NCBI RefSeq assembly: GCF_029227855.1
Contig: NZ_CP074356.1
DNA: 64,000 nucleotides
Origin: Escherichia coli
GTDB lineage: Bacteria; Pseudomonadota; Gammaproteobacteria; Enterobacterales; Enterobacteriaceae
Direction: 5' to 3' (one strand)
Part shown: piece after piece, positions 1 to 64,000 of the stretch
How the letters are laid out: the number at the start of each line of letters is the position of its first letter
Position numbering within the stretch: the first letter of the stretch is position 1
Translations under genes and position numbers: made by a program
Notes under the pieces: model-generated
What the model saw: the letters and a program-made list of their open reading frames with translations, nothing else
Told to the model about the DNA's origin: nothing
Databases searched by the model: none

Positions 1-1151
1 TTCGCCAGCGCGCCCACTATGTCGATATTATTTTTGGGCCGCAAACGCTGCACCGTCTGCCGGAGATGATCAACTCCGTGCGCGGCGACCGCAGCCCGGT
101 TGTAGATATCAGCTTCCCGGAAATCGAGAAGTTTGACCGTCTGCCGGAACCGCGTGCCGAAGGGCCGACCGCGTTTGTCTCCATCATGGAAGGCTGCAAT
201 AAATATTGCACCTACTGCGTAGTGCCTTACACCCGTGGTGAAGAGGTAAGCCGTCCGTCCGACGATATTCTGTTTGAGATCGCCCAGCTTGCGGCTCAGG
301 GCGTGCGTGAAGTCAACCTGCTCGGTCAGAACGTGAACGCCTGGCGTGGTGAAAACTACGACGGCACCACCGGATCGTTTGCCGATCTGCTGCGTCTGGT
401 TGCTGCGATCGACGGGATCGATCGTATTCGCTTTACCACCAGCCATCCGATCGAATTCACCGACGATATCATCGAAGTGTACCGCGACACGCCGGAGCTG
501 GTGAGCTTCCTGCATCTGCCGGTACAGAGCGGTTCCGATCGCATTCTGAACCTGATGGGACGTACCCATACAGCGCTGGAGTACAAAGCGATCATCCGTA
601 AACTGCGTGCGGCGCGTCCGGATATTCAGATCAGTTCTGACTTCATCGTTGGCTTCCCTGGCGAAACCACCGAAGACTTCGAGAAAACGATGAAGCTGAT
701 TGCCGACGTCAATTTCGACATGAGCTACAGCTTTATCTTCTCTGCACGTCCGGGTACGCCAGCCGCCGATATGGTTGATGATGTTCCGGAAGAAGAGAAG
801 AAGCAGCGTCTGTATATTCTACAAGAACGTATTAATCAGCAAGCGATGGCATGGAGCCGCCGGATGCTCGGCACCACCCAGCGTATTCTGGTAGAAGGTA
901 CATCGCGTAAGAGCATCATGGAGCTTTCCGGTCGCACTGAAAATAACCGCGTGGTCAACTTCGAGGGCACACCGGATATGATCGGTAAATTCGTCGATGT
1001 AGAAATTACCGACGTCTACCCGAACTCTCTGCGCGGTAAAGTGGTGCGAACTGAAGATGAAATGGGTCTGCGCGTGGCAGAAACACCGGAATCGGTCATT
1101 GCCCGTACCCGCAAAGAAAACGACCTTGGCGTGGGTTATTATCAGCCATAA
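1..1151 (+). CDS. miaB: tRNA-i6A37 methylthiotransferase MiaB, 3' portion (5' end lies outside the window)
   Basis: ORF 66..1151 continues upstream in frame; radical-SAM CxxxCxxC motif (CNKYCTYC) and TRAM-like C-terminus; stop at 1151. Confidence 0.93.
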
Positions 1152-1155
1152 TTCT

Positions 1156-1188
1156 CAGGCCCGCCGTTCCGGTGGGCCTTGTTTTTTC
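1156..1188 (+). terminator. Intrinsic terminator after miaB
   Basis: GC-rich hairpin ggcccgcc/ggtgggcc (1158..1178) followed by ttgttttttctc. Confidence 0.6.
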
Positions 1189-1303
1189 TCTCTTTATCCC
1201 CATCTTTATCGCAATGCTTGCGCCTTTTTCCTGTGGCGTGAATAATTTCCTTATAGGCCGGTGAATGTTCAGCTTCCGGCGGCATACAGATAAGAGGAAC
1301 GGT

Positions 1304-2344
1304 TTGAACATAGACACTCGCGAAATCACCCTGGAGCCAGCAGACAATGCGCGTCTGTTGAGCCTGTGCGGCCCGTTTGATGACAACATCAAACAGCTCG
1401 AACGCCGTCTCGGCATCGAGATCAATCGCCGCGATAACCACTTTAAACTGACCGGCCGTCCGATTTGCGTCACCGCTGCGGCAGACATTCTGCGTAGCCT
1501 GTATGTCGATACAGCCCCGATGCGCGGTCAGATTCAGGATATCGAACCGGAACAGATCCACCTTGCGATTAAAGAAGCGCGGGTACTGGAGCAAAGCGCG
1601 GAGAGCGTGCCGGAGTACGGCAAAGCGGTCAATATCAAAACCAAACGCGGCGTAATCAAGCCGCGCACGCCAAACCAGGCGCAGTACATTGCCAATATTC
1701 TCGACCATGACATCACCTTCGGCGTTGGCCCGGCGGGTACGGGTAAAACCTACCTGGCAGTGGCTGCGGCAGTTGATGCCCTGGAGCGTCAGGAAATTCG
1801 CCGTATTCTGCTGACTCGTCCGGCGGTCGAAGCCGGTGAGAAACTGGGCTTCCTGCCTGGCGATTTAAGCCAGAAAGTAGACCCGTATCTGCGCCCACTG
1901 TACGACGCGCTGTTTGAAATGCTGGGCTTTGAGAAAGTCGAGAAACTGATTGAGCGCAACGTTATTGAAGTCGCGCCGCTGGCCTATATGCGTGGTCGTA
2001 CGCTGAACGACGCGTTTATCATTCTCGATGAGAGCCAGAACACCACCATCGAACAGATGAAGATGTTCCTGACCCGTATCGGTTTTAACTCAAAAGCGGT
2101 TATCACCGGCGACGTCACACAGATCGACCTGCCGCGTAATACCAAGTCAGGCTTGCGTCACGCCATCGAAGTGCTGGCTGACGTCGAAGAGATCAGCTTT
2201 AACTTCTTCCACAGCGAAGACGTGGTTCGTCACCCGGTGGTGGCGCGTATCGTTAACGCTTATGAAGCCTGGGAAGAAGCAGAACAAAAACGTAAAGCGG
2301 CGCTGGCAGCAGAACGCAAGCGCGAAGAACAGGAACAAAAATGA
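1304..2344 (+). CDS. ybeZ: PhoH-like ATPase YbeZ
   Basis: Walker A GPAGTGKT; TTG at 1304 preceded by aagagga RBS; alternative upstream ATG at 1265 gives 359 aa. Confidence 0.9.
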
Positions 2345-2808
2345 GTCAGGTGATCCTCGATTTACAACTGGCATGTGAAGATAATTCCGGGTTACCGGAA
2401 GAGAGCCAGTTTCAAACATGGCTGAATGCGGTGATCCCGCAGTTTCAGGAAGAGTCGGAAGTGACTATTCGCGTGGTCGATACCGCCGAAAGCCACAGTC
2501 TGAATCTGACCTATCGCGGTAAGGATAAGCCGACCAACGTGCTCTCCTTCCCGTTTGAAGTGCCGCCTGGAATGGAGATGTCGCTACTGGGCGATCTGGT
2601 TATCTGCCGTCAGGTGGTTGAGAAGGAAGCACAGGAGCAAGGCAAACCACTGGAGGCGCACTGGGCGCATATGGTGGTGCACGGCAGTCTGCATTTGTTA
2701 GGTTACGATCACATCGAAGATGACGAAGCAGAAGAAATGGAAGCCCTCGAAACAGAGATTATGCTTGCTCTGGGCTATGAGGATCCGTACATTGCCGAGA
2801 AAGAATAA
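2341..2808 (+). CDS. ybeY: Endoribonuclease YbeY (16S rRNA 3' maturation)
   Basis: 155 aa; HxxxH metal motif ([11 protein letters not shown]); ATGA overlap with ybeZ stop. Confidence 0.95.
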
Positions 2809-2897
2809 TTTGCCAGGCATTTGACTGGCAGATGTCCCCGCCGTTGGTGATTAACGACGGCGTTTTGATTAACTAACATGAGAACCCATACGACGCC

Positions 2898-3776
2898 ATG
2901 AGCGACGACAATTCACACAGTAGTGACACGATAAGCAACAAGAAGGGATTTTTCTCCCTGTTACTCAGCCAACTTTTCCACGGTGAACCGAAAAACCGTG
3001 ACGAACTGCTGGCGCTGATCCGTGATTCCGGGCAGAACGACCTTATCGACGAAGATACGCGCGATATGCTCGAAGGGGTGATGGACATCGCAGACCAACG
3101 CGTTCGCGACATCATGATCCCCCGCTCCCAGATGATTACCCTGAAACGCAACCAGACGCTGGACGAATGCCTTGATGTCATCATCGAGTCCGCCCACTCA
3201 CGTTTCCCGGTGATTAGCGAAGACAAAGATCACATTGAAGGGATTCTGATGGCGAAAGACTTGCTGCCGTTTATGCGCAGCGATGCTGAAGCCTTCAGCA
3301 TGGACAAAGTGTTACGTCAGGCGGTTGTCGTTCCTGAAAGTAAGCGCGTAGACCGGATGCTGAAAGAGTTTCGCTCTCAGCGTTACCACATGGCGATCGT
3401 CATTGACGAATTCGGTGGGGTTTCCGGTCTGGTGACCATTGAAGACATCCTGGAACTGATTGTTGGTGAGATTGAAGACGAGTATGACGAAGAAGATGAT
3501 ATCGACTTCCGTCAGCTGAGTCGTCATACCTGGACCGTGCGCGCACTGGCTTCCATTGAAGACTTCAACGAAGCGTTCGGCACCCACTTTAGCGATGAAG
3601 AGGTTGACACTATCGGTGGTCTGGTGATGCAGGCATTTGGGCATCTTCCGGCGCGTGGCGAAACCATCGACATCGACGGTTACCAGTTCAAAGTGGCGAT
3701 GGCTGACAGTCGGCGTATTATTCAGGTTCATGTCAAAATCCCGGATGACTCACCCCAGCCGAAGCTGGATGAATAA
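2898..3776 (+). CDS. corC: CorC/YbeX CBS-domain magnesium/cobalt efflux protein
   Basis: 292 aa ORF with CBS-pair and CorC_HlyC-like C-terminus, conserved position after ybeY. Confidence 0.93.
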
Positions 3777-3800
3777 AACCGAAACTGGATAGATAACTAC

Positions 3801-5339
3801 ATGGCTTTTGCCTCATTAATTGAACGCCAGCGCATTCGCCTGCTGCTGGCGTTATTATTCGGTGCCTGCGGAACGCTGGCCTTCTCTCCTTACGACGTCT
3901 GGTCTGCGGCGATTATTTCGCTGATGGGGCTTCAGGCGCTGACCTTTAACCGCCGTCCACTCCAGTCTGCCGCTATTGGCTTTTGCTGGGGATTTGGCCT
4001 CTTTGGCAGCGGTATTAACTGGGTCTATGTCAGCATCGCGACTTTTGGCGGAATGCCTGGCCCGGTTAACATCTTCCTGGTGGTACTGCTGGCGGCGTAT
4101 TTGTCGCTGTATACCGGATTATTTGCTGGCGTGCTGTCGCGTCTGTGGCCGAAAACCACCTGGCTGCGCGTGGCTATTGCCGCCCCTGCTCTCTGGCAAG
4201 TGACCGAGTTTCTGCGCGGTTGGGTGCTGACTGGTTTCCCGTGGTTACAGTTCGGCTATAGCCAGATTGATGGCCCGTTAAAAGGGCTGGCACCGATAAT
4301 GGGCGTGGAAGCCATTAACTTCCTGCTAATGATGGTTAGCGGCCTGCTGGCACTGGCGTTGGTCAAACGCAACTGGCGTCCGATGGTGGTGGCCGTCGTG
4401 CTGTTCGCCCTTCCCTTCCCGCTGCGTTACATCCAGTGGTTTACCCCGCAACCGGAGAAAACCATTCAGGTTTCGATGGTTCAGGGCGATATTCCGCAAT
4501 CGCTGAAGTGGGACGAAAGCCAGCTTCTTAATACGCTGAAAATTTATTACAACGCGACGGCACCGCTGATGGGCAAATCGTCGCTGATTATCTGGCCGGA
4601 GTCGGCGATAACCGATCTGGAAATTAATCAGCAACCGTTCCTCAAAGCACTGGACGGTGAGTTGCGCGATAAAGGTAGCTCGCTGGTCACCGGGATTGTC
4701 GACGCGCGTCTCAATAAGCAGAACCGCTACGATACCTACAACACCATCATCACGCTGGGGAAAGGTGCGCCGTACAGCTACGAATCAGCCGATCGCTATA
4801 ACAAAAACCATCTGGTGCCGTTTGGCGAGTTTGTCCCGCTGGAGTCGATTCTGCGTCCGTTAGCGCCGTTCTTTGATCTGCCGATGTCGTCGTTCAGCCG
4901 TGGGCCATATATCCAGCCGCTGCTGTCGGTAAACGGTATTGAGCTTACTGCGGCTATTTGCTACGAGATCATTCTTGGCGAGCAAGTGCGTGATAACTTC
5001 CGCCCGGATACCGACTACCTGCTGACTATCTCCAACGATGCGTGGTTTGGTAAATCTATTGGTCCATGGCAACACTTCCAGATGGCGCGAATGCGTGCGC
5101 TGGAGTTGGCGCGCCCGCTACTGCGCAGCACCAATAACGGCATTACGGCGGTGATTGGCCCGCAGGGTGAGATTCAGGCGATGATCCCGCAATTCACCCG
5201 CGAAGTATTAACCACTAACGTGACGCCGACTACCGGACTCACACCGTACGCACGTACCGGCAACTGGCCGCTGTGGGTACTGACGGCATTGTTTGGTTTT
5301 GCTGCTGTGCTGATGAGCCTGCGTCAACGACGTAAATAA
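3801..5339 (+). CDS. lnt: Apolipoprotein N-acyltransferase Lnt
   Basis: 512 aa, N-terminal multi-TM region plus C-terminal CN-hydrolase domain (catalytic Cys in AICYEI). Confidence 0.95.
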
Positions 5340-5382
5340 TCCCTTCTTATCGTGCCGGAATACATCCCGTATTTCGGCACGC

Positions 5383-5418
5383 TCACCGGATGCGGCATCA
5401 GTGCGTTATCCGGATAAC
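5383..5418. repeat. REP-like palindromic element downstream of lnt
   Basis: ccggatgcggc...gcgttatccgg resembles REP consensus (gccggatgcggcg...ttatccggc); preceded by hairpin 5352..5380. Confidence 0.4.
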
Positions 5419-5735
5419 AAAATTCCCCTATCCAACTTTGGCACATCTATTGCTTTGTTATACAAGGCAAAGCTTGAACCAGCATCAGTACAACCCGGTT
5501 GCACCACAGCAATCCACGGGTAGCACCAAAAGAGTGCATTTTAAGAATTTTGCTTCGGAATGGTGCGGCGCATCTCGCAAAAACAAACAATAAAACAGCA
5601 ATATCTTTACATTTAACCAAACTAAATGTTACCTAACAGGCACAACACTGCACAATAAAGTTGCAGACGATAACAACACAAACACTCACAACAGGTATCC
5701 ATGCGTTCTTAACGCAGAAGATAAAGGAGTTGGAT

Positions 5736-6644
5736 ATGCAATTACGTAAACCTGCCACAGCAATCCTCGCCCTGGCGCTTTCCGCAGGACTGGCACAGGC
5801 AGATGACGCCGTCCCGGCAGCAGGCAGTACGCTGGACAAAATCGCCAAAAACGGCGTGATTGTCGTCGGTCACCGTGAATCTTCAGTACCTTTCTCTTAT
5901 TACGACAATCAGCAAAAAGTGGTGGGTTACTCGCAGGATTACTCCAACGCCATTGTTGAAGCAGTGAAAAAGAAACTCAACAAACCGGACTTGCAGGTAA
6001 AACTGATTCCGATTACCTCACAAAACCGTATTCCACTGCTGCAAAACGGCACTTTCGATTTTGAATGTGGTTCTACCACCAACAACGTCGAACGCCAAAA
6101 ACAGGCGGCTTTCTCTGACACTATTTTCGTGGTCGGTACGCGCCTGCTGACCAAAAAGGGCGGCGATATCAAAGATTTCGCCGATCTGAAAGGTAAAGCC
6201 GTAGTCGTCACTTCCGGCACTACCTCTGAAGTTTTGCTCAACAAACTGAATGAAGAGCAAAAAATGAATATGCGAATTATCAGCGCCAAAGATCACGGTG
6301 ACTCTTTCCGCACCCTGGAAAGCGGTCGTGCCGTTGCCTTTATGATGGATGATGCTCTGCTGGCTGGTGAACGTGCGAAAGCGAAGAAACCAGACAACTG
6401 GGAAATCGTCGGCAAGCCGCAGTCTCAGGAAGCCTACGGTTGCATGTTGCGTAAAGACGATCCGCAGTTCAAAAAGCTGATGGATGACACTATCGCTCAG
6501 GTGCAGACCTCCGGTGAAGCGGAAAAATGGTTTGATAAATGGTTCAAAAACCCAATTCCGCCGAAAAACCTGAACATGAATTTCGAACTGTCAGACGAAA
6601 TGAAAGCACTGTTCAAAGAACCGAATGACAAGGCACTGAACTAA
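5736..6644 (+). CDS. gltI: Glutamate/aspartate periplasmic binding protein GltI
   Basis: ATG at 5736 with aaggag RBS and signal peptide MQLRKPATAILALALSAGLAQA; ORF track extends to 5661 in frame. Confidence 0.93.
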   Translation: MQLRKPATAILALALSAGLAQADDAVPAAGSTLDKIAKNGVIVVGHRESSVPFSYYDNQQKVVGYSQDYSNAIVEAVKKKLNKPDLQVKLIPITSQNRIPLLQNGTFDFECGSTTNNVERQKQAAFSDTIFVVGTRLLTKKGGDIKDFADLKGKAVVVTSGTTSEVLLNKLNEEQKMNMRIISAKDHGDSFRTLESGRAVAFMMDDALLAGERAKAKKPDNWEIVGKPQSQEAYGCMLRKDDPQFKKLMDDTIAQVQTSGEAEKWFDKWFKNPIPPKNLNMNFELSDEMKALFKEPNDKALN

Positions 6645-6800
6645 TTACAAGAACCAGGGGCGGAAATTCCAGCCCTCTCGATTGTTACGTAGCACGGACA
6701 GACTATACGCCTGATGGTCGTTCCCCATCGGGCCTGAAAACCGCAATACGCTGGGTAACAATCTTCGAGGGTAGCAGTTAACGCTGCTACCCTCTTTTTT
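6640..6800 (+). ncRNA. sroC: SroC-like sRNA processed from the gltI-gltJ spacer (GcvB sponge)
   Basis: Position at gltI 3' end/gltI-gltJ spacer ending at a strong intrinsic terminator matches the known location of SroC; 5' boundary approximate. Confidence 0.5.
6767..6800 (+). terminator. Intra-operon intrinsic terminator between gltI and gltJ
   Basis: Perfect 11-bp stem gagggtagcag/ctgctaccctc with loop ttaacg followed by tttttt. Confidence 0.8.
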
Positions 6801-6813
6801 CTGGAGTAGATTT

Positions 6814-7554
6814 ATGTCTATAGACTGGAACTGGGGTATTTTTTTACAACAAGCCCCGTTCGGCAACACCACCTATCTTGGTTGGATCTGGAGTGGTTTT
6901 CAGGTGACGATCGCTTTGTCGATCTGCGCCTGGATTATCGCTTTCCTCGTCGGTTCATTTTTCGGCATTTTACGTACCGTTCCAAACCGTTTTCTCTCCG
7001 GTCTGGGTACGTTGTATGTCGAACTGTTCCGCAACGTGCCGTTGATTGTGCAATTCTTTACCTGGTATCTGGTGATCCCGGAGCTGTTGCCGGAGAAAAT
7101 CGGCATGTGGTTTAAGGCCGAGCTGGATCCCAATATTCAGTTTTTCCTTTCATCCATGCTTTGCCTGGGGCTGTTTACCGCCGCCCGTGTTTGCGAACAG
7201 GTACGCGCCGCGATCCAGTCGCTGCCGCGTGGGCAGAAGAATGCCGCGCTGGCGATGGGTCTGACGCTGCCGCAGGCTTACCGCTATGTACTGTTGCCTA
7301 ATGCTTATCGCGTTATCGTCCCGCCGATGACCTCCGAGATGATGAACCTGGTGAAAAACTCCGCCATCGCCTCGACCATCGGTCTGGTGGATATGGCAGC
7401 GCAGGCCGGTAAATTGCTTGATTACTCAGCCCACGCCTGGGAGTCGTTTACCGCCATTACGCTTGCGTATGTGTTGATTAACGCTTTTATCATGCTGGTG
7501 ATGACGCTGGTTGAACGTAAAGTTCGCCTGCCCGGCAACATGGGGGGCAAATAA
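6814..7554 (+). CDS. gltJ: Glutamate/aspartate ABC transporter permease GltJ
   Basis: 246 aa polar amino-acid ABC permease; follows gltI. Confidence 0.94.
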
Positions 7555-8228
7555 TGTACGAGTTTGACTGGAGTTCCATTGTCCCTTCCCTGCCATATCT
7601 GCTGGATGGGCTGGTGATCACCCTGAAAATCACCGTCACGGCAGTCGTGATTGGTATTTTGTGGGGCACCATGCTGGCGGTGATGCGCTTGTCCAGCTTT
7701 GCGCCCGTAGCGTGGTTTGCCAAAGCCTACGTTAACGTATTCCGCTCGATTCCTTTAGTTATGGTTTTGCTGTGGTTTTACCTGATTGTGCCGGGTTTTC
7801 TGCAAAACGTGCTGGGATTATCGCCAAAAAATGATATCCGTTTAATTTCGGCAATGGTGGCGTTTTCGATGTTTGAAGCGGCCTACTATTCAGAGATTAT
7901 CCGTGCCGGTATTCAAAGTATTTCCCGTGGTCAGTCGAGCGCCGCGCTGGCGTTGGGAATGACTCACTGGCAGTCGATGAAACTGATTATTCTGCCGCAG
8001 GCTTTCCGCGCGATGGTGCCGCTGCTGCTCACTCAGGGCATCGTACTGTTCCAGGATACCTCGCTGGTGTATGTGTTATCTCTGGCCGATTTCTTCCGTA
8101 CCGCCTCAACCATTGGTGAGCGTGATGGTACGCAGGTTGAGATGATCCTGTTTGCCGGATTTGTTTATTTCGTTATTAGCCTTAGCGCGTCGTTGTTGGT
8201 CAGCTACTTGAAAAGAAGGACAGCATAA
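7554..8228 (+). CDS. gltK: Glutamate/aspartate ABC transporter permease GltK
   Basis: 224 aa permease; TAATG overlap with gltJ. Confidence 0.94.
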
Positions 8229-8953
8229 TGATTACCCTGAAAAATGTTTCAAAATGGTATGGTCACTTTCAGGTGCTGACCGACTGCTCAACCGAAGTGA
8301 AAAAAGGCGAAGTGGTGGTGGTTTGCGGCCCGTCTGGTTCCGGTAAATCAACGCTGATTAAAACCGTCAACGGCCTCGAACCGGTGCAGCAAGGTGAAAT
8401 CACCGTCGATGGTATCGTGGTTAACGATAAGAAAACCGATCTGGCAAAGCTGCGTTCCCGCGTCGGGATGGTGTTCCAGCATTTCGAGTTGTTCCCCCAT
8501 TTGTCGATTATTGAAAACCTGACCCTGGCGCAGGTGAAAGTGCTAAAACGCGATAAAGCACCCGCTCGTGAAAAAGCATTGAAATTGCTGGAGCGCGTCG
8601 GGCTTTCCGCTCATGCCAATAAGTTTCCGGCGCAGCTTTCCGGCGGTCAGCAGCAGCGTGTGGCGATCGCTCGCGCATTGTGCATGGATCCTATTGCCAT
8701 GCTGTTCGACGAACCGACATCGGCGCTGGATCCGGAGATGATCAACGAAGTGCTGGACGTAATGGTCGAACTGGCGAATGAAGGAATGACCATGATGGTG
8801 GTGACCCACGAAATGGGCTTTGCCCGTAAAGTGGCGAATCGGGTGATCTTTATGGACGAGGGTAAAATTGTCGAAGACTCGCCGAAAGACGCTTTCTTCG
8901 ATGATCCGAAATCGGACCGCGCAAAAGACTTCCTCGCGAAAATCCTGCATTAA
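8228..8953 (+). CDS. gltL: Glutamate/aspartate ABC transporter ATP-binding protein GltL
   Basis: Walker [13 protein letters not shown] signature LSGGQQQR, Walker [12 protein letters not shown]. Confidence 0.95.
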
Positions 8954-9070
8954 TCACTCTGGCGCGCATACCCAATTGCGCGCCATCTCACGCTTTATCG
9001 TTTCGCCCCTCGTATCTGTTACATCCTGGCGTTACCCTTGTCGCAAAGAAGCACACAACAAGGAGCAACA

Positions 9071-10006
9071 ATGGCACTGCCAATTCTGTTAGATTGCGAC
9101 CCAGGTCATGACGACGCTATCGCAATAGTTCTTGCCCTCGCCTCACCAGAGCTTGATATCAAAGCAATTACGTCTTCCGCCGGAAACCAGACTCCAGAAA
9201 AAACCTTACGCAATGTTCTGCGTATGCTGACCTTGCTTAATCGCACCGATATTCCGGTGGCAGGCGGCGCGGTAAAACCGTTAATGCGTGAGTTGATTAT
9301 CGCGGACAATGTGCACGGTGAAAGCGGTCTCGACGGCCCGGCATTACCGGAACCGACGTTCGCACCGCAAAACTGTACGGCGGTAGAGCTGATGGCGAAA
9401 ACGCTGCGTGAAAGTGCGGAACCTGTCACGATTGTTTCTACCGGGCCGCAAACTAACGTTGCCTTGCTGCTCAATAGCCATCCGGAACTGCATAGCAAAA
9501 TTGCCCGTATCGTGATTATGGGCGGCGCAATGGGGCTTGGTAACTGGACGCCTGCGGCTGAATTTAATATTTACGTTGACCCGGAAGCGGCAGAAATTGT
9601 CTTCCAGTCAAGGATCCCGGTGGTGATGGCCGGTCTGGATGTTACTCATAAAGCGCAAATCCACGTTGAAGACACCGAGCGTTTCCGCGCGATTGGCAAC
9701 CCTGTTTCAACCATTGTTGCCGAACTGCTGGATTTCTTCCTCGAATATCATAAAGACGAAAAATGGGGCTTTGTCGGCGCACCGCTGCATGACCCATGCA
9801 CCATCGCCTGGCTGTTAAAACCGGAGTTGTTTACCACTGTTGAGCGCTGGGTTGGCGTGGAAACACAAGGGAAATATACCCAGGGTATGACGGTTGTTGA
9901 TTATTATTATCTGACCGGCAATAAACCGAATGCCTCTGTAATGGTCGATGTTGATCGTCAGGGCTTTGTTGATTTACTGGCTGATCGTCTGAAATTTTAC
10001 GCTTAA
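9071..10006 (+). CDS. rihA: Pyrimidine-specific ribonucleoside hydrolase RihA
   Basis: N-terminal DCDPGHDD nucleoside hydrolase motif; aaggag RBS before ATG 9071. Confidence 0.93.
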
Positions 10007-10011
10007 TCACT

Positions 10012-10036
10012 CGCCGGATGACATCACGCCATCCGG
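10012..10036. terminator. Hairpin between convergent rihA and ybeL (REP-like, possibly bidirectional terminator)
   Basis: gccggatg / catccggc 8-bp stem with 9-nt loop in the 44-bp gap. Confidence 0.45.
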
Positions 10037-10050
10037 CACCACTCATTTCA

Positions 10051-10533
10051 TTAAGGCTCGAACGGGCGTCTCTGGAACTGGTCATGACCACATTTCGGGC
10101 ATAGCGTCAGCACTTCCGGTGTATAGATCGGGAGATGGAAATGACATTTCTCGCAGACCAGATTACCCAGCCCTACCACTTCTCCGCTGTGATAAACCCC
10201 GTGATGATTGAGGTCCTGGAAAACTTCGCGCCATTCAAGCTGCGTTTTATCGGTGATGTCTGCCAGTTCCTGCCACAAGCTTTCTTTAATCACCCGCATA
10301 AAGACGCTGTCAGACTCTTCTTTCAGGCTCTCTTCATAGCTCATGGCGAACTCTTCCAGGTCACGTCTGACAGCTCGCGTCAGCTCATCGACTTCGGTTC
10401 GCGTTAACTCCCCTGTTTTTATTACGCGCTCGCGCGCCTGTTCCACCAGTGCGTCGATATCACGTTCGCCATTGCGCAGGCGTTCGCTCAGTGACGCGAC
10501 CAGTTCACGGTAATATTGAGCAACCTTGTTCAT
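10051..10533 (-). CDS. ybeL: DUF1451 zinc-ribbon protein YbeL
   Basis: 160 aa ORF, C-terminal CxxC...CxxC zinc ribbon (CEKCHF...CPKCGH). Confidence 0.88.
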   Translation of the reverse strand: MNKVAQYYRELVASLSERLRNGERDIDALVEQARERVIKTGELTRTEVDELTRAVRRDLEEFAMSYEESLKEESDSVFMRVIKESLWQELADITDKTQLEWREVFQDLNHHGVYHSGEVVGLGNLVCEKCHFHLPIYTPEVLTLCPKCGHDQFQRRPFEP

Positions 10534-10767
10534 CGTTTCATCTCCCGGGTCGTTAACTGACTATAATAATAGACGTTCTTTGTTCCTTGCTTTGCTAATA
10601 CGCCCACAAACTCTGTAAATTAATGTATGAATAATCCGGGCATCATTTCAACGTCGAATGCGCGAAAGGCTGTTTTGACGCGGACGTTTGGGCTATGCTA
10701 TGCGGATCTGAAAAACCACCTCAACGCTACATTTGTAGCCGTATTGAAAACAGGACCACTGGCTGCC

Positions 10768-13350
10768 ATGCAAGAGCAATACCGCCCGGAAGAGATAGAA
10801 TCCAAAGTACAGCTTCATTGGGATGAGAAGCGCACATTTGAAGTAACCGAAGACGAGAGCAAAGAGAAGTATTACTGCCTGTCTATGCTTCCCTATCCTT
10901 CTGGTCGACTACACATGGGCCACGTACGTAACTACACCATTGGTGACGTGATCGCCCGCTACCAGCGTATGCTGGGCAAAAACGTCCTGCAGCCGATCGG
11001 CTGGGACGCGTTTGGTCTGCCTGCGGAAGGCGCGGCGGTGAAAAACAACACCGCACCGGCACCGTGGACGTACGACAACATCGCGTACATGAAAAACCAG
11101 CTCAAAATGCTGGGCTTTGGTTATGACTGGAGCCGCGAGCTGGCAACCTGTACACCGGAATACTACCGTTGGGAACAGAAATTCTTCACCGAGCTGTATA
11201 AAAAAGGCCTGGTATATAAGAAGACTTCTGCAGTCAACTGGTGCCCGAACGACCAGACCGTACTGGCGAACGAACAAGTTATCGACGGCTGCTGCTGGCG
11301 CTGCGATACCAAAGTTGAGCGTAAAGAGATCCCGCAATGGTTTATCAAAATCACCGCTTACGCTGACGAGCTGCTCAACGATCTGGATAAACTGGATCAC
11401 TGGCCAGACACCGTTAAAACCATGCAGCGTAACTGGATCGGTCGTTCCGAAGGCGTGGAAATCACCTTCAACGTTAACGACTATGACAACACGCTGACCG
11501 TTTACACTACCCGCCCGGACACCTTTATGGGTTGTACCTACCTGGCGGTAGCGGCGGGTCATCCGCTGGCGCAGAAAGCGGCGGAAAATAATCCTGAACT
11601 GGCGGCCTTTATTGACGAATGCCGTAACACCAAAGTTGCCGAAGCTGAAATGGCAACGATGGAGAAAAAAGGCGTCGATACTGGCTTTAAAGCGGTTCAC
11701 CCATTAACGGGCGAAGAAATTCCCGTTTGGGCAGCAAACTTCGTATTGATGGAGTACGGCACGGGCGCAGTTATGGCGGTTCCGGGTCACGACCAGCGCG
11801 ACTACGAGTTTGCCTCTAAATACGGCCTGAACATCAAACCGGTTATCCTGGCAGCTGACGGCTCTGAGCCAGATCTTTCTCAGCAAGCCCTGACTGAAAA
11901 AGGCGTTCTGTTCAACTCTGGCGAGTTCAACGGTCTTGACCATGAAGCGGCCTTCAACGCTATCGCCGATAAACTGACTGCGATGGGCGTTGGCGAGCGT
12001 AAAGTGAACTACCGTCTGCGCGACTGGGGTGTTTCCCGTCAACGTTACTGGGGCGCGCCGATTCCGATGGTGACGCTGGAAGACGGTACCGTAATGCCGA
12101 CCCCGGACGACCAGCTGCCGGTGATCCTGCCGGAAGATGTGGTGATGGACGGCATTACCAGCCCGATTAAAGCAGATCCGGAGTGGGCAAAAACTACCGT
12201 TAACGGTATGCCAGCACTGCGTGAAACCGACACTTTCGACACCTTTATGGAGTCCTCCTGGTACTATGCGCGCTACACTTGCCCGGAGTACAAAGAAGGT
12301 ATGCTGGATTCCAAAGCGGCTAACTACTGGCTGCCGGTGGATATCTACATTGGTGGTATCGAACACGCCATTATGCACCTGCTCTACTTCCGCTTCTTCC
12401 ACAAACTGATGCGTGATGCAGGTATGGTGAACTCTGACGAACCAGCGAAACAGTTGCTGTGTCAGGGTATGGTGCTGGCAGATGCCTTCTACTATGTTGG
12501 CGAAAACGGCGAACGTAACTGGGTTTCCCCGGTTGATGCTATCGTTGAACGTGACGAGAAAGGCCGTATCGTGAAAGCGAAAGATGCGGCTGGCCATGAA
12601 CTGGTTTATACCGGCATGAGCAAAATGTCCAAGTCGAAGAACAACGGTATCGACCCGCAGGTGATGGTTGAACGTTACGGCGCGGACACCGTTCGTCTGT
12701 TTATGATGTTTGCTTCTCCGGCTGATATGACTCTCGAATGGCAGGAATCCGGCGTGGAAGGGGCTAACCGCTTCCTGAAACGTGTCTGGAAACTGGTTTA
12801 CGAGCACACAGCGAAAGGTGATGTTGCGGCACTGAACGTTGATGCGCTGACTGAAGATCAGAAAGCGCTGCGTCGCGATGTGCATAAAACGATCGCTAAA
12901 GTGACCGATGATATCGGCCGTCGTCAGACCTTCAACACCGCAATTGCGGCGATTATGGAGCTGATGAACAAACTGGCGAAAGCACCGACCGATGGCGAGC
13001 AGGACCGCGCCCTGATGCAGGAAGCGCTGCTGGCGGTAGTCCGTATGCTTAACCCGTTCACCCCGCACATCTGCTTCACGCTGTGGCAGGAACTGAAAGG
13101 CGAAGGCGATATCGACAACGCACCGTGGCCGGTTGCTGACGAAAAAGCGATGGTGGAAGACTCCACGCTGGTCGTGGTGCAGGTTAACGGTAAAGTCCGT
13201 GCAAAAATCACCGTTCCGGTGGACGCAACGGAAGAACAGGTTCGCGAACGTGCTGGCCAGGAACATCTGGTAGCAAAATATCTTGATGGCGTTACCGTGC
13301 GTAAAGTGATTTACGTACCCGGTAAACTCCTCAATCTGGTCGTTGGCTAA
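10768..13350 (+). CDS. leuS: Leucyl-tRNA synthetase
   Basis: 860 aa from [11 protein letters not shown]; class I HMGH and KMSKS motifs present; ORF track extends upstream in frame to 10627. Confidence 0.96.
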
Positions 13351-13364
13351 GCGCGGGAGGAAGC

Positions 13365-13946
13365 GTGCGATATCTGGCAACATTGTTGTTATCTCTGGCG
13401 GTGTTAATCACCGCCGGGTGTGGCTGGCATCTGCGTGATACCACGCAGGTTCCTTCCACTATGAAGGTCATGATCCTGGACTCAGGCGATCCGAACGGGC
13501 CATTAAGCCGTGCGGTGCGTAACCAGTTACGTCTGAATGGTGTCGAGTTGCTTGATAAAGAAACCACGCGTAAGGACGTTCCATCCCTGCGTTTGGGTAA
13601 AGTGAGCATCGCGAAAGATACCGCATCGGTATTCCGTAACGGTCAAACAGCAGAGTATCAGATGATCATGACGGTCAATGCGACCGTGTTGATCCCCGGC
13701 CGTGACATCTACCCGATTAGCGCCAAAGTCTTCCGTTCGTTCTTCGATAACCCGCAAATGGCGTTAGCGAAAGATAACGAACAAGACATGATCGTAAAAG
13801 AGATGTACGACCGTGCTGCCGAACAGCTGATTCGTAAGCTGCCAAGCATCCGTGCTGCGGATATTCGTTCCGACGAAGAACAGACGTCGACCACAACGGA
13901 TACTCCGGCAACGCCTGCACGCGTCTCTACCACGCTGGGTAACTGA
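13365..13946 (+). CDS. lptE: LPS assembly lipoprotein LptE (RlpB)
   Basis: GTG start with gggagga RBS; lipobox LITAGC; 193 aa. Confidence 0.93.
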
Positions 13947-14977
13947 TGATTCGGTTGTACCCGGAACAACTCCGCGCGCAGCTCAATGAAGGGCTGCGCG
14001 CGGCGTATCTTTTACTTGGTAACGATCCTCTGTTATTGCAGGAAAGCCAGGACGCTATTCGTCAGGTCGCTGCGGCGCAAGGGTTCGAAGAACACCACAC
14101 TTTTTCCATTGATCCCAACACTGACTGGAATGCGATCTTTTCGTTATGCCAGGCCATGAGTCTGTTTGCCAGTCGACAAACGCTATTGCTGTTGTTACCC
14201 GAAAACGGACCGAATGCGGCGATCAATGAACAACTTCTCACACTCACCGGACTTCTGCATGACGACCTGCTGTTGATCGTCCGCGGTAATAAATTAAGCA
14301 AAGCGCAAGAAAATGCCGCCTGGTTTACTGCTCTTGCGAATCGCAGCGTGCAGGTGACCTGTCAGACACCGGAGCAGGCTCAGCTTCCCCGCTGGGTTGC
14401 TGCGCGTGCAAAACAGCTCAACTTAGAACTGGATGACGCTGCAAACCAAGTGCTCTGCTACTGTTATGAAGGTAACCTGCTGGCGCTGGCCCAGGCACTG
14501 GAGCGTTTATCGCTGCTCTGGCCAGACGGCAAACTGACATTACCGCGCGTTGAACAGGCGGTGAATGATGCCGCGCATTTCACCCCTTTTCATTGGGTTG
14601 ATGCTTTGTTGATGGGAAAAAGTAAGCGCGCGTTGCATATTCTTCAGCAACTTCGTCTGGAAGGCAGCGAACCGGTTATTTTGTTGCGCACATTACAACG
14701 TGAACTGTTGTTACTGGTTAACCTGAAACGCCAGTCTGCCCATACGCCACTGCGTGCATTGTTTGATAAGCATCGGGTATGGCAGAACCGCCGGGGCATG
14801 ATGGGCGAGGCGTTAAATCGCTTAAGCCAGCCGCAGTTACGTCAGGCCGTGCAACTCCTGACACGAACGGAACTCACCCTCAAACAAGATTACGGTCAGT
14901 CAGTGTGGGCAGAGCTGGAAGGGTTATCTCTTCTGTTGTGCCATAAACCTCTGGCGGACGTATTTATCGACGGTTGA
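13946..14977 (+). CDS. holA: DNA polymerase III delta subunit
   Basis: 343 aa; TGATG overlap with lptE; conserved lptE-holA-nadD order. Confidence 0.93.
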
Positions 14978-14978
14978 T

Positions 14979-15620
14979 ATGAAATCTTTACAGGCTCTGT
15001 TTGGCGGCACCTTTGATCCGGTGCACTATGGACATCTTAAACCCGTGGAAACGCTGGCGAATTTGATTGGTCTGACGCGGGTCACAATCATCCCTAATAA
15101 TGTTCCTCCGCATCGTCCCCAGCCGGAAGCGAACAGCGTGCAGCGTAAACACATGCTTGAACTGGCGATTGCCGACAAGCCATTATTTACTCTTGATGAA
15201 CGCGAGCTAAAGCGCAATGCCCCCTCTTACACTGCGCAAACACTGAAAGAGTGGCGGCAGGAACAAGGGCCAGACGTGCCGCTGGCGTTTATTATTGGTC
15301 AGGATTCACTGCTGACCTTTCCGACCTGGTACGAATACGAAACGATACTCGACAATGCACATTTGATCGTCTGTCGGCGTCCAGGTTACCCACTTGAAAT
15401 GGCGCAACCGCAATACCAGCAATGGCTGGAAGATCATTTGACACATAACCCGGAAGATCTTCACCTTCAGCCTGCCGGTAAAATTTATCTGGCTGAAACG
15501 CCGTGGTTTAACATCTCGGCGACCATCATCCGCGAACGTTTGCAAAACGGTGAATCGTGTGAGGATTTATTGCCGGAACCGGTACTGACTTACATTAACC
15601 AACAAGGCTTGTATCGCTGA
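14979..15620 (+). CDS. nadD: Nicotinate-mononucleotide adenylyltransferase NadD
   Basis: [11 protein letters not shown] nucleotidyltransferase motif; 213 aa. Confidence 0.95.
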
Positions 15621-15643
15621 TACCTGTCGTTACGGAGGGCATG

Positions 15644-16255
15644 ATGCGACTGTGGTTAATTCGTCATGGCGAAACGCAAGCGAATATCGATGGTCTGTAC
15701 AGCGGTCATGCTCCCACACCCCTGACTGCGCGCGGTATTGAGCAAGCGCAAAATCTGCATACGCTGCTACATGGTGTTTCCTTTGACCTGGTTTTATGCA
15801 GTGAACTGGAACGGGCACAGCATACCGCGCGACGGGTTCTCAGTGATCGCCAGCTTCCCGTGCAAATCATCCCTGAACTCAACGAAATGTTTTTTGGCGA
15901 CTGGGAGATGCGACATCATCGCGACCTCATGCAAGAAGATGCCGAAAACTATAGCGCGTGGTGCAATGACTGGCAGCATGCTATCCCCACGAACGGTGAA
16001 GGATTTCAGGCATTTTCACAACGAGTGGAACGGTTTATCGCAAGGCTTAGTGAATTTCAGCACTATCAGAATATTTTAGTCGTCAGCCATCAGGGTGTAC
16101 TGAGTCTGTTAATCGCCCGTTTAATTGGTATGCCTGCCGAAGCTATGTGGCATTTTCGCGTTGACCAGGGGTGTTGGAGCGCCATTGATATCAACCAAAA
16201 ATTCGCGACGCTACGCGTCCTCAATAGCCGTGCCATCGGGGTCGAGAATGCATGA
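15644..16255 (+). CDS. cobC: Histidine phosphatase family protein (alpha-ribazole phosphatase CobC/PhpB)
   Basis: RHGET catalytic motif; 203 aa from second Met. Confidence 0.9.
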   Translation: MRLWLIRHGETQANIDGLYSGHAPTPLTARGIEQAQNLHTLLHGVSFDLVLCSELERAQHTARRVLSDRQLPVQIIPELNEMFFGDWEMRHHRDLMQEDAENYSAWCNDWQHAIPTNGEGFQAFSQRVERFIARLSEFQHYQNILVVSHQGVLSLLIARLIGMPAEAMWHFRVDQGCWSAIDINQKFATLRVLNSRAIGVENA

Positions 16256-16496
16256 CTTTTCTGTTTTTTTACGGGTAAGCCGCAACGACCATTGACAGCC
16301 CCGGGCAGGCTGATATTCTCCGCAGCCAGACTTTTTTCGCCAGACACGACTTTGTAGAAATTGTTTTACAAAAATGGCGATGCAATCTGCGGCGCGGGGT
16401 GGGATGATAGCCCACTTTCGAAAGCCGATTCGGCGACAATTGTCCCGAAATCGCCTCTGGTTCAGGTATACTGACAGACCATTTTTATCTATTTGA

Positions 16497-16832
<336 letters not shown>

Positions 16833-16835
16833 TGC

Positions 16836-17303
16836 GTGAAGCTGCAACTTGTCGCCGTGGGAACGAAAATGCCGGACTGGGTACAAACCGGTTTTACCGA
16901 GTACCTGCGTCGTTTTCCGAAAGATATGCCCTTCGAGCTGATTGAAATTCCGGCCGGAAAACGCGGCAAGAATGCGGACATCAAGCGCATACTCGACAAA
17001 GAGGGTGAGCAGATGTTGGCGGCCGCAGGCAAAAACCGCATTGTCACCCTCGATATTCCAGGCAAGCCCTGGGATACGCCGCAGTTAGCCGCTGAGCTGG
17101 AACGCTGGAAGCTGGATGGTCGCGACGTCAGTCTACTGATTGGCGGGCCTGAAGGGTTGTCGCCTGCCTGTAAAGCGGCGGCGGAGCAGAGCTGGTCGCT
17201 GTCGGCGCTTACCCTCCCCCATCCGTTGGTTCGCGTGCTGGTCGCAGAGAGTCTGTACCGGGCGTGGAGCATCACCACCAACCATCCTTATCACCGTGAG
17301 TGA
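16836..17303 (+). CDS. rlmH: 23S rRNA m3Psi1915 methyltransferase RlmH
   Basis: 155 aa SPOUT-family ORF, GTG start, immediately after rsfS. Confidence 0.93.
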
Positions 17304-17333
17304 TAAGGGAGCTTTGAGTAGAAAACGCAGCGG

Positions 17334-19235
17334 ATGAAACTACAGAACTCTTTTCGCGACTATACGGCAGAGTCCGCGCTGTTTGTGCGCCGGGCGCTGG
17401 TCGCCTTTTTGGGGATTTTGCTGCTGACCGGCGTGCTTATCGCCAACCTGTATAATCTGCAAATTGTTCGCTATACCGATTACCAGACCCGCTCTAATGA
17501 AAACCGCATTAAGCTGGTGCCTATCGCGCCCAGCCGCGGCATTATCTACGACCGTAACGGTATCCCTCTGGCCCTCAACCGCACTATCTACCAGATAGAA
17601 ATGATGCCGGAGAAAGTCGATAACGTGCAGCAAACGCTGGACGCTTTGCGCAGCGTGGTTGATCTGACCGATGACGATATTGCTGCATTCCGAAAAGAGC
17701 GCGCACGTTCACACCGTTTCACCTCCATTCCGGTGAAAACTAACCTGACCGAAGTACAAGTAGCTCGCTTTGCCGTCAATCAGTACCGTTTTCCGGGTGT
17801 TGAAGTTAAAGGCTATAAACGTCGTTACTATCCTTACGGTTCGGCGTTGACCCACGTCATCGGCTATGTGTCGAAAATCAACGATAAAGACGTCGAACGC
17901 CTGAATAATGACGGCAAACTGGCCAACTATGCGGCAACGCATGATATCGGTAAGCTGGGCATTGAGCGTTACTATGAAGACGTGCTGCACGGTCAGACCG
18001 GTTATGAAGAGGTTGAAGTTAACAACCGTGGGCGTGTTATCCGCCAGTTAAAAGAAGTGCCACCGCAAGCCGGACACGATATTTACCTGACGCTGGATCT
18101 CAAACTCCAGCAATATATTGAAACGCTGCTGGCGGGTAGCCGCGCAGCGGTGGTAGTCACCGATCCGCGTACAGGTGGGGTGCTGGCGCTGGTTTCCACG
18201 CCTAGTTATGACCCAAACCTATTTGTTGACGGTATCTCCAGCAAAGATTATTCCGCCTTGCTGAACGACCCGAATACACCGCTGGTGAACCGCGCCACAC
18301 AGGGGGTTTATCCTCCCGCGTCTACAGTTAAACCCTATGTGGCGGTTTCGGCATTGAGCGCCGGAGTGATCACGCGCAATACGACGCTGTTTGACCCAGG
18401 CTGGTGGCAACTGCCAGGTTCGGAAAAACGTTATCGTGACTGGAAAAAATGGGGCCACGGGCGTCTGAATGTCACAAGATCGCTGGAAGAATCTGCGGAT
18501 ACCTTCTTCTATCAGGTGGCCTACGATATGGGAATCGATCGCCTCTCCGAATGGATGGGTAAATTCGGTTATGGTCATTACACCGGTATCGACCTGGCGG
18601 AAGAACGTTCCGGCAACATGCCTACCCGCGAATGGAAACAGAAACGCTTTAAAAAACCGTGGTATCAGGGTGACACCATTCCGGTTGGTATCGGTCAGGG
18701 TTACTGGACAGCGACCCCAATCCAGATGAGTAAGGCACTGATGATCCTGATTAATGACGGTATCGTGAAGGTTCCGCATTTGCTGATGAGCACCGCCGAA
18801 GACGGCAAACAGGTGCCATGGGTACAACCGCATGAACCGCCCGTCGGCGATATTCATTCCGGTTACTGGGAGCTGGCAAAAGACGGTATGTACGGTGTTG
18901 CTAACCGCCCTAACGGTACGGCGCATAAATACTTTGCCAGCGCACCGTACAAAATTGCGGCGAAATCTGGTACAGCTCAGGTCTTCGGTCTGAAAGCGAA
19001 CGAAACCTATAATGCGCACAAAATTGCCGAGCGTTTACGTGACCACAAACTGATGACTGCCTTTGCGCCATACAACAATCCGCAAGTGGCTGTCGCCATG
19101 ATTCTGGAGAACGGTGGCGCGGGTCCAGCGGTTGGTACGCTGATGCGCCAGATCCTCGACCACATTATGCTGGGTGATAACAACACCGATCTGCCTGCGG
19201 AAAATCCAGCGGTTGCCGCAGCGGAGGACCATTAA
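17334..19235 (+). CDS. mrdA: Penicillin-binding protein 2 (elongasome transpeptidase)
   Basis: 633 aa; N-terminal TM, SxxK active site (STVK), KSG motif. Confidence 0.96.
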
Positions 19236-19237
19236 TC

Positions 19238-20350
19238 ATGACGGATAATCCGAATAAAAAAACATTCTGGGATAAAGTCCATCTCGATCCCACAATGCTG
19301 CTGATCTTACTGGCATTGCTGGTTTACAGCGCCCTGGTTATCTGGAGCGCCAGCGGTCAGGATATTGGCATGATGGAGCGTAAAATCGGCCAAATCGCGA
19401 TGGGTCTGGTCATCATGGTGGTGATGGCGCAAATTCCTCCACGCGTTTATGAAGGCTGGGCCCCCTATCTCTATATCATCTGTATTATTTTGCTGGTGGC
19501 AGTAGATGCTTTTGGTGCCATCTCTAAAGGCGCTCAACGCTGGCTGGACCTCGGTATCGTTCGTTTTCAGCCGTCGGAAATTGCCAAAATAGCCGTACCA
19601 CTGATGGTAGCGCGCTTTATCAACCGCGACGTTTGCCCGCCATCGTTGAAGAACACTGGCATCGCGCTGGTGCTGATATTTATGCCCACGCTGCTGGTGG
19701 CTGCACAGCCTGACCTGGGAACATCAATCCTCGTTGCGCTTTCCGGTCTGTTTGTACTGTTCCTCTCTGGCCTTAGCTGGCGTCTGATTGGCGTCGCAGT
19801 AGTGCTGGTAGCGGCGTTCATTCCGATTCTGTGGTTCTTCCTGATGCATGATTACCAGCGCCAGCGCGTAATGATGCTCCTGGACCCGGAATCAGACCCA
19901 CTCGGCGCGGGCTATCACATTATTCAGTCTAAAATTGCTATTGGCTCCGGCGGATTACGCGGCAAAGGCTGGCTGCACGGCACTCAGTCACAACTTGAAT
20001 TTCTCCCCGAACGCCATACCGACTTTATCTTCGCGGTACTGGCGGAAGAGCTGGGATTAGTGGGCATTTTGATTCTGCTCGCTCTCTACATTCTGCTGAT
20101 CATGCGCGGGCTGTGGATAGCCGCCAGAGCGCAAACCACCTTTGGTCGCGTCATGGCTGGCGGCTTAATGCTGATATTATTCGTTTATGTCTTCGTAAAT
20201 ATTGGTATGGTAAGCGGTATTCTGCCGGTTGTAGGGGTTCCGCTCCCACTGGTCAGTTATGGAGGATCGGCGCTAATTGTGCTGATGGCTGGGTTCGGGA
20301 TTGTAATGTCAATCCACACCCACAGGAAAATGTTGTCGAAAAGCGTGTAA
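19238..20350 (+). CDS. mrdB: Peptidoglycan glycosyltransferase RodA (SEDS family)
   Basis: 370 aa polytopic membrane protein directly after mrdA. Confidence 0.96.
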
Positions 20351-20360
20351 GAGGTGCGCA

Positions 20361-21449
20361 ATGCGTAAGCAGTGGCTCGGGATCTGCATCGCGGCAGGAA
20401 TGCTCGCGGCATGTACAAGCGATGATGGTCAGCAACAGACGGTAAGTGTACCGCAGCCTGCGGTATGTAACGGCCCCATAGTTGAAATTAGCGGGGCGGA
20501 CCCGCGTTTCGAACCACTGAACGCGACGGCAAATCAGGATTACCAGCGCGACGGTAAAAGCTACAAAATCGTGCAGGATCCGTCTCGATTTAGCCAGGCG
20601 GGACTGGCGGCAATCTATGATGCCGAACCCGGCAGTAACCTGACGGCCTCTGGCGAAGCATTCGATCCGACACAGTTGACGGCGGCCCATCCAACGCTTC
20701 CGATCCCCAGCTACGCCAGAATCACTAACCTGGCTAACGGGCGAATGATCGTGGTGCGCATTAATGATCGCGGTCCTTACGGCAACGACCGCGTTATTTC
20801 GCTTTCTCGCGCGGCAGCTGACCGTCTTAACACGTCAAACAACACCAAAGTTCGTATCGATCCGATTATTGTCGCCCAGGATGGTTCGCTTTCTGGTCCT
20901 GGTATGGCTTGTACCACAGTTGCCAAACAGACTTACGCCCTGCCTGCACCTCCCGATTTAAGCGGTGGCGCGGGAACAAGTTCAGTGTCTGGCCCGCAGG
21001 GTGACATTCTTCCGGTCAGTAATTCGACGCTAAAAAGCGAAGATCCGACCGGCGCGCCGGTAACCAGCAGCGGTTTCCTCGGTGCACCAACGACGTTAGC
21101 GCCTGGTGTGCTGGAAGGCAGCGAACCAACACCTGCGCCACAGCCCGTTGTTACAGCCCCCTCGACAACGCCTGCAACCTCGCCTGCAATGGTGACACCG
21201 CAAGCCGACTCACAAAGCGCCAGCGGCAACTTTATGGTGCAAGTCGGGGCCGTTAGCGATCAGGCTCGTGCGCAACAGTACCAACAGCAACTGGGACAGA
21301 AGTTCGGCGTCCCCGGTCGCGTAACTCAAAATGGCGCGGTCTGGCGGATCCAGCTTGGCCCATTCGCCAGCAAAGCCGAAGCCAGTACCTTGCAGCAACG
21401 TTTGCAAACCGAAGCCCAATTACAGTCATTTATTACCACCGCGCAGTAG
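20361..21449 (+). CDS. rlpA: Septal ring lytic transglycosylase RlpA (rare lipoprotein A)
   Basis: Lipobox LAAC, Pro/Ser/Thr-rich linker, C-terminal SPOR domain; 362 aa. Confidence 0.94.
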   Translation: MRKQWLGICIAAGMLAACTSDDGQQQTVSVPQPAVCNGPIVEISGADPRFEPLNATANQDYQRDGKSYKIVQDPSRFSQAGLAAIYDAEPGSNLTASGEAFDPTQLTAAHPTLPIPSYARITNLANGRMIVVRINDRGPYGNDRVISLSRAAADRLNTSNNTKVRIDPIIVAQDGSLSGPGMACTTVAKQTYALPAPPDLSGGAGTSSVSGPQGDILPVSNSTLKSEDPTGAPVTSSGFLGAPTTLAPGVLEGSEPTPAPQPVVTAPSTTPATSPAMVTPQADSQSASGNFMVQVGAVSDQARAQQYQQQLGQKFGVPGRVTQNGAVWRIQLGPFASKAEASTLQQRLQTEAQLQSFITTAQ

Positions 21450-21588
21450 CGTAAAGCAGGCATCTGATGTGTCAATTTCTGTAAATGACGTTAACAAAGT
21501 CACGCGGAAAGTCAGATGCCTGCCGGTAGTGCATTTGCTATAGTAGGGCACTTTTTTTAATTCCATCACGGATGTCGTAGTTCAGACC

Positions 21589-22800
21589 ATGAATACCATT
21601 TTTTCCGCTCGTATCATGAAGCGCCTGGCGCTCACCACGGCTCTTTGCACAGCCTTTATCTCTGCTGCACATGCCGATGACCTGAATATCAAAACTATGA
21701 TCCCGGGTGTACCGCAGATCGATGCGGAGTCCTACATCCTGATTGACTATAACTCCGGCAAAGTGCTCGCCGAACAGAACGCAGATGTCCGCCGCGATCC
21801 TGCCAGCCTGACCAAAATGATGACCAGTTACGTTATCGGCCAGGCAATGAAAGCCGGTAAATTTAAAGAAACTGATTTAGTCACTATCGGCAACGACGCA
21901 TGGGCCACCGGTAACCCGGTGTTTAAAGGCTCTTCACTGATGTTCCTCAAACCGGGCATGCAGGTTCCGGTTTCTCAGCTGATCCGCGGTATTAACCTGC
22001 AATCGGGTAACGATGCTTGTGTCGCCATGGCCGATTTTGCCGCTGGTAGCCAGGACGCTTTTGTTGGCTTGATGAACAGCTACGTTAACGCCCTGGGCCT
22101 GAAAAATACCCACTTCCAGACGGTACATGGTCTGGATGCTGATGGTCAGTACAGCTCCGCGCGAGATATGGCGCTGATCGGCCAGGCGTTGATCCGTGAC
22201 GTACCGAATGAATACTCGATCTATAAAGAAAAAGAATTTACGTTTAACGGTATTCGCCAGCTGAACCGTAACGGTCTGTTATGGGATAACAGCCTGAATG
22301 TCGACGGCATCAAAACCGGACACACTGACAAAGCAGGTTACAACCTTGTTGCTTCTGCGACTGAAGGCCAGATGCGCTTGATCTCTGCGGTGATGGGCGG
22401 ACGTACTTTTAAAGGCCGTGAAGCCGAAAGTAAAAAACTGCTGACCTGGGGCTTCCGTTTCTTCGAAACCGTTAACCCACTGAAAGTAGGTAAAGAGTTC
22501 GCCTCTGAACCGGTTTGGTTTGGTGATTCTGATCGCGCTTCGTTAGGTGTTGATAAAGACGTGTATCTGACCATTCCGCGTGGCCGCATGAAAGATCTGA
22601 AAGCCAGCTATGTGCTGAACAGCAGTGAATTGCATGCGCCGCTGCAAAAGAATCAGGTCGTCGGTACTATCAACTTCCAGCTTGATGGCAAAACGATCGA
22701 ACAACGCCCGCTGGTTGTGCTGCAAGAAATCCCGGAAGGCAACTTCTTCGGCAAAGTCATTGATTACATTAAATTAATGTTCCATCACTGGTTTGGTTAA
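21589..22800 (+). CDS. dacA: D-alanyl-D-alanine carboxypeptidase PBP5
   Basis: 403 aa; signal peptide; SLTK (SxxK), SGN and KTG motifs. Confidence 0.96.
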
Positions 22801-22851
22801 AAATCGAACACTTGAAAGTGTAATTTCCGTCCCCATATACTAAGCATCAGT

Positions 22852-22885
22852 AAAAAACTCCCGCCTTCTGGCGGGAGTTGCTATT
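22852..22885 (+). terminator. Intrinsic terminator after dacA
   Basis: ctcccgcc-ttct-ggcgggag hairpin then ttgctattt. Confidence 0.6.
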
Positions 22886-22909
22886 TAATTACGTTACGCC
22901 GGAGCTGAC

Positions 22910-23173
22910 ATGAAAACCAAACTTAACGAACTGCTTGAATTCCCTACTCCTTTTACTTACAAAGTTATGGGGCAGGCGTTACCTGAGCTGGTTGATCAGG
23001 TGGTTGAAGTGGTACAGCGCCATGCGCCAGGTGACTACACCCCAACGGTAAAACCAAGCAGCAAAGGCAACTACCACTCGGTATCTATCACTATCAACGC
23101 TACTCATATCGAGCAGGTTGAAACACTGTATGAAGAACTGGGCAAAATCGATATTGTCCGCATGGTTCTGTAA
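22910..23173 (+). CDS. ybeD: UPF0250 protein YbeD
   Basis: 87 aa conserved ORF between dacA and lipB. Confidence 0.9.
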
Positions 23174-23273
23174 CTCGCTTCTCCGTTACCCGGCTCCTGG
23201 TCGGGTAACTCCCCTCTCCTCGCTGTGATATACTTTTCCCCCACTTTTACTCATTCTCCACGGAGATGCCGTT

Positions 23274-23915
23274 TTGTATCAGGATAAAATTCTTGTCCGC
23301 CAGCTCGGTCTTCAGCCTTACGAGCCAATTTCCCAGGCTATGCATGAATTCACCGATACCCGCGATGATAGTACCCTTGATGAAATCTGGCTGGTCGAGC
23401 ACTATCCGGTATTCACCCAAGGGCAGGCAGGAAAAGCGGAGCACATTTTAATGCCGGGTGATATTCCGGTGATTCAGAGCGATCGCGGTGGGCAGGTGAC
23501 TTATCACGGGCCGGGGCAACAGGTGATGTATGTGTTGCTTAACCTGAAACGCCGTAAACTCGGTGTGCGTGAACTGGTGACCTTGCTTGAGCAAACAGTG
23601 GTGAATACCCTGGCTGAACTGGGTATAGAAGCGCATCCTCGGGCTGACGCGCCTGGTGTCTATGTCGGGGAAAAGAAAATTTGCTCACTGGGTTTACGTA
23701 TTCGACGCGGTTGTTCATTCCACGGTCTGGCATTAAACGTCAATATGGATCTTTCACCATTTTTACGTATTAATCCTTGTGGGTATGCCGGAATGGAAAT
23801 GGCTAAAATATCACAATGGAAACCCGAAGCGACGACTAATAATATTGCACCGCGTTTACTGGAAAATATTTTAGCGCTACTAAACAATCCTGACTTCGAA
23901 TATATTACCGCTTAA
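23274..23915 (+). CDS. lipB: Octanoyltransferase LipB
   Basis: 213 aa, TTG start, N-terminus [12 protein letters not shown]. Confidence 0.93.
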
Positions 23916-24174
23916 TTGCATACCTCAATGGCCCAATTTACACTGGGTCATTACTCATAATACCTGCTAATGCTTTACATCTCCTTCGCGTTTGTATATT
24001 TTCTTTATCACTTGCAGAAATGCGATGCTACGCCTTGCTCCGTAACTCACCCCATTGATTAACTTATTGAAATAGTTGATTATGGTGAGCAAAAGCGTTC
24101 CGTTCCAATTAGACATAAGATTATTGTAATTTTTTTAAATATTATTTTTCCATGAATAAAATTGGAGTAAGTGC

Positions 24175-25128
24175 GTGGATAGTAATAATCAAATTGAAAC
24201 CTGTTTAAGCAGAAAGTCGTCAGAAGGTAAACCACAAATATTTACAACCTTACGAAATATTGATCTTAACCTTCTGACTATTTTTGAAGCTGTATATGTA
24301 CATAAAGGGATCGTTAATGCAGCGAAAGTGCTTAATCTGACACCCTCGGCAATCAGTCAGTCTATTCAGAAACTGCGCGTTATATTCCCTGACCCATTGT
24401 TTATTCGCAAAGGCCAGGGTGTCACTCCTACCGCATTTGCGATGCATCTACATGAGTATATCAGTCAGGGCCTTGAGTCCATTCTTGGCGCGCTGGATAT
24501 CGAAGGAAGCTATGATAAGCAACGAACGATAACTATTGCGACCACCCCCTCGGTCGGAGCCCTGGTCCTTCCTGTCATCTATCGGGCGATTAAATCTCAC
24601 TATCCGCAGCTTTTACTGCGCAACCCCCCCATCAGCGACGCGGAAAACCAACTCAGTCAGTTTCAAACCGATCTCATCATCGATAACATGTTTTGCACCA
24701 ATCGTACGGTGCAACATCATGTTCTGTTCACCGACAATATGGTGTTAATTTTCCGCGAGGGAAATCCACTACTCTCTTTAGAAGATGACAGGGAGACTAT
24801 CGACAACGCTGCGCATATACTCCTGTTACCGGAAGGGCAAAATTTCAGCGGTCTGCGGCAGAGAGTTCAAGAGATGTTTCCGGACCGGCAAATCAGTTTC
24901 ACCAGCTACAACATTTTGACAATCGCTGCACTGGTTGCCAACAGTGACATGTTAGCGATTATTCCCAGCCGTTTTTATAACCTGTTTAGCCGTTGCTGGC
25001 CGCTGGAAAAACTGCCTTTTCCGTCCTTAAATGATGAGCAAATAGATTTCTCTATCCACTACAACAAATTCAGCCTGCGTGATCCCATCCTGCACGGGGT
25101 AATAGATGTTATCCGTAATGCATTTTGA
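24175..25128 (+). CDS. ybeF: LysR-family transcriptional regulator YbeF
   Basis: 317 aa; N-terminal LysR HTH; GTG start; AT-rich gene with AT-rich flanks. Confidence 0.88.
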   Translation: MDSNNQIETCLSRKSSEGKPQIFTTLRNIDLNLLTIFEAVYVHKGIVNAAKVLNLTPSAISQSIQKLRVIFPDPLFIRKGQGVTPTAFAMHLHEYISQGLESILGALDIEGSYDKQRTITIATTPSVGALVLPVIYRAIKSHYPQLLLRNPPISDAENQLSQFQTDLIIDNMFCTNRTVQHHVLFTDNMVLIFREGNPLLSLEDDRETIDNAAHILLLPEGQNFSGLRQRVQEMFPDRQISFTSYNILTIAALVANSDMLAIIPSRFYNLFSRCWPLEKLPFPSLNDEQIDFSIHYNKFSLRDPILHGVIDVIRNAF

Positions 25129-25336
25129 AAAAGTATTGTTACAGCCAGATCACAGCGAAGAACGAAAAAATGGCACAATCCAACAACAATTTTACATTTT
25201 CGCGACCGCTTTGGCTGCTTTCAGGTCCGTTTCAATGATATACTGCCAGTCGTTAATTCAAAAATAGTTGATAATTACAACAATCTATTGAATTGAAACG
25301 CTTTCCTTCGTAATTCGCAACTGGAACACGCACGCT

Positions 25337-26302
25337 ATGAGTAAACCCATTGTGATGGAACGCGGTGTTAAATACCGCGATGCCGATAAGATGGCCCTTA
25401 TCCCGGTTAAAAACGTGGCAACAGAGCGCGAAGCCCTGCTGCGCAAGCCGGAATGGATGAAAATCAAGCTTCCAGCGGACTCTACACGTATCCAGGGCAT
25501 CAAAGCGGCAATGCGCAAAAATGGCCTGCATTCTGTCTGCGAGGAAGCCTCCTGCCCTAACCTGGCGGAATGCTTCAACCACGGCACAGCAACGTTTATG
25601 ATCCTCGGCGCTATTTGTACCCGCCGTTGTCCGTTCTGTGACGTTGCCCACGGTCGCCCGGTAGCTCCGGATGCCAATGAACCAGTGAAACTGGCGCAGA
25701 CCATTGCCGATATGGCGCTGCGTTATGTGGTTATCACCTCCGTTGACCGTGATGACCTGCGCGATGGCGGTGCCCAGCACTTTGCGGATTGCATTACTGC
25801 CATTCGGGAAAAAAGCCCGCAAATCAAAATTGAAACTCTGGTGCCGGATTTCCGCGGTCGTATGGATCGTGCTCTGGATATTCTAACCGCCACACCACCA
25901 GATGTGTTCAACCATAACCTGGAAAACGTACCGCGTATTTACCGTCAGGTACGGCCTGGTGCAGATTACAACTGGTCGCTGAAGCTGCTGGAACGCTTTA
26001 AAGAAGCGCATCCGGAAATCCCGACCAAGTCTGGTCTGATGGTGGGTCTGGGTGAAACCAATGAAGAAATTATTGAGGTAATGCGCGACCTGCGCCGTCA
26101 TGGTGTGACGATGTTAACGCTGGGGCAATATTTGCAGCCAAGCCGCCATCACCTGCCGGTTCAACGTTACGTTAGCCCGGATGAGTTCGACGAAATGAAA
26201 GCCGAAGCGCTGGCGATGGGCTTTACCCATGCTGCATGCGGTCCGTTTGTCCGCTCGTCTTACCACGCCGATTTGCAGGCGAAAGGGATGGAAGTTAAGT
26301 AA
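25337..26302 (+). CDS. lipA: Lipoyl synthase LipA
   Basis: 321 aa; radical-SAM CxxxCxxC (CTRRCPFC) plus N-terminal auxiliary-cluster cysteines. Confidence 0.96.
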
Positions 26303-26332
26303 TCCTGTAATAATTACTTACATCTGTCTGAT

Positions 26333-26363
26333 AAAAAACCCGCTTTTTGAAGCGGGTTTTTTT
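26333..26363. terminator. Bidirectional intrinsic terminator between convergent lipA and tatE
   Basis: aaaaaacccgct-ttttga-agcgggtttttt, symmetric A/T tracts. Confidence 0.8.
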
Positions 26364-26403
26364 GTATCGAACAAGATATTGAGGGAGCGTCCTGCTCGCC
26401 ACG

Positions 26404-26607
26404 TCACTCTTTATGAGAGAGCTTTTCAGCCTGAAGATCAACGTCTGCGCCTTTTTTCGCCGCAGCATCGTCATCATTCATCGCCTTCTTGAACCCTTTA
26501 ATGGCCGCTCCAAGGTCTCCGCCCAGCGTACGTAACTTCTTAGTCCCAAACAGCAGAACGACCAGCGCCGCAACTACCAGCAGTTTGGTAATACTAATCT
26601 CACCCAT
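26404..26607 (-). CDS. tatE: Twin-arginine translocase subunit TatE
   Basis: 67 aa TatA/E family ([26 protein letters not shown]). Confidence 0.94.
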
Positions 26608-26735
26608 AGATACCTTCTTGACATATAACCGGCAACAGAACGCGCCTTAAAAACCAGAGAATATTAACGGTCATTCGACGCGCGCACACAATAGCAATCT
26701 GTAACAAGGTGAATCAAGCGCCGAGTAAAAAAACA

Positions 26736-27530
26736 TCATAATAATTGCGGCGGCGCAAAGCGACGGTTGTTTAAGACGGGCAGTTGCGCGCGCACCTGAC
26801 GCACACGTTCGGGCGTCACTTCCGCCATAATGAGTGCAGGCATTTCTGACGCTGCCGCAATGGTGACGCCAAAGGGATCTATAATCCGGCTTTGCCCGAT
26901 ATTTTTGTTCCCGCACTCCCCCGCCGCCACCATATAACAGGTGGTATCCAGCGCACGAGCGGCAAGCAACGTTGACCAGTGATGCTCTTTGAGCGGCCCA
27001 CGAACCCAGGCGGCAGGAAGTACCAGGATTTCAGCTCCCTGTAATGCCTGTGCCAGCGCCAGCTCTGGAAAGCGTAAGTCATAACAGGTCATCAGACCGA
27101 CCTTCATCCCTTCCACCTCCAGTAACGGAGCTATTTCATTACCAGCATCAACATGGCGTGATTCCTGAATGGCAAATGCATCATAGAGATGCAGTTTGGC
27201 ATAACGGGCGACGATGTTTCCTGCCTGTAGCGCCACCAGCATATTCCATGCGCGCCCCGGCGTTGAAGGAACATGAATCGTCAGAATTGTCGTCATCATG
27301 TTACGTTTACTTTCTCGCCGTAAACGTCCGAGGAATTCGCCTTCCAGCAGCTGTGCTGATTTAACCGATAGATCTGCATCATGATCATCACGCGCCAACA
27401 ATGCTTCCGGCAGGACAAACAGCGAAACGTCGTTTTCCGCCGCCTGCGCCATCAACGAGGCACAAATCTCAGCGTTCTTTTCCCACACAGATGTAACAGC
27501 AAACTGTCCTGCAGCAACCAGCATTGCCAC
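26736..27530 (-). CDS. ybeM: Nit-family CN-hydrolase YbeM (deaminated glutathione amidase-like), intact
   Basis: 264 aa uninterrupted ORF with conserved Cys (CYDLRFPE) and Glu/Lys of the nitrilase triad. Confidence 0.85.
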
Positions 27531-27616
27531 CTCCTGTCAGAGTCGTAAAATTCGCCAACGACGATTATTCGGCGTTACACTTATCACTCATACAAATCAA
27601 ATAGCAGGATTTTGCA

Positions 27617-28000
27617 GTGTTACAACTTCTTTTAGCAGTTTTTATTGGCGGTGGTACGGGAAGCGTGGCGAGATGGCTGTTAAGTATGCGATTTAACCCG
27701 CTGCATCAGGCGATTCCGTTGGGGACGCTGGCTGCAAACCTGATTGGGGCATTCATCATAGGAATGGGATTCGCCTGGTTTAGCAGGATGACGAACATTG
27801 ATCCAGTGTGGAAAGTATTAATCACCACCGGATTTTGTGGCGGTCTAACAACCTTCTCAACATTTTCGGCAGAAGTAGTGTTTTTGTTACAAGAGGGCCG
27901 CTTAGGCTGGGCGTTACTGAACGTTTTCGTCAACCTTTTGGGGTCTTTTGCCATGACCGCACTGGCTTTCTGGCTGTTTTCCGCCTCAACCGCACACTAA
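27617..28000 (+). CDS. crcB: Fluoride channel CrcB/FluC
   Basis: 127 aa, four TM helices, GTG start. Confidence 0.92.
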
Positions 28001-28005
28001 AGACC

Positions 28006-28036
28006 AAAAAAAACCCGCTGATTAAGCGGGTTTTGA
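28006..28036. terminator. Bidirectional intrinsic terminator between crcB and cspE
   Basis: aaaaaaacccgct-gatta-agcgggtttt. Confidence 0.8.
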
Positions 28037-28053
28037 ATTCTTGCTGACGTATC

Positions 28054-28263
28054 TTACAGAGCGATTACGTTTGCAGCAGAAGGGCCTTTGGCACCGTTAG
28101 TGATTTCGAACTCTACGCGCTGACCTTCAGCAAGAGTTTTAAAACCATTAGTCTGGATTGCAGAGAAGTGTACAAACACGTCTTTGCTGCCGTCTTCCGG
28201 AGTAATGAAACCGAATCCTTTGGACTCATTAAACCACTTAACGTTACCTTTAATCTTAGACAT
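28054..28263 (-). CDS. cspE: Cold-shock-domain protein CspE
   Basis: 69 aa from [20 protein letters not shown]; RNP1/RNP2 motifs. Confidence 0.95.
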
Positions 28264-28437
28264 CAAAATTACCTTTACATGAAAAATAGACACAAATGCT
28301 GTGTCGGTTACCAGTACACCAATTGTGGTACGCTTTGTCCAGTGCAACTTTACTAAAAAGTGATAAAAGTCGCGTTATTTTTGATGTTAATTATTTTACC
28401 CATTGATTTTAAAGAGTTTACTAAAATTTCATTTGTC

Positions 28438-28998
28438 TCAAAACTGAAAGCGCATCCAGGCAAAGTACACATTGCCATTGTTATAGGTACCCGGAATGTA
28501 GGTCATCTGAAAAGTCACTGGACCATAACCCACAGAGGCCAATGGCAGTAGAACCGGGAGAGGGATGTAATTCCAGTTATCGCGTGCCGTTACGCCAGCG
28601 GTGAATCCCAGTCCTAAATGAAAATTTTCATCCGCCAGCGGTCGCCAGGTACTTTCCCATCCGTATCCGGCAATCGGTTCCCATTTGTTCCACGAGTCCT
28701 TAAATGCCATGGCATACAGGCCATGCCAGTTTCCTTTTTCATCCCAACGCGACTGACCAAAACCGCCACCCCACAGTCGCTCGTTATAGCGATCGGTTTT
28801 TTCTTTGTCGTAAGCGAAACGAGCATGCCAGGTGATGGCAGGAATATATAAATCATAATGTTCAGGCTGTTGCCAGGTTTGTGTAATATTTTCTCCAAAC
28901 GTTGTCATCCACTCATCTGCGTTAGCAAAAACTTTACCAACGCTGATTAACTGAATAAAAACAAAGGAAAAGATAGCGACATATTTACTCACGTTCAT
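28438..28998 (-). CDS. pagP: Lipid A palmitoyltransferase PagP
   Basis: 186 aa outer-membrane beta-barrel with signal peptide [14 protein letters not shown]. Confidence 0.93.
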
Positions 28999-29483
28999 TT
29001 GTGACCATAAAACATTTATCAAAAATCTACTACTAGCATAGCAAAGCTACAATTAACATAACCTTAATAGCCCCAACATAAAGAACAATCTGAATAGCTG
29101 CTCTATTTATTTCCGCTTGTTTAAGTTAAATATTTCCGCGCATCGATTAAAGATGATGTATCGTTTTCTGCGATGGGAATAGTCAAAAAAGAAAAACCAA
29201 GTATTTTTTGATGACAAAATGCAACCAAGGAAAAATTTCTTTATTTTTTAATTGGATACAAAAATCACCTTAACGAAGAATATAATATATATCGTCAACC
29301 CATGCTCATGGCAGATTATTTTCTGAGCACGCAACCGCAGCTAACACCATTGCTATTAACAAATTTGCATCAATCCGCCATCAATTTACACACATTATTA
29401 TGTGGTAATTGCCAAACGCTAAATATGCGTTTTGTTATCTATGTATAAAAACAGCAACTTCAATGTCTTAATGGCAGTTTTTC

Positions 29484-29497
29484 TTGATTTTAATCAG
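29484..29497 (+). promoter_or_regulatory. Candidate FNR site upstream of dcuC
   Basis: TTGAT-TTTA-ATCAG, 9/10 match to TTGAT-N4-ATCAA, about 96 bp upstream of dcuC ATG. Confidence 0.5.
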
Positions 29498-29586
29498 CAT
29501 TCACCGCCAATTTATTGGGCATATTTTTTCCTTAAGTTTTAGGAATTTTTTATTATTTACTTTGGGGCCTGGAGACAGGAAAAATT

Positions 29587-30972
29587 ATGCTGACATTCAT
29601 TGAACTCCTTATTGGGGTTGTGGTTATTGTGGGTGTGGCTCGCTACATCATTAAAGGGTATTCCGCCACTGGCGTGTTATTTGTCGGTGGCCTGTTATTG
29701 CTGATTATCAGTGCCATTATGGGGCACAAAGTGTTACCGTCCAGCCAGGCTTCAACAGGCTACAGCGCCACGGATATCGTTGAATACGTTAAAATATTGC
29801 TAATGAGCCGCGGCGGCGACCTCGGCATGATGATTATGATGCTGTGTGGCTTTGCCGCTTACATGACCCATATCGGCGCGAATGATATGGTGGTCAAGCT
29901 GGCGTCAAAACCATTGCAGTATATTAACTCCCCTTACCTGCTGATGATTGCCGCCTATTTTGTCGCCTGTCTGATGTCTCTGGCCGTCTCTTCCGCGACC
30001 GGTCTGGGTGTTTTGCTGATGGCAACCCTGTTTCCGGTGATGGTAAACGTTGGTATCAGCCGTGGTGCAGCTGCTGCTATTTGTGCCTCCCCGGCGGCGA
30101 TTATTCTCGCACCGACTTCAGGGGATGTGGTGCTGGCGGCGCAGGCTTCCGAAATGTCGCTGATTGACTTCGCCTTCAAAACGACGCTGCCTATCTCAAT
30201 TGCTGCAATTATCGGCATGGCGATCGCCCACTTCTTCTGGCAACGTTATCTGGATAAAAAAGAGCACATCTCTCATGAAATGTTAGATGTCAGTGAAATC
30301 ACCACCACTGCTCCTGCGTTTTATGCCATTTTGCCGTTCACGCCGATCATCGGAGTGCTGATTTTTGACGGCAAATGGGGTCCGCAATTACACATCATCA
30401 CTATTCTGGTGATTTGTATGCTGATTGCCTCCATTCTGGAGTTCATCCGCAGCTTTAATACCCAGAAAGTTTTCTCTGGTCTGGAAGTGGCTTATCGCGG
30501 GATGGCAGATGCGTTTGCTAACGTGGTGATGCTGCTGGTTGCCGCTGGGGTATTCGCTCAGGGGCTTAGCACCATCGGCTTTATTCAAAGTCTGATTTCT
30601 ATCGCCACCTCGTTTGGTTCGGCGAGTATCATCCTGATGCTGGTATTAGTGATCCTGACAATGCTGGCGGCAGTCACGACCGGTTCAGGCAATGCGCCGT
30701 TTTATGCGTTTGTTGAGATGATCCCGAAACTGGCGCACTCTTCCGGCATTAACCCGGCGTATTTGACTATCCCAATGCTGCAGGCGTCAAACCTCGGTCG
30801 TACCCTGTCACCCGTTTCTGGCGTAGTCGTTGCGGTTGCCGGGATGGCGAAAATCTCACCATTTGAAGTCGTAAAACGCACCTCGGTGCCGGTGCTTGTT
30901 GGTTTGGTGATTGTTATCGTTGCTACAGAGCTGATGGTGCCAGGAACGGCAGCCGCGGTCACAGGCAAGTAA
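29587..30972 (+). CDS. dcuC: Anaerobic C4-dicarboxylate transporter DcuC
   Basis: 461 aa polytopic membrane protein. Confidence 0.95.
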   Translation: MLTFIELLIGVVVIVGVARYIIKGYSATGVLFVGGLLLLIISAIMGHKVLPSSQASTGYSATDIVEYVKILLMSRGGDLGMMIMMLCGFAAYMTHIGANDMVVKLASKPLQYINSPYLLMIAAYFVACLMSLAVSSATGLGVLLMATLFPVMVNVGISRGAAAAICASPAAIILAPTSGDVVLAAQASEMSLIDFAFKTTLPISIAAIIGMAIAHFFWQRYLDKKEHISHEMLDVSEITTTAPAFYAILPFTPIIGVLIFDGKWGPQLHIITILVICMLIASILEFIRSFNTQKVFSGLEVAYRGMADAFANVVMLLVAAGVFAQGLSTIGFIQSLISIATSFGSASIILMLVLVILTMLAAVTTGSGNAPFYAFVEMIPKLAHSSGINPAYLTIPMLQASNLGRTLSPVSGVVVAVAGMAKISPFEVVKRTSVPVLVGLVIVIVATELMVPGTAAAVTGK

Positions 30973-30980
30973 ATAGTCAT

Positions 30981-31010
30981 GCCGGAGGCAAGTTTCCTCC
31001 GGCTTTATCA
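30981..31010. terminator. Terminator hairpin between dcuC and dpiA
   Basis: gccggagg-caagttt-cctccggc followed by tttatcat. Confidence 0.7.
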
Positions 31011-31012
31011 TG

Positions 31013-31693
31013 TCACCCACTGTGGTATATGCGTTGCGGTCTGCCAACTTTGCCGTGAACAATTTCAGCAATAATCAGATGGCGGCTGGCGCAATATTCA
31101 AGATAACGTCTGGCAGTGGTGCGGCTGATAGTCAGTGCCTGCGCCACCGTTTCTGCCGTATGTTGCACACCAGGCTCTTTAAACAGTTTTCGCACTGCGT
31201 TTAGCGTCAAGGGGTCAATGCCGGTCGGCAGTTCGTCTTTGGGTTCACCGCGAGCATAGGCATTAAACATCTCATCAATTTGCTTCTGGCTGGCGCTATC
31301 AATACTTTCCAGCATATGTTTACGCTGGCGGAAACGGGTTAGCGTTTGCCCCAGACGTTCATAGGCAATTGGCTTAATGAGATAATCAAATACACCACAA
31401 CGTACGGCTTCAGACACCGTTTCCATATCACTGGCTGCAGTGGTAAACACCACGTCGCCGGGATAATGCGCCTGCACCAGTTCATGCAGTAAATTAATCC
31501 CTCTACCGTCAGGAAGATAGTTATCGAGCAAGATTAGCCCCGGCTTAAAACGCTCGATCATCATTCGGGCCTGCGCCAGGTTTCCCGCCAGTAATATCTG
31601 ACTGAATCCGGGAATGTGACGAATATATTCCGCATGCATCTCTGCCAGCGGCGTTTCGTCCTCAACGATCAATAGGGTTAATGGAGCTGTCAT
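31013..31693 (-). CDS. dpiA: Response regulator DpiA (CitB)
   Basis: 226 aa; receiver domain with phospho-acceptor Asp context (LILLDNYLPDG). Confidence 0.94.
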   Translation of the reverse strand: MTAPLTLLIVEDETPLAEMHAEYIRHIPGFSQILLAGNLAQARMMIERFKPGLILLDNYLPDGRGINLLHELVQAHYPGDVVFTTAASDMETVSEAVRCGVFDYLIKPIAYERLGQTLTRFRQRKHMLESIDSASQKQIDEMFNAYARGEPKDELPTGIDPLTLNAVRKLFKEPGVQHTAETVAQALTISRTTARRYLEYCASRHLIIAEIVHGKVGRPQRIYHSG

Positions 31694-33320
31694 TAGGTTT
31701 CACTTTCGGAATATAGATTGAAAATAAGGTACCGCAGGGATCATTATCTTCGAGAGTGATAACACCACCGCAGCGCGTTACGTAGCTGGCAATCAAGTAC
31801 AACCCAATGCCATGTTCACCGGGCTCGTCAGCACGCGTACTGACACCCTGCTCAAATATTTTGTCTCGTAGAGACTCTGGAACGCCGCAGCCCTGATCGG
31901 CGACTTCAATCACCACATCATCGCCTTCATCGCTGAGGAATAATTCAACGATCTTGTTTCCTTCATCGCTACGTAGGCTGGCTTCGAAGGCGTTATCAAG
32001 TAAATTGCCAACAATGGCTGCAAACTCGGTGCTGTCCAGTCCTGGCGGCAGTTGCGAAAGCTGACTTCCGGGGACGATGACCATTTTTAGCCCCAGTTCG
32101 CGGGCGCGCTGCACTTTACCAAAAAGCAGCCCCGCCACCTGGCGATCGGCAAACGCCTCGCGCAGGCTATCAATAAGCTGTTGCTGGGCCTGAGACTCCC
32201 CCTGCACCATCGCCAACACGCGATCATACTCTTTCATCTGCAACAGACCATTGAGCGTCGACATCCAATTGAGATGCTCGTGTCGCAATGTGCGCAGGCT
32301 CTCGACGTATTGTTTAATTTGCGTCAGTTGCGCATTGAGGGTGGATATTTCGTCTTTACTACGAAAGCTGATAATGGCCCCCAGCAAATCATCACCAGAA
32401 CGAATAGCTTCCCGGTTGGCAATAACGCTCAGACCGTTAAAGTTCGCCACCACATCCTGTCGTTTTTCATCAATCTGTTCGGTAAAGAAATCGGCGGGCC
32501 TGACCACTTCAGCAATGGGTTTACCCAACCATTGCCGTCCGGGGGAGCTCAGCCCCAGCATCTTTCTTGCGTTACGATTGATGGCGGTAATGTAACCGTG
32601 CGGATCCACCGCAATGAGCCCTTCATAAACCGAACTAAACAGCGCCTCTTGCTGACGGACCACGCGTGCGATTTGCTTTGGCTCCATGCCCATCATCTGC
32701 CGACGGATATGCGCGGCCAGGAACCACGACAGCAACATCAGAATCCCTAACAGCACGACAAACACGCCAGCCATCGGTAATAAAAACTCAGCCCGCCAGC
32801 TATCGATTTTACTCACCAGGTAGCCAATCGACACCACGCCGATGACTTTTCCATCGTCATCAAAGATTGGCGTTTTGGCACGCATCGCCATGCCAATTGA
32901 CCCTTTCCCGGTGATGAAGTAGCTCTCCCCTTTCTCCAGCGCGCCCGGTTTGGTGAACTGCATAGGATAACCAATTTTCTCCGGATTAGGATGGTAAAGA
33001 CGAATCGAGTGCCGATCGCCAATCACCACATAATCGAAATCAGTATCTCTTTGTAATTTATCAGCGATGGTCGCCAGCCTCTTGTAGTCACGCGTTTTCA
33101 CTGCGCTGATGATACTGTCATTAGAAGCAATAATTTTTGCCTGATTCATTGCCATATCGCGCACATGAAGCGTTAAATAGTCCTCAAAACTGGCCGTAAA
33201 ATATTGCGCCAGGGCTGCAATGACAAATATTGAGAACACCAGAATCAGCAAAAAGATACGCAGCGGAAATGCCAGTCTTTGGAAAAATGCAAACTGTTTA
33301 TTCTCGTTAAGCTGCAACAT
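31662..33320 (-). CDS. dpiB: Citrate-sensing histidine kinase DpiB (CitA)
   Basis: 552 aa from MLQLNENKQF; two TMs flanking a periplasmic domain, H-box and HATPase; 32-nt overlap with dpiA. Confidence 0.93.
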   Translation of the reverse strand: MLQLNENKQFAFFQRLAFPLRIFLLILVFSIFVIAALAQYFTASFEDYLTLHVRDMAMNQAKIIASNDSIISAVKTRDYKRLATIADKLQRDTDFDYVVIGDRHSIRLYHPNPEKIGYPMQFTKPGALEKGESYFITGKGSIGMAMRAKTPIFDDDGKVIGVVSIGYLVSKIDSWRAEFLLPMAGVFVVLLGILMLLSWFLAAHIRRQMMGMEPKQIARVVRQQEALFSSVYEGLIAVDPHGYITAINRNARKMLGLSSPGRQWLGKPIAEVVRPADFFTEQIDEKRQDVVANFNGLSVIANREAIRSGDDLLGAIISFRSKDEISTLNAQLTQIKQYVESLRTLRHEHLNWMSTLNGLLQMKEYDRVLAMVQGESQAQQQLIDSLREAFADRQVAGLLFGKVQRARELGLKMVIVPGSQLSQLPPGLDSTEFAAIVGNLLDNAFEASLRSDEGNKIVELFLSDEGDDVVIEVADQGCGVPESLRDKIFEQGVSTRADEPGEHGIGLYLIASYVTRCGGVITLEDNDPCGTLFSIYIPKVKPNDSSINPIDR

Positions 33321-33699
33321 TGTTTTCCTTGCGGGTTGTCCCGAGCCTCTTTGACGAATGTAATTAAAATGTTGAATCAAAATACATAGATATTAAATAT
33401 AATCGTGGCAAATTTTATTCATTAAATCAATTAAATCACTTAAACCTGCGGGTCATTTCGTAATTACATTAATTAAAAAACTTAAAACCATTAAATAAAT
33501 AAAAAACCACTAACTCTATGTGAAATAAATCAAAATTTCACGCTGCAATACTCCTTAGGATGTATAGCGAAAGGAGAAAAAGATATACCTCGATCGCCCC
33601 CCTTTCTCCCAAGTGAAAATAAAAGGTTATCAGTTTGCAACATCGAACAACATTTGTTGCAAATCGATAACAACATGCACCTTCAGGATACTATTTATT

Positions 33700-34758
33700 A
33701 TGTTCGGCAATGATATTTTCACCCGTGTAAAACGTTCAGAAAATAAAAAAATGGCGGAAATCGCCCAATTCCTGCATGAAAATGATTTGAGCGTTGACAC
33801 CACAGTCGAAGTATTTATTACCGTAACCCGCGATGAAAAGCTTATCGCGTGCGGTGGAATTGCCGGAAATATTATTAAATGCGTTGCTATCAGTGAATCC
33901 GTTCGCGGTGAAGGACTGGCGCTGACATTAGCCACCGAGCTAATTAACCTCGCCTATGAGCGGCACAGCACGCATCTGTTTATTTATACCAAAACCGAAT
34001 ACGAGGCGCTGTTCCGCCAGTGCGGTTTTTCCACGCTGACCAGTGTACCCGGCGTGATGGTGCTGATGGAAAACAGCGCCACGCGACTGAAACGCTATGC
34101 CGAATCGCTGAAAAAATTTCGTCATCCAGGGAACAAGATTGGCTGCATTGTGATGAACGCCAATCCCTTTACGAATGGTCACCGTTATCTGATTCAACAG
34201 GCTGCAGCACAGTGCGACTGGTTGCATCTGTTTTTAGTTAAAGAAGATTCTTCACGCTTTCCCTATGAAGACCGGCTGGATCTGGTGTTAAAAGGCACCG
34301 CCGATATTCCACGCCTGACTGTGCATCGCGGCTCCGAATACATCATCTCCCGCGCTACGTTCCCTTGCTACTTCATTAAAGAACAGAGCGTCATTAACCA
34401 TTGTTACACCGAAATTGATCTGAAGATTTTCCGTCAGTACCTCGCTCCCGCGCTGGGTGTAACTCACCGCTTTGTCGGTACTGAACCCTTTTGTCGCGTT
34501 ACCGCCCAGTACAACCAGGATATGCGCTACTGGCTGGAAACGCCGACTATCTCCGCACCGCCCATCGAACTGGTTGAAATTGAGCGGCTGCGTTACCAGG
34601 AGATGCCGATATCCGCTTCCCGGGTACGTCAACTGCTGGCGAAAAACGATCTCACGGCTATCGCGCCGCTGGTCCCTGCAGTCACGCTGCATTATTTGCA
34701 GAACCTGCTTGAGCACTCCCGCCAGGACGCGGCAGCTCGTCAAAAGACCCCCGCATGA
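33700..34758 (+). CDS. citC: [Citrate lyase] ligase CitC
   Basis: 352 aa from MFGNDIF; start choice uncertain, ORF open from 33613. Confidence 0.88.
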   Translation: MFGNDIFTRVKRSENKKMAEIAQFLHENDLSVDTTVEVFITVTRDEKLIACGGIAGNIIKCVAISESVRGEGLALTLATELINLAYERHSTHLFIYTKTEYEALFRQCGFSTLTSVPGVMVLMENSATRLKRYAESLKKFRHPGNKIGCIVMNANPFTNGHRYLIQQAAAQCDWLHLFLVKEDSSRFPYEDRLDLVLKGTADIPRLTVHRGSEYIISRATFPCYFIKEQSVINHCYTEIDLKIFRQYLAPALGVTHRFVGTEPFCRVTAQYNQDMRYWLETPTISAPPIELVEIERLRYQEMPISASRVRQLLAKNDLTAIAPLVPAVTLHYLQNLLEHSRQDAAARQKTPA

Positions 34759-34772
34759 GAAACAGGTGAAAA

Positions 34773-35069
34773 ATGAAAATAAACCAGCCCGCCGTTGCAG
34801 GCACCCTTGAGTCTGGGGATGTGATGATACGCATCGCCCCACTCGATACGCAGGATATCGACCTGCAAATCAACAGCAGCGTTGAGAAACAGTTTGGCGA
34901 TGCAATTCGCACCACCATTCTGGACGTTCTCGCCCGCTACAACGTGCGCGGCGTACAGCTGAATGTCGATGATAAAGGCGCACTGGACTGCATTTTACGT
35001 GCACGACTGGAAGCCCTGCTGGCACGCGCCAGCGGTATCCCGGCTCTGCCATGGGAGGATTGCCAATGA
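34773..35069 (+). CDS. citD: Citrate lyase acyl carrier protein (gamma subunit)
   Basis: 98 aa ORF. Confidence 0.93.
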
Positions 35070-35974
35070 TTTCCGCTTCGCTGCAACAACGTAAAACTCG
35101 CACCCGCCGCAGCATGTTGTTTGTGCCTGGTGCCAATGCCGCGATGGTCAGCAACTCCTTCATCTACCCGGCTGATGCCCTGATGTTTGACCTCGAAGAC
35201 TCCGTGGCATTGCGTGAAAAAGATACCGCCCGCCGCATGGTTTACCACGCGCTGCAACATCCGCTGTATCGCGATATTGAAACCATTGTGCGTGTAAACG
35301 CGCTGGATTCCGAATGGGGTGTTAACGACCTGGAAGCCGTCGTTCGCGGTGGTGCGGACGTTGTGCGTCTGCCGAAAACCGATACCGCTCAGGATGTTCT
35401 GGATATCGAAAAAGAGATCCTGCGTATCGAAAAAGCCTGTGGTCGTGAACCCGGCAGCACCGGCCTGCTGGCGGCGATTGAATCTCCGCTGGGGATTACC
35501 CGCGCAGTGGAAATCGCTCACGCTTCCGAGCGTTTGATCGGTATCGCCCTCGGTGCAGAAGACTATGTGCGCAACCTGCGTACAGAACGCTCCCCGGAAG
35601 GAACTGAACTGCTGTTCGCACGCTGTTCCATTTTGCAGGCCGCGCGCTCTGCGGGTATTCAGGCGTTCGATACCGTCTATTCCGACGCTAACAACGAAGC
35701 CGGATTCCTGCAAGAAGCCGCCCACATCAAACAGCTGGGCTTTGACGGCAAATCGCTGATCAACCCGCGTCAGATTGATCTGCTGCATAACCTCTACGCA
35801 CCGACCCAGAAAGAAGTGGATCACGCCCGCCGCGTCGTAGAAGCCGCTGAAGCCGCCGCTCGCGAAGGCCTCGGCGTGGTTTCCCTGAATGGCAAGATGG
35901 TGGACGGTCCGGTTATCGATCGCGCCCGTCTGGTGCTCTCCCGCGCAGAACTTTCCGGCATCCGCGAAGAATAA
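35066..35974 (+). CDS. citE: Citrate lyase beta subunit (citryl-CoA lyase)
   Basis: 302 aa HpcH/HpaI aldolase-type fold; overlaps citD stop. Confidence 0.93.
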
Positions 35975-35984
35975 GGCAATCAAA

Positions 35985-37517
35985 ATGACGCAGAAAATTG
36001 AACAATCTCAACGACAAGAACGGGTAGCGGCCTGGAATCGTCGCGCTGAATGCGATCTTGCCGCTTTCCAGAACTCGCCAAAGCAAACCTACCAGGCTGA
36101 AAAAGCGCGCGATCGCAAACTGTGCGCCAACCTGGAAGAAGCGATTCGTCGCTCGGGTTTACAGGACGGTATGACGGTTTCCTTCCATCACGCTTTCCGT
36201 GGCGGTGACCTGACCGTCAATATGGTGATGGACGTCATCGCGAAGATGGGCTTTAAAAACCTGACTCTGGCCTCCAGCTCCCTGAGTGATTGCCATGCGC
36301 CGCTGGTAGAACACATTCGCCAGGGCGTGGTTACCCGCATTTATACCTCTGGCCTGCGCGGTCCACTGGCGGAAGAAATCTCCCGTGGTCTGCTGGCGGA
36401 ACCGGTGCAAATCCACTCTCACGGCGGACGTGTGCATCTGGTACAGAGCGGCGAACTGAATATTGATGTGGCTTTCCTCGGCGTCCCGTCCTGTGATGAA
36501 TTCGGTAATGCCAACGGCTACACCGGTAAAGCCTGCTGCGGCTCCCTCGGCTATGCAATGGTTGATGCCGACAACGCGAAACAGGTTGTGATGCTCACTG
36601 AAGAACTGCTGCCTTATCCGCATAATCCGGCAAGCATTGAGCAAGATCAGGTTGATCTGATCGTCAAAGTTGATCGCGTTGGCGATGCCGCGAAAATCGG
36701 CGCTGGCGCGACCCGTATGACCACTAACCCGCGCGAACTGCTTATTGCCCGTAGCGCTGCGGATGTGATTGTCAACTCAGGCTACTTTAAAGAAGGTTTC
36801 TCCATGCAGACCGGCACCGGCGGCGCATCGCTGGCGGTAACCCGTTTCCTGGAAGACAAAATGCGTAGCCGCGATATTCGCGCCGACTTCGCCCTTGGCG
36901 GTATTACCGCAACGATGGTTGATCTGCACGAAAAAGGGCTGATCCGCAAACTGCTGGATGTACAGAGCTTTGACAGCCACGCTGCACAATCGCTGGCCCG
37001 TAACCCCAATCACATCGAAATCAGCGCCAACCAGTACGCTAACTGGGGTTCAAAAGGCGCATCGGTTGATCGTCTCGACGTGGTGGTACTGAGCGCGCTG
37101 GAAATTGACACCCAGTTCAACGTTAACGTGCTGACCGGCTCTGACGGCGTACTGCGTGGTGCTTCCGGTGGTCACTGCGATACCGCGATTGCCTCTGCGC
37201 TTTCCATCATCGTCGCGCCGCTGGTACGCGGTCGTATTCCGACTCTGGTGGATAACGTGCTGACCTGCATCACCCCGGGCTCCAGTGTCGATATTCTGGT
37301 CACTGACCACGGTATCGCAGTTAACCCGGCACGTCCGGAGCTGGCAGAACGTCTGCAGGAAGCGGGCATTAAAGTGGTTTCCATTGAGTGGCTGCGTGAA
37401 CGTGCGCGTCTGCTGACCGGTGAACCACAGCCGATTGAATTCACCGACCGCGTCGTTGCCGTTGTGCGTTACCGCGATGGCTCGGTGATCGATGTTGTGC
37501 ATCAGGTGAAGGAATAA
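35985..37517 (+). CDS. citF: Citrate lyase alpha subunit
   Basis: 510 aa from MTQKIEQSQ. Confidence 0.94.
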   Translation: MTQKIEQSQRQERVAAWNRRAECDLAAFQNSPKQTYQAEKARDRKLCANLEEAIRRSGLQDGMTVSFHHAFRGGDLTVNMVMDVIAKMGFKNLTLASSSLSDCHAPLVEHIRQGVVTRIYTSGLRGPLAEEISRGLLAEPVQIHSHGGRVHLVQSGELNIDVAFLGVPSCDEFGNANGYTGKACCGSLGYAMVDADNAKQVVMLTEELLPYPHNPASIEQDQVDLIVKVDRVGDAAKIGAGATRMTTNPRELLIARSAADVIVNSGYFKEGFSMQTGTGGASLAVTRFLEDKMRSRDIRADFALGGITATMVDLHEKGLIRKLLDVQSFDSHAAQSLARNPNHIEISANQYANWGSKGASVDRLDVVVLSALEIDTQFNVNVLTGSDGVLRGASGGHCDTAIASALSIIVAPLVRGRIPTLVDNVLTCITPGSSVDILVTDHGIAVNPARPELAERLQEAGIKVVSIEWLRERARLLTGEPQPIEFTDRVVAVVRYRDGSVIDVVHQVKE

Positions 37518-37520
37518 GCC

Positions 37521-38925
<1,405 letters not shown>

Positions 38926-38974
38926 TAATTTAAGCACTTGATAAAATTGGAATATTAATTGTCGGAGAACCCGT

Positions 38975-40438
38975 ATGTCTTTAGCAAAAGATAATATATG
39001 GAAATTATTGGCGCCCCTGGTGGTGATGGGTGTCATGTTTCTTATCCCTGTACCTGACGGTATGCCGCCGCAGGCGTGGCATTACTTTGCAGTGTTTGTG
39101 GCAATGATTGTCGGCATGATCCTCGAGCCAATTCCGGCAACGGCGATCAGTTTTATTGCGGTTACTATTTGCGTTATTGGCAGTAATTACCTGCTCTTTG
39201 ATGCCAAAGAATTAGCTGACCCAGCGTTTAATGCGCAAAAACAGGCGCTGAAATGGGGTCTGGCTGGTTTTTCCAGCACCACGGTATGGCTGGTATTTGG
39301 CGCATTTATTTTTGCATTAGGGTATGAAGTTTCCGGGTTAGGCCGTCGTATTGCCCTTTTCCTGGTGAAATTCATGGGCAAACGCACGCTGACGTTGGGT
39401 TATGCGATTGTCATTATCGACATTCTGCTGGCACCGTTTACACCGTCCAACACCGCGCGTACCGGGGGTACGGTTTTTCCGGTCATTAAAAACCTGCCGC
39501 CGCTGTTTAAATCATTCCCGAACGATCCGTCCGCGCGTCGTATTGGCGGCTATTTGATGTGGATGATGGTCATTAGTACCAGTCTGAGTTCGTCCATGTT
39601 TGTCACCGGTGCGGCACCAAACGTACTGGGTCTGGAGTTCGTCAGCAAAATTGCCGGTATCCAGATTAGCTGGTTGCAGTGGTTCCTCTGCTTCCTGCCG
39701 GTTGGGGTTATCTTGCTTATCATTGCGCCGTGGCTTTCCTACGTGCTGTACAAACCGGAAATCACACACAGTGAAGAAGTGGCAACCTGGGCGGGTGATG
39801 AACTAAAAACCATGGGTGCGCTGACACGCAGAGAGTGGACGCTGATTGGTCTTGTATTGCTCAGCTTAGGTTTGTGGGTATTTGGCAGTGAAGTCATTAA
39901 TGCTACTGCGGTAGGTCTGCTGGCAGTTTCGCTAATGTTGGCCCTGCACGTTGTGCCGTGGAAAGACATTACCCGCTATAACAGCGCATGGAACACACTG
40001 GTCAACCTGGCAACTCTGGTTGTGATGGCTAATGGCCTGACTCGTTCTGGTTTTATTGACTGGTTCGCCGGTACCATGAGTACGCACCTGGAAGGCTTCT
40101 CACCAAACGCAACGGTGATTGTACTGGTTCTGGTGTTCTACTTTGCGCACTACCTGTTTGCCAGCCTGTCTGCGCACACCGCAACCATGCTGCCGGTTAT
40201 TCTGGCCGTCGGTAAAGGTATTCCGGGCGTACCAATGGAACAACTGTGTATCCTGCTGGTGCTGTCTATCGGTATCATGGGCTGTCTGACGCCGTATGCA
40301 ACCGGTCCTGGGGTGATTATTTACGGCTGTGGCTATGTGAAATCAAAAGATTACTGGCGACTTGGTGCAATCTTCGGGGTGATTTACATCTCTATGCTGC
40401 TGTTGGTTGGCTGGCCGATTCTCGCCATGTGGAACTAA
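38975..40438 (+). CDS. citT: Citrate:succinate antiporter CitT
   Basis: 487 aa DASS-family transporter. Confidence 0.95.
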   Translation: MSLAKDNIWKLLAPLVVMGVMFLIPVPDGMPPQAWHYFAVFVAMIVGMILEPIPATAISFIAVTICVIGSNYLLFDAKELADPAFNAQKQALKWGLAGFSSTTVWLVFGAFIFALGYEVSGLGRRIALFLVKFMGKRTLTLGYAIVIIDILLAPFTPSNTARTGGTVFPVIKNLPPLFKSFPNDPSARRIGGYLMWMMVISTSLSSSMFVTGAAPNVLGLEFVSKIAGIQISWLQWFLCFLPVGVILLIIAPWLSYVLYKPEITHSEEVATWAGDELKTMGALTRREWTLIGLVLLSLGLWVFGSEVINATAVGLLAVSLMLALHVVPWKDITRYNSAWNTLVNLATLVVMANGLTRSGFIDWFAGTMSTHLEGFSPNATVIVLVLVFYFAHYLFASLSAHTATMLPVILAVGKGIPGVPMEQLCILLVLSIGIMGCLTPYATGPGVIIYGCGYVKSKDYWRLGAIFGVIYISMLLLVGWPILAMWN

Positions 40439-40469
40439 TACGTTCGCCAAACGCTGAATAAATCATCAC

Positions 40470-40503
40470 GCCCGCCAGGTAAGCCCACCTGGCGGGCTTT
40501 TTT
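40470..40503 (+). terminator. Intrinsic terminator after citT
   Basis: gcccgccaggt-aagccc-acctggcgggc then tttttt. Confidence 0.8.
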
Positions 40504-40551
40504 ATGATTTAATAGATAGTATTCAGTGTATGTATGAGTTCCACACCCATT

Positions 40552-41358
40552 ATGAAAGCATTCTGGCGTAACGCCGCGTTGCTCGCGGTTTCTCTGCTTC
40601 CCTTCTCTTCTGCCAACGCCGTGGCGTTGCAGGCAAAACAGTATGGCGATTTTGATCGCTATGTCCTGGCCCTCTCCTGGCAAACCGGATTTTGCCAGAG
40701 TCAACACGATCGAAATCGTAACGAACGAGATGAATGTCGCCTGCAAACCGAAACGACCAACAAAGCTGATTTTCTGACCGTACATGGTCTATGGCCAGGA
40801 TTGCCTAAATCGGTTGCTGCCCGTGGTGTTGATGAACGCCGCTGGATGCGCTTCGGTTGCGCTACTCGCCCAATCCCGAATCTACCAGAAGCGCGCGCCA
40901 GCCGAATGTGTTCATCGCCGGAAACCGGGTTATCGCTGGAAACGGCCGCTAAACTAAGTGAAGTCATGCCAGGAGCTGGCGGACGTTCCTGCCTGGAACG
41001 CTACGAATATGCCAAACACGGTGCCTGCTTTGGTTTTGATCCAGACGCATACTTCGGCACGATGGTACGCCTGAATCAAGAAGTTAAAGAGAGCGAAGCC
41101 GGAAAATTCCTTGCGGATAACTACGGTAACACAGTGAGCCGCCGTGACTTTGATGCCGCCTTTGCCAAAAGCTGGGGAAAAGAGAACGTGAAAGCAGTTA
41201 AGCTAACGTGCCAGGGTAACCCTGCGTATTTGACTGAAATTCAGATCTCGATCAAAGCTGACGCCATCAACGCTCCGCTTTCTGCCAACTCATTCTTGCC
41301 ACAACCACACCCAGGCAACTGTGGCAAAACCTTTGTGATTGATAAAGCAGGTTATTAA
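40552..41358 (+). CDS. rna: Periplasmic ribonuclease I (RNase T2 family)
   Basis: 268 aa from MKAFWRNAALLAVSLLPFSSANA (signal peptide); conserved His-containing motif TVHGLWPG. Confidence 0.93.
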   Translation: MKAFWRNAALLAVSLLPFSSANAVALQAKQYGDFDRYVLALSWQTGFCQSQHDRNRNERDECRLQTETTNKADFLTVHGLWPGLPKSVAARGVDERRWMRFGCATRPIPNLPEARASRMCSSPETGLSLETAAKLSEVMPGAGGRSCLERYEYAKHGACFGFDPDAYFGTMVRLNQEVKESEAGKFLADNYGNTVSRRDFDAAFAKSWGKENVKAVKLTCQGNPAYLTEIQISIKADAINAPLSANSFLPQPHPGNCGKTFVIDKAGY

Positions 41359-41504
41359 TCCTCTGATTTACAAAACACGCTAATTCGTCTTCCATAAACC
41401 ATGACGATTAAGATTTATACATAATGCGCTACATTGAGGAATTCCCTGAATGTGACGCAAATCACTTCAAAGAGTGAGCAACAGTCAGTATCATCATGTG
41501 AGTT

Positions 41505-41537
41505 AAACCCTCGCCGCCTGACGGTGAGGGTTTTCTT
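41505..41537 (+). terminator. Probable native rna terminator just upstream of the IS200 left end
   Basis: aaaccctcgccg-cctga-cggtgagggttt followed by tcttg. Confidence 0.55.
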
Positions 41538-42246
41538 GTGCACAGAAAACCCCCAGCTAGGCTGGGGGTTCCGGAAAGCTTTCAGCTTTGAGCCTGTTAT
41601 TAAAACCCCTTTTGATTTGTTAAAACACCTTGCGGTCTGGCAACTGCAAGTGTCAAACAAGAAATCAAAAGGGGGTCCCAATGGGGAACGAAAAGAGCTT
41701 AGCGCACACCCGATGGAACTGTAAATATCACATAGTTTTTGCGCCAAAATACCGAAGACAGGTGTTCTACAGAGAGAAGCGTAGAGCAATAGGCAGTATT
41801 TTGAGAAAGCTGTGTGAGTGGAAAAGCGTACGGATTCTGGAAGCTGAATGCTGTGCAGATCATATCCATATGCTTGTGGAGATCCCGCCTAAAATGAGCG
41901 TATCCGGGTTTATGGGATATCTGAAAGGGAAAAGCAGTCTGATGCTTTACGAGCAGTTTGGTGATTTGAAATTCAAATACAGGAACAGGGAGTTCTGGTG
42001 CAGAGGGTACTACGTCGATACAGTGGGTAAGAACACGGCGAAGATACAGGATTACACAAAGCACCAGCTTGAAGAGGATAAAATGGGAGAGCAGTTATCG
42101 ATTCCCTATCCGGGCAGCCCGTTTACGGGCCGTAAGTAACGAAGTTGGATGCAAATGTCAGATCGTGTGCGCCTGTTAGGGCGCGGCTGGTAAGAGAGCC
42201 TTATAGGCGCATTTGAAAAACCTCCGGCTATGCCGGAGGATATTTA
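41538..42246 (+). mobile_element. IS200-family insertion sequence (IS200/IS605 family), boundaries approximate
   Basis: Single Y1 HUH transposase ORF with left-end hairpin (41549..41569), 69-nt stem sequestering the tnpA RBS (41606..41674) and right-end hairpin (42221..42239); about 709 bp, no terminal inverted repeats. Confidence 0.6.
41681..42139 (+). CDS. tnpA: IS200 transposase TnpA (HUH single-strand transposase)
   Basis: 152 aa; HuH motif (DHIHMLV) and C-terminal Tyr region; aaaggggg RBS. Confidence 0.93.
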   Translation: MGNEKSLAHTRWNCKYHIVFAPKYRRQVFYREKRRAIGSILRKLCEWKSVRILEAECCADHIHMLVEIPPKMSVSGFMGYLKGKSSLMLYEQFGDLKFKYRNREFWCRGYYVDTVGKNTAKIQDYTKHQLEEDKMGEQLSIPYPGSPFTGRK

Positions 42247-42299
42247 TTTTTGGGTATGTTTATCTGCGACACTCGCAGTACCGACGACATGGAGTAAAA

Positions 42300-42710
42300 A
42301 TGTCCAGACCAACTATCATCATTAACGACCTGGATGCCGAACGCATCGATATTCTGCTGGAGCAACCCGCCTATGCTGGTTTGCCAATCGCCGACGCGTT
42401 AAACGCAGAGTTGGATCGCGCCCAAATGTGTTCGCCAGAAGAGATGCCACACGACGTGGTGACAATGAACAGCCGGGTTAAATTCCGCAATCTTAGCGAT
42501 GGCGAAGTGCGTGTGCGCACGCTGGTGTATCCGGCAAAAATGACCGACAGCAATACTCAGCTTTCCGTTATGGCTCCGGTAGGTGCCGCACTGCTGGGGC
42601 TGCGCGTTGGCGATTCCATTCACTGGGAACTTCCGGGCGGCGTTGCAACCCACCTTGAAGTGCTGGAACTCGAATACCAGCCAGAAGCTGCTGGCGACTA
42701 CCTGCTTTAA
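42300..42710 (+). CDS. rnk: Regulator of nucleoside diphosphate kinase Rnk (GreA/GreB-like)
   Basis: 136 aa from [12 protein letters not shown]; ggag RBS. Confidence 0.93.
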
Positions 42711-42743
42711 TCCCATCTGCACAAGCGATAACTCGCTTTGCCC

Positions 42744-42770
42744 AGAGGATGCACTCGCATCCTCTTTTCG
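42744..42770 (+). terminator. Intrinsic terminator after rnk
   Basis: agaggatgc-actc-gcatcctct followed by tttcgc. Confidence 0.7.
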
Positions 42771-42852
42771 CTCAAATATCAACCAGATTTATCATTTTGC
42801 TCTTAAGCGCAGCATTCTAATCTGAACTGGTTATTCATCTGCGGAACCTCAT

Positions 42853-42942
42853 ATGAGCGAAGCTCTCGGTATCACTGCATTTTATATATTCATAGCCGCG
42901 ATTATTGTTGCTGCAGTGCTATACCTTGAACAACGCTGGTAG
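42853..42942 (+). CDS. Candidate 29-aa hydrophobic small ORF (MSEALGITAFYIFIAAIIVAAVLYLEQRW)
   Basis: ATG-to-TAG ORF below the 60-aa track threshold; single predicted TM helix; weak RBS; no independent support. Confidence 0.25.
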   Translation: MSEALGITAFYIFIAAIIVAAVLYLEQRW

Positions 42943-43065
42943 CGCCTGGTTTTATTTATTTTCCAGCTCAATAGCAAATTCAGATCAAATCAGCCTCGCA
43001 AATCATAGATTCATAACCAATAATGTGCTGTTATGTATACATGCAAAAACAAGGAGAGAATGCTT

Positions 43066-43494
43066 ATGTACAAGACAATCATCATGCCAGTGGATGTTTT
43101 CGAAATGGAATTGAGCGACAAAGCTGTTCGCCACGCTGAATTCCTCGCCCAGGATGACGGAGTTATTCATCTACTTCACGTACTACCCGGGTCAGCCAGC
43201 CTGAGCCTGCACCGTTTTGCCGCTGATGTGCGTCGTTTTGAAGAGCATCTGCAACATGAAGCAGAAGAACGTCTGCAAACGATGGTCAGCCACTTCACCA
43301 TCGATCCTTCCCGCATTAAGCAACATGTCCGTTTTGGTAGCGTGCGGGATGAAGTCAATGAGTTGGCAGAAGAACTGGGGGCTGATGTTGTAGTTATCGG
43401 TTCGCGCAACCCTTCGATTTCGACCCATCTGTTAGGTTCTAACGCCTCGAGCGTGATCCGCCACGCCAATCTGCCGGTGCTGGTTGTGCGTTAA
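43066..43494 (+). CDS. uspG: Universal stress protein UspG
   Basis: 142 aa from [10 protein letters not shown]; aaggagag RBS. Confidence 0.93.
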
Positions 43495-43509
43495 TTGCCA
43501 GAATAAATA

Positions 43510-43548
43510 TCCCGCCCTGCCCGGAGCCATCCCGGCGGGGCTTTTTAT
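43510..43548 (+). terminator. Intrinsic terminator after uspG
   Basis: cccgcc...ggcgggg hairpin followed by cttttt. Confidence 0.55.
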
Positions 43549-43553
43549 TGCCA

Positions 43554-43590
43554 TAAAAAAGCCGCCAGGTTTGACCCCGGCGGCTAAGCA
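43554..43590 (-). terminator. Intrinsic terminator after ahpF
   Basis: Minus-strand hairpin agccgccgggg...cctggcggct followed by tttttt. Confidence 0.6.
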
Positions 43591-43614
43591 ATTGCAGGTG
43601 AATCTTACTTCTTC

Positions 43615-45180
43615 TTATGCTGTTTTGGTGCGAATCAGGTAGTCAAAAGCACTCAGAGAGGCTTTGGCACCTTCGCCAGTGGCGATGATGATCTGCTTGT
43701 ACGGAACCGTTGTACAGTCACCCGCTGCGAACACGCCTTTCACGTTGGTTTCGCATTTCGCATCAATGATAATCTCGCCCATGCGGTTACGTTCGACTGC
43801 GCCTTCGAGCCAGTTGGTGTTCGGCAGCAGACCAATCTGCACGAAAATACCGGCCAGTTCGATGTTGTGAATATCGCCGCTGACACGATCGCGATATTCC
43901 AGACCAACGACTTTGCTGCCGTCGCCTTTCACTTCCGTGGTTTGCGCATTCAGAATAATGTCGACGTTTTTCAGGCTGCGCAGTTTGTCCTGCAGAACCT
44001 GGTCGGCTTTCATTTCTGGCGCAAATTCCAGCAGAGTTACGTGCTCAACGATACCCGCCAGGTCGATTGCTGCTTCCACGCCGGAGTTACCGCCGCCGAT
44101 AACCGCTACGCGTTTACCTTTAAACAGCGGGCCGTCGCAGTGCGGGCAGTAGGTCACGCCTTTGGTGCGATACTGATCTTCGCCCGGAACGTTCATGTTG
44201 CGCCATTTTGCACCGGTCGCCACGATAATGCTGCGCGCTTTCAGTACCGCGCCGGAAGCTGTTTCAATCTGATGCAGGCCACCTTCAACCGCTGCCGGGA
44301 TCAGTTTGCTGGCGCTCTGGCTGTCGATCACATCAACATCGTATTCATCAACGTGAACTTTCAGTGCCCCTGCCAGCTTCTGCCCTTCGGTCTTCGGTAC
44401 AGAAATGTAGTTTTCGATATCAACGGTATCGAGGATCTGACCACCAAAACGTTCGCCCATCAAACCAGTACGGATACCTTTACGTGCGGAGTAAATTGCT
44501 GCCGCTGCACCCGCCGGGCCGGAACCGACGATTAATACGTCATAAGCATCACGCTTGTTCAGCTCTTCTGCCGCACGTTTTTCCGCGCCAGTATCAATTT
44601 TGGCGACGATTTCAGTCAACGTCATGCGACCCTGACCAAACTCTTTCCCGTTTACGAACACTGCCGGAACGCCCATCACGTTGCGATCGGTGATTTCGTT
44701 CTGGAAGGTGCCGCCGTCAATTGCAGTGTGCTTGATGCGCGGGTTCAGTACGCTCATCAGGTTCAGCGCCTGCACCACGTCCGGGCAGTTGTGGCAAGAG
44801 AGCGAGTAATAGGTTTCGAATTCAAAATCACCGTCAATATGGCGAATCTGCTCCAGCAGAGACTGCGCTTCTTTCGACGGATGACCACCGGTCCACAACA
44901 ACGCCAGTACCAGCGAGGTAAACTCGTGGCCCAGCGGGGAACCTGCAAAACGTGGCCCCTGGTTAGAACCTGGGTTAGTGATCAGGAAAGACGGCTTACG
45001 CACCGGCAAGCTGTTATCTTCTTTAAAGGTGACTTTGTCTGACAGTTCTGCGATTTCAGCCAACAGTTCCTTGATTTCTGCCGATTTAGCGCTGTCATCC
45101 AGCGTGGCAATTAACTCAACAGGCTTGGTCAATTTCTCAAGGTAAGCCTTGAGTTGAGTTTTCATATTTGTGTCGAGCAT
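43615..45180 (-). CDS. ahpF: Alkyl hydroperoxide reductase subunit F
   Basis: 521 aa from [10 protein letters not shown]; two redox CxxC centres (CHNCP, CPHCDGP) and FAD/NAD-binding GxGxxG. Confidence 0.95.
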
Positions 45181-45350
45181 GTTTATCTCCTGGGCTTTAA
45201 ACATCATCATGCAAGCGGCCTCTGCGGCTACCTGGATGCAGCTTGCATCATGGTGCGGGGAAGAAAATCGGGTGCCGCAGCACCCGAAGAATTAGGTGAA
45301 TTTCCGAAGTATTTCGCGCCGGAGTTGGTAGCGCGAAAGACGAAGGAAAT

Positions 45351-45914
45351 TTAGATTTTACCAACCAGGTCCAGAGACGGAGCCAGAGTTGCTTCACCTT
45401 CTTTCCATTTAGCCGGGCAAACTTCACCTGGGTGAGAAGCTACGTACTGTGCTGCTTTGATTTTACGCAGCAGGTCAGACGCGTCACGGCCAATGCCTTC
45501 AGCGGTAACTTCGATTGCCTGGATGATACCCTGCGGGTCAACAACGAAGGTCGCACGGTCAGCCAGACCTTCATCTTCACGCATGTTGTCGAAGTTACGG
45601 GTCAGGGCGCCAGTCGGGTCGCCGATCATCGCATATTTGATTTTAGCGATGGTTTCAGAGCTGCTGTGCCATGCTTTGTGGGTGAAGTGAGTATCGGTAG
45701 ATACTGCGTATACGTCTACGCCCAGTTTCTGCAGTTCTTCGTAGTGGTCAGCAACGTCACCCAGTTCGGTCGGGCATACGAAAGTAAAGTCAGCCGGGTA
45801 GAAGAAGAAGACGCTCCAGCGGCCTTCGGTATCTTTTTCGGTGATTTCGATGAATTCGCCGTTTTTGAATGCCTGGTTTTTAAAAGGTTTAATTTTGGTG
45901 TTAATCAAGGACAT
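45351..45914 (-). CDS. ahpC: Alkyl hydroperoxide reductase subunit C (2-Cys peroxiredoxin)
   Basis: 187 aa; peroxidatic Cys in FTFVCPTE and resolving Cys near C-terminus. Confidence 0.96.
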
Positions 45915-46285
45915 CTATACTTCCTCCGTGTTTTCGATGAGATGTAAGGTAACCAATTTTTGCCGATTCGGCTAATGCGTTTCCATTATCAAATCGATAA
46001 GTTTTACCTTACAACCTTCGTAAGACAACTTTGTGAACTTTGCACCGCCAGCGGCGATAAAAAGTAAAATGGCCCCCTTTCCAGGTGACCGTGTAATCTG
46101 AACTACCCTTTGGTATCTTCAGCGCCTGCCTGCAGGCTGAGGTGTTGCCCTTACAAATGCAACAACGACATGGATTACAACACCCTCATAAACAAAGGGC
46201 AATCACCTGATCTAAGCTCTTACCTATGACAGTGATAGGTTATGCCTTTTACCCGACTTTTGCACTGACTGAAAAGGACAAATTA

Positions 46286-47032
46286 ATGTTAAAAAAGATA
46301 CTTTTACTGGCTCTGCTTCCTGCAATCGCCTTCGCAGAGGAACTTCCTGATCCAGTAAAAGCGATTGAAAAACAGGGTATTACGATCATCAAAACATTCG
46401 ATGCTCCCGGAGGAATGAAAGGTTATCTCGGAAAGTATCAGGATATGGGCGTCACCATCTACCTGACTCCAGATGGTAAGCACGCTATCTCCGGTTACAT
46501 GTACAACGAGAAAGGTGAAAACCTGAGTAACACACTTATCGAAAAAGAAATTTACGCACCAGCCGGACGCGAAATGTGGCAACGGATGGAACAATCCCAC
46601 TGGCTCCTCGACGGTAAAAAAGATGCGCCGGTCATTGTCTACGTCTTCGCCGATCCTTTCTGCCCATATTGTAAACAGTTCTGGCAGCAGGCTCGTCCGT
46701 GGGTAGATTCTGGCAAAGTGCAATTAAGAACATTGTTGGTTGGCGTTATCAAGCCAGAAAGCCCGGCGACAGCAGCGGCAATTCTTGCCGCCAAAGATCC
46801 CGCAAAAACCTGGCAAGAATATGAAGCCTCTGGTGGCAAGCTTAAGCTAAACGTGCCTGCAAACGTAAGTACAGAGCAAATGAAAGTGTTAAGCGATAAC
46901 GAGAAACTGATGGACGATCTGGGGGCAAATGTCACGCCAGCTATCTATTACATGAGTAAGGAAAATACACTGCAACAGGCCGTGGGGTTGCCCGATCAGA
47001 AAACGCTTAATATCATTATGGGGAATAAATAA
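46286..47032 (+). CDS. dsbG: Periplasmic thiol:disulfide oxidoreductase DsbG
   Basis: 248 aa from [17 protein letters not shown]; CPYC active site; in-frame upstream ATG at 46226. Confidence 0.92.
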
Positions 47033-47240
47033 AAGATAATTCATGGATGGTTGAACTATATCCCTGCTTTTCAACCATCCTAAAAAAGCATGAATTGCTC
47101 GCTCTGCCCTAAGTGGCTGTGCTATTTTAGTAAAACTTAATCCTGAGTTAAGCAAAAAAACATAATCAATAAAAATATATACGCAAAAAACATTGATTAA
47201 GTGAATATACCATGGAAGAAAAATATAACCGGAGTAGTGT

Positions 47241-48143
47241 ATGGCCAATCTCTACGACTTGAAAAAGTTCGACTTAAATCTTCTTGTCATATTTGAGTGT
47301 ATTTATCAGCATTTAAGCATTAGCAAGGCTGCTGAATCACTATATATCACCCCGTCAGCCGTGAGCCAGTCGTTACAACGCTTACGTGCGCAATTTAATG
47401 ACCCTTTATTCATTCGCTCAGGAAAAGGTATCGCGCCGACGACGACAGGGTTAAATCTGCATCACCATCTTGAGAAAAACCTCAGAGGCCTTGAACAAAC
47501 AATTAATATAGTCAATAAGTCCGAACTAAAGAAAAACTTTATTATCTACGGCCCTCAGCTCATTTCTTGCTCTAATAATAGTATGCTGATCCGCTGCCTA
47601 CGGCAAGATGCCTCTGTCGAGATTGAGTGCCATGATATCCTCATGTCAGCAGAGAATGCTGAAGAACTGTTGGTTCACCGCAAAGCCGATCTGGTGATCA
47701 CCCAAATGCCAGTGATCAGCCGTTCCGTCATTTGCATGCCATTGCATACAATTCGCAATACTCTAATTTGTAGTAATAAGCATCCGCGAATTACTGACAA
47801 TAGCACTTATGAACAAATTATGACAGAAGAGTTCACCCAATTAATATCCAAATCAGCAGGAGTTGATGATATTCAAATGGAAATAGACGAGAAGTTTATG
47901 AATCGCAAAATTTCATTTCGTGGTTCCTCTTTGCTGACAATCATTAATAGCATTGCAGTTACAGATTTACTGGGAATAGTCCCCTATGAACTTTATAACT
48001 CCCACCGTGACTTTCTTAATTTAAAAGAGATAAAACTAGAACATCCGTTACCTTCAATAAAGCTTTACATTTCCTATAATAAATCTTCTTTAAATAATTT
48101 GGTGTTCTCCCGATTTATTGATCGTCTAAATGAGAGTTTTTGA
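47241..48143 (+). CDS. ybdO: LysR-family transcriptional regulator YbdO
   Basis: 300 aa; N-terminal LysR HTH; strongly AT-rich coding sequence. Confidence 0.9.
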   Translation: MANLYDLKKFDLNLLVIFECIYQHLSISKAAESLYITPSAVSQSLQRLRAQFNDPLFIRSGKGIAPTTTGLNLHHHLEKNLRGLEQTINIVNKSELKKNFIIYGPQLISCSNNSMLIRCLRQDASVEIECHDILMSAENAEELLVHRKADLVITQMPVISRSVICMPLHTIRNTLICSNKHPRITDNSTYEQIMTEEFTQLISKSAGVDDIQMEIDEKFMNRKISFRGSSLLTIINSIAVTDLLGIVPYELYNSHRDFLNLKEIKLEHPLPSIKLYISYNKSSLNNLVFSRFIDRLNESF

Positions 48144-48289
48144 TATATAACCTCAGACAGCTATTATAACTTTCACCTATTTATTCACAGCACGAATGAA
48201 AAATAAAACACTCTGCTTTTCAGTGTTTACTTTATAATTAACAGTCTTATCTCACTGATCACCCCGTAACGTTCAGAGAGCGTTTTCAG

Positions 48290-49510
48290 ATGTCTATTTA
48301 TAAAATCCCGCTTCCACTGAATATTCTGGAAGCTGCAAAAGAACGTATTACCTGGACACTTAACACCCTACCCCGTGTCTGCGTTTCTTTTTCGGGTGGT
48401 AAAGATTCCGGATTAATGCTGCATCTGACCGCCGAACTTGCCCGACAAATGGGCAAAAAAATTTGTGTTTTATTTATCGACTGGGAAGCTCAGTTCTCTT
48501 GCACCATTAACTATGTTCAGTCCCTGCGCGAGTTGTACACCGATGTCATCGAAGAGTTTTACTGGGTTGCGCTCCCGCTTACAACGCAAAATTCCCTATC
48601 ACAATACCAACCCGAATGGCAGTGCTGGGAACCTGATGTCGAATGGGTACGTCAGCCCCCGCAAGATGCGATAACCGATCCTGACTTTTTCTCCTTTTAC
48701 CAGCCTGGCATGACCTTCGAACAATTTGTGCGTGAGTTTGCCGAATGGTTTTCGCAAAAACGTCCGGCGGCGATGATGATCGGCATCCGTGCGGATGAGT
48801 CCTACAACCGTTTTGTCGCCATCGCCAGTTTAAATAAACAACGTTTTGCCGATGATAAGCCCTGGACTACTGCCGCACCAGGCGGTCATAGCTGGTACAT
48901 ATACCCCATCTACGACTGGAAAGTCGCTGATATCTGGACCTGGTATGCTAGCCATCAACGCCTCTGTAACCCACTGTATAATATAATGTATCAGGCAGGC
49001 GTTCCTCTACGTCATATGCGAATTTGCGAACCTTTTGGTCCGGAACAACGGCAAGGATTATGGCTCTATCACGTTATCGAACCGGATCGCTGGGCTGCTA
49101 TGTGCGCACGAGTCAGCGGGGTAAAAAGTGGCGGCATTTACGCCGGACATGACAACCATTTTTATGGTCATCGGAAAATCCTCAAGCCCGAACATTTAGA
49201 CTGGCAGGAGTATGCATTATTGCTACTCAACAGCATGCCGGAGAAAACAGCTGAGCATTATCGCAATAAAATCGCCATTTATTTGCACTGGTATCAGAAA
49301 AAAGGCATCGAGGTTCCACAAACCCAGCAAGGGGACATTGGCGCGAAAGATATCCCCTCCTGGCGGCGAATATGCAAAGTTTTACTCAATAACGATTACT
49401 GGTGTCGGGCATTATCATTTAGCCCGACCAAAGCGAAGAACTATCAGCGTTATAACGAACGAATAAAAGGAAAACGTCAGGAATGGGGGATACTATGCAA
49501 CAACGATTAA
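48290..49510 (+). CDS. ybdN: PP-loop ATP pyrophosphatase of the PAPS-reductase superfamily, YbdN
   Basis: 406 aa; PP-loop SGGKDS (in VSFSGGKDSGLM) near N-terminus; 3' end overlaps ybdM. Confidence 0.9.
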   Translation: MSIYKIPLPLNILEAAKERITWTLNTLPRVCVSFSGGKDSGLMLHLTAELARQMGKKICVLFIDWEAQFSCTINYVQSLRELYTDVIEEFYWVALPLTTQNSLSQYQPEWQCWEPDVEWVRQPPQDAITDPDFFSFYQPGMTFEQFVREFAEWFSQKRPAAMMIGIRADESYNRFVAIASLNKQRFADDKPWTTAAPGGHSWYIYPIYDWKVADIWTWYASHQRLCNPLYNIMYQAGVPLRHMRICEPFGPEQRQGLWLYHVIEPDRWAAMCARVSGVKSGGIYAGHDNHFYGHRKILKPEHLDWQEYALLLLNSMPEKTAEHYRNKIAIYLHWYQKKGIEVPQTQQGDIGAKDIPSWRRICKVLLNNDYWCRALSFSPTKAKNYQRYNERIKGKRQEWGILCNND

Positions 49511-50112
49511 CGCAGGATTTAACCCAATTTCTCGCCAGCTTGCCGGAAGACGATCGCATCAAAGCGATTAATGAAATCCGCATGGCGATCCATCAGGTTA
49601 GCCCCTTTCGAGAAGAGCCAGTGGATTGCGTTCTGTGGGTTAAAAACAGCCAACTTATGCCTAATGATTACAACCCAAACAACGTGGCACCACCCGAAAA
49701 AAAACTGCTGAAAAAATCCATTGAAATAGATGGTTTTACCCAACCCATTGTGGTCACGCATACGGATAAAAATGCCCTGGAAATCGTGGATGGTTTTCAC
49801 CGCCATGAAATTGGTAAAGGCTCATCATCGTTAAAATTACGCTTAAAAGGTTATTTGCCGGTGACCTGTCTGGAAGGTACGCGTAATCAACGCATCGCCG
49901 CGACTATTCGTCATAATCGCGCCCGTGGACGTCACCAAATCACTGCCATGTCAGAAATCGTCCGTGAACTCAGCCAGTTGGGATGGGACGATCATAAAAT
50001 CGGCAAAGAGCTGGGAATGGACAGCGACGAAGTGCTACGCCTGAAGCAAATTAACGGCCTGCAAGAGTTGTTTGCCGACCGTCAATATTCCCGCGCCTGG
50101 ACGGTTAAATAG
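49483..50112 (+). CDS. ybdM: ParB/sulfiredoxin-like domain protein YbdM
   Basis: 209 aa; ParB N-domain-like signature (PIVV...ALEIVDGFHRH); alternative ATG at 49495 has a better-spaced ggggga RBS. Confidence 0.88.
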   Translation: MGDTMQQRLTQDLTQFLASLPEDDRIKAINEIRMAIHQVSPFREEPVDCVLWVKNSQLMPNDYNPNNVAPPEKKLLKKSIEIDGFTQPIVVTHTDKNALEIVDGFHRHEIGKGSSSLKLRLKGYLPVTCLEGTRNQRIAATIRHNRARGRHQITAMSEIVRELSQLGWDDHKIGKELGMDSDEVLRLKQINGLQELFADRQYSRAWTVK

Positions 50113-51273
50113 CTAAAGCTGGCGCAGGCGTTCAGCTGCTGCCAGCAACGTCGATTCCTTCTTGGCAAAACAGAGACGAATCAGTTTATGTGGGAAGGGA
50201 TCGGCGCAAAACACCGATAGCGGAATCGCCGCTACGCCGTGCTCCTGCGTCAGCCACTGGCAAAACTCAACGTCATCCAGCGTAGACACGGCGCTGTAAT
50301 CCACCAGCAAAAAGTATGTACCTTCGCACGGTAAAATCTCCAGCCGACTCTCACTTAAGGCATTCACCAGAATATCGCGTTTCTGGCGATAAAAGTCCGG
50401 TAACGCAAGATAATGCTCAGGTTCTGCACGTAGCATATCCGCAAGTGCCAGCTGTGCCGGGGTATTCACCGAAAAGGTCAGATACTGATGTACCTTGCGA
50501 ATTTCGGCACTGATGGGCGCTGGCGCAACGCAATAACCCACTTTCCAGCCGGTCATATGATAGGTCTTGCCAAACGATGACACCGCCACCGCCCGCTCAC
50601 GCAGCTGCGGATGCGCCAGCACGCTGGCATGGCCCTGTTGTGAAAAGTTGATGTGCTCGTAAACTTCATCGCTAATGACAAAAATCTCGTGCCCGGCAAT
50701 TGCCTGCCACAAAGCGGCGAAATCAGCCTGCTGCCAGACAGTTGCACTGGGGTTATGCGGGGTGTTGAGGATCACCAGTCGGGTGCGCTCGCTTAACAAT
50801 GCGGCAAATTCCTGCCAGTCCACGCGAAAATGCGGTGGTTGCAGTGCAATACGTTTCACTATTCCCCCCGAAAGCGCGATGGCGGGCGCGTAACTGTCAT
50901 AGCTGGGATCAAAGCAGATCACTTCATCACCATTGCGCACCAATGCGGTAATCGCTGCATATAACGCTTCCGTCGCCCCTGCCGTTACGGTGATATCACT
51001 ATCGGCATCCGGTTGATAGCCATACAGACGTTCCGTTTTCTGAGCAATCGCCTCGCGCAAGGCCTGCACGCCAGTCATAGGCGCGTATTGGTTTGCCCCC
51101 TGGTCAACATGGTACGCCAGCCGCTCCTGCAAATAGCGCGGACCATCAAAATCAGGAAAGCCTTGCGACAGGTTAATCGCCTGGTGTTGCTGCGCCAGCG
51201 CGCTCATCTGGGTGAAAATAGTGGTGCCAAGTTGTGGAAGTTTGCTTTGTGGAATCAGAGGGTTATTTGTCAT
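50113..51273 (-). CDS. ybdL: PLP-dependent methionine aminotransferase YbdL
   Basis: 386 aa class I/II aminotransferase; stop codon abuts ybdM stop. Confidence 0.93.
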   Translation of the reverse strand: MTNNPLIPQSKLPQLGTTIFTQMSALAQQHQAINLSQGFPDFDGPRYLQERLAYHVDQGANQYAPMTGVQALREAIAQKTERLYGYQPDADSDITVTAGATEALYAAITALVRNGDEVICFDPSYDSYAPAIALSGGIVKRIALQPPHFRVDWQEFAALLSERTRLVILNTPHNPSATVWQQADFAALWQAIAGHEIFVISDEVYEHINFSQQGHASVLAHPQLRERAVAVSSFGKTYHMTGWKVGYCVAPAPISAEIRKVHQYLTFSVNTPAQLALADMLRAEPEHYLALPDFYRQKRDILVNALSESRLEILPCEGTYFLLVDYSAVSTLDDVEFCQWLTQEHGVAAIPLSVFCADPFPHKLIRLCFAKKESTLLAAAERLRQL

Positions 51274-51382
51274 TTTTTATTGTGCCTGACGAAGTTGCGT
51301 GTTGAAGGCACTATAACACGATGCTAGTATTTGGCAATCAAGACGTTTAGATGTCTAAATAAAACAATAGGGACAACACAAC

Positions 51383-52471
51383 ATGCCTCACAATCCTATC
51401 CGCGTGGTCGTCGGCCCGGCTAACTACTTTTCACATCCAGGAAGTTTCAATCACCTGCACGATTTTTTCACTGATGAACAACTTTCTCGCGCGGTGTGGA
51501 TCTACGGCGAACGCGCCATTGCTGCGGCGCAAACAAAACTTCCGCCAGCGTTTGAACTGCCAGGGGCAAAGCATATTTTGTTTCGCGGCCATTGCAGCGA
51601 AAGCGATGTACAACAACTGGCGGCTGAGTCCGGTGACGATCGCAGCGTGGTGATTGGCGTCGGCGGCGGCGCACTGCTCGACACCGCGAAAGCCCTCGCC
51701 CGCCGTCTCGGTCTGCCGTTTGTTGCCGTTCCGACGATCGCCGCCACCTGCGCCGCCTGGACACCGCTCTCCGTCTGGTATAACGATGCCGGACAGGCGC
51801 TGCATTATGAGATTTTCGACGACGCCAATTTTATGGTGCTGGTGGAACCGGAGATTATCCTCAATGCGCCGCAAGAATATCTGCTGGCGGGGATCGGTGA
51901 CACGCTGGCGAAATGGTATGAAGCGGTGGTGCTGGCTCCGCAACCAGAAACGTTGCCGCTAACCGTGCGGCTAGGGATCAATAATGCGCAGGCTATTCGC
52001 GACGTCTTGTTAAACAGTAGCGAACAGGCGCTGAGCGATCAGCAAAATCACCAGTTAACGCAATCATTTTGCGATGTGGTGGATGCGATTATCGCCGGAG
52101 GTGGAATGGTCGGTGGTCTGGGCGATCGTTTTACGCGTGTGGCGGCGGCCCATGCCGTGCATAACGGTCTAACCGTGCTGCCGCAAACCGAGAAGTTTCT
52201 TCACGGCACCAAAGTCGCCTACGGAATTCTGGTGCAAAGCGCCTTGCTGGGTCAGGATGATGTGCTGGCGCAATTAACTGGAGCGTATCAGCGTTTTCAT
52301 CTGCCGACTACGCTGGCGGAGCTGGAAGTGGATATCAATAATCAGGCGGAGATCGACAAAGTGATTGCCCACACCTTGCGTCCGGTGGAATCCATTCATT
52401 ACCTGCCGGTCACGCTGACACCGGATACGTTGCGTGCAGCGTTCGAAAAAGTGGAATCGTTTAAAGCCTGA
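51383..52471 (+). CDS. ybdH: Iron-containing (glycerol dehydrogenase-like) hydroxycarboxylate dehydrogenase YbdH
   Basis: 362 aa; GGGxxxD nucleotide-binding motif (GVGGGALLDTAK). Confidence 0.92.
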   Translation: MPHNPIRVVVGPANYFSHPGSFNHLHDFFTDEQLSRAVWIYGERAIAAAQTKLPPAFELPGAKHILFRGHCSESDVQQLAAESGDDRSVVIGVGGGALLDTAKALARRLGLPFVAVPTIAATCAAWTPLSVWYNDAGQALHYEIFDDANFMVLVEPEIILNAPQEYLLAGIGDTLAKWYEAVVLAPQPETLPLTVRLGINNAQAIRDVLLNSSEQALSDQQNHQLTQSFCDVVDAIIAGGGMVGGLGDRFTRVAAAHAVHNGLTVLPQTEKFLHGTKVAYGILVQSALLGQDDVLAQLTGAYQRFHLPTTLAELEVDINNQAEIDKVIAHTLRPVESIHYLPVTLTPDTLRAAFEKVESFKA

Positions 52472-52480
52472 CGTACATAT

Positions 52481-52678
52481 TTAGCAGCAGCGCGCGCCGC
52501 CTTTTCCACCGTAGCGCGCGTCCTGCCGCTCACGGAAAAACTCCTCGTAGGTCATCGGCGTTTGATCGGGATGGTTAACCCGCATATGTTCGACATAGTT
52601 GTCGTAATCAGGCATACCAATCATCAGTTTCGCCGCCTGACCTAAATATTTTCCGGCTTTTGCCAGTGAATCAAACAT
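52481..52678 (-). CDS. ybdD: DUF466 small protein YbdD
   Basis: 65 aa ORF directly downstream of cstA on the same strand. Confidence 0.85.
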
Positions 52679-52790
52679 CTAAACCTCCGGTAATACAAAT
52701 GCCCTCCTGAATTAAGAGGGCTTAATTGCTATCAACACGCTCGGGCTGAGAGTAAGGGGAACGCTCAGCACATCCCCCCTCACTCTGACT

Positions 52791-54896
52791 TTAGTGCGCG
52801 CCTTTCGCCTGCGCCACGATCTCCTCGACATTTTCCGGCATTGGCTCATACGGCGTTTCTTTCGCCGTTGGCTTCGGCTCTTTCAATGCCGCCAGTGCCG
52901 TCTTAATCGAGAACAGCGCCAGAACCACCACGACCACCATAAAGAAGATGGTTAACCCGGCATCCAGACGGTTGTTGAACACCAGTTGCGCCAGCTGTGA
53001 CTCAGTATACTGCGACGGAATATTGCCGCTGTCGATCATTGCCTGGAACTTATTAGCAATGGCCAGGAAGCCGACTTTCGCATCCGGGCTAAACGCTTTC
53101 TGCCAGCCTGCGGTCAGGGTACAAATCAGCAGCCAGGCCGTTGGTACCAGCGCCACCCAGGCGTAACGTTGACGTTTCATTTTGAACAGCACCACAGCAC
53201 AGAGCATCAGCGCCATCCCTGCCAGCATCTGGTTGGCAATACCAAACAGCGGCCACAAGGTGTTAATACCGCCCAGCGGATCGACCACACCCTGATGGAG
53301 GAAATAGCCCCACGCCAGTACGCACAGCGCCGTTGCCAGCAGGTTAGCAGGCAGTGAATCGGTCCGTTTCAGGCCCGGAGACACCACGCCCAGCAGATCC
53401 TGCAACATAAAGCGCGCAGCACGCGTACCTGCATCCACCGCCGTCAGAATAAACAGTGCTTCAAACAAAATGGCGAAGTGATACCAGAACGCCACATCCA
53501 TCATGCCGCCCAGCGCGCCGTGCAGAATGTAGGCCATCCCCACCGCCAGCGTCGGCGCACCGCCCGCACGGGAAATGATCGACTGTTCACCCACTTCGCT
53601 GGCAATCTGGTTGAGCGTATCTGGTGTAATGCTAAAGCCCCAGCTACTCACCACCTGCGCGGCAGAAGCGACTACATCCGCCGTCCCTGCAGGAGCCAGC
53701 ACCGCCATCGGGCTGTTCATGGCGAAGTACACACCTGGATCGATGATACAGGCGGAAACCAGCGCCATAATCGCCACGAAGGATTCCATCAACATCCCAC
53801 CGTAGCCGATAAAGCACGCCTGCCCTTCGTTCGCCAGCATCTTCGGCGTGGTGCCGGAAGAGATCAGCGCATGGAAGCCAGACACCGCGCCACAGGCGAT
53901 GGTGATAAACAGGAACGGGAACAGGTTACCGGTCCATACCGGGCCAGTGCCATCGACAAATTTAGTTAGCGCAGGCATGGTCAGCGTCGGGCGCATAATC
54001 AAAATGCCCACCGCCAGACCGACGATAGTCCCGATTTTCAGGAAGGTAGAGAGGTAGTCACGCGGAGCCAGCAGCAACCACACCGGCAGCACCGCCGCCA
54101 CAAAACCGTAACCCACCAGCATCCAGGTCAGCTGCACGCCGGTAAAGTCAAAGTACGGTGCCCAGGTCGGACTTTCTGCCACCCAGCCGCCAGAGATAAT
54201 GGCGAAAATCAGGAACACCAGACCAATCACCGACACTTCGCCAATACGCCCCGGACGCAAATAGCGCAGGTAGATCCCCATGAACAGCGCCAGCGGAATG
54301 GTGAACGCAACGGTATACGTTCCCCACGGGCTATGAGTCAGGGCTTTCACCACGATCATCGCCAGCACGGCAAGGATAATGACCATGATCATAAAGCAGG
54401 CCACCAGCGCAATCACCCCGGCGGTTGGCCCCATCTCTTCTTTGACCAACTCACCCAGCGAGCGACCATCGCGGCGCGTAGAAACAAACAGCACCATGAA
54501 ATCTTGCACCGCACCGGCGAGAACCACCCCAGCGAGCAGCCAGATCATCCCCGGCAGGTAGCCCATTTGCGCTGCCAGCACCGGCCCCACCAATGGACCT
54601 GCTCCGGCGATGGCCGCAAAATGGTGACCGAACAGCACTTTCTTGTCCGTCGGCACATAGTCCAGCCCGTCGTTATGGCGCACCGCGGGCGTCATACGCG
54701 TCGGGTCAACCGCCAGCACATTTTTGGCGATATACAGACCATAAAAACGGTAAGCGATCAGATAGATACAGACCGACGCCACCACAATCCACAGCGCATT
54801 GATCTGTTCCCCACGATTTAAAGCAATATATCCCAGAGCAAATGCTCCCATTACAGAGAGCACTGTCCAGACGAGGTATTTCCCTGATTTGTTCAT
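52791..54896 (-). CDS. cstA: Carbon starvation protein A (peptide/pyruvate transporter family)
   Basis: 701 aa polytopic membrane protein. Confidence 0.95.
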   Translation of the reverse strand: MNKSGKYLVWTVLSVMGAFALGYIALNRGEQINALWIVVASVCIYLIAYRFYGLYIAKNVLAVDPTRMTPAVRHNDGLDYVPTDKKVLFGHHFAAIAGAGPLVGPVLAAQMGYLPGMIWLLAGVVLAGAVQDFMVLFVSTRRDGRSLGELVKEEMGPTAGVIALVACFMIMVIILAVLAMIVVKALTHSPWGTYTVAFTIPLALFMGIYLRYLRPGRIGEVSVIGLVFLIFAIISGGWVAESPTWAPYFDFTGVQLTWMLVGYGFVAAVLPVWLLLAPRDYLSTFLKIGTIVGLAVGILIMRPTLTMPALTKFVDGTGPVWTGNLFPFLFITIACGAVSGFHALISSGTTPKMLANEGQACFIGYGGMLMESFVAIMALVSACIIDPGVYFAMNSPMAVLAPAGTADVVASAAQVVSSWGFSITPDTLNQIASEVGEQSIISRAGGAPTLAVGMAYILHGALGGMMDVAFWYHFAILFEALFILTAVDAGTRAARFMLQDLLGVVSPGLKRTDSLPANLLATALCVLAWGYFLHQGVVDPLGGINTLWPLFGIANQMLAGMALMLCAVVLFKMKRQRYAWVALVPTAWLLICTLTAGWQKAFSPDAKVGFLAIANKFQAMIDSGNIPSQYTESQLAQLVFNNRLDAGLTIFFMVVVVVLALFSIKTALAALKEPKPTAKETPYEPMPENVEEIVAQAKGAH

Positions 54897-55016
54897 AGTT
54901 GTTATCCGTGTGCGTGTCCATAGAGATGTTACATTTTGTTTCTATAACATCTTTGTGCAATTTAACAACACAGCAACCATGTAAATCGGAGTTGAAACCA
55001 ATATTTAACTTAACAA

Positions 55017-55032
55017 TGTTAACTCGATCACT
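55017..55032. promoter_or_regulatory. Candidate CRP site upstream of cstA
   Basis: TGTTA-N6-TCACT, 8/10 match to TGTGA-N6-TCACA, about 120 bp upstream of cstA ATG. Confidence 0.3.
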
Positions 55033-55076
55033 CCGTTAACCGAGTTTTCCTGCAATCTCATTTAATTCTGTCGGGC

Positions 55077-56238
<1,162 letters not shown>

Positions 56239-56239
<1 letters not shown>

Positions 56240-57096
56240 TATTTCACCTCGCGGGAAAGTAGCTTCCACCAGGCGTCGATGGTCGGGTTTTTCGCCAGCA
56301 TGACAAAGTCGATATCGCCATGCACTTTGCGCCAGCGCGCCGCCAGCGCCATCATCCGCACCGAATCCAGACCGTAGTCGATCAGGTTGTCGTCATCGAA
56401 CGGTTCATCGGACTCGTCCAGCAACGGCAGGATCACCTCACGCAGCGCCGCTTTGCTGGCGGGGACAGGTGCTGGCAGCAATTCTTCGGTCATCACCACC
56501 CGGCCAGAACGTCCGGCCACATATTTCAGCGACATCAAATGCTCGTCACGGCTGAAATCAGCCAGCGCATCCGCCACCATAAACGGTTTAATATCGCGCA
56601 TAAATGCGTCCGTTGCGGTGGTCATACAGCCAATGTGGGCATATACCCCGGTAATAATCAGCTGGTTACGTCCACTCTCTTTCAGCATTTGCTCCAGCGG
56701 GGAACGATGAAACGCGCTGTAGCGCCACTTCACCAGCACCGTGTCGTCGGCATCTGGCGTCAGGCGATCCACCACCTTTTGCTGTTCCGGCGAACGGGTC
56801 AGGCCAGGCCCCCACATATCATTCAACAGCGCCCGATCTTCATCGCTCTGCTCTTTCGGCTGGGCGGTGTAATAAACCGGGATATTGTGCTGTTTGCAGT
56901 AGTCGCGTAGTGCCGCAATATTCGCGATCACCTGCTCCATCATCGGGCAGTTCTCGCCCCAGAAGCTGACAAAATAGTCCTGCATATCATGGATTAACAA
57001 CGCGGCACGTTGCGGTTCAAAGGCCCAGTCAACTTTATTCTGCGGAATATCGTGAGACTCCGGCAGTGCGTAAGCCTGTAATTTTGGAATAGCCAT
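56239..57096 (-). CDS. entB: Isochorismatase / aryl carrier protein EntB
   Basis: 285 aa; N-terminal isochorismatase, C-terminal ArCP domain. Confidence 0.95.
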
Positions 57097-57109
57097 CGTG
57101 TTCTCTCCT

Positions 57110-58720
57110 TCAGGCTGATGCGCGTGACGCCAGCCACTGACGTAATTGTTTTTTATCGACTTTCCCGACCGCCGTCAGCGGAAGTGAATCCACACACTCC
57201 ACGCGATCCGGTAATTTAAATTCGGCAATACCCTGTTCACGCAGGAAACGACGCACCTGCACCGCGCGTAGAGGCTCTTTTACCACCAGATAAGCACAGC
57301 TTTTTTCGCCCATCAGCTCATCTTCCATACTCACCAGTGCGGCGTAGATCACCGCCGGATGGCGCAGCAGCAGGTTTTCGATCTCTTCGGCAGCGATCTT
57401 CTCGCCGCCACGGTTGATCTGATCTTTCTCGCGCCCCTGCACGGTGATGTACCCCTCTGGATCAATAGAGATCAGATCACCAGAACAGTAAAAACCGTTG
57501 GCATCAAAGGCGCTGGCATTGTGCTGCGGGCTTTTGTAATAGCCGCGGAAGGTGTACGGACCGCGCGTCATCAGGCGTCCGACTTCCCCTTGCGGCAGTG
57601 GATTTCCTTCGGCATCGGCAACCCACACTTCATCGTCCGGACACATTGGATAGCCCTGGGTATGGATTATTTTCTCCGCGCTATCATCAAGTCGGGTGTA
57701 GTTCACCAGTCCTTCCGCCATGCCGAATACCTGCTGTAACTGGCAGCCAATCTCTGCGGGAATACGCGCCGCAAGCGTGGCAGAAAGACGTGCACCACCG
57801 ACCTGTAACAGTTTCAGCGAGGCAAGCTGCGCCCGGCTTTCGCCTTCGGTCAGCGCCTGTAACCACAGGCTGACTGCGGGTGGCACCAGCGCGGTGACGT
57901 TCACCTGATGTTTTTCAATCAATGGGAAGCAGAGCGTGGCGCTGGGGTCGGCAGCCAGAACGACAGTGCCGCCAGCGAGAAATACGCCCAGCGATCCTGG
58001 CGAACTCATGGCGTAGTTATGAGCCGCCGGGATCGCGCACAGGTAGCGTGTCTGTTGTGTGAACTGACAAATCTCGACGCTACGACGCACGCTGTAGTAA
58101 TAGTCGTTATGAGTGCGCGGGATCAGTTTCGGTGTGCCGGTGGTGCCGCCGGAAAGCTGGAAATAGGCCACTTCATCAGCAGGTGACGGCGTGGCAGTAA
58201 AATCCTCAGCCGGATGGTTAATCGCATCCTGCAAATTATGCTCACCGCTGTCGTTGTGCAGTTGCACCACGCGAATGGAGGAATGCTCTGCAACAAATGT
58301 ATTGAGGAAATCATCTCCGCTAAACAGCGCATGCTGGCGATCGGCAATCAGTAACGCCGGTTCAATCTGGCTGGCATAGGCGTTCAGTTCACTACGCTGA
58401 TGGCTGAACAGCGCCAGCACCGGCGAAACGCCCAGTTTCAGCAGCGCGAAAAAAGTAATGTAAAGTTCAGCGACGTTACCCAGTTGTACCAGCGCAGTTT
58501 CACCAGGTTTAATGCCCTGACGGCGCAAACTACACGCGAGGTTATCCGCCGCCTGATTCAGCTCCCGGTAACTCAACTGCCGCTCGCCGTCGATGACCGC
58601 GATGCTGTCGCTTGCGGCATGACGGGTCAGAATGTCGGTCAGCGGCAAATCCTGCCAGTAGCCTTTTTCCCGATAGCGACGGGCAAACTCTTCCGGCCAG
58701 CGGGTGAATGGAATGCTCAT
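57110..58720 (-). CDS. entE: 2,3-dihydroxybenzoate-AMP ligase EntE
   Basis: 536 aa; AMP-binding motif SGGTTGTPK. Confidence 0.95.
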
Positions 58721-58729
58721 CCTCACTCC

Positions 58730-59905
<1,176 letters not shown>

Positions 59906-59934
59906 ATCATCCTCCACAAAATGATAAAGGCTTT

Positions 59935-59954
59935 AATAATGATTATCATTTATA
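59935..59954. promoter_or_regulatory. Fur box in the entC-fepB divergent promoter region
   Basis: taataatgattatcatttat closely matches the 19-bp Fur consensus GATAATGATAATCATTATC. Confidence 0.7.
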
Positions 59955-60093
59955 TTTTCGGTCGCTAACCTAAAAGCAAACGCGCACTATGTCAACTCTT
60001 GAGGTAACGCAATCTGCAACTCGGGGTTGCATCTGGTTGTGGTTACAATGAAAATGAGAAGCATTAACTTCATTAATAACAGGAAGCTGATTT

Positions 60094-61050
60094 GTGAGAC
60101 TCGCCTCGCTCTACCGCAACGCCCTTCTATTAACAGGACTTTTGCTTTCAGGAATAGTCGCAGTTCAGGCCGCCGACTGGCCGCGTCAGATTACTGACAG
60201 CCGGGGCACTCATACCCTGGAAAGCCAGCCGCAGCGTATTGTTTCCACCAGCGTCACCCTGACTGGCTCACTGCTGGCGATTGATGCTCCGGTGATTGCC
60301 AGCGGCGCGACCACGCCGAATAACCGCGTCGCGGATGACCAGGGCTTTTTACGCCAGTGGAGCAAGGTGGCGAAAGAACGCAAACTGCAACGGCTCTATA
60401 TCGGCGAACCGAGCGCCGAAGCCGTTGCCGCGCAAATGCCGGATTTGATTTTAATTAGCGCAACCGGCGGGGATTCGGCGCTGGCGCTGTATGATCAGCT
60501 TTCCACCATCGCCCCGACATTAATCATCAATTACGACGACAAAAGCTGGCAGTCGCTGTTAACGCAACTTGGCGAAATTACCGGGCATGAGAAACAAGCG
60601 GCAGAGCGGATTGCACAGTTTGATAAGCAACTGGCAGCGGCGAAAGAGCAAATCAAATTACCGCCGCAGCCGGTCACTGCCATTGTCTATACCGCCGCTG
60701 CACACAGTGCCAATCTCTGGACGCCGGAATCAGCACAAGGGCAGATGCTGGAACAACTCGGCTTTACGTTGGCGAAATTGCCCGCAGGGTTAAACGCCAG
60801 CCAAAGCCAGGGCAAACGCCATGACATCATTCAGCTTGGTGGTGAAAATCTGGCTGCAGGGTTAAATGGCGAGTCACTATTCCTGTTCGCCGGTGATCAG
60901 AAAGATGCCGATGCTATTTATGCCAATCCACTGCTCGCGCACCTGCCCGCAGTACAAAACAAGCAGGTTTATGCGCTGGGAACCGAGACGTTCCGACTGG
61001 ATTACTACAGCGCCATGCAAGTGCTGGAACGACTTAAGGCGCTGTTTTAA
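60094..61050 (+). CDS. fepB: Ferric enterobactin periplasmic binding protein FepB
   Basis: 318 aa, GTG start, signal peptide. Confidence 0.94.
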
Positions 61051-61053
61051 GCA

Positions 61054-62304
61054 TTAACTGTCGGACGCTGCCACCTGCGGCGGCGTCTGGCGAAAACGTC
61101 GCAACTCCACCAGCACCAGCAACAACAACACGCCGATAATCAACAAACCAAAACCGCTCGCGCTTGCGGAAGCAACCGGTGTCATCATCGCGCCCAAACC
61201 GCCCAGCAGCGCCGCGCCTATGGCATCGCCCGTCACGTTTTGCGCCGTCCACAAACCGTTAATCCGCCCTAACATCGCTTCCGGGGTTTGCGTTTGCAGC
61301 ATTGTGTATTGCAGCAACGAACTAACCGCGCTCAGCCAGCCGAACAGCGCCAGACAAACCACGCCTAAAATCCACATCGGCATCAGGCCAAACAGACCAA
61401 TGGCGAGGAACGATCCCAGCGTGGAAAGCAGCATCAATAACCCTGGTCGCGCGCTATGTGCCAGCTTACCGCTGGTTAACGCGCCAATAGCCGCGCCGAG
61501 CGGGATCGCCGCATAGAGAAAACCAATCTGTGCCGCCGACATCTGCCAGTTGTCAGCCAGCGCCGGATACAGTACCCGCACCGCGCTCGCCATCGTCAAT
61601 AAACCACCCAGCAGCGCAATCCCTCCCACCAGCGGGCTGGCGAGCAGAAAACGAAATCCTGCCAGTAATGATTTCAACGGATGCTCACGCGGCTGCGGTG
61701 GCGGTGGCAACGCCGGAAGGCTTAACAACGGTAGCAAGGTAATAAACGTGCCCGCCGCCGCCAGCCCGTAGTTCCAGGCCACACCGCCGGTCGCCAGCAA
61801 TAAACCGCCAATCATAGGCGAAATCACCGACCCCAGACGCACGGTCAACATGGTGATCGCCCCGGCCTGCATTAAGTTTTCACGCCCTACCAGTGCAGGT
61901 GTCGCCGCCAGTAGCGCCGTAACGCCAAGCGATGCGAAAAAACCATCCCATAATCCGAGTAAATAGATTGCCAGCAAAGATGGCTCCGGCAGCAACGCGT
62001 TCAGGCACAGTCCAATGAAGCCAATGCCACAGGTGCCGCGCGCCAGCAAAATCACTTTTTTGCGCTCATACCGATCCGCCAGCACACCGCCGACCATCAG
62101 GCCAACAAACATCGCCCCGCCGGTCAGCGTTACCGAAAGCCCCACCTGCCAGGTAGAATGCGTCATCATCTGGATCTGCACCGGCACCGCGACGCCGAGC
62201 AAACCCAGAGACACAATTGAGATAAAACGAGCGAGGAATACTGCGCGAAACGCCGGGTGCGTTTTCAACAGGCTGAGGTTAAGCAGCCAGGATTGTTTAT
62301 TCAT
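61054..62304 (-). CDS. entS: Enterobactin exporter EntS (MFS)
   Basis: 416 aa 12-TM MFS transporter. Confidence 0.95.
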
Positions 62305-62377
62305 TACAATGCCTTGCCATCAAATATTTTAAATACCTATTCTTAGGCTGCACATGCTAACATATCCAAATAAGATC

Positions 62378-62402
62378 GATAACGATAATTAATTTCATTA
62401 TC
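62378..62402. promoter_or_regulatory. Fur box(es) in the entS-fepD divergent promoter region
   Basis: gataacgataattaatttcattatc contains overlapping GATAAT-type hexamers matching Fur consensus. Confidence 0.65.
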
Positions 62403-62414
62403 ATGGAAGTTCGT

Positions 62415-63419
62415 ATGTCTGGTTCTGTTGCCGTGACACGCGCCATTGCCGTGCCCGGATTGCTGTTATTACTGATTATCGCGACGGCATTAAGCCTGCT
62501 CATTGGGGCAAAATCACTCCCCGCTTCCGTAGTGCTGGAGGCGCTCTCCGGCACCTGCCAGAGCGCCGACTGCACCATTGTGCTCGACGCCCGTCTGCCG
62601 CGCACCCTTGCCGGTTTACTGGCAGGCGGTGCGCTTGGGCTTGCCGGGGCGCTGATGCAAACCCTCACCCGAAACCCACTTGCCGACCCCGGCTTGCTTG
62701 GCGTGAACGCCGGAGCCAGCTTTGCCATTGTGCTGGGTGCGGCGCTGTTTGGTTACTCTTCCGCACAGGAACAACTGGCGATGGCCTTCGCCGGGGCGCT
62801 GGTGGCCTCATTGATTGTTGCCTTTACCGGCAGCCAGGGCGGCGGGCAGTTAAGTCCGGTGCGTTTAACCCTGGCGGGCGTGGCACTGGCGGCGGTGCTG
62901 GAAGGGCTGACCAGCGGCATCGCCCTGCTTAATCCTGACGTCTACGATCAGTTGCGTTTCTGGCAAGCCGGTTCGCTGGATATTCGCAATCTACATACCT
63001 TAAAAGTGGTGCTGATCCCGGTGCTGATCGCCGGAGCAACCGCGCTATTACTGAGCCGCGCGCTGAACAGTTTAAGCCTCGGCAGTGACACCGCGACGGC
63101 GCTGGGTAGTCGCGTGGCGCGCACACAGTTGATTGGTCTGCTGGCGATTACCGTGCTTTGTGGTAGTGCGACGGCGGTAGTTGGCCCGATTGCCTTTATT
63201 GGCCTGATGATGCCGCATATGGCACGTTGGTTGGTGGGTGCCGATCATCGCTGGTCGCTGCCCGTCACGCTGCTTGCTACCCCTGCCCTGCTGCTGTTTG
63301 CCGATATCATCGGGCGGGTGATTGTGCCCGGCGAACTGCGCGTTTCTGTAGTCAGTGCCTTTATTGGCGCACCGGTGCTGATCTTCCTCGTGCGACGTAA
63401 AACGCGAGGTGGCGCATGA
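62415..63419 (+). CDS. fepD: Ferric enterobactin ABC transporter permease FepD
   Basis: 334 aa from MSGSVAVTRAI (in-frame ATG also at 62403); FecCD-family permease. Confidence 0.93.
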   Translation: MSGSVAVTRAIAVPGLLLLLIIATALSLLIGAKSLPASVVLEALSGTCQSADCTIVLDARLPRTLAGLLAGGALGLAGALMQTLTRNPLADPGLLGVNAGASFAIVLGAALFGYSSAQEQLAMAFAGALVASLIVAFTGSQGGGQLSPVRLTLAGVALAAVLEGLTSGIALLNPDVYDQLRFWQAGSLDIRNLHTLKVVLIPVLIAGATALLLSRALNSLSLGSDTATALGSRVARTQLIGLLAITVLCGSATAVVGPIAFIGLMMPHMARWLVGADHRWSLPVTLLATPALLLFADIIGRVIVPGELRVSVVSAFIGAPVLIFLVRRKTRGGA

Positions 63420-64000
63420 TTTACGTCTCTCGCCGATTAATCATCACCTGTTTGCTGCTAATTACCGCCTGTGTGGTTGCAGGTATCTGGGGATTACGCA
63501 GCGGTGCCGTCACGCTGGAAACCTCGCAGATATTCGCCGCGCTGATGGGCGATGCGCCGCGCAGTATGACGATGGTGGTCACCGAATGGCGTTTACCACG
63601 CGTGCTGATGGCGCTGTTAATTGGCGCGGCTCTGGGCGTCAGCGGCGCGATTTTTCAGTCGCTGATGCGTAACCCGCTCGGCAGCCCTGACGTAATGGGC
63701 TTTAACACCGGGGCGTGGAGCGGCGTGCTGGTGGCGATGGTGCTGTTTGGTCAGGACCTGACGGCTATCGCCCTGGCAGCAATGGTGGGCGGCATTGTCA
63801 CCTCGCTGCTGGTCTGGCTGCTTGCCTGGCGTAACGGTATCGACACCTTTCGGTTAATTATTATCGGTATCGGTGTTCGCGCCATGCTGGTGGCCTTTAA
63901 TACCTGGTTGTTGCTGAAAGCGTCTTTAGAAACGGCGCTAACAGCGGGTTTGTGGAATGCCGGATCGCTCAACGGCCTGACGTGGGCAAAAACCTCGCCT
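63416..64000 (+). CDS. fepG: Ferric enterobactin ABC transporter permease FepG, 5' portion (3' end lies outside the window)
   Basis: ATG at 63416 overlapping fepD stop (ATGA); open frame to window end; absent from ORF track because no stop is reached. Confidence 0.9.
   Translation, partial: MIYVSRRLIITCLLLITACVVAGIWGLRSGAVTLETSQIFAALMGDAPRSMTMVVTEWRLPRVLMALLIGAALGVSGAIFQSLMRNPLGSPDVMGFNTGAWSGVLVAMVLFGQDLTAIALAAMVGGIVTSLLVWLLAWRNGIDTFRLIIIGIGVRAMLVAFNTWLLLKASLETALTAGLWNAGSLNGLTWAKTSP

Follow-up and report, generated by a model that had tools for sequence, protein, structure and literature searches.

Does the Escherichia coli gene ybeZ begin at an ATG at position 1265 or at a TTG lying thirteen codons downstream, at position 1304? 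And, if the weaker codon is the one used, is this a peculiarity of the gene, or do such starts characterize the chromosomal neighborhood in which it lies? These questions are addressed here for the window--that is, for the whole 64,000-nucleotide stretch of DNA analyzed--which spans the E. coli chromosome from miaB to fepG, with the gene order miaB-ybeZ-ybeY-corC-lnt-gltIJKL-rihA-ybeL-leuS-lptE-holA-nadD-cobC-rsfS-rlmH-mrdAB-rlpA-dacA-ybeD-lipB-ybeF-lipA, followed by the cit genes, by ahpCF-dsbG and by the ent/fep genes. PGAP coordinates were taken 1:1 from positions 3509834-3573833 of NZ_AP045174.1 (strain JNEC-KY178), from which the window differs by 4 SNPs and 0 indels. For the 64 annotated coding sequences that start within the window, the start codon was extracted together with every in-frame alternative, and a second annotation, the independently curated K-12 record NC_000913.3, was compared. 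The part of the window containing ybeZ (positions 1000-2500) is matched, by megablast, in 5,424 of 5,426 complete E. coli genomes. All of the features located below lie on the plus strand.

As annotated by PGAP, ybeZ (1304..2344) encodes a PhoH family protein of 346 residues and has the TTG at 1304..1306 as its initiation codon. The ATG at 1265..1267, from which the gene was annotated in K-12 in 2006, is in the same frame, 13 codons away and with no intervening stop, and would yield a 359-residue form beginning MFSFRR (MFSFRRHTDKRNG...). The TTG is preceded by the Shine-Dalgarno (SD) sequence AAGAGGA (1292..1298), whose predicted anti-SD duplex (-7.2 kcal/mol) reaches the start codon as scored, the SD core leaving a spacer of 5 nt; the ATG, in contrast, has a weak and misplaced SD (-4.8 kcal/mol, with a gap of 1). 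The encoded protein matches the Pfam PhoH profile PF02562 (E = 1.2e-98) over residues 118-321 of the 346-residue form and over positions 2-205 of the profile's 205; since about 118 residues precede the domain, however, its boundaries do not separate the two starts. Synteny over miaB-ybeZ-ybeY-corC-lnt is present.

The choice between these codons turns out to have been made experimentally in K-12. In Table S2 of Nakahigashi et al. 2016 (PMC4909307), ybeZ appears in row 7 with a new TTG start located 39 nt downstream of the 2006 ATG. In that study tetracycline-inhibited ribosome profiling (TetRP), which sampled K-12 in standard growth, yielded read values in three samples of 79.0, 79.3 and 45.2 at the TTG versus 0, 0 and 0 at the old ATG, and the table's 'N'-peptide found' column contains, for ybeZ, the entry 'new annotation', which denotes the TTG form. 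The start had, moreover, already been moved from the ATG in the 2014 record U00096.3 (Table S3, PMC4909307). Thus the K-12 re-annotation from U00096.2 to U00096.3 involved the identical choice between the positions corresponding here to 1265 and 1304, with signal found only at the new site (PMC4909307). TetRP was done on K-12 rather than on the strain studied here, but there is no sequence difference at the site: between -93 and +60 relative to the ybeZ start the K-12 sequence and that of the window are the same, and therefore the TetRP and N-terminal peptide data apply directly to the window. A full-text literature search for ybeZ in connection with TTG gave no match.

The earlier note on this DNA, which was made from the sequence alone, had placed the start at 1304 on the strength of the SD, had proposed N-terminal proteomics and initiation-site profiling as checks, and had named data supporting the upstream ATG as what would overturn the assignment. 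Both kinds of data are in fact already published for ybeZ and both favor the TTG at 1304 over the ATG at 1265, for which the profiling reads are zero throughout. PGAP, the curated K-12 record, TetRP, the N-terminal peptide, the SD and conservation all agree on the TTG, so that the question of the ybeZ start is one that has been resolved and is known, having been both re-annotated and validated in K-12.

Conservation was examined by scanning one genome per species, which gave 80 Enterobacterales ybeZ loci, 73 of which align to residue 1. (The seven Morganellaceae loci appear to use a GTG located 5-6 codons upstream.) The codon homologous to the ybeZ start is TTG in 73 of 73 orthologues. The SD at positions -11 to -6, which has the form A-[G/A]-A-G-G-A, is 77-99% conserved in these orthologues at a fixed spacing, and upstream of -12 conservation falls to 30-70% and lacks any 3-nt periodicity. 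Within the 80-locus set, an ATG 13 codons upstream is confined to the loci of Escherichia and to some of those of Citrobacter and Kluyvera. In-frame stops occur 5-7 codons upstream in Pseudocitrobacter, Pluralibacter, Pseudescherichia, Superficieibacter, Pantoea, Erwinia, Serratia and others; in Citrobacter FP75 (L012) a 1-nt indel puts the upstream ATG out of frame; and in Citrobacter R56 (L016) an ATA occupies its position.

These observations bear upon two alternatives. According to the first, ybeZ truly starts at the ATG at 1265, giving the 359-residue protein, the TTG having entered the annotation as an artefact carried over from K-12. The ATG does open the longest reading frame, was the annotated start in 2006 and is the commonest of start codons; yet no initiating ribosomes were seen there in the same three samples that gave strong signal at the TTG, the N-terminal peptide fits the TTG form, the codon is without a properly spaced SD, the 13-codon extension is broken in other loci by stops, by a frameshift or by the ATA, and the sequence upstream of the TTG shows no wobble periodicity. 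This alternative is thus effectively refuted and has next to no probability of being correct.

According to the second alternative, both codons are used, so that YbeZ exists as two N-terminal proteoforms, perhaps in a condition-dependent manner (in heat shock, for example). In E. coli the two codons do share a frame free of stops, and ybeZ is reported to be heat-shock regulated, while TetRP covers standard growth only. In-frame alternative initiation has, furthermore, been documented genome-wide in E. coli (10.1101/520783). Against this, the ybeZ frame showed a single initiation signal in standard growth, none of the three TetRP samples giving any at the ATG; the ATG is conserved no further than close relatives, joint conservation of both starts and of the codons between them being absent among the Enterobacterales loci; and the SD of the ATG is both weak and mis-spaced. 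Dual initiation is accordingly regarded as very unlikely, though marginally less so than exclusive use of the ATG. The same conclusion follows from a comparison with the 'alternative proteome' revealed by Ribo-RET (Meydan et al. 2019): ybeZ resembles its members in having two in-frame candidates 13 codons apart, but differs from them in that only one candidate has initiating ribosomes and only one is conserved.

The sequence surrounding the upstream ATG suggests what its place in the transcript might be. An intrinsic terminator detected by a terminator scan after miaB (1157..1189), with a 10-bp stem containing 8 GC pairs and followed by a T-run, is strong enough that ybeZ should need a promoter of its own, presumably within 1190-1300. 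A block within this interval, GGCGTGAATAATTTC (1236..1250), recurs across the Enterobacteriaceae (in Escherichia, Citrobacter, Kluyvera, Enterobacter, Lelliottia and Pluralibacter) and, judging from its sequence and this conservation, is likely an extended -10 element. Upstream of it, at 1198-1205, a sigma-32-like -10 sequence, CCCCATCT, can be read, which may function as a sigma-32 element; ybeZ belongs to the heat-shock regulon. A strict sigma-70 promoter scan of 1100-1400 returned no site. If the promoter at 1236-1250, with its conserved TGnATAATT element, fires, then the transcript would begin near 1254-1257, and AUG 1265 would then lie no more than about 10 nt from the 5' end, looped out by a small hairpin of variable sequence (GCCGG/CCGGC). 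A structured leader acting as an RNA thermometer was also considered and was rejected: shuffled sequences are predicted to fold more stably than does 1212-1340 itself (z = +1.71), and the ybeZ leader has no Rfam match, so that nothing points to a thermometer or riboswitch.

Besides ybeZ, seven genes in the window start at a codon other than ATG: lptE, rsfS, rlmH, lipB, ybeF, crcB and fepB. None of these has an in-frame ATG, GTG or TTG between its start and the preceding in-frame stop, and the next downstream ATG either loses 11-23 conserved residues or is absent within 30 codons. Hence these non-ATG starts would be forced by the geometry of the reading frames, each being the first possible start after the stop. 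When ybeZ is included, all eight non-ATG starts have an SD, with duplex energies from -4.1 to -10.3 kcal/mol and with gaps of 0-8 nt as scored. The GTG of lptE (13365..13367) has the SD GGGAGGA (-10.3 kcal/mol), and the lipoprotein signal peptide (…LITAGC) begins at this codon. The TTG of rsfS (16515..16517) has the SD AGGGGGA (-9.4 kcal/mol), and no competing start lies within 30 codons of it. The GTG of rlmH (16836..16838) lies 4 nt past the rsfS stop, and the SD that serves it falls within the 3' end of rsfS. (This arrangement is the classic layout of translational coupling.) The remaining three GTG starts, those of ybeF (24175..24177), crcB (27617..27619) and fepB (60094..60096), have no upstream in-frame start and are the same in K-12; the fepB signal peptide begins at the annotated codon.

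For lipB the TTG (23274..23276) is indicated not only by the geometry of the reading frame and by its SD but also by published data: the codon is a Ribo-RET initiation site with the associated peptide MYQDKILVR (TRAINSPOTTER supplement). A TTG start has been reported for Shewanella lipB as well (PMC4398509). None of ybeZ, rsfS, rlmH, lptE, crcB and fepB joins lipB among the matches listed from the TRAINSPOTTER N-terminomics supplements. The predicted starts of lptE, rsfS, rlmH, ybeF, crcB and fepB rest on reading-frame geometry, SD sequences and conservation.

How far these codons are conserved was assessed in eight other genera, whose lptE-to-crcB regions were located by way of RodA homologues and whose homologous start codons were then compared. 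The rsfS TTG, the rlmH GTG, the lptE GTG and the lipB TTG are each kept in all eight. For rlmH a stop lies 1-2 codons upstream in seven of the genera and 9 codons upstream in the eighth (L086); for lipB an additional ATG, which gene callers prefer, lies 3 codons upstream in four of the eight. The crcB start, in the five genera having an orthologue, is GTG in one (L089) and an aligned ATG in three, and in L086 the position reads CTT and is followed by an ATG. The ybeF GTG is not conserved, the single full-length orthologue found having ATG. Among genes starting with ATG that served as controls, seven had a first codon that could be aligned in every locus or almost every one; of these leuS, holA, mrdA, dacA and lipA keep their ATG, as do rlpA and ybeD when one-codon alignment offsets are allowed; nadD was left out inasmuch as its N-terminus aligned too poorly to judge. 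Taken together with ybeZ, five of the eight genes--ybeZ, rsfS and lipB with TTG, rlmH and lptE with GTG--thus keep the same weak codon across the Enterobacterales.

A different sort of ambiguity was claimed for cobC, citC, dsbG, ybdM and fepD, namely that they have closely spaced alternative in-frame starts, and all of these alternatives are indeed present in the sequence. In cobC a tandem ATG-ATG (15641..15646) offers starts at 15641 and 15644, of which the second is annotated; the two have one SD in common, GGAGGG, which lies 1 nt from the first and 4 nt from the second and so favors the second, and the 203-residue K-12 form corresponds to the second. In citC (33613..33753) the candidates are a GTG at 33613, the annotated ATG at 33700 and an ATG at 33751, only that at 33700 having any SD; the K-12 protein record for citC has reached version.4, which points to past revisions of its start. 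In dsbG (46226..46288) an ATG at 46226 and a GTG at 46232 precede the annotated ATG at 46286, which is the same in K-12, which alone has an SD (AAAGGAC, -5.3 kcal/mol, gap 6) and at which the signal peptide begins. In fepD (62403..62417) the ATG at 62415, annotated both here and in K-12, rather than that at 62403, is preceded by the SD-like sequence GGAAG. For ybdM (49483..49497), in contrast, comparison of the SD sequences leaves the start ambiguous, since the SD of the unannotated second ATG at 49495 (UGGGGGA, -8.4 kcal/mol, gap 4) surpasses that of the annotated ATG at 49483 (-5.6 kcal/mol, gap 10) in both strength and spacing. Judged from sequence features, then, the cobC, citC, dsbG and fepD candidates appear to resolve to the SD-proximal codon, while ybdM stays ambiguous.

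Neither dsbG, ybdM, fepD, citC, cobC nor crcB is among the re-mapped genes in the PMC4909307 supplements, which do give pagP (crcA) as having a 'multiple' start, at an ATG and at a GTG at +6. The K-12 protein records of ybeZ, rsfS, lipB, ybeF, citC, citE, dsbG and ahpF carry version numbers above.1, from which it follows that these sequences have been revised. (Such revisions fit the earlier note's impression that starts here are hard to call.)

What remains is whether the window is unusual as a whole. Among its 64 genes, 56 start with ATG, five (lptE, rlmH, ybeF, crcB and fepB) with GTG and three (ybeZ, rsfS and lipB) with TTG; there is no further non-ATG gene, and the same eight non-ATG starts occur in NC_000913.3. 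The eight genes that the earlier note had named as starting at TTG or GTG are exactly these, and the N-termini it proposed, which it had offered as best guesses, all coincide with the PGAP and curated K-12 starts for the 13 genes that it named, the curated K-12 lengths being equal to the PGAP lengths in every case. Its description of such starts as 'frequent' does not survive, however: of E. coli genes, about 83% start with AUG, 14% with GUG and 3% with UUG (Hecht et al.), and the window's non-ATG share, 8/64 or 12.5%, is at or below the genome-wide average of about 17% (binomial P(>=8) = 0.89). Its description of starts as ambiguous holds insofar as alternatives do exist, but this is the generic condition of bacterial genes rather than a property of the region: counting from the start listing, 22 of the 64 genes have an upstream in-frame ATG, GTG or TTG before the first stop, and most of the 64 have another in-frame candidate within 30 codons downstream.

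It might nevertheless be supposed that non-ATG or ambiguous starts are concentrated in the window for some biological reason, as a regional or operon-level property. Three TTG starts among 64 genes are nominally above the 3% genome rate, and three of the eight non-ATG genes (ybeZ, rsfS and rlmH) are ribosome-related; yet three TTG starts against 1.9 expected is unexceptional (binomial P(>=3) = 0.31), the non-ATG total falls short of expectation rather than exceeding it, and the number of genes with upstream candidates marks the ambiguity as generic. Regional enrichment is rejected by the binomial test and is about as improbable as an ATG start for ybeZ.

Ordinary SD-led initiation at canonical near-cognate UUG and GUG codons, already represented in current annotation, is thus very probably the correct explanation for all of these starts. 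For ybeZ, ribosomes initiate at UUG 1304, placed by the AAGAGGA SD 5 nt upstream, to produce the 346-residue PhoH family protein; AUG 1265 sits within the 5' untranslated leader, where it lacks a usable SD and goes unused, and we infer that it is silent under all conditions. The eight genes conform to what is expected of canonical UUG/GUG initiation, in that each has a UUG or GUG with an SD upstream at the 5' end of a conserved frame. Initiating-ribosome footprints are available from the literature for ybeZ (by TetRP) and for lipB (by Ribo-RET), as are N-terminal peptides for both. What exceeds the requirements of this class is the conservation of the weak codon itself across genera in five of the genes.

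This conservation invites comparison with the autoregulation of infC, which encodes IF3 and which likewise has a conserved non-AUG start, an AUU, and a link to the translation machinery; ybeZ, rsfS and rlmH are similarly ribosome-associated. An infC-type start, however, lies outside AUG, GUG and UUG, whereas all eight starts considered here are UUG or GUG. These are canonical start codons, against which IF3 discriminates far less than it does against AUU, and we know of no feedback loop for the UUG and GUG starts described here. The ybeZ case therefore fits the criteria neither of dual-initiation proteoforms nor of infC-type regulation of a start.

Selection upon the ybeZ start codon can nonetheless be gauged against synonymous positions in the same genes. 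Within amino-acid-invariant columns of the 73 ybeZ genes, none of the 71 fourfold-degenerate sites is invariant and 63 of the 71 show all four bases, from which it follows that synonymous positions are saturated. The first base of the start codon, on the other hand, is never A or G in the 73 loci, though either would still give a start codon. Given this saturation, the ybeZ TTG itself looks to be selected. UUG and GUG initiate at 10-100% of the efficiency of AUG (Hecht et al.). That five of the eight genes keep the same weak codon across the Enterobacterales suggests that a weak codon combined with a good SD may be a selected setting of expression level, one that limits expression, in keeping with how weak start codons are generally viewed. 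It is further conceivable, though rather unlikely, that the UUG and GUG codons of ybeZ, rsfS and rlmH constitute a hard-wired regulatory device that would make the synthesis of these ribosome-quality-control proteins depend on the condition of the initiation machinery (IF3, initiator tRNA or the quality of 30S subunits), instead of just setting a low constitutive level.

Purifying selection on the identity of start codons is a known, general phenomenon, of which the conserved weak codons described here are clean examples; they imply no new principle, and only the depth to which the weak codons themselves are conserved is, to a mild degree, new. The main import of the analysis concerns annotation quality: the N-termini proposed in the earlier note can be trusted. 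For the biology of the Enterobacterales, it indicates that the identity of the start codon in ybeZ, rsfS, rlmH, lptE and lipB has been kept far beyond neutral expectation.

The conservation of weak start codons across several genes in the window is well above the neutral expectation. The TTG start of ybeZ (1304) is kept in 73/73 of those Enterobacterales ybeZ loci (among L005-L084) whose alignment reaches residue 1, and the starts of rsfS (TTG), rlmH (GTG), lptE (GTG) and lipB (TTG) are each kept in 8/8 of the lptE-to-crcB regions from other genera (L085-L092). The GTG starts of crcB and ybeF are not conserved in the compared loci; in the Morganellaceae ybeZ loci (n = 7) the apparent start is instead a GTG 5-6 codons upstream.

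Upstream of ybeZ, a sigma-32-like -10 element (CCCCATCT) lies at 1198-1205, and an extended -10-like block, GGCGTGAATAATTTC, is kept across Enterobacteriaceae (1236-1250). This block is followed by a hairpin of variable sequence (GCCGG, 1258-1262; CCGGC, 1276-1280), within the loop of which lies the unused ATG at 1265.

The second ATG of ybdM (49495) has the Shine-Dalgarno (SD) sequence UGGGGGA (-8.4 kcal/mol, gap 4), whereas the SD of the annotated ATG (49483) is weaker and worse-spaced (-5.6 kcal/mol, gap 10); the annotation may be four codons too long at its start. For pagP (crcA), tetracycline-inhibited ribosome profiling of K-12 gave 'multiple' initiation signals, namely the annotated ATG and a GTG 6 nt downstream (PMC4909307), and both candidate codons occur in the window (28992-28998, - strand).

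At the Rfam gathering threshold, matches in the window include the sroC sRNA in the gltI 3' region (6640-6802, + strand), a cspA-type thermoregulator spanning the cspE 5' UTR and CDS (28006-28364, - strand), and STnc70 between ahpC and dsbG (46059-46152, - strand); no fluoride riboswitch match was found 5' of crcB at that threshold. Features of K-12 MG1655 that are missing from the window are IS5D at the lnt-gltI junction (5340-5735), the island of ybeQ-ybeR-djlB-ybeT-ybeU-djlC-hscC at the ybeL-rihA junction (10007-10050), and ybdR at the uspG-yldA junction (42943-43065); ybeM (deaminated glutathione amidase; 26736-27524), a pseudogene in K-12, is intact in the window.

An inserted copy of IS200C (about 41538-42247) separates the rnk CDS (42300) from the rnk leader (Rfam RF01771; 41434-41542); the insert carries an STnc490-type 5' UTR (41548-41671) and tnpA (41681-42139). 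Among 5,426 complete E. coli genomes, IS200C occupies this site in one, that of strain JNEC-KY178 (NZ_AP045174.1), which is 4 SNPs from the window. The insertion may uncouple rnk from its own leader.

At the rsfS-rlmH junction, the rlmH GTG (16836) lies 3 nt from the rsfS stop (TAA, 16830-16832) and its SD (CTGGAG) sits within the rsfS coding end, a layout common to 8 other genera; this conserved combination of a short gap and an internal SD suggests that translation of rlmH is coupled to that of rsfS.

Follow-up and report, generated by a model that had tools for sequence, protein, structure and literature searches.

SroC offers a textbook example of a regulator made from a fragment of an mRNA. 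Miyakoshi, Chao and Vogel demonstrated that this RNA has no promoter of its own and that RNase E frees it from the gltI-sroC transcript, a step that needs Hfq and a 5′ monophosphate (PMC4474525). A leaky Rho-independent terminator generates its 3′ end and also gives rise to a monocistronic gltI mRNA; leakiness is required here, as the single gltI promoter also has to serve gltJKL (PMC4474525). A 163-nt SroC species has been reported (PMC9438474). The main target is itself a small RNA, GcvB, which is degraded by RNase E on pairing with SroC and whose half-life of 1.7 min lengthened to more than 15 min once sroC was deleted (PMC4474525). The two contacts involved, BS1 and BS2, were validated by compensatory mutation of SroC C63 and C87 against GcvB G160 and G14, and probing in Salmonella placed BS1 in an accessible internal loop (PMC4474525). 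Additionally, the E. coli homologues of GcvB and SroC were found to be equally functional (PMC4474525).

In E. coli, RIL-seq recovered 67,138 sroC-GcvB chimeric reads, and in stationary phase up to about 70% of GcvB was present in GcvB-SroC hybrids (PMC9299463). SroC has also been reported to sponge MgrR and to repress fliE and flhBAE (PMC9438474). Through this RNA, Glu/Asp transporter expression is tied to the entire GcvB regulon (roughly 1% of E. coli genes) and, by way of MgrR, to LPS modification.

Identity and distribution of the locus

The window, that is, the whole stretch of E. coli DNA that was analysed (64,000 nt), carries the gltIJKL operon near its start. An earlier note, made from the letters alone, had assigned the gltI-gltJ spacer to SroC at positions 6640–6800 and had named an alignment with the annotated K-12 sroC and an Rfam covariance-model scan as checks. 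Both agree with the assignment. In the scan of the whole window, the sroC family (RF00369) matched 6640–6802 on the plus strand over model positions 1–163 of 163, with 174.8 bits and E = 7e-37, against a gathering score of 45 bits for that model. The alignment of 6620–6830 (211 nt) with K-12 MG1655 (NC_000913.3) gave 100% identity; the K-12 record annotates there an ncRNA, sroC (b4763, small regulatory RNA SroC, 686681–686843), between gltI and gltJ. Projected on the window, this annotation spans 6640–6802, so that the coordinates first proposed were nearly exact. The operon-level features are as follows.

5660–5693, plus strand: GcvB target within the 5′ UTR of gltI, best duplex with GcvB nt 63–92; the other arm of the published SroC/GcvB/gltI loop
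5736–6644, plus strand: gltI CDS (909 nt), periplasmic Glu/Asp-binding protein and parental mRNA of SroC; length and 3′ end as in K-12 b0655
6640–6802, plus strand: SroC small RNA, 163 nt, matching the full RF00369 model and identical to K-12 sroC
6803–7554, plus strand: likely gltJ ribosome-binding site (GGAG, 6803–6806) and gltJ CDS (6814–7554, 741 nt as in K-12), starting directly after the terminator
7554–8953, plus strand: gltK (7554–8228) and gltL (8228–8953), ORF lengths as in K-12, predicted to depend on terminator read-through

The sroC locus thus occupies the spacer between gltI and gltJ, on the same strand as the operon and over the gltI stop codon (TAA, 6642–6644), in the same layout as in K-12, and this layout recurs in other genera. 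SroC overlaps gltI by 5 nt at its 5′ end and finishes at the terminator U-tract. The 3′ end of gltI had been described as part of SroC; the overlap is real, and it is limited to the last 5 nt of the gene (6640–6644). With regard to the other arm of the loop, the gltI 5′ UTR ranked first among 397 window tiles of 161 nt scored against the R1 seed of GcvB, with −35.6 kcal/mol where the tiles averaged −22.4 (sd 3.2), and the site at 5660–5693 agrees with the published CA-rich GcvB site in gltI (PMC4474525). SroC as a primary transcript from an internal promoter was also considered: a consensus sigma-70 scan of the plus strand between 5300 and 9300 returned no site, but it missed the gltI promoter too and is too insensitive to count.

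A 231-nt stretch around sroC was found in 5421 of 5426 complete E. coli genomes (absent from five), almost always once per genome (median, one place), and it was at least 99% identical in 5372 of them; the partner gene gcvB was present in 5425 of the 5426. Two of the 5431 matching places of the gltI-sroC-gltJ stretch were on records classed as plasmids. The expectation that an annotation restricted to coding sequences would overlook this RNA was borne out, since RefSeq/PGAP records show only gltI and gltJ over the stretch. In fact, PGAP places no feature for sroC or gcvB under the matches in RefSeq E. coli records, and the curated K-12 record alone has both. It is almost certain that 6640–6802 on the plus strand is the sroC locus of E. 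coli, the mechanism proposed below included. The locus is already known and identical to the K-12 reference, with nothing new in it; its value here is that of an annotation check, in which a genuine, functional-looking locus proves invisible in PGAP-style annotations, and no new biology is involved.

The same Rfam scan returned other matches in the window. A rnk_leader (RF01771) covers 41434–41542 on the plus strand with 118.1 bits over the full model, and directly after it comes an STnc490 Hfq-binding RNA (RF01405) at 41548–41671 on the same strand, with 145.2 bits, also over the full model. The cspA thermoregulator family (RF01766) matched 28006–28364 on the minus strand with 119.4 bits (gathering score 78), over a 5′ UTR, CDS and terminator of cold-shock-protein type; this is probably a cspA paralogue rather than cspA itself, because the 5′ part aligns poorly to the model. 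A marginal match to STnc70 (RF02069) lies at 46059–46152 on the minus strand, with 44.1 bits where the gathering score is 40, and with 94 nt aligned on a model of 149 positions.

Fold, covariation and GcvB pairing sites

The segment 6640–6802 folds with a minimum free energy (MFE) of −66.3 kcal/mol, compared with −40.5 ± 4.0 for its dinucleotide shuffles (z = −6.5). In the MFE structure, stem-loop 1 (SL1) is followed by a long closing stem, which surrounds an internal loop and stem-loop 2 (SL2), and then by the terminator. The elements within SroC are listed here.

6657–6676, plus strand: SL1 of the MFE fold (helix 1), SroC nt 18–37
6680–6763, plus strand: long closing stem of the MFE fold (helix 2), SroC nt 41–54 with 111–124, around the internal loop and SL2
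6696–6703, plus strand: BS1, GGACAGAC, SroC nt 57–64, an 8-nt perfect complement to K-12 GcvB nt 156–163 (R3/SL4 region)
6709–6733, plus strand: SL2 of the MFE fold (helix 5), SroC nt 70–94, with a 9-bp stem and a 7-nt loop
6718–6724, plus strand: BS2, UCGUUCC, SroC nt 79–85, exactly the SL2 loop, a 7-nt perfect complement to GcvB nt 13–19 (SL1 of GcvB)
6767–6800, plus strand: predicted Rho-independent terminator, a 12-pair hairpin (6767–6794) with U6 at 6795–6800, its arms invariant across genera

Homologues were collected with the pattern ACTATAN{5,9}TGGTCGTTCCCCA, taking one genome per species. This search returned 82 loci, of which 80 had an enterobacterial gltI-gltJ spacer; the remaining two (L015 and L049) were chance matches to the pattern and were excluded. 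Seventy-eight of the 80 were labelled Enterobacteriaceae, one was a metagenome-assembled genome (MAG) labelled 'Proteobacteria bacterium' and one was labelled Chryseobacterium. This last record (L065, CACSKA010000002.1, Chryseobacterium sp. 18061) carries an enterobacterial gltI-sroC-gltJ arrangement close to that of L039 (Citrobacter sp. 18056); the two apparently come from the same isolate series, and the L065 record looks mislabelled or contaminated. In the proteobacterial MAG, a 9-nt tandem duplication (CTTAACTAA) lies where gltI stops and SroC begins (L010:5736-5760).

The alignment was built from 68 canonical, non-identical copies together with the window, giving 69 Enterobacteriaceae sequences. 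When the MFE structure of the window was projected on it, 91.5% of the cells were paired, compared with 42–53% when the partners were slid by one to three columns. Compensatory double changes were observed at 16 pairs, and the covariation score was 0.210, against 0.098 ± 0.004 in shuffles. In the SL2 stem, five of nine pairs showed compensatory changes and 97.5% of the cells were paired, while the closing stem had changes on both sides in eight of 13 pairs, with 88.9% of the cells paired. Helix 1 was paired in 90% of the cells over 68 distinct sequences, with two compensatory pairs. The terminator arms were essentially invariant in the 69 sequences. RNAalifold independently recovered the SL2 stem, the closing stem and the terminator. 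Two small helices of the E. coli MFE fold pair part of BS1; one of them (helix 4) was paired in only 60.8% of the cells, and the other (helix 3) was missing, as a gap in the alignment, from about 26 of 68 distinct sequences. The two helices partly over BS1 are not conserved, which fits the published accessible internal loop.

The pairing sites are intact. The 5′ end of SroC as annotated in the Salmonella paper lies such that the annotated 5′ end used here is numbered 3 nt later, and with this constant offset of +3 the five published Salmonella positions (G61, G65, G84, C63 and C87) map to the expected bases; C6699 in BS1 corresponds to C63 and C6723 in BS2 to C87. The motif GGACAG, the six bases of BS1 outside the search pattern, was invariant in 69 of 69 sequences, whereas its flanks and the bases just upstream vary. 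The invariance of BS2 in the same alignment is forced by the search pattern and is no evidence, but BS2 is highly conserved in the Rfam consensus. On the other hand, complementarity between SroC and GcvB is not significant when taken alone: four 7–8-mers were observed against 1.5 expected, and shuffled SroC gave at least two in 43% of trials. Two other 7–8-mers of equal length complementary to GcvB lie buried in stems. Since complementarity by itself is unremarkable, the case for the two sites rests on positional homology to validated sites together with conservation. A duplex calculated with RNAduplex from full-length SroC and GcvB was a meaningless all-against-all pairing and was discarded in favour of local tests.

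An additional 8-nt perfect complement was observed at 6740–6747 (SroC nt 101–108, ACCGCAAU), facing GcvB nt 189–196, which belong to the terminator stem of GcvB. It equals BS1 in length but is partly paired in the MFE structure, and it is missing wherever the ACCG segment is lacking, as in many genera; it is probably a chance match.

The operon-internal terminator and its alternatives

The earlier note had pointed to a perfect 11-bp GC-rich hairpin followed by six T residues, and this description was confirmed: the hairpin at 6767–6794 reads GAGGGTAGCAG/TTAACG/CTGCTACCCTC, with 11 Watson-Crick pairs and a twelfth T-G wobble pair that closes a 4-nt loop, and TTTTTT follows directly 3′ of it at 6795–6800 (letters 6760–6816, aatcttcGAGGGTAGCAGttaaCGCTGCTACCCTCttttttctGGAGtagatttATG). 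The terminator scan counted seven G-C pairs among the 12, and the hairpin folded alone reaches −21.3 kcal/mol. Its distance to gltJ, put at 14 bp, was right to within one base, with 13 nt counted between the last T and the ATG at 6814. Over both strands of the 64 kb, only two hairpins had at least nine perfect pairs and a T-run, at 6767–6794 and 40470–40497, and none comparable (at least nine perfect pairs plus a T-run) arose in 30 composition-preserving block shuffles. The second, on the plus strand, is the sole other hairpin of the window with 11 perfect pairs and a T-run (GCCCGCCAGGTAAGCCCACCTGGCGGGC TTTTTTAT), and is presumably a strong intrinsic terminator.

The segment 6767–6800 would then form the 3′ end of both SroC and the monocistronic gltI mRNA, with read-through feeding gltJKL. 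According to the mechanism proposed for this locus, transcription from the single gltI promoter would partly stop at 6767–6800 to yield a gltI-only mRNA, and would otherwise continue into the full gltIJKL message. RNase E, acting with Hfq and 5′-monophosphate sensing, would trim the terminated transcript to a stable RNA of about 163 nt that starts 5 nt inside gltI. This RNA is predicted to be tightly folded through SL1, the closing stem, SL2 and the terminator, so as to expose BS1 in the internal loop and BS2 in the SL2 loop. With Hfq, the two sites would pair with distant parts of GcvB (nt 156–163 and nt 13–19), upon which RNase E would cleave GcvB while SroC survives. Titration of GcvB, the function given for SroC in the earlier note, is correct but incomplete, as pairing also triggers RNase E-dependent GcvB decay with SroC remaining stable (PMC4474525). 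The lowered GcvB level would de-repress the mRNAs of amino-acid and peptide transporters (dpp, opp and others), as well as gltI itself through the site at 5660–5693, which would close a positive loop. The same terminator would also set the excess of GltI over the membrane components GltJKL. Of this scheme, the analysis itself shows the identity to K-12 sroC, the fold with its covariation, both intact pairing sites, the terminator and the synteny, while the literature supplies the processing, the dependence on Hfq, the decay of GcvB and the phenotype.

That last role raises the question of whether the terminator could be the whole of the matter, with the spacer serving only as a cis-acting intra-operon attenuator of the GltI:GltJKL ratio and the RNA of about 160 nt being an inert decay remnant devoid of trans function. 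The terminator is real and stands exactly where ABC operons usually uncouple binding-protein and permease genes, the stoichiometric role was assigned to it by the Salmonella study itself (PMC4474525), and the complementarity to GcvB is, as mentioned, not significant by sequence statistics alone. However, 125 nt of conserved, covarying structure upstream would be needless for a mere terminator, as would an invariant internal-loop sequence matching GcvB for an attenuator. Furthermore, compensatory mutations and sroC deletions alter GcvB stability while deletion of gltJKL has no such effect, and plasmid-borne SroC supplied in trans was reported for Salmonella to lower GcvB in a strain lacking gltIJKL (PMC4474525). 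An attenuator with no RNA function is accordingly very improbable; the attenuator role coexists with the small RNA role and does not replace it.

The likelihood is smaller still for two further readings of the spacer. The E. coli SL2 stem (GCCTGATGG...CCATCGGGC) has a likeness to the arms of REP elements, and in other ABC operons such elements do follow binding-protein genes, so that the spacer might be conceived as a REP/BIME-type or other repetitive extragenic element protecting the gltI mRNA from 3′ exonucleases. However, the stretch occurs at a median of one place per genome and is no dispersed multi-copy repeat. The REP-like letters are found only in Escherichia, Citrobacter and Salmonella, whereas elsewhere the stem reads GTCAGGTGG, GTTGAGTGG or GGCGGCTGG around an unchanged loop; since the stem letters differ between genera with the same loop, the likeness arises incidentally from a stem that covaries freely. 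Genuine ERIC-like repeats inserted in other species come on top of the SroC core rather than forming part of it. A REP origin of SL2 was rejected because of the clade-specific letters in a covarying stem and the single-copy locus, and the protective-repeat reading as a whole is given next to no credence. The same negligible weight is given to a small protein encoded on the opposite strand, where an ORF of 75 aa (ATG/GTG to stop, 6645–6872, minus strand) does cross the spacer, but homologous spacers vary from 149 to 163 nt through indels of 1, 2, 5 and 7 nt that break any frame. The substitutions in them are paired stem changes and not codon-like, and the ORF overlaps the gltJ start; this candidate was rejected on account of the frame-breaking indels among homologues.

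Conservation extends beyond the GcvB contacts to the blocks CCCTC (6674–6678) and CGAT (6679–6682) and to the single-stranded linker CTTCGAG (6763–6769) before the terminator, all of which are invariant and are left unexplained by GcvB pairing. They could equally be contacts for Hfq or RNase E, or serve a further partner, for example MgrR or fliE. One doubtful extension of the sroC reading is that termination at 6767–6800 is regulated rather than passively leaky, with a cis element or a trans factor choosing between gltI plus SroC and the full gltIJKL transcript, as was already raised as a possibility by the authors of the 2015 paper (PMC4474525). It may be speculated that CCCUC, in the 3′ arm of SL1, pairs with GAGGG in the 5′ arm of the terminator as an anti-terminator; both motifs are invariant, and covariation is therefore silent on any such alternative fold.

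Comparison with other genera and other RNAs

Relative to K-12 SroC (b4763), the RNA shows no difference in sequence, length, position, strand, fold, terminator or either GcvB site. The SroC of Salmonella Typhimurium has the same gltI-gltJ position, strand, fold and pair of GcvB sites. The terminator, in turn, differs between genera. In Escherichia, a 7-nt insertion (AGTTAAC) lengthens the stem to its 12 pairs, −21.3 kcal/mol and U6, whereas the terminators of Salmonella, Citrobacter, Enterobacter and Klebsiella (compared in L004, L055, L069 and others) have 7–9 pairs, about −10.4 kcal/mol and U8. The Escherichia hairpin thus has about twice the stability of the type that Salmonella shares with most other genera. 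Kluyvera carries different, independent apex insertions, with −17 to −20.6 kcal/mol. Read-through into gltJKL and the yield of SroC may therefore differ between genera, and since leakiness was shown in Salmonella, with its weaker hairpin, the read-through efficiency in E. coli is an extrapolation. If regulated termination were true, the doubled hairpin stability specific to Escherichia would represent an E. coli set-point other than that of Salmonella.

Several homologous spacers contain repeats of about 120 nt, which we take to be ERIC/IRU-like, placed on either side of the SL1-SL2 core and expanding the spacer from about 169 to about 285 nt. The repeat lies between the gltI stop and SL1 in six loci (L022, L028, L032, L036, L073 and L080), where it parts SL1 from the gltI stop region, the normal place of SroC 5′ end formation. 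It lies between SL2 and the terminator in L018, L065, L079 and probably L039. The SroC core, the terminator and gltJ were kept in each repeat-bearing locus.

Among processed small RNAs derived from mRNA 3′ ends, within operons or at their ends, CpxQ, SdhX, MalH, OppZ and NarS resemble SroC in that they have no promoter of their own, share a terminator with the parental mRNA, owe their 5′ end to RNase E and require Hfq (PMC9438474). They mostly repress mRNAs through a seed, whereas the main target of SroC is another small RNA; furthermore, the SroC terminator is operon-internal and leaky instead of standing at the operon's end. Other bacterial sponges of small RNAs are the chbBC spacer, which acts on ChiX, and 3′ETS-leuZ, which acts on RyhB and RybB; like SroC, they are transcript by-products that pair with an Hfq-dependent small RNA and lower its activity. 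The chbBC spacer, however, destabilises the ChiX terminator and opens it to PNPase, whereas SroC relies on two short additive sites and on a 5′-end-independent cleavage of GcvB by RNase E.

Follow-up and report, generated by a model that had tools for sequence, protein, structure and literature searches.

REP elements are imperfect palindromes, usually about 35 nt long in their canonical form, with ends of the consensus GCC(G/T)GATG...ATC(C/A)GGC and an adjacent GTAG/CTAC. They are mobile and tend to lie between convergent genes, and their hairpins are generally credited with 3'-end protection and read-through attenuation.

The gene order of Escherichia coli K-12 MG1655 around such a pair of convergent genes is leuS, ybeL, ybeQ, ybeR, djlB, ybeT, ybeU, djlC, hscC, rihA, gltL. 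The first-pass annotation of the DNA studied here stated that on the K-12 map about 8 kb, running from ybeQ to hscC, separates ybeL from rihA. This is accurate: MG1655 carries seven genes in the interval, the ybeL stop and the rihA stop are 7,976 bp apart, and the two genes are not direct neighbours in that reference. The full form of the cluster consists of hscC and of two diverged three-gene modules, each coding for a Sel1-repeat protein, a DUF1266 protein and either DjlB or DjlC, the two modules being about 67% identical at the DNA level. HscC is stimulated by DjlC, mutants of K-12 deleted for the HscC system show a raised sensitivity to Cd2+, and the sporadic distribution of HscC among prokaryotes suggests horizontal transfer (review PMC8215388).

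The stretch of E. coli DNA analysed here is 64 kb long and is hereafter called the window. According to its ORF list, the genes of interest follow each other in the order gltJ, gltK, gltL, rihA (plus strand), a 44-bp spacer, ybeL (minus strand) and leuS (plus strand). The features of the locus are given below.

6814-7554, plus strand: gltJ, from the ORF list
7554-8228, plus strand: gltK, from the ORF list
8228-8953, plus strand: gltL, from the ORF list, last gene of the gltIJKL glutamate/aspartate ABC transporter operon and left core flank
9071-10006, plus strand: rihA, pyrimidine-specific ribonucleoside hydrolase, 311 aa, NCBIfam NF007761 equivalog
10007-10050, no strand assigned: spacer between the convergent stop codons, the 'empty-site' allele, exactly 44 bp, sequence TCACTCGCCGGATGACATCACGCCATCCGGCACCACTCATTTCA
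10013-10037, no strand assigned: REP-type hairpin, 25 nt, with a 9-nt loop and an 8-bp G+C-rich stem, GCCGGATG/CATCCGGC
10051-10533, minus strand: ybeL, zinc-ribbon/DUF1451 protein, 160 aa, NCBIfam NF008261 equivalog; right core flank, convergent with rihA
10768-13350, plus strand: leuS, leucine-tRNA ligase, 860 aa, TIGR00396 (1317 bits); core gene beyond ybeL

The adjacency of rihA and ybeL proposed in the first-pass annotation is real. Both proteins are identified by equivalog models, RihA scoring 637 bits against NF007761 (cut-off 433) and YbeL 299.7 bits against NF008261 (cut-off 183), and the gap has precisely the proposed length. The start of rihA was placed at the ATG at 9071, the mechanical ORF beginning at TTG 9038, and the RefSeq annotation of the identical region in NZ_AP045174.1 agrees. 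Pfam PF07295 is assigned to a protein identical to YbeL, and the gltL product is 100% identical to that of the annotated gltL of strains JNEC-KY178 and F9792. Between the window and K-12, amino-acid identity is 99% for RihA and 100% for YbeL, and K-12 LeuS matches window positions 10768-13347 at 100% (tblastn).

The window and K-12 are alike up to the stop codon of rihA from one side and up to that of ybeL from the other; between these codons the entire sequence is different, which confirms that the K-12 cluster is absent from the window. The strain is therefore presumed to be devoid of the HscC-DjlB/DjlC Hsp70 system. That it is not K-12, another point made at first reading, is clear from an identity to MG1655 of 97-98.3%, from several other insertions and deletions, and from an identity of 100% over 20 kb to its nearest genome, that of JNEC-KY178.

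The spacer contains a single REP-like hairpin, as had been noted from the sequence. It reads GCCGGATG-ACATCACGC-CATCCGGC and is sited outside coding sequence, flanked by the stop codons of rihA (10004-10006) and ybeL (10051-10053). On the minus strand, where the reading is GCCGGATGGCGTGATGTCATCCGGC, the stem is longer owing to G-U pairs. The 64 nt around the hairpin fold with an energy of -14.8 kcal/mol on the plus strand and -23.3 kcal/mol on the minus strand, with a z-score of about -3.5, and an equal fold was obtained in 0 of 200 shuffles. The hairpin pattern is found once in the 64-kb window, against 0.00 times in shuffles, and a looser REP-end pattern is likewise found once. By analogy with the role generally ascribed to REP hairpins, it would provide a common 3'-end structure for the rihA and ybeL transcripts. 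The possibility of a Rho-independent terminator was considered and rejected: a stem-loop is present, but it is followed on its 3' side by ACCACTCA on the plus strand and by GAGTGATT on the minus strand, neither of which is a U-run, and a scan for intrinsic terminators covering both strands of 9700-10800 called no site. A search of Rfam returned no RNA family in the spacer; its sole match is sroC at 6640-6802, an sRNA that is intact in the gltI-gltJ spacer of the window, as in K-12 (RF00369, 174.8 bits).

The frequency of the junction was determined in 5,426 complete E. coli genomes, using a 161-bp probe across the junction and a coverage of at least 80%. The same junction is present in 962 genomes (about 18%) with an identity of 97.5-100%, hscC in 4,410 (81%), and other contents occupy the site in about 50, so that the first-pass description of the site as variable is correct. 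Strain F9792 has a 1.3-kb, AT-rich insert at the site (36% GC), with a DUF6985 gene and two small ORFs. ST131 O25b:H4, of phylogroup B2, displays a one-module form of the cluster in which ybeR is lost, ybeT-ybeU-djlC-hscC is retained, and only remnants of djlB and ybeQ subsist. Two loci of this form are the following.

L097, 14742-15207: one-module hscC cluster, ST131 O25b:H4
L090, 10733-10951: one-module hscC cluster, standing for 44 similar places in the look-up

The empty junction is found in S88, IHE3034 and APEC O1, which are B2 strains of ST95. Besides JNEC-KY178, the genomes close to the window include strains named ST2747, porcine O139:H1/ETEC strains and a strain labelled ST69, and empty sites occur in this group. 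Since the Clermont markers lie outside the window, phylogroups were deduced solely from named close relatives, namely ST69 and O139:H1 for the window and the ST95 strains for the second clade with an empty site. Complete reading of five further E. coli loci with an empty site gave the same spacer, with one A-to-G difference in two of them. The empty junction is thus an already known and common variant, long present in public reference genomes. A literature search found no description of the rihA-ybeL locus as a hotspot.

The arrangement in other species was obtained by scanning species-representative genomes with YbeL, which yielded 80 loci in which leuS, ybeL, rihA, gltL and the seven cluster proteins were placed by tblastn. 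ybeL and rihA are directly adjacent in about 30 outgroup species, comprising eleven Citrobacter species, Salmonella enterica subsp. arizonae, and members of Kluyvera, Enterobacter, Pseudocitrobacter, Phytobacter, Trabulsiella and Lelliottia, together with Kosakonia sp. S29. The gaps are mostly 40-185 bp long and amount to a few bases only in two Trabulsiella species. rihA is missing, and ybeL abuts gltL, in most other Kosakonia, in Siccibacter, in Yokenella and in several further genera. Among the 80 loci, a set that lacked E. albertii, E. fergusonii, E. marmotae, E. ruysiae, S. enterica subsp. enterica, S. bongori and the main E. coli representative, the hscC cluster was found only in Escherichia, in E. 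whittamii, Escherichia sp. E1V33 and Escherichia sp. MOD1-EC7003. In the last of these, ybeL and ybeQ are separated by an additional segment of about 2.5 kb (L007, 10578-11906), with an ORF that is 29% identical to DjlC and is possibly part of a third module or a different J-protein. Salmonella Typhimurium LT2 presumably carries hscC-ybeV-ybeU genes at this locus, which, if so, would complicate a history with a single insertion.

One or two canonical REPs occupy the ybeL-rihA gap of C. portucalensis, C. youngae, C. braakii, S. arizonae and others. C. portucalensis, C. youngae and S. arizonae have a two-REP element made of two inverted REPs, and it is with the outer arms of this element that the hairpin of the window can be aligned: GCCGGATG starts 5-6 nt past the rihA stop and CCATCCGGCA is located 6-13 nt before the ybeL stop. 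Relative to the two-REP element, the window spacer is devoid of about 57 nt of inner sequence. The identical reduced, single-hairpin form is present in Citrobacter sp. FP75, and a diverged Escherichia lineage (L006), whose flanks are about 94-96% identical to those of the window, has a homologous spacer with few substitutions and a 5-bp difference in length. The signal amounts to about 20 positions, and part of the similarity to Citrobacter and Salmonella could reflect convergence on the REP consensus, not orthology.

The K-12 segment was compared with mobile integrative islands. Its presence varies among strains at a fixed chromosomal site, as that of a mobile island does, but this identification was rejected on other features of such islands: no integrase is found among its seven annotated genes, no tRNA is adjacent, and direct repeats beyond chance are absent from its boundaries, the longest shared k-mer being 9 nt, a length reached by about 10% of shuffles. 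Its GC content is 46.9%, against 51-53% for the flanks and 51.6% for the window, which is a modest deviation. Comparison of the 44-bp spacer with both boundaries of the K-12 island revealed no similarity beyond chance k-mers. The first-pass annotation had advised looking for direct repeats or REP scars at the junction; with no boundary repeats beyond chance, the deletion-scar reading was dropped, and the supposed scar is better read as a reduced two-REP element.

The absent cluster was also considered as a candidate anti-phage defence system. When the seven K-12 proteins were scanned with PADLOC, there were two weak hits only (E = 1e-4 and 5e-3), both of Sel1-repeat proteins to a PtuA model and with no stretch passing alone, and nothing for HscC, DjlB, DjlC or the DUF1266 proteins. 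This candidate was rejected, the PADLOC result being unconvincing and supporting literature not having been found.

The age of the two alleles can be gauged from their divergence. The cluster genes of K-12 and of cryptic Escherichia lineages share 82-96% DNA identity and the flanks 91-96%. Because the divergence of the cluster is comparable with that of its flanks, the cluster is not recent and both alleles are old. Both states occur in E. coli and in Escherichia lineages outside that species, each with its own conserved boundary sequence. Within E. coli, strain AGR6137 carries the full hscC cluster; its identity to the window reaches 99.5% over 12 kb on the leuS side (99.9% over lptE-mrdA), against 97.2% on the glt-rihA side. 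In neighbour-joining trees, the E. coli flanks form three clades, in two of which empty and occupied alleles are interleaved, and empty sites are found both in close relatives of the window (ST69, porcine O139:H1) and in the B2 ST95 strains. The AGR6137 identities and the interleaved trees form the pattern that is expected of allele exchange by homologous recombination in the flanks.

The interpretation that I consider the most probable, with good though not complete confidence, is that the empty site is the ancestral allele, that it coexists in Escherichia with an old allele containing the hscC cluster, and that homologous recombination in the flanks swaps the two. That the empty site is of ancestral type and not a deletion scar is argued by the adjacency of the two genes in outgroups, the alignment of the spacer, the homologous spacer of the diverged Escherichia lineage, the lack of bases derived from the island and the lack of repeats at its boundaries, and also by a cluster that has neither integrase nor tRNA and a GC content only modestly lower. 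The ancestral enterobacterial state would be a pair of convergent core genes, rihA and ybeL, with a short REP-containing spacer between them. This spacer would have been cut down in the window to a single 25-nt hairpin, whose arms correspond to the outer ones of a former two-REP element, while the K-12-type allele would stem from an old insertion, within the Escherichia lineage, by which the spacer was replaced in its entirety. The two alleles would have persisted in E. coli and in its sister Escherichia lineages and would pass from one lineage to another by homologous recombination in the gltJKL-rihA and ybeL-leuS flanks, with no need for a site-specific machinery. On this interpretation, K-12 is the derived state at the rihA-ybeL locus, and the 'absent island' is therefore not to be read as a deletion.

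Other histories have to be weighed against this one. One can imagine that the window lineage, or a recent ancestor, lost a K-12-type cluster in a single illegitimate or repeat-mediated event of which the spacer would be the scar. The cluster is indeed old and the majority state in E. coli, AGR6137 has it next to leuS-side flanks very similar to those of the window, and partial-deletion derivatives such as the one-module form of ST131, with its ybeQ and djlB remnants, indicate that deletions do occur inside the cluster. Yet no part of the spacer derives from the boundary regions of K-12, no repeats able to drive such an event flank the cluster, and a single spacer is common to all 962 empty sites, which independent deletions would not yield; moreover, this spacer can be aligned with REP spacers from other genera and has a homologue in a diverged Escherichia lineage. 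A de novo deletion is, on this evidence, very unlikely. An artefact of the assembly or of the window, in which a collapsed or misjoined contig would mimic adjacency, deserves practically no credence, given that the identical junction is found in 962 complete genomes from many laboratories, those of S88, IHE3034 and APEC O1 included, and in independent assemblies too.

A replacement of alleles within the window lineage is a more serious contender, to which I attach a real but minority probability. According to this scenario, an ancestor of the window lineage had the cluster and lost it secondarily, by importing through homologous recombination an empty allele that is itself of ancestral type. 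The opposite island states of AGR6137 and the window, in spite of their 99.5% identity on the leuS side as against 97.2% on the glt-rihA side, are in line with it, as are the interleaving of alleles in the flank trees and the sharing of one spacer haplotype by the B2 ST95 strains and the relatives of the window. Since the cluster is the majority state (81%) and is older than the diversification of E. coli, a loss is, for any lineage, that of the window included, no less likely than an original absence. The direction of the exchange cannot, however, be read from two genomes, and AGR6137 may equally well have gained the cluster. Finally, the hscC and empty alleles might constitute an ancient presence/absence polymorphism, shared across species boundaries within Escherichia and maintained by balancing selection. 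This proposal is improbable; if it were true, the cassette encoding HscC, the J-proteins and the DUF1266 and Sel1 proteins would have an unrecognised conditional cost and benefit, for instance a function in conflict or stress.

The site downstream of ybeL houses unrelated cargo in other genera. Two Citrobacter genomes have chaperone-usher fimbrial operons there, and Leclercia sp. 29361 has a two-partner secretion pair (TPS domain and ShlB), which Pfam confirms. Collinear ORF pairs of similar size are present at the site in another Leclercia, in Klebsiella oxytoca and in Silvania, and are putative counterparts judging by size and collinearity. Enterobacter quasihormaechei has an Hcp gene and an ORF of unknown nature. 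The segments for these taxa and for E. coli F9792 are listed here.

L015, 10552-16827: unrelated cargo at the ybeL-downstream site
L019, 10536-18736: unrelated cargo at the ybeL-downstream site
L049, 10559-13917: unrelated cargo at the ybeL-downstream site
L033, 5849-7363: unrelated cargo at the ybeL-downstream site
L003, 2670-3620: unrelated cargo at the ybeL-downstream site

Since the cargo differs from one genus to another, the 3' end of ybeL is a modest example of a recurrent insertion hotspot beside a REP-bearing spacer.

The window differs from K-12 at several other places. A copy of IS200C of about 708 bp lies between rna and rnk (41540-42248; tnpA ORF at 41630-42139, plus strand). Among the 5,426 complete genomes, one only, JNEC-KY178, has IS200C at this position, and 24 places of that genome match the 2-kb probe, presumably for the most part copies of IS200. 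The window accordingly belongs to JNEC-KY178 or to a strain nearly clonal with it. ybdR of K-12 is absent: 277 bp at 42771-43048 of the window stand in place of about 1.6 kb of K-12 (641884-643496), which leaves yldA/rnk and uspG nearly adjacent, as they are in other strains, including one labelled EcN_Sk. The IS5D element that K-12 has between gltI and lnt (K-12 687851-689045) is absent from the window at 5632-5636. The same gltI-lnt interval accommodates, in many E. coli including ST131 O25b:H4, a gene for a 625-aa rhomboid-family protease that is absent from both the window and K-12, and thereby counts as a second variable spot, which lies about 5 kb away from the rihA-ybeL junction. This gene was located as follows.

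L087, 15253-17130: rhomboid-family protease gene
L091, L093, L096, L090, L097 3506-5383: rhomboid-family protease gene

Small intergenic indels relative to K-12 are found at 45324-45331 (ahpC-ahpF), 52693-52770 (cstA-ybdD) and 60064-60066 (fepB-entC), where the K-12 lengths are 81, about 145 and 184 bp, respectively. Indels of this size are suggestive of gained or lost REP-type elements.

The absence of the cluster matters little beyond annotation: it tells that the window is not K-12, groups it with JNEC-KY178 and points to a strain in which a chaperone system is lacking. The polarity of the change is the useful correction.

How the locus relates to described systems can now be stated. The window hairpin resembles REP/BIME elements in being extragenic, between two 3' ends, in being a G+C-rich palindrome with the end motifs GCCGGATG...ATCCGGC, and in that Citrobacter and Salmonella arizonae have canonical REP or two-REP elements at the orthologous position. 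It differs from them by its length of 25 nt only, by the lack of an inner palindrome and of a flanking GTAG/CTAC, and by being single-copy within the 64-kb window, whereas REPs exist in many copies. It is best called a REP remnant, the probable reduced form, as judged from the alignment, of an ancestral two-REP element. The comparison with HscC-DjlB/DjlC, the third Hsp70 system of E. coli K-12, is one of absence: the gene set of this system is exactly the segment that is missing here, and the window carries none of its genes. As a whole, the leuS-ybeL/rihA-gltL interval is an accessory-region polymorphism of the E. coli pan-genome, with conserved core flanks and alternative contents, these being nothing at all, hscC with two modules, hscC with one module, or the 1.3-kb DUF6985 insert. 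No integrase is present, the alleles probably moving by homologous recombination, and the interval is not different in kind from the other regions of this class.

Follow-up and report, generated by a model that had tools for sequence, protein, structure and literature searches.

The window is a 64,000-nt stretch of Escherichia coli DNA in which the open reading frames from mrdB to lipB correspond to MG1655 b0634-b0630, on the minus strand there. The spacer between rlpA and dacA, which contains a long-range inverted repeat, is framed by the following features:

19238-20350: mrdB, open reading frame
20361-21449, plus strand: rlpA, open reading frame, annotated as rlpA in E. coli genomes
21447-21449, plus strand: rlpA stop codon (TAG), 6 nt 5' of the hairpin described below
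21589-22800, plus strand: dacA, open reading frame with its ATG at 21589

Open reading frames for ybeD and lipB lie beyond dacA, and rlpA is the last gene of the rsfS-rlmH-mrdA-mrdB-rlpA unit. A 241-nt spacer query gave one match each in 5424 of 5426 complete E. coli genomes, flanked by rlpA and dacA annotations, and the only difference between the window and K-12 MG1655 across the spacer is a run of seven T residues (T7) at 21552-21558 that is T6 in K-12. The gene order extends beyond E. coli: when DacA was used to scan one genome per species, rlpA was found 5' of dacA in 79 of the 80 loci, and within the Enterobacteriaceae the spacer is about 135-150 nt long.

A preliminary description of this DNA had reported perfect 12-bp arms, spaced by 44 nt, between the rlpA stop codon and dacA. 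The repeat was confirmed in each respect, with GCAGGCATCTGA (21456-21467) complementary to TCAGATGCCTGC (21512-21523) at 12 of 12 positions, 44 nt between them, and the pair bounded by the stop codon at 21447-21449 and the dacA ATG at 21589. By itself the repeat is weak evidence, because first-order Markov simulations give 0.32 perfect 12-bp inverted repeats (loop 3-60 nt) per 64 kb, with at least one in 22% of the simulations. RNA folding, a check proposed in the same description, was more telling. The 68-nt gene-strand RNA (21456-21523) folds at -31.4 kcal/mol compared with -13.1 +/- 2.4 for shuffled sequences (z -7.7; none of 200 shuffles was as stable), and an extra U-G pair between 21468 and 21511 brings the RNA stem to 13 pairs. 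In the predicted fold, this basal stem leads through a one-sided internal loop of 7 nt to a stem of 7 pairs, topped by an apical stem of 4 pairs; the parts are:

21456-21468, plus strand: basal stem, 5' arm (12 Watson-Crick pairs and one U-G), varying among species with pairing to the 3' arm kept
21469-21510, plus strand: hairpin interior in the predicted fold, conserved in sequence among Enterobacteriaceae
21476-21482/21504-21510 and 21486-21489/21499-21502, plus strand: inner stems predicted for E. coli
21511-21523, plus strand: basal stem, 3' arm (GTCrGATGCCtG), better conserved than the 5' arm, at the putative dacA -35 region

RefSeq annotation places no feature on the hairpin. A scan against Rfam 15 (E up to 10) returned noise only, such as MIR477 with a score of 16.4 bits (E 3.5; threshold 65), and a window scan for the arm sequence matched the two arms only, with no second copy. 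The hairpin is thus an unannotated, single-copy RNA structure without an Rfam family. Its position invites comparison with REP/BIME elements, which stabilise upstream mRNA and are likewise intergenic palindromes at operon 3' ends acting as would-be exonuclease barriers. Assignment to that group was rejected, as the rlpA hairpin is in single copy in 5424 of 5426 E. coli genomes, with a median of one place per genome in near and distant searches alike, and contains no REP sequence.

Transcript-end mapping had also been proposed as a check, and published Term-seq data supply RNA 3' ends next to the stem on the rlpA-sense strand. Adams et al. 2021 (eLife, PMC7815308, supplementary file 1) list an end at MG1655 664018(-) with a score of 91306 and, in a second condition, an end at 664017(-) with a score of 41794, both classed as 'orphan'; an end on the other strand, 664101(+), is listed three times, two of the entries scoring 1166 and 1788. 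Coordinates were mapped to the window through the RefSeq annotation, and the printed 61-mers were verified as spanning -50 to +10 around each end:

21533-21534, plus strand: steady-state RNA 3' ends (664018/664017(-)), 10-11 nt 3' of the stem, with the tail CGGUAGUGCA(U)
21450, minus strand: weak antisense RNA 3' end (664101(+)), 6 nt beyond the hairpin on the opposite strand

The sense-strand end is listed in only two of the three growth conditions (Adams et al. 2021, PMC7815308), and its scores equal in height those of neighbouring gene-end peaks such as that of ybeD. The LB OD 0.4 peak was dropped from the published list of 5'-UTR ends, since the first feature upstream of it is the rlpA stop codon (PMC7815308), indicating that the authors' filter assigned it to the upstream gene, as that gene's end. 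The Adams et al. Term-seq listings hold no other 3' ends within the hairpin or at the T-run, and the SMRT-Cappable-seq, ROSE and TERMITe supplements hold no rlpA or dacA entries. Supplementary file 2 of Adams et al. 2021 gives no Rho-termination region near 664,0xx, in a set of Rho sites that its authors describe as an underestimate (PMC7815308). Across the downstream 65-100 nt the C/G ratio is 0.87-1.0, i.e. there is no C-over-G bias.

Further observations concern these ends. The antisense end at 21450 could mark a short antisense transcript that originates in the dacA promoter region and reads back through the hairpin. The 664017 end was retained in the Adams et al. 5'-UTR table for one condition (PMC7815308), which by the stated rules implies that a mapped start site lies no more than 200 nt upstream. 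A short RNA from the rlpA 3' region that ends at the hairpin is therefore conceivable, and would fall within 21333-21533 (MG1655 664018-664217).

Ends so close to a stem raise the question of termination. The preliminary description had held that the repeat is not a canonical intrinsic terminator because a U-tract is missing after it, and both statements proved right as far as they go: the bases directly 3' of the stem (CGGTAGTGCATTTGC) include no such tract, a terminator scan was negative, and 42 nt are enclosed within the 13-pair basal stem. A T7 run at 21552-21558, 29 nt 3' of the stem, had been overlooked. Measured against the canonical form, the tail directly 3' of the stem is CGGUAGUGCAUUUGC, which is not U-rich, where a run of about five or more U in 8 nt would be expected; and in place of a compact GC-rich stem with a loop of 3-8 nt, the basal stem encloses 42 nt and two inner stems. 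The canonical model was accordingly rejected.

A non-canonical terminator is a separate matter. Here, a hairpin lacking a U-tract would release RNA polymerase about 10 nt past the stem and insulate the dacA promoter from upstream transcription, possibly acting in both directions. The strength, precision and closeness to the stem of the sense-strand ends suit this explanation, as do the opposite-strand end 6 nt past the hairpin, the lack of a reported Rho-dependent region at the site, and the usefulness of termination just 5' of a promoter. Although the main rival to the explanation favoured below, it appears unlikely to us, since at the observed end the RNA-DNA hybrid would consist of GGUAGUGCA and would not be U-rich, the consensus terminator scan finds no site on the hairpin's strand, and with an interior of 44 nt the basal stem is less likely to close quickly during transcription. 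Moreover, the ends that favour it come from Term-seq, which cannot tell termination from processing. The resemblance to a canonical intrinsic terminator is confined to a GC-containing stem past a stop codon and an RNA 3' end some 10 nt farther on; the rlpA hairpin differs in its missing U-tract, its long interior and its failure to be called by the terminator scan. Bidirectional terminators (Ju, Li & Liu 2019, as cited in PMC7815308) also offer a limited parallel: 3' ends on both strands around one hairpin are shared, but rlpA and dacA are co-directional and not convergent, the rlpA stem has no A-tract/U-tract pair, and the antisense signal at the rlpA site is about 50-fold weaker.

Conservation of the pairing was the third proposed check. 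Single-sequence folds, which need no alignment, showed a long-range helix in most Enterobacteriaceae species, with differing arm sequences, joining bases just 3' of the rlpA stop codon to a segment 5' of the sequence TATAGT; the 3' arm usually ends 13-17 nt 5' of this conserved box. Arms in Enterobacter (GGUAUCCGA/UCGGAUGCC) and Phytobacter (AGGCACCUGAU/GUCAGGUGCCU) illustrate the divergence, and a like long-range helix with other arm sequences was found in Erwinia (CCGGCAUCC/GGAUGCCGG), Pantoea and Serratia loci. In a sequence-only MAFFT alignment of 48 spacers the 5' arms fell out of register. For this reason a covariance model was built instead, from 16 in-register sequences with the outer helix as its only structure, and 44 Enterobacteriaceae loci were realigned to it; the search cutoff was tightened because a looser first search also took five reverse-strand matches. 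In the resulting alignment 78% of cells are paired, compared with 25-42% when partners are slid by 1-3 columns, a level of pairing that is inflated because the alignment is fitted to the structure. Changes on both sides were found in 9 of the 16 pairs (45 cells). None of 500 shuffles of the 44-locus alignment reached any of the pairing or covariation measures, although such counts are not to be read as probabilities since the sequences are related. The arms therefore pair across 44 Enterobacteriaceae species, with compensatory changes. By the preliminary description, unconserved arms and no transcript ends nearby would have refuted its reading; instead, pairing is conserved and 3' ends lie 10-11 nt downstream.

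Outside this group, Rahnella, Hafnia, Yersinia and Edwardsiella have longer spacers and carry a compact GC-rich hairpin directly 3' of rlpA instead, indicating that a hairpin 3' of rlpA is a general feature of the order. The compact Rahnella and Hafnia hairpins were not called by a strict terminator scan.

The covariance alignment also bears on whether the conserved entity is RNA or DNA. A G-U pair in the sense RNA corresponds to an A-C mismatch in the antisense RNA, and both are mismatches in DNA. Among the core pairs, 42 G-U or U-G combinations were observed as against 9 A-C or C-A, and in 35 of 43 species the sense strand gave the more stable fold (means of -26.5 kcal/mol for sense and -23.6 kcal/mol for antisense). 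The G-U excess together with the better sense fold favours selection on the rlpA-sense RNA, and the asymmetry, as a sequence signature, favours a sense-strand RNA over a palindromic protein site or a cruciform. A protein-binding site had been among the functions suggested in the preliminary description, and the arms could in principle act at the DNA level, either as a split operator bound by a dacA regulator (dimeric or looping) or as a cruciform responsive to supercoiling; the 3' arm does lie within the putative dacA promoter -35 region, and the loop contains a conserved direct repeat. We regard such a DNA element as very improbable, and the suggested protein site found no support: the arm sequences change across species with complementarity kept, the 5' arm drifting through compensatory changes, whereas a DNA palindrome is strand-symmetric and would not be expected to share the excess of G-U over A-C or the better folding of the sense RNA. 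The two arms are, in addition, unequally conserved, and RNA 3' ends flank the hairpin. A palindromic operator was rejected on the same pattern of a variable 5' arm, a conserved 3' arm and compensatory substitutions that are not strand-symmetric.

Two conserved features were identified, one immediately downstream of the hairpin and one in its loop:

21536-21544, plus strand: TGCTATAGT, extended -10-like, putative dacA promoter identified by conservation, with a predicted start near 21550-21552
21471-21485, plus strand: direct repeat GTCAA-N5-GTAAA in the loop, one mismatch from GTAAA-N5-GTAAA

No block of the spacer is more conserved than TGCTATAGT: across 48 Enterobacteriaceae its columns vary little or not at all, and nearly every Enterobacterales spacer contains it. 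On this conservation it is probably the dacA promoter. It was not called by a strict sigma-70 promoter scan, because its -35 is poor. Yersinia, Rahnella, Hafnia and Serratia, where the long hairpin is absent or a different one is closed, also carry a GATGyCTG block, equally far from TATAGT. These comparisons show that the DNA of the 3' arm and loop is conserved and lies at the -35 position and upstream of a probable dacA promoter.

The direct repeat in the loop is one mismatch from GTAAA-N5-GTAAA, the CpxR-type consensus; matches with one mismatch number three in the window and are unenriched. A repeat with at most two mismatches to this sequence lies 67-68 nt 5' of TATAGT in 35 loci, and the distance of GTnAA-N5-GTAAA to TATAGT is 67-68 nt in the Enterobacteriaceae and 63 nt in Serratia, Yersinia and Hafnia. 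Of ten exact GTAAA-N5-GTAAA matches across all fetched loci, eight fall in the rlpA-dacA spacer, Serratia, Yersinia and Hafnia included (at about 2384-2402 in loci L034, L039, L040, L042, L054, L059, L068 and L076). The loop repeat is, by its spacing, probably a DNA-level upstream promoter sequence of dacA. Literature searches found no paper linking CpxR to dacA, and nothing relevant on an rlpA/dacA terminator, on BolA and the dacA promoter, or on rlpA with ProQ or Hfq.

Further along the spacer, the presumed dacA 5' UTR contains CACGGATGTCGT (21567-21578), whose conservation extends from Escherichia as far as Serratia and Yersinia. The annotated dacA ATG at 21589 has no Shine-Dalgarno-like sequence at the usual distance, and at codon 10 another in-frame ATG stands ahead of the signal-peptide-like sequence MKRLALTT.

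The T7 run itself is preceded by a small hairpin:

21528-21552, plus strand: weak E. coli-specific hairpin, followed by the T7 run at 21552-21558; -8.1 kcal/mol, z -1.55 (not significant)

This combination is probably not a conserved terminator. It was rejected as one on the basis of its z-score of -1.55, an AGTGC arm that is unconserved (GGCAC-T6-7 being conserved), and the lack of a listed Term-seq 3' end. The run could be tied to the long hairpin in another way, as the UGCCU of the 3' arm could pair with GGGCA 5' of the T7 run. Such a pairing would be part of a broader alternative, in which the hairpin is a processing site for RNase III or RNase E, or a ribosome-influenced attenuator, that sets how much mrd-operon transcription enters dacA. 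In the window the stem begins 6 nt past the stop codon, within reach of a terminating ribosome, and the sense-strand ends fall within GCA/U/UUGCU (slashes mark the ends), resembling the A/U-rich single-stranded sites that RNase E prefers. The alternative is nonetheless improbable in our estimation. RNase III cleavage would give 3' ends within the stem, and none is listed there; the alternative fold is no better than shuffled sequences (z -0.64); AGGCAC variants are uncompensated; and the small hairpin 5' of the T-run is unconserved. A terminator/antiterminator switch pairing UGCCU with A/GGGCA was rejected for the same z-score of -0.64 and lack of compensation. As a substrate for RNase III, which would call for about 20 or more near-continuous pairs, the stem offers 13 + 7 + 4 pairs broken by the 7-nt one-sided internal loop.

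Taken together, the data are best explained by a hairpin in the rlpA 3' UTR that defines and protects the stable 3' end of the mrd operon transcript, encoded by DNA that probably also serves as the dacA promoter region; we put the probability of this explanation at roughly 70%. Among the functions offered in the preliminary description, an RNA stability or processing element is thereby the likeliest, given the conserved compensatory pairing and the adjacent 3' ends. In the proposed mechanism, the arms would pair in the rlpA-sense RNA and a 68-nt imperfect hairpin would close in the rlpA 3' untranslated region. Exonucleases moving 3' to 5' would be expected to stall at the stable stem, leaving an end 10-11 nt downstream in CGGUAGUGCA(U). 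Alternatively, cleavage within the A/U-rich single-stranded stretch, a type of site that RNase E prefers, would yield an upstream RNA with the hairpin as its cap. As for the origin of the end, we prefer a cut or termination farther downstream followed by trimming back to the hairpin: classical intrinsic termination fits poorly with the missing U-tract and a hybrid that contains GC, as does a Rho-dependent route with the lack of both a reported Rho region and a C-over-G bias. The same DNA would serve dacA, with the 3' arm at the -35 and the loop upstream of the extended -10 TGCTATAGT. Constraint on the 3' arm and loop as promoter DNA would explain both their sequence conservation and a 5' arm that changes so that pairing persists. 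We infer stabilisation of the rlpA transcript end from these features. Counting against this explanation is the 44-nt interior, which is far longer than is typical of terminator or protective hairpins.

Stable stem-loops without U-rich tails have been described just upstream of steady-state 3' ends, which they shield from PNPase and RNase II (Dar & Sorek 2018, PMC6061677). The rlpA hairpin most likely belongs to this class of stem-loops protecting steady-state 3' ends, being a -31.4 kcal/mol stem-loop at a precise 3' end with no U-rich sequence after the stem. Like the published examples (PMC6061677), it is stable, lies past the stop codon and directly 5' of a precise 3' end, and has no U-tail. 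The Dar & Sorek 2018 set (PMC6061677) comprises Rho-dependent transcripts with a mild C-over-G bias downstream, whereas the rlpA site has no reported Rho region and no such bias (C/G 0.87-1.0). The rlpA hairpin differs further in that its 44-nt interior is much longer and it doubles as the promoter-upstream DNA of the next gene.

More speculatively, hairpin and dacA promoter might form one device, in which promoter DNA, comprising the 3' arm and the loop with its CpxR-type direct repeat, yields through upstream transcription an RNA copy that stops or caps mrd transcripts, and occupancy of the promoter or of a regulator site, or the ribosome halting 6 nt upstream, tunes readthrough. This is a long shot in our judgement. 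If true, readthrough from the elongasome operon into dacA (PBP5) would couple two cell-wall functions, and the antisense RNA ending at 21450 may be part of the device.

The hairpin opens no new class of mechanism. It does add a phylogenetically supported RNA structure to the well-studied cell-wall cluster mrdAB-rlpA-dacA, and it accounts for an 'orphan' Term-seq peak that was published but left undiscussed; the hairpin is not discussed in the text of any paper found. One stretch of DNA here bears two constraints, as an RNA stem for the upstream operon and as a probable promoter for the downstream gene, which is relevant when the rlpA-dacA spacer is engineered or deleted, for example in dacA or rlpA constructs.

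Two other sites in the window carry inverted repeats. An IS200-like element absent from K-12 occupies 41540-42136. It contains a GC hairpin (CCCCCAGC/GCTGGGGG) at about 41550-41570, followed by a 13-bp inverted repeat whose arms, at 41606-41618 and 41662-41674, enclose a 43-nt loop; 6 nt separate this repeat from an ATG at 41681. This ATG starts a 152-aa Y1_Tnp, IS200-like transposase (Pfam E 1e-36), and we take the repeat at 41606-41674 to resemble the IS200 stem-loop that hides the ribosome-binding site. The second site, 26333-26362, looks like a bidirectional intrinsic terminator: an inverted repeat of 12-13 bp (AAAAAACCCGCTT/AAGCGGGTTTTTT), perfectly paired around a loop of 4 nt, stands between an A-run and a T-run. 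Sequence matching this repeat is listed as a cspE/crcB 3' end in the Term-seq table (Adams et al. 2021, PMC7815308).

Follow-up and report, generated by a model that had tools for sequence, protein, structure and literature searches.

The gene ybeM raises a question about what Escherichia coli has kept and what one of its laboratory lineages has lost. In K-12 MG1655 the gene is annotated as a pseudogene (b4581, NC_000913.3 658031–658818), with 788 bp compared with 789 bp in the sequence analysed here. The window, by which we mean the whole stretch of 64,000 nucleotides of E. coli DNA that was analysed (contig NZ_CP074356.1), carries the same locus with an open reading frame. We asked whether this frame is truly intact, whether it represents the original state of the gene, and what the encoded protein is likely to do. 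Our reading, to which we assign a probability of about 0.9, is that the window contains an intact, wild-type ybeM encoding a 262-residue enzyme of the Nit1 branch of the nitrilase superfamily, most likely a metabolite-repair amidase, and that K-12 lost this gene through deletion of a G in codon 67.

The open reading frame lies on the minus strand and runs from a GTG at 27530 to a TGA at 26738–26736. It consists of 264 codons with no internal stop or frameshift, exactly as an earlier note on this DNA had described it (26736–27530). Translation likely begins at an ATG at 27524, two codons 3′ of the GTG, giving a protein of 262 residues. The coding sequence (27524–26736, minus strand) thus comprises 262 codons plus TGA, or 789 bp including the stop, and is annotated as deaminated glutathione amidase. 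The same ATG is the start used by RefSeq for the identical gene of strain 118UI, and also by the K-12 annotation. A ribosome-binding site, AGGAGG (27530–27535, minus strand; cctcct on the plus strand), can be read 5 nt upstream of this ATG; since it also overlaps the GTG, the latter is an unlikely start. From the start annotations and this overlap, the in-frame GTG-GCA extension (27525–27530, minus strand) is probably untranslated.

The gene order around ybeM (ybeF, lipA, tatE, ybeM, crcB, cspE, pagP, dcuC) is the standard E. coli arrangement, as in K-12 and 118UI. According to the open reading frames, ybeM (minus strand) and crcB (plus strand) diverge from an intergenic region of 86 bp (27531–27616). 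A scan for promoters and terminators gave counts no higher than those in shuffled sequence and is uninformative on ybeM; the only promoter-like site in the ybeM-crcB gap is on the plus strand (27524–27551), and shuffled sequences give as many. In strain MS15236 and others, which match the region over 1054 bp, three extra bases are present relative to the window. The lengths of both coding sequences are unchanged and the gap between them grows from 92 to 95 bp, placing the extra bases in the intergenic region.

An Rfam scan of positions 24000–30000 found no match in or beside ybeM, including the intergenic region 27531–27616, and no fluoride riboswitch upstream of crcB. The sole match above threshold in this interval is a cspA-type thermoregulator at cspE, spanning the gene with its leader and 3′ flank (28006–28364, minus strand; 119.4 bits, gathering threshold 78), as expected for a paralogue of the cold-shock proteins. 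Sub-threshold matches to "leader" families at 26230–26430, in the gap between lipA and tatE, and at about 28005–28110, beyond crcB at the 3′ end of cspE, coincide with hairpins that resemble terminators, and we discounted them as chance similarities.

The gene in this form is well represented in the public record. The exact 262-residue protein is found on at least 1000 contigs under the name deaminated glutathione amidase, and the ybeM DNA of the window is 100% identical to that of strain 118UI, isolated from urine in Mexico City, where the coding sequence is recorded as WP_001305561.1. Thus, ybeM here is a known and already annotated core gene in its majority state, and there is nothing new in the gene itself.

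Alignment of the window with the K-12 locus reveals one indel and 13 substitutions, 12 of them inside the coding sequence counted from the ATG. The indel is the lesion: a single G, present in the window at 27325 (minus strand), is missing in K-12. It occupies position 206 of the open reading frame in GTG numbering, or position 200 from the ATG, and is the second base of the Arg67 codon, which changes from CGT to C-TT. The deletion can be written as GGACGTTTAC -> GGACTTTAC and falls at NC_000913.3 658229/658230 in MG1655. The lesion is also visible in the split reading frame of K-12 and in the junction-word counts given below. The K-12 frame breaks into a 77-residue ORF, counted from the GTG, and a 187-residue ORF that resumes at Met-Met-Thr-Thr. 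Its ORF is therefore neither identical to that of the window nor intact, and the alignment together with the b4581 annotation bears out the statement in the earlier note that the K-12 MG1655 copy is a disrupted pseudogene. The window, which keeps the G and has the intact type of 55-mer over the junction, does not carry the K-12-type allele.

To determine how widely the two states are distributed, we used two junction queries, a K-12 54-mer and an intact 55-mer, for which every 28-base seed word spans the lesion site. The ybeM locus was found in 5424 of 5426 complete E. coli genomes. The K-12 word matched 860 of them, all at 99% identity or more, and the intact word matched 4564 (84%), at identities from 96% to 100%; the two states together account for every genome with the locus. 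Among 60 evenly spaced carriers of the deletion, 38 are natural isolates and 19 are K-12-type laboratory strains (3 are unclear), with the natural carriers coming from humans, poultry, pigs, river water, seawater and soil. NCTC86, the strain of Escherich, and the German stool isolate EcN_Sk both carry the deletion, and PGAP calls both genes "frameshifted". Because 860 complete genomes share it, including those of many natural isolates, the deletion is not peculiar to K-12. It is a natural lineage polymorphism present in about 16% of complete genomes rather than a laboratory artefact.

A recurrent-mutation hotspot at this position was considered and rejected: the surrounding sequence, GGAC-G-TTTAC, does not form a homopolymer run, and we found the three carrier alleles that we examined to be nearly identical, with differences of 0–2 bases. 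For the same two reasons, a single origin of the deletion appears more likely. The frameshifted alleles of K-12 and NCTC86 show just two differences, both nonsynonymous, which fits relaxed constraint after the frameshift, although the sample is very small. Two further observations concern disrupted genes in this neighbourhood. In the O166:H15 strain JNE21-003, an IS21-like element, ISEc62 (istA/istB), lies inside ybeM near its 3′ end and represents an independent inactivation. In EcN_Sk, the annotation also lists the neighbouring ybeF, encoding a LysR-family regulator, as a truncated pseudogene; the ybeF of the window (24175–25128) is intact and has both LysR domains.

The product of ybeM belongs to the carbon-nitrogen hydrolase (nitrilase) superfamily. 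It covers positions 2–255 of the 256 in the Pfam profile PF00795 (CN_hydrolase), with an E-value of 4.2e-41 and a score of 141.4 bits (gathering threshold 23.2). A match of this extent places the ORF far beyond chance. Among the more specific NCBIfam models, the protein passes NF033621 (de_GSH_amidase; 451.5 bits, cut-off 355), covering 2–260 of 260, but this model is of type "exception" and, as we understand it, modelled mainly on Escherichia sequences, in which case its agreement with YbeM is close to circular. All other nitrilase-superfamily NCBIfam models score YbeM far below their own cut-offs. These include NF043013, a second deaminated glutathione amidase model of the Yersinia type (82.7 bits, cut-off 500), and the amidohydrolase model NF007757 (61.5 bits, cut-off 249), which we take to describe the YafV type; by score, YbeM is therefore not a YafV-type omega-amidase.

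Comparison with solved structures places YbeM nearer to the Nit1 branch than to the Nit2/omega-amidase branch, by a moderate margin. The best match is the NitFhit protein of Caenorhabditis elegans (1EMS; E-value 1.7e-29, 106 bits, residues 5–255), and the second-best structure of the Nit1 type is yeast NIT2 (4H5U, 97 bits). Structures of the Nit2/omega-amidase branch score lower (2W1V, 82 bits; 1F89, 75 bits).

Residues Glu40, Lys110 and Cys147 of YbeM align, column for column, with positions 54, 127 and 169 of 1EMS, presumably the catalytic triad of the Nit-Fhit structure. Glu40 (codon GAA, 27405–27407, minus strand) is the proposed catalytic base, Lys110 (AAA, 27195–27197, minus strand) the proposed catalytic lysine, and Cys147 (TGT, 27084–27086, minus strand) the proposed nucleophile. 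Cys147 also aligns with the cysteine that is replaced by serine in 4HGD, a structure of yeast Nit2, relative to 4H5U. The catalytic Cys and Glu context mentioned in the earlier note is thus present, with the lysine in addition, and its description of the product as deaminated-glutathione amidase-like agrees with both the NF033621 score above cut-off and the RefSeq name. In K-12, these residues are parted by the frameshift: the 77-residue piece has the glutamate only, and the 187-residue piece has the lysine and cysteine only. As a result, no complete active site can arise from either fragment.

The intact frame is colinear with the Nit1-type homologues of worm and yeast over the lesion site and is present in the more diverse alleles. 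Judged from these alignments, the intact state is the ancestral as well as the majority one, and the allele described here holds no novelty, because it is K-12 and a related natural lineage that lost the gene through the G deletion. The reverse order of events, with an ancestral frameshifted form and a reversion in the present strain, is a formal possibility and nothing more. We regard it as effectively refuted by this colinearity, by the 84% share of intact genomes with their wider range of identity to the 55-mer, and by the uniformity of the 860 carriers over the junction word and of the three alleles examined. Selection among intact copies was assessed in five alleles (the window, MS15236, O157:H7 WS4202, a B-strain derivative and A0 34/86). 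In pairwise comparisons, pS ranges from 0.015 to 0.08 and pN from 0 to 0.008, with pN/pS between 0 and 0.2. These values show purifying selection on intact ybeM and support a maintained functional gene. Together with the colinearity and the intact site in 4564 of 5424 genomes, they lend support to the suggestion in the earlier note that this strain retains a functional ancestral allele. An intact frame could still fail to be expressed in this strain, or yield an inactive product, if the promoter were lost or a missense change were disabling, and the gene would then have no more function than it has in K-12. We found no convincing sigma-70 consensus upstream of ybeM on the minus strand, but the consensus scan is insensitive. 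The sole protein difference from the O157 and B allele is at residue 124, which is histidine here and arginine in the O157, B and K-12-lineage alleles, but this position varies among Nit homologues in our alignment. Considering also the low pN/pS of intact alleles, the presence of this allele on at least 1000 contigs, and the changes in ybeM expression reported in CFT073 (PMC5320621), we think it very unlikely that the gene is silent or inactive.

A different doubt concerns the substrate. The enzyme might be intact and active with a physiological substrate other than deaminated glutathione, acting as an omega-amidase or as a hydrolase of some other small amide, its name having been over-transferred from eukaryotic Nit1. 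The scores of the Nit1-type and Nit2-type structures are only moderately apart, the one specific model that YbeM passes is the apparently Escherichia-built "exception", and the Yersinia-type model is missed by a wide gap, all of which leave some room for this view. Against it, E. coli has a separate protein of the YafV type, cited as a 2-oxoglutaramate amidase, on whose model YbeM falls well below the cut-off; the closest relatives of YbeM are on the Nit1 branch; and the naming agrees across sources. On balance, we consider such a misassignment improbable and favor the assignment of YbeM as an amidase of deaminated glutathione.

The substrate and chemical steps that we propose for YbeM are drawn from annotation, family membership and the literature. 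Transaminases occasionally deaminate glutathione by mistake, generating deaminated glutathione (dGSH), which YbeM would cleave into 2-oxoglutarate and cysteinylglycine. Following the usual chemistry of the superfamily, a thioester acyl-enzyme would arise when Cys147 attacks the amide carbonyl, with Glu40 as the putative general base and Lys110 probably stabilising the tetrahedral intermediate. The E. coli protein was reportedly assayed directly by Peracchi et al. in 2017 (PNAS). The corresponding reaction of Nit1, from dGSH to 2-oxoglutarate and Cys-Gly, is described in PMC10452834, and the work on Nit1 and on the yeast enzyme is summarised in PMC5714238. YbeM has been given as the equivalent of NIT1, and YafV as that of NIT2 (PMC8788347).

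The ybeM locus may have a further connection, to nitric oxide. An 11-mer, ATGATGCATTT, is located inside the gene (27184–27174, minus strand; 341–351 nt from the ATG) and differs by one mismatch from the 11-bp half-site of NsrR. A search of the window for this half-site returned 4 one-mismatch matches, where 7.9 are expected, and the intragenic match is thus not significant by sequence alone. Its location coincides with NsrR ChIP peaks reported inside ybeM, 345 bp from the start, first in K-12 and later in CFT073; in a NO-related experiment of the CFT073 study, ybeM was down-regulated 0.30-fold (PMC5320621). In UTI89, over-expression of out-of-frame fragments of ybeM led to filamentation and that of the full ORF did not, an effect that the authors considered unrelated to the natural function of ybeM (PMC6206680).

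The window differs from K-12 at several other places outside ybeM. Between rna and rnk, the window has about 708 bp (41540–42248) that are absent from K-12 and contain an ORF (41681–42139, plus strand) for an IS200-like Y1 transposase (PF01797, E-value 1e-36); this segment is an IS200-type insertion. At the junction between rihA and ybeL (10013–10050), about 8 kb of K-12 sequence (675501–683471) are missing, and with them ybeQ, ybeR, djlB, ybeT, ybeU, djlC and hscC. A stretch of 277 bp (42771–43048) takes the place of about 1.6 kb in K-12 (641884–643496; ybdR and yldA), and ybdR is consequently absent from this strain. The K-12 element IS5D (687851–689045), in the gap between gltI and lnt, is absent as well, the site being uninterrupted in the window (5632–5636).

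The distribution of the two alleles has practical consequences. K-12 is a natural ybeM null, a state that it shares with about 16% of the complete E. coli genomes, and phenotypes of metabolite repair or glutathione damage obtained in K-12 may misrepresent the species. Strains like the present one, B/BL21 or O157 are the right background for a study of the enzyme. A large natural lineage survives without an intact ybeM, which indicates that any contribution of the gene to fitness is conditional. A more speculative view would make the frameshift an old marker, of single origin, for a successful lineage in which the supposedly universal repair enzyme has become dispensable or its loss has been favored, with K-12 as a natural knockout; in addition, the intragenic NsrR-like half-site, located where the ChIP peak is reported, could link ybeM to stress from nitric oxide. 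We hold these two ideas jointly and tentatively, and regard them as doubtful. If the part concerning the lineage marker is true, K-12 could serve as a natural knockout for studies of dGSH damage.

Among known systems, YbeM of 118UI (WP_001305561.1) is the same as that of the window in protein, length and neighbourhood from lipA to dcuC, with no difference between the two. MG1655 b4581 shares the locus and its neighbours, and its DNA is about 98.5% identical (12 substitutions in the 789-bp coding sequence); apart from the missing G, it has the changes V33A and V37A, which are absent from the frameshifted allele of NCTC86. Members of the Nit2/omega-amidase branch (mouse Nit2, 2W1V; yeast Nit3, 1F89; and the E. 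coli YafV type, NF007757) share the family and the aligned catalytic residues with YbeM, but their assigned substrate, 2-oxoglutaramate, is unlike that assigned to YbeM. The eukaryotic Nit1 branch (1EMS; 4H5U/4HGD) shares the superfamily and the Glu-Lys-Cys columns, and is assigned the same reaction. Compared with these eukaryotic proteins, YbeM is shorter, with several loop insertions missing and no fusion to Fhit.

Follow-up and report, generated by a model that had tools for sequence, protein, structure and literature searches.

The pagP-dcuC intergenic region

The 64-kb stretch of DNA analyzed here (the window) originates from Escherichia coli and is oriented opposite to K-12. It carries the divergent genes pagP, located on the minus strand with an ATG start at 28998 (MNVSKYV..., 186 aa, a length identical to that of K-12 pagP), and dcuC, which starts with the ATG at 29587. 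The features found between both start codons are collected in Table 1. The gap has equal length in K-12 (655969-656556), where NC_000913.3 contains no annotation. It is the longest intergenic region of the window, also among its 10 divergent ones, followed by regions of 379 bp (citC-dpiB) and 371 bp (dsbG-ahpC). An earlier note on this DNA had described an unusually long gap of 564 bp beginning at 29023. Its length was indeed exceptional; the left border had to be moved to 28999, as 29023 follows an upstream in-frame TTG at 29022. The AT content, given there as about 70%, was determined as 67.7% for 29023-29586 and 68.0% for the entire gap, as compared to 48.4% for the whole window.

Table 1. 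Features located between the start codons of pagP and dcuC (window coordinates)
Feature	Coordinates	Strand	Basis or remark
pagP-dcuC divergent intergenic region	28999..29586	.	588 bp, 68.0% AT
pagP -10 hexamer TATGCT	29035..29040	-	alignment to Salmonella -10; start predicted at ~29028
pagP PhoP-type box TATTAA-GGTTA-TGTTAA	29053..29069	-	alignment; third upstream hexamer TATGTT at 29080..29075
Fast-evolving spacer with A/T tracts	29086..29340	.	no conserved element found
48-codon ORF	29302..29448	+	judged non-coding
11-bp-phased direct repeat TGATGG-cggat-TGATGC-aaatt-TGTTAA	29356..29383	-	candidate OmpR-family (ArcA-like) operator
Escherichia-invariant block TTTTGTTATC..GTATAAAAACA..CAATG..TTAATG	29430..29473	+	between repeat and FNR site
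FNR binding site TTGATTTTAATCAG	29484..29497, centre 29490.5	+	sequence; published as FNR-bound; conserved
Predicted dcuC -10, GGG+CATATT	29517..29525, hexamer 29520-29525	+	conserved spacing to FNR site
Only published dcuC 5' end	29549, -38 from ATG	+	454 reads, 4 reads (Mendoza-Vargas et al. 2009, supplement file 3)
dcuC ribosome-binding region GGAGACAGGA	29571..29580	+	read from sequence

Of 5426 complete E. coli genomes, 5413 contain a single match to the segment 28900-29700, with the best match (99.9%) in strain 118UI; this single copy per genome in 5413 genomes rules out a mobile or repeated element in the gap. About 5% of the gap positions differ between the window strain and K-12, none of them within the FNR site. 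Published coordinates refer to U00096.2, as stated by Myers et al. (2013; PMC3688515), and were converted with an offset of 777 to version 3 (pagP at 656557). This offset reproduced the position of the FNR site exactly and was also checked against fnr.

Strain 23AR1101 (NZ_CM132250.1, locus L090, 1374-2548) carries an IS5-like ISKpn26 element between pagP and dcuC. Nearly the whole gap (window ~28999-29490) is removed or displaced in this strain and only 94 bp adjacent to dcuC still match, so that loss of the FNR site and of the pagP promoter, or their separation from the genes, is possible.

The region is very probably an ordinary divergent control region of E. coli that has already been characterized. 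The literature already reports the FNR site, FNR-dependent expression of dcuC, PhoP-dependent expression of pagP and the coverage by H-NS; the remainder of the gap comprises known promoters, H-NS-bound filler and perhaps one further operator. The significance of the present analysis is small beyond a tidy annotation, with a promoter geometry, the neutral filler and a second conserved element as modest additions.

The FNR site upstream of dcuC

The 14-mer TTGATTTTAATCAG fits the consensus TTGAT-N4-ATCAA at nine of ten positions, and a consensus scan revealed it as the sole match with at most two mismatches within the gap. The earlier note had reported a near-consensus FNR motif at exactly this position. 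Taken by itself, the motif does not exceed chance expectation and is weak evidence: the window contains seven matches to the consensus with one mismatch, as compared to 2.4 expected from shuffled sequences. Its significance derives from position, conservation and published ChIP data and not from the quality of the match.

Myers et al. (2013; PMC3688515) list in their Table S6 the sequence CTGATTAAAATCAA at 655281, assigned to 'dcuC/pagP', as an FNR-bound site with a PWM score of 12.38. This site maps exactly onto 29484-29497 of the window and is the same 14-mer, CTGATTAAAATCAA being the reverse complement. Occupancy by FNR was found at dcuC by both ChIP-chip and ChIP-seq, with a summit at 655,298 (Table 1 of Myers et al. 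2013; PMC3688515) which corresponds to ~29480 in the window, about 10 bp from the motif centre. A negative FNR ChIP had been named beforehand in the earlier note as the outcome that would speak against the FNR reading; in fact, the published ChIP is positive. Furthermore, dcuC is listed as directly activated by FNR (Table 1 of that study), is FNR-activated in RNA-seq (Table S8) and has an aerobic/anaerobic ratio of 0.05 (Table S12), i.e. an about 20-fold anaerobic induction (Myers et al. 2013; PMC3688515). The physiology of dcuC is covered by Zientz et al. (1999), as cited in Myers et al. (2013; PMC3688515).

We fetched dcuC loci from 80 species and analyzed 78 loci of Enterobacteriaceae. An FNR-like site at a distance of at most 170 bp from the dcuC ATG was present in 77 of these 78 species, most often as TTGAT-N4-ATCAG (52 species) or TTGAT-N4-GTCAG (17 species), and the FNR block was the most conserved stretch of the gap in an alignment of 16 genera. 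A chance match in AT-rich DNA, devoid of function, could be invoked with reference to the ~2.4 one-mismatch matches expected per 64 kb and the seven present, but published ChIP-seq occupancy, FNR-dependent expression and the retention of the site in 77 of 78 species, with constant spacing to a -10-like hexamer, make this explanation practically negligible. The FNR reading of the motif and the anaerobic activation of dcuC are correct, yet already published. The site of K-12 (Myers et al. 2013; PMC3688515) shares with that of the window the identical 14-mer, the distance to the dcuC ATG and the 588-bp gap, and the two do not differ in any important respect; a start site is missing from the published work, and a class II geometry is proposed here in addition.

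Another match to the FNR consensus with one mismatch, GTGATATCAATCAA, is located at 59436-59449 at the start of fepB, in the divergent region of fepB and entC. An FNR ChIP peak has been reported at 624047 and assigned to fepB/entC (Myers et al. 2013; PMC3688515).

Geometry of the dcuC promoter

Downstream of the FNR site, a conserved motif GGCAnATT was found. Its CAnATT hexamer (CACATT in 62, CATATT in 6 and CAGATT in 5 species) begins exactly 23 nt past the FNR 14-mer in 74 of 77 species, and the 16-genus alignment shows no indel between site and hexamer. The bases in between are variable, and the FNR site lies between 61 and 156 nt from the ATG, depending on the species. The first base of the hexamer lies 29.5 nt from the centre of the site, which corresponds to position -12 with an FNR site at -41.5. 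A position of about -41.5 is used at most FNR-activated promoters (introduction of Myers et al. 2013; PMC3688515). Given this constant 23-nt offset in 74 of 77 species and the variable distance to the ATG, the dcuC promoter is most likely of class II, with CATATT as -10 hexamer, a predicted start at ~29531-29535 and FNR at about -41.5.

Under anaerobiosis, an FNR dimer binds TTGATTTTAATCAG within a dcuC promoter that would span approximately 29484-29535. Centred at -41.5, upstream of a weak -10 CATATT and in a promoter devoid of a -35 element, FNR would recruit sigma70 RNA polymerase, and transcription of dcuC would begin near 29532. FNR binding and FNR dependence have been demonstrated in the literature; class II geometry and start point we infer from conservation. 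An anaerobic sigma70 ChIP-seq peak at 655235 (Myers et al. 2013; PMC3688515) maps to ~29543 of the window.

Compared with the class II FNR promoters of Myers et al. (2013; PMC3688515), dcuC likewise has a single near-consensus site, no -35 hexamer and a -10-like hexamer at the exact class II spacing. It differs from them by the weak -10, which matches the consensus at four of six positions as CATATT and at three of six as CACATT, the version present in most genera. The FNR site departs from the consensus in its right half-site, which is ATCAG or GTCAG in nearly all species and never ATCAA.

The only published 5' end of dcuC disagrees with the class II geometry: it would place FNR at -58.5 and lies 17 nt downstream of the start predicted here. 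The -10 assigned to it, CTTAAGCT (Mendoza-Vargas et al. 2009), is invariant within Escherichia and unconserved outside. Myers et al. (2013; PMC3688515) remark for dcuC 'TSS not in peak region'. This 5' end is located 58 nt from the centre of the FNR site and hence not far from the motif; start mapping that puts the dcuC promoter far away had been named in the earlier note as an argument against its reading.

Alternatively, FNR might activate dcuC in a class I-type manner, either from the published 5' end at 29549, with the site at -58.5 and close to -61.5, or via TATTAT at 29551-29556, with a start at ~29563 and the site at about -72; in this case, the conserved GGCAnATT would have another role, such as an operator for a second protein. 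This 5' end at -38 was actually measured, the sigma70 summit at ~29543 is compatible with such a start, and TTTTAGGA.TTTTTTATTATTT (29537-29558), which includes TATTAT, is invariant within Escherichia. YeiE, too, is reported from ChIP-exo to occupy dcuC at a position immediately downstream of RNA polymerase, where it represses. However, 29533-29558 is unconserved beyond Escherichia and its spacing to the FNR site varies (site-to-ATG 61-156 nt), whereas the offset to CAnATT is constant in 74 of 77 species. Moreover, the end at -38 is represented by four reads from cultures that were aerobic (Mendoza-Vargas et al. 2009), a condition under which dcuC is nearly off. Activation of the class I type appears unlikely on these grounds. 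A site at -58.5 is also off the helical-face positions of FNR, the class I spacings of FNR and CRP being -61.5, -71.5 and so on.

With the class II reading, comparative evidence would fix the geometry of the dcuC promoter where the literature provides no usable start site. Closer to the gene, the GACAGG core of the ribosome-binding region is conserved in most genera and the G at 29578 is invariant.

The pagP promoter

At the other end of the gap, the pagP promoter would occupy approximately 29028-29080 on the minus strand, with a PhoP-type direct-repeat box 12 nt upstream of the -10 hexamer TATGCT. The layout [T/C]GTTAA-N5-[T/C]ATTnA-N12-TAnnnT is common to Escherichia, Citrobacter, Enterobacter, Salmonella, Raoultella and Klebsiella. 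TATGCT occupies the same alignment columns as the S1-mapped Salmonella -10 TATTAT, and the E. coli repeats align with the footprinted PhoP box of Salmonella pagP, for which both a PhoP footprint and an S1-mapped start were reported (Zwir et al. 2012). The E. coli box has three mismatches to the strict PhoP consensus (T/G)GTTTA-N5-(T/G)GTTTA, with the repeat and its 12-nt distance from the -10 kept in six genera.

Salmonella pagP (architecture IV; Zwir et al. 2012) and E. coli pagP share the orthologous -10 and tandem 11-bp-phased hexamers upstream of it. In Salmonella, the box is located 23 nt from the -10 and consists of the hexamers TGTTTA/TGTTAA, whereas the best pair of E. coli, TATTAA/TGTTAA, lies one helical turn closer at 12 nt; this latter pair is conserved across genera. 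In Shigella, PhoP-P shifts a pagP promoter fragment in EMSA and pagP expression is lower in a delta-phoPQ strain. PhoP dependence has been demonstrated with the orthologues of Salmonella and Shigella; the E. coli coordinates derive from alignment and are to be taken as predicted positions.

A sigma70 ChIP-seq peak at 655742 (Myers et al. 2013; PMC3688515) corresponds to ~29036 of the window. In the same study, anaerobiosis raised the sigma70 ChIP signal at pagP from 37 to 366, with an aerobic/anaerobic ratio of 0.29 for its mRNA; pagP is absent from the list of FNR-dependent genes. No better ArcA-like TGTTA-N6-TGTTA match exists in the gap than the pagP PhoP-type box.

The central spacer and H-NS

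Between the two promoters, about 400 bp of AT-rich DNA are coated by H-NS in vivo. H-NS ChIP-chip regions of K-12 (U00096.2 654590-655558 and 655584-656283) map to 29220-30188 and 28495-29194 of the window and are reported as covering the gap and running into both genes; the gap is also flagged 'HNS' by Shimada et al. (2014). The occupancy of this DNA, with 68% AT in a window of 48%, is taken from the literature.

Among eight diverse E. coli strains, 18% of the columns were variable across 29086-29470, with a peak at 29140-29320, as compared to 2.3% in the first 300 bp of dcuC, 5.7% in pagP, and 3.4% and 9.2% in the dcuC and pagP promoters, respectively. Since the variability of the spacer is similar to that of neighboring synonymous sites, the pagP-proximal half of the centre looks unconstrained. 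Most of the spacer is absent in Klebsiella and Raoultella, where the gap comprises 281-307 bp; the gap is also shorter in Salmonella arizonae (403 bp) and Citrobacter (~460 bp). Apparently, the pagP-near half evolves roughly neutrally and is dispensable in other genera. The dcuC-near half (29340-29483) is conserved, with zero to three variable sites per 20 bp in the eight E. coli strains and conservation also across nine Escherichia sequences, and probably carries further operators, most notably the candidate repeat at 29356-29383.

At 29160-29174, the variable stretch of the gap contains a perfect ATCG-N7-CGAT inverted repeat (ATCGTTTTCTGCGAT) that is itself enclosed in a longer repeat, CATCG...CGATG.

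Search for small RNAs and small proteins

The earlier note had considered the gap long enough to hold a small RNA or a small ORF. The evidence supports neither: we found no sign of a small RNA or a small protein encoded in the gap, and its middle appears as neutral filler with no hidden gene.

A Rfam search of 27500-31000 (E ≤ 1) gave no match within the gap, and folding of 120-nt sliding windows on both strands (32 tests) yielded an unremarkable lowest z-score of -2.1. A promoter scan of the gap detected no promoter-like pair on either strand. The terminator scan found no terminator-like site on the minus strand and three terminator-like hairpins, all on the plus strand; two of them are located inside dcuC and the third at 29414-29432 has lost its stem in K-12. 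Cappable-seq of K-12 (Ettwiller 2016) shows no start on the pagP-sense strand between 653077 and 656393.

These results bear on a candidate from Shigella flexneri, 'Ssr31', according to which the centre of the gap would encode a pagP-sense small RNA or a long pagP leader transcribed from an upstream promoter. For S. flexneri 301, a promoter-terminator pair was predicted in pagP direction at 694,274-693,980 (295 nt) and RT-PCR was positive (Wang et al. 2016); the PhoP/ArcA-like repeat at 29356-29383 also has the pagP orientation. However, RT-PCR alone cannot show a discrete RNA, and Wang et al. (2016) give neither a Northern blot nor RACE. The candidate stretch is the most polymorphic part of the gap, and neither a Rfam family, a fold with a z-score below -2.1, a minus-strand terminator-like site, a promoter-like pair on either strand nor a pagP-sense start in K-12 Cappable-seq was found. 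Past the repeat, no -10 is kept at a fixed spacing; strain NCTC11151 has a 1-bp deletion there and Enterobacter lacks a hexamer. We therefore consider a transcript of this kind very improbable.

Five small ORFs were compared in eight E. coli strains. All were rejected, being broken or startless in some strains and having no third-position bias. In favor of the 48-codon ORF it can be said that it is open in the window strain, in K-12 and in several others, that it is open in frame in one cryptic Escherichia clade, and that a locus tag is skipped between pagP and dcuC in several RefSeq assemblies. Yet this ORF contains a frameshift in the E. coli strains NCTC11151 and AVS0196, and O157 has ACG in place of its start codon; its variable sites are evenly distributed over codon positions 1, 2 and 3 (6/7/7), and a Shine-Dalgarno sequence is missing. 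By our own estimate, chance alone would provide about two ORFs as long as this one in a 588-bp sequence of such composition, and NC_000913.3 has no annotation of it. The remaining short ORFs contain stops in some strains or are conserved only through their overlap with the dcuC promoter. That the 48-codon ORF or another short ORF encodes a small protein is, hence, hardly credible.

The skipped locus tag (e.g. RS03670 to RS03680) occurs among the PGAP records of 118UI, CFSAN064035, 219 and 2014C-3307, with no skip in others; this suggests that a gene had once been called in the gap and was removed afterwards.

A conserved direct repeat in the dcuC-near half

The conserved half of the centre contains a direct repeat of three hexamers, one perfect (TGTTAA) and two weak (TGATGG, TGATGC), the cores of which are invariant in nine Escherichia sequences. 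Of 71 species, 33-36 have a TGTTAA in the same orientation at a distance of 121-140 nt upstream from the FNR site; other 10-bp bins hold at most five species, and the opposite orientation is almost absent. In Escherichia, Enterobacter and Citrobacter, about 125 nt separate the repeat from the FNR site downstream of it. Its Enterobacter version is TGATAAcaaaaTGTTAA, and Citrobacter has up to four phased hexamers. In Klebsiella and Raoultella with their short gap, the element at equal offset is the pagP PhoP box itself. The repeat was also considered as an old pagP promoter; this was ruled out, as no -10 is kept at a fixed spacing after it. Of the block at 29430-29473, invariant in Escherichia, Citrobacter and Enterobacter retain a part (TGAAAAAA-yAaCA).

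Judged by its pattern, the repeat is a candidate site for an OmpR-family response regulator, and TGTTAA would suit ArcA better than PhoP (TGTTTA). ArcA boxes consist of two to five TGTTAA direct repeats with 11-bp spacing (Park et al. 2013). The repeat resembles them in its three 11-bp-phased hexamers, one of which is perfect, and both genes have lower expression in an arcA mutant, dcuC by 4.1-fold and pagP by 2.8-fold (Park et al. 2013). It differs from them in that two of the three hexamers are poor; furthermore, Park et al. (2013) report an ArcA PWM match scoring at least 15 bits at some position of the dcuC/crcA gap and no ArcA ChIP peak at the dcuC/pagP gap. That 29356-29383 represents an undescribed response-regulator operator, with ArcA-P as the best fit, which serves both divergent genes is a tentative proposal, possible rather than probable.

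If true, the repeat together with the ArcA-like pagP 'PhoP box' would place succinate efflux (dcuC) and lipid A palmitoylation (pagP) under the control of anaerobiosis and redox state. Such a link would account for the anaerobic rise and the decrease in the arcA mutant of both genes as well as the FNR dependence of dcuC only, and the distal conserved element may be the missing direct input of ArcA to dcuC and pagP.

Other regulators and the neighboring cspE gene

Consensus scans of the gap for CRP, NarL, IHF, Fur, sigma54 and NtrC gave nothing convincing. The suggestion that the gap could hold additional operators was borne out in part, namely by the pagP PhoP box with its -10, the coverage by H-NS and the conserved direct repeat. 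For RpoN/NtrC, a gSELEX peak was reported at 655760; a sigma54-like TGGCAG-N5-TTTCT at 29309 cannot explain this peak because it is absent from K-12.

The strongest local Cappable-seq start (score 431) was reported at U00096.2 656590 (Ettwiller 2016). It maps to ~28186 of the window, about 75 nt inside the coding sequence of cspE (28054-28263, minus strand); the starts upstream of cspE (656393 and 656438) are weak in Cappable-seq. The sole Rfam match in 27500-31000 was a cspA thermoregulator on cspE (28006-28364, minus strand), which comprises the 5' UTR and coding region of this gene and scored 119 bits, above the gathering score.

What the first reader, a model, noticed from the sequence alone, without database searches (positions are those of the whole stretch)
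33634..33663. Perfect 9-bp inverted repeat in the dpiB-citC divergent control region
TTTGCAACA-N12-TGTTGCAAA lies about 40 bp upstream of the chosen citC start, inside an AT-rich 380-bp divergent region that also contains tandem ttaaatca repeats near 33420. It is a good candidate operator (DpiA or another dimeric regulator) or an mRNA leader stem.
Basis: seen in the sequence. Interest (0 to 1): 0.35.

Follow-up and report, generated by a model that had tools for sequence, protein, structure and literature searches.

The report
Escherichia-specific hairpin dyad in citC leader
The inverted repeat is real, but it lies downstream of the citrate-operon promoter in the transcribed leader, is restricted to Escherichia, and is not the DpiA operator; it is most likely an ordinary RNA-level hairpin of unproven function.

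Summary
It extends to 17-nt arms (33626-33642 / 33655-33671, 15/17 complementary). The ninth pair is a minority allele, found in 246 of 5,426 complete E. coli genomes. K-12 and most strains have 8-bp arms with a 14-nt spacer.

Alignment of 21 Enterobacteriaceae loci shows invariant control elements further upstream: AT-rich repeats, a CRP/FNR-like box and a NarL-like box overlapping a -10 candidate. These predict a start site near 33568. Two published reporter constructs place the DpiA sites (below ~33507) and the citrate-responsive promoter (below 33611) upstream of the repeat. The dyad is therefore at about +59 to +104 of the citC leader.

The right inner arm is absent outside Escherichia, and changes in sister species are uncompensated. 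DpiA-operator reading: not supported. Leader-stem reading: positionally consistent and thermodynamically strong (-18.5 kcal/mol, z -5.8), but without covariation.

On the antisense strand the hairpin covers the nog1 stop codon and is followed by CUUUUAUUUUC, which looks like a terminator. The half-sites also resemble CytR octamers. Function is unproven and interest is low to moderate.

The parts
33634..33642 (.). Left inner arm TTTGCAACA. The 8-nt core TTTGCAAC (33634-33641) is present in all E. coli sampled. TTGCAAC is conserved across Enterobacterales.
33655..33663 (.). Right inner arm TGTTGCAAA. Position 33655 is T in 246/5426 genomes and C in the rest examined. The arm is present only in Escherichia; Citrobacter and Salmonella have unrelated sequence here.
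33626..33631 (.). Left outer arm GTTATC. GTT is invariant in 21 species.
33666..33671 (.). Right outer arm GATAAC. AAC is invariant. GAT is Escherichia-specific; other genera have GGC, AGC or AGT.
33643..33654 (.). Spacer/loop TCGAACAACATT, containing the invariant CAACA (33648-33652). Position 33644 is a C/T polymorphism.
33615..33625 (-). U-run CUUUUAUUUUC that directly follows the hairpin on the minus strand. On the plus strand it is the A-tract GAAAAyAAAA, which is conserved across genera.
33630..33935 (-). Antisense ORF nog1 (101 aa, GTG start). Its stop codon (33630-33632) lies inside the 3' arm of the minus-strand hairpin.
   Evidence: PMC4683798
33519..33534 (+). TGTGA-AATAAA-TCAAA, a CRP/FNR-hybrid box invariant in 21 species. 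Its centre at 33526.5 would be -41.5 of the predicted promoter.
   Evidence: consensus sequences from general knowledge
33549..33564 (+). TACTCCT-TA-GGATGTA, a NarL 7-2-7-like box overlapping the -10 candidate TAGGAT (33556-33561). The predicted citC transcription start is ~33568.
   Evidence: invariant columns; inference
33419..33509 (.). AT-rich repeat region (TTAAATCA x3; AACTTAAAACCATTAAA...). This is the region removed in the 'DpiA operator' truncation that abolished the citrate response.
33684..33702 (+). Shine-Dalgarno CAGGA (33684-33688) and the citC ATG (33700). Both are left unpaired by the hairpin.

Best explanation
The dyad is a transcribed quasi-palindrome that acts, if it acts at all, as an RNA hairpin. 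It is not the DpiA operator.

Shown: it lies downstream of everything needed for citrate-responsive promoter activity, at about +59 to +104 of a ~132-nt citC leader if transcription starts near 33568. It folds into a 6-bp + 10-bp stem (9 bp in the inner helix in K-12-type strains) on either strand.

Inferred: on the sense strand it is a free-standing leader stem-loop. It leaves the Shine-Dalgarno sequence and AUG open and has no U-run, so at most a modest effect on mRNA stability or processing is expected. On the antisense strand the same hairpin covers the stop codon of nog1 and is followed directly by CUUUUAUUUUC. That is the anatomy of an intrinsic terminator, which would stop antisense transcripts starting inside citC before they run through the DpiA/CRP/NarL control region into dpiBA, which lies on the same strand.

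My split of the 0.45 confidence: antisense terminator ~0.25, sense-strand leader function ~0.20.

The dyad arose in the Escherichia ancestor. New sequence complementary to deeply conserved elements (GTTATCA, TTGCAAC) appeared on the right side.
For: Position. The PcitC::gfp fragment ending at 33611 is citrate/anaerobiosis-inducible. The truncation at ~33507 that keeps the dyad loses the response. The invariant CRP/FNR-like box and the -10/NarL-like box at 33519-33564 predict a start near 33568.

Stability. The plus strand folds to -18.5 kcal/mol (z -5.8) and the minus strand to -16.4 (z -4.2); the K-12 allele gives -16.5. The hairpin persists in the 146-nt leader fold.

Constraint. The 28 core arm positions differ at 9/140 sites across five other Escherichia species. 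This compares with 291/1760 for citC third codon positions and 46/225 for the adjacent 5' leader. The three common E. coli polymorphisms (33633, 33644, 33655) fall in the loop, at a G.U/A.U position, or at the loop-closing pair.

Antisense anatomy. The U-run adjoins the 3' arm, and the nog1 stop codon lies in that arm. In ten Escherichia sequences, 94.1% of cells pair on the minus strand against 86.5% on the plus strand. The 33655 T/C polymorphism stays paired (A:U/G:U) only on the minus strand. The full nog1 ORF and the dyad share the same Escherichia/Shigella distribution. The nog1 authors report a predicted Rho-independent terminator following nog1.
Against: No base pair shows a compensatory double change, and covariation is no better than shuffles on either strand.

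Sister species carry uncompensated mismatches.

Outside Escherichia, an anchored hairpin is not more stable than composition-matched shuffles in most genera. The minus-strand advantage is largely explained by G/U-rich composition.

The stem is AT-rich and the loop is 12-14 nt. The simple terminator scan found nothing here.

No 3' end near K-12 651,93x-651,94x appears in the held supplements of two Term-seq papers. Those data come from aerobic growth and the files may be truncated.

No experimental citC start site could be retrieved; Yamamoto 2009 and Scheu 2012 are not held.

The conserved A-tract exists in genera without the hairpin, so it must have another role.
Confidence: 0.45

Rival explanations
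1. The dyad is a DNA operator for a dimeric regulator other than DpiA, most specifically CytR. Two inverted CytR-type octamers, TTTGCAAC-N14-GTTGCAAA, would bind the flexible LacI-family repressor in the citC leader as a downstream (roadblock or auxiliary) operator. In other genera the same protein would use the direct repeats nGCAAC-N4-nGCAAC that occupy the same helical phase.
For: Both arms are 7/8 identical to the CytR udp half-site TATGCAAC (udp promoter read).

The layout matches the SELEX optimum for CRP-independent binding, AYGTGCAAC-Nx-GTTRCATT with x = 10-13, and CytR tolerates spacers of up to three helical turns (PMC3454398).

Conservation is at the sequence level rather than the pairing level: TTGCAAC, CAACA and AAC are invariant or nearly so across genera. 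The hexamers are phased every 10 bp (33626, 33636, 33646, 33656, 33666).

The pattern looks like site turnover. In E. coli and its four closest sequenced relatives the direct copy is weak (AACAAC) and an inverted copy has appeared. E. albertii keeps GCGCAAC together with a degraded inverted copy. Salmonella and Citrobacter have GCAAC direct repeats and no inverted copy.
Against: CytR-regulated promoters characteristically have the operator between, or next to, CRP sites. No CRP-like site flanks the dyad, and the only CRP-like box is ~120 bp upstream.

The spacer is 14 nt, just outside the SELEX range.

The site lies downstream of the promoter.

No report of CytR control of cit genes was found.

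The match was found after the fact among many possible factors. A TGCAAC-N8-16-GTTGCA dyad is expected a few times per E. coli genome by chance (my estimate).

No second copy exists in the 64-kb window.
Confidence: 0.2
2. The dyad is a functionless quasi-palindrome. It arose in the Escherichia ancestor by mutation, for example a template-switch event copying the conserved left half. It has been decaying by uncompensated point changes ever since. It looks conspicuous only because TTGCAA is itself palindromic and the region is built from repeated CAACA/GTTRY hexamers.
For: The right arm is absent outside Escherichia.

There are no compensatory changes, and several sister species carry single-arm mismatches.

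The loop-closing pair is lost in ~95% of E. coli genomes.

The dyad is not needed for citrate/anaerobic induction in reporter constructs.

Perfect 9-bp repeats are common in the window.
Against: The arms evolve about 2.5-3 times more slowly than synonymous sites and the neighbouring leader. Part of that reflects older conserved elements.

Several independent substitutions on the right side all increase complementarity to the left half.

The extended dyad is unique in the window against 0.17 expected.
Confidence: 0.3
3. The dyad is the DpiA (CitB) operator: phosphorylated DpiA dimer binds it to activate citC.
For: It lies in the dpiB-citC control region, and response regulators often bind repeats.

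One element just upstream (TGAAAAyAA) loosely resembles the TTAAAACCA units of the AT-rich region.
Against: The DpiA sites taken from EcoCyc map to the AT-rich region on the dpiB side of ~33507. Deleting them abolishes the citrate response even though the dyad region remains.

The dyad lies downstream of a fragment that already carries citrate-inducible promoter activity.

The right half-site is not conserved in Citrobacter or Salmonella, which keep DpiAB and every other element.

The GC-containing TTGCAAC arms differ from the AT-rich targets. The AT-rich nature of CitB targets in Klebsiella is from my recollection of Meyer et al. 1997; the paper was not held.
Confidence: 0.03

Closest known systems
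CitB/DpiA target sites in the citC control region (E. coli citA-citC; Klebsiella citS-citC)
   Same: Same intergenic region and the same operon under control.
   Different: Those sites are AT-rich repeats upstream of the promoter (window ~33419-33509) and are required for the citrate response. The dyad is downstream of the promoter, contains GC-bearing TTGCAAC cores, and is half missing outside Escherichia.
CytR operators (udp, deoP2; SELEX inverted octamers AYGTGCAAC-N10-13-GTTRCATT)
   Same: Octamer half-sites are 7/8 identical to the udp half-site. They are in inverted orientation with a long spacer that places both on one face of the helix.
   Different: The spacer is 14 nt, there are no flanking CRP sites, the location is in the transcribed leader, and no link to nucleoside metabolism is known.
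Rho-independent (intrinsic) terminators
   Same: On the minus strand there is a stable hairpin directly followed by an 8-of-10 U-run, overlapping the stop codon of an experimentally supported antisense ORF (nog1).
   Different: The stem is AT-rich with an internal mismatch and the loop is 12-14 nt, against the usual 3-8 nt. It fails the simple consensus scan, and no mapped 3' end was found.
5'-UTR stem-loops that modulate mRNA stability or translation
   Same: A stable hairpin inside a long leader, 12 nt upstream of the Shine-Dalgarno sequence.
   Different: It is not at the 5' end, does not sequester the ribosome-binding site, shows no covariation, and matches no Rfam family.
Quasi-palindromes produced by template-switch mutation
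   Same: Lineage-specific appearance of an arm complementary to pre-existing sequence, followed by uncompensated decay.
   Different: The arms evolve more slowly than neutral proxies within Escherichia.

Membership tests
DpiA/CitB operator | Lies within the region whose removal abolishes DpiA-dependent citrate induction | tested here: not met
   The DTR305 truncation starts at the equivalent of window ~33507. It retains the dyad region but does not respond to citrate. This was measured on the C. rodentium ortholog in an E. coli host.
DpiA/CitB operator | Located upstream of, or at, the promoter it activates | tested here: not met
   A fragment ending at 33611 has anaerobiosis-plus-citrate-inducible promoter activity. 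Conserved promoter elements lie at 33519-33564. The start site itself is predicted, not measured.
DpiA/CitB operator | Conserved wherever DpiAB and the citC promoter architecture are conserved | tested here: not met
   The right inner arm is absent in Citrobacter, Salmonella, Intestinirhabdus and Enterobacter loci, which keep all other elements.
DpiA/CitB operator | Bound by phosphorylated DpiA in vitro | not testable with these tools
   The footprint paper (PMID 19202292) is not held.
CytR operator | Two octamer half-sites resembling (A/T)(A/T)TGCAAC | tested here: met
   TTTGCAAC and GTTGCAAA (reverse complement TTTGCAAC) are each 7/8 identical to udp TATGCAAC.
CytR operator | Half-site spacing of 0-5 nt or about one helical turn (10-13 nt for inverted octamers) | tested here: inconclusive
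   The spacer between octamers is 14 nt, giving a centre-to-centre distance of 22 bp. The literature allows up to three turns in vitro.
CytR operator | Adjacent CRP site(s), typically two ~52-53 bp apart flanking the operator | tested here: not met
   No TGTGA-N6-TCACA-like site lies within ~30 bp on either side. The nearest CRP-like box is at 33519-33534. For comparison, udp has CRP sites on both sides.
CytR operator | CytR binding and cytidine-relieved repression | not testable with these tools
   No data found.
Intrinsic terminator (minus strand) | Stable hairpin immediately followed by a U-rich tract | tested here: met
   The minus-strand hairpin folds to -16.4 kcal/mol and ends at 33626. 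It is followed by CUUUUAUUUUC (33625-33615).
Intrinsic terminator (minus strand) | Short GC-rich stem with a 3-8 nt loop | tested here: not met
   The consensus scan found no terminator-like site in 33250-33800. The loop is 12-14 nt and the stem is mostly A-U.
Intrinsic terminator (minus strand) | Mapped RNA 3' end at the U-tract | tested here: inconclusive
   No entry at K-12 65192x-65194x, and no citC or dpiB entry, appears in the held supplements of PMC7815308 and PMC12207403. Those data come from aerobic conditions and the files may be cut.
Structured cis-regulatory leader RNA | Base pairs supported by compensatory changes | tested here: not met
   No pair has a double change within Escherichia, and the covariation score is no better than shuffles. 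Across genera 63% of cells are paired, equal to shuffles.
Structured cis-regulatory leader RNA | Match to a curated RNA family | tested here: not met
   An Rfam search at E-value up to 10 gave only noise hits to eukaryotic snoRNAs and a ylbH fragment.
Sigma-54 promoter | GG-N10-GC (-24/-12) conserved | tested here: not met
   E. coli has GG(33625-6)-N10-GC(33637-8) with TTGCA. The GG is AG, CG or TG in most relatives.

The most novel reading that the evidence does not exclude
The dyad is the terminator that a de novo antisense gene acquired. In the Escherichia ancestor, a few substitutions (or one template-switch event) created a right arm complementary to ancient leader elements next to a pre-existing T-run. 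This produced an intrinsic terminator that ends nog1 transcripts at their stop codon and insulates the dpiBA regulatory genes from antisense read-through. It would be a concrete example of how a newborn overlapping gene gains a 3' end.
Probability: 0.15. Interest if true: 0.55.

Novelty: new member of a known kind. Interest (0 to 1): 0.25.

Why it matters
If the hairpin only decorates the citC leader, it matters little. The useful result is negative: it should not be annotated or tested as the DpiA operator. The conserved control elements of the citrate-fermentation operon (AT-rich DpiA region, CRP/FNR-like box, NarL-like box) lie 70-280 bp further upstream.

If it terminates antisense transcription, it would document how an overlapping orphan gene (nog1) obtained a terminator, and how the DpiBA two-component genes are shielded from read-through.

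If CytR binds it, that would be the first natural CRP-independent, two-turn-spaced CytR operator, and it would link nucleoside sensing to citrate fermentation.

Tried and rejected
Sigma-54 promoter. E. coli fits GG-N10-GC with TTGCA, but the GG is not conserved.

Longer citC ORF or leader peptide from GTG 33613, as in the EDL933 annotation. The start codon, reading frame and openness are all broken in other genera.

Second promoter inside the conserved block (TGnTATCAn-like). It lacks the -7 T and a -35 element. The truncated C. rodentium construct that retains this block shows no switching. The promoter scan found nothing.

A terminator hairpin conserved across genera. Anchored hairpins outside Escherichia are not better than shuffles.

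Rfam families: none.

Term-seq supplements: no 3' end found.

Other motifs compared by eye and dropped for poor fit or lack of conservation: CRP or FNR at the dyad, GlpR, PurR, Cra, ArcA (TGTTA with 11-bp phasing, against TGTTG with 10-bp phasing here), OmpR, IHF, Fur, DnaA and an FnrS 7-mer.

The RpoS SELEX peak in the citC-dpiB spacer maps near the dpiB start after coordinate conversion, not to the dyad.

Primary papers on CitB footprints and citC-lacZ regulation could not be read.

Full report
**Observation.**
The sequence is exactly as reported: TTTGCAACA at 33634-33642, a 12-nt spacer, and TGTTGCAAA at 33655-33663. The repeat finder extends it to 17-nt arms, 33626-33642 and 33655-33671, with 15 of 17 positions complementary. 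That is an outer GTTATC/GATAAC helix, a 2-nt imperfect step, and then the inner helix.

The window is E. coli. RefSeq annotation puts the dpiB start at 33320 on the minus strand and the citC ATG at 33700, so the divergent region is 379 bp and the repeat ends 36 nt before citC. The tandem TTAAATCA units at 33422, 33431 and 33440 are also real.

**Is it more than chance?**
A perfect 9-bp inverted repeat with a spacer of 20 nt or less is not unusual. The window has 17 distinct ones, against roughly 5 expected. The extended dyad is a different matter. It is the only one in the window with 17-nt arms and at least 15 matches, against 0.17 expected under a Markov null. As RNA it folds to -18.5 kcal/mol, with none of 200 shuffles as stable.

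**How typical is it of E. coli?**
It is a minority allele. The exact 30-mer occurs in 246 of 5,426 complete genomes, and the only other combination that would keep nine pairs occurs in none. K-12, O157-type and most other strains carry C at 33655, which leaves 8-bp arms TTTGCAAC/GTTGCAAA and a 14-nt spacer. The common polymorphisms are 33633 G/A, 33644 C/T and 33655 T/C. All three lie outside the 8-bp core and the 6-bp outer arms.

**Where it sits relative to the control elements.**
I fetched 80 citC loci from other species and aligned the upstream regions of 21 Escherichia, Citrobacter, Salmonella, Intestinirhabdus and Enterobacter genomes. The alignment is almost gap-free and shows a strongly conserved architecture:
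- AT-rich repeats at about 33419-33509.
- An invariant TGTGA-AATAAA-TCAAA at 33519-33534. Its left half is CRP-type and its right half is FNR-type (consensus sequences from general knowledge).
- An invariant AATACTCCTTAsGATGTAT at 33546-33565. This reads both as a NarL 7-2-7-like pair and as a -10 hexamer, TAsGAT.

If the box is centred at -41.5, the start site falls at about 33568, which is also 7 nt after the hexamer. This start site is a prediction; I could not retrieve an experimental one.

Two published constructs support the geometry.
- Fellner et al. fused the fragment ending at window 33611 to gfp and saw about 2-fold induction by anaerobiosis plus citrate (PMC4683798). A responsive promoter therefore lies upstream of the dyad.
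- In a C. rodentium citC biosensor, truncation at the equivalent of ~33507 removed the DpiA sites taken from EcoCyc and abolished the citrate response, although everything downstream was kept (PMC12405535).

The dyad is therefore at roughly +59 to +104 of a ~132-nt leader, and it is not where DpiA acts.

**Conservation of the dyad itself.**
The left side is old. GTT (33626-28), TTGCAAC, CAACA (33648-52) and AAC (33669-71) are invariant or nearly so across genera. A block GAAAAyAAAAnGTTATnAnnTTGCAAC is recognisable as far out as Hafnia, Buttiauxella and Edwardsiella, at variable distance from both the promoter box and the ATG.

The right inner arm is the least conserved stretch of the leader. 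Citrobacter has AACAGAAAC or CGCAGAAAT, and Salmonella has TACAGAAAA. So the dyad is an Escherichia innovation, built by making the right side complementary to older elements.

Within Escherichia, the other species carry single-arm changes and no pair shows a compensatory double change. Covariation scores do not exceed shuffles on either strand. Across genera only 63% of cells pair, the same as shuffles.

On the other hand, the 28 core arm positions differ at 9/140 sites summed over five Escherichia species. This compares with 291/1760 for citC third codon positions and 46/225 for the adjacent upstream leader. The arm sequences are therefore under some constraint, part of which belongs to the older elements.

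**RNA-level reading.**
Because the dyad is transcribed, the hairpin will form. On the sense strand it is stable (-18.5 kcal/mol; K-12 allele -16.5). It survives in a fold of the whole leader, leaves the Shine-Dalgarno sequence (33684-88) and the AUG unpaired, and is followed by AACAACAUGCACC, which is not a U-run. So it is neither an attenuator nor an obvious translational switch. No Rfam family matches.

On the antisense strand the same hairpin (-16.4 kcal/mol) is followed immediately by CUUUUAUUUUC, or UUUUUAUUUUC in several sister species. Its 3' arm also contains the stop codon (33630-32) of the 101-codon antisense ORF listed. This ORF is nog1, for which Fellner et al. mapped a start site, showed promoter activity, and reported a predicted Rho-independent terminator following the gene. 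I could not see their figure to check whether it is this hairpin.

Antisense transcripts not stopped here would run through the control region into dpiBA, which is on the same strand. Pairing is somewhat better on the minus strand: 94.1% against 86.5% of cells in ten Escherichia sequences. The 33655 polymorphism is A:U/G:U on the minus strand but A:U/A.C on the sense strand. The full nog1 ORF has the same Escherichia/Shigella distribution as the dyad.

Several points count against the terminator reading.
- The stem is AT-rich and the loop is 12-14 nt.
- The simple terminator scan is negative.
- The minus-strand advantage is largely what G/U-rich composition gives by itself.
- Hairpins anchored at the T-run are not significant outside Escherichia.
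- No 3' end was found in the Term-seq supplements I could search.

**DNA-level reading.**
The sequence-level rather than pairing-level conservation, and the 10-bp phasing of GTTRYN/NRYAAC hexamers (33626, 33636, 33646, 33656, 33666), are what a protein-binding array would look like.

The best match I found is CytR. Both arms are 7/8 identical to the udp half-site TATGCAAC. The arrangement TTTGCAAC-N14-GTTGCAAA is close to the SELEX optimum for CRP-independent binding quoted by Sernova and Gelfand, AYGTGCAAC-N10-13-GTTRCATT. CytR tolerates spacers of up to three turns. Salmonella and several Citrobacter species instead have direct nGCAAC repeats 10 bp apart, another CytR-type layout.

Natural CytR operators sit next to CRP sites, as udp shows, and none flanks this dyad. 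The spacer is one nucleotide outside the SELEX range. The match was found after the fact, and no link between CytR and citrate fermentation turned up. I treat it as a lead, not a classification.

**Alternatives rejected.**
- A sigma-54 promoter fits E. coli but not its relatives.
- The long citC annotation starting at GTG 33613 is not conserved as a reading frame.
- A second promoter in the conserved block is unsupported.

**Verdict.**
The DpiA-operator interpretation is not supported. The leader-stem interpretation fits the position but lacks evolutionary support.

My estimates:
- RNA-level hairpin: 0.45 (antisense terminator ~0.25, sense leader element ~0.20).
- Functionless lineage-specific quasi-palindrome: 0.30.
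- Operator for CytR or another dimeric protein: 0.20.
- DpiA operator: 0.03.

This is a small, uncharacterised member of familiar classes, of low to moderate interest. The by-products (the conserved promoter architecture and the unexplained conserved leader block) are at least as informative as the repeat itself.

Noticed in passing
window 33519-33534: TGTGA-AATAAA-TCAAA is invariant in 21 species. It is a hybrid of a CRP left half and an FNR right half. It is positioned as a class II activator site (-41.5) for the predicted citC promoter.
   Followed up: partly
window 33549-33564: TACTCCT-TA-GGATGTA is a NarL/NarP 7-2-7-like pair that is nearly invariant across genera. It overlaps the -10 candidate TAGGAT (33556-33561). 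This would explain the reported nitrate repression by promoter occlusion.
   Followed up: partly
window 33613-33672 and loci L002-L064 (about 85 nt upstream of citC): A conserved leader block GAAAAyAAAAnGTTATCAnnTTGCAAC...CAACA...AACA occurs across Enterobacterales, at variable distance from the promoter and the ATG. Its hexamers are phased every 10 bp. It is non-coding, does not form a conserved hairpin, and its function is unexplained.
   Followed up: partly
window 33630-33935 (minus strand): The antisense ORF nog1 (101 aa) is described as 'completely embedded in citC' only under the long EDL933 citC annotation. With the RefSeq ATG at 33700, its last ~23 codons lie in the citC leader and overlap the dyad.
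   Followed up: partly
window 33613-33699: The alternative upstream citC start (GTG 33613, 381 aa) is not supported. The aligned codon is CTG, ACG or ACA in 11 of the 20 relatives, the frame shifts in seven, and in-frame stops occur in six.
   Followed up: yes
window 33574-33610: A second, weaker inverted repeat GGAGAAA-N23-TTTCTCC lies in the poorly conserved 5' part of the leader. This is the fastest-evolving stretch of the region (46/225 differences among Escherichia species).
   Followed up: no
window 33345-33360: TGTAATnAAAATGTT is nearly invariant across genera, about 25-40 bp from the dpiB start codon. It is probably part of the dpiB promoter or leader. The literature reports that the sRNA RybC regulates dpiBA (my recollection).
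   Followed up: no
window 33422-33509: The AT-rich region is built from 9-bp units of the form nTTAAAyCA/TTAAAACCA. The spacing from the first unit to the CRP-like box is fixed at 97 bp in many genera. It coincides with the segment whose deletion abolishes the DpiA-dependent response.
   Followed up: partly
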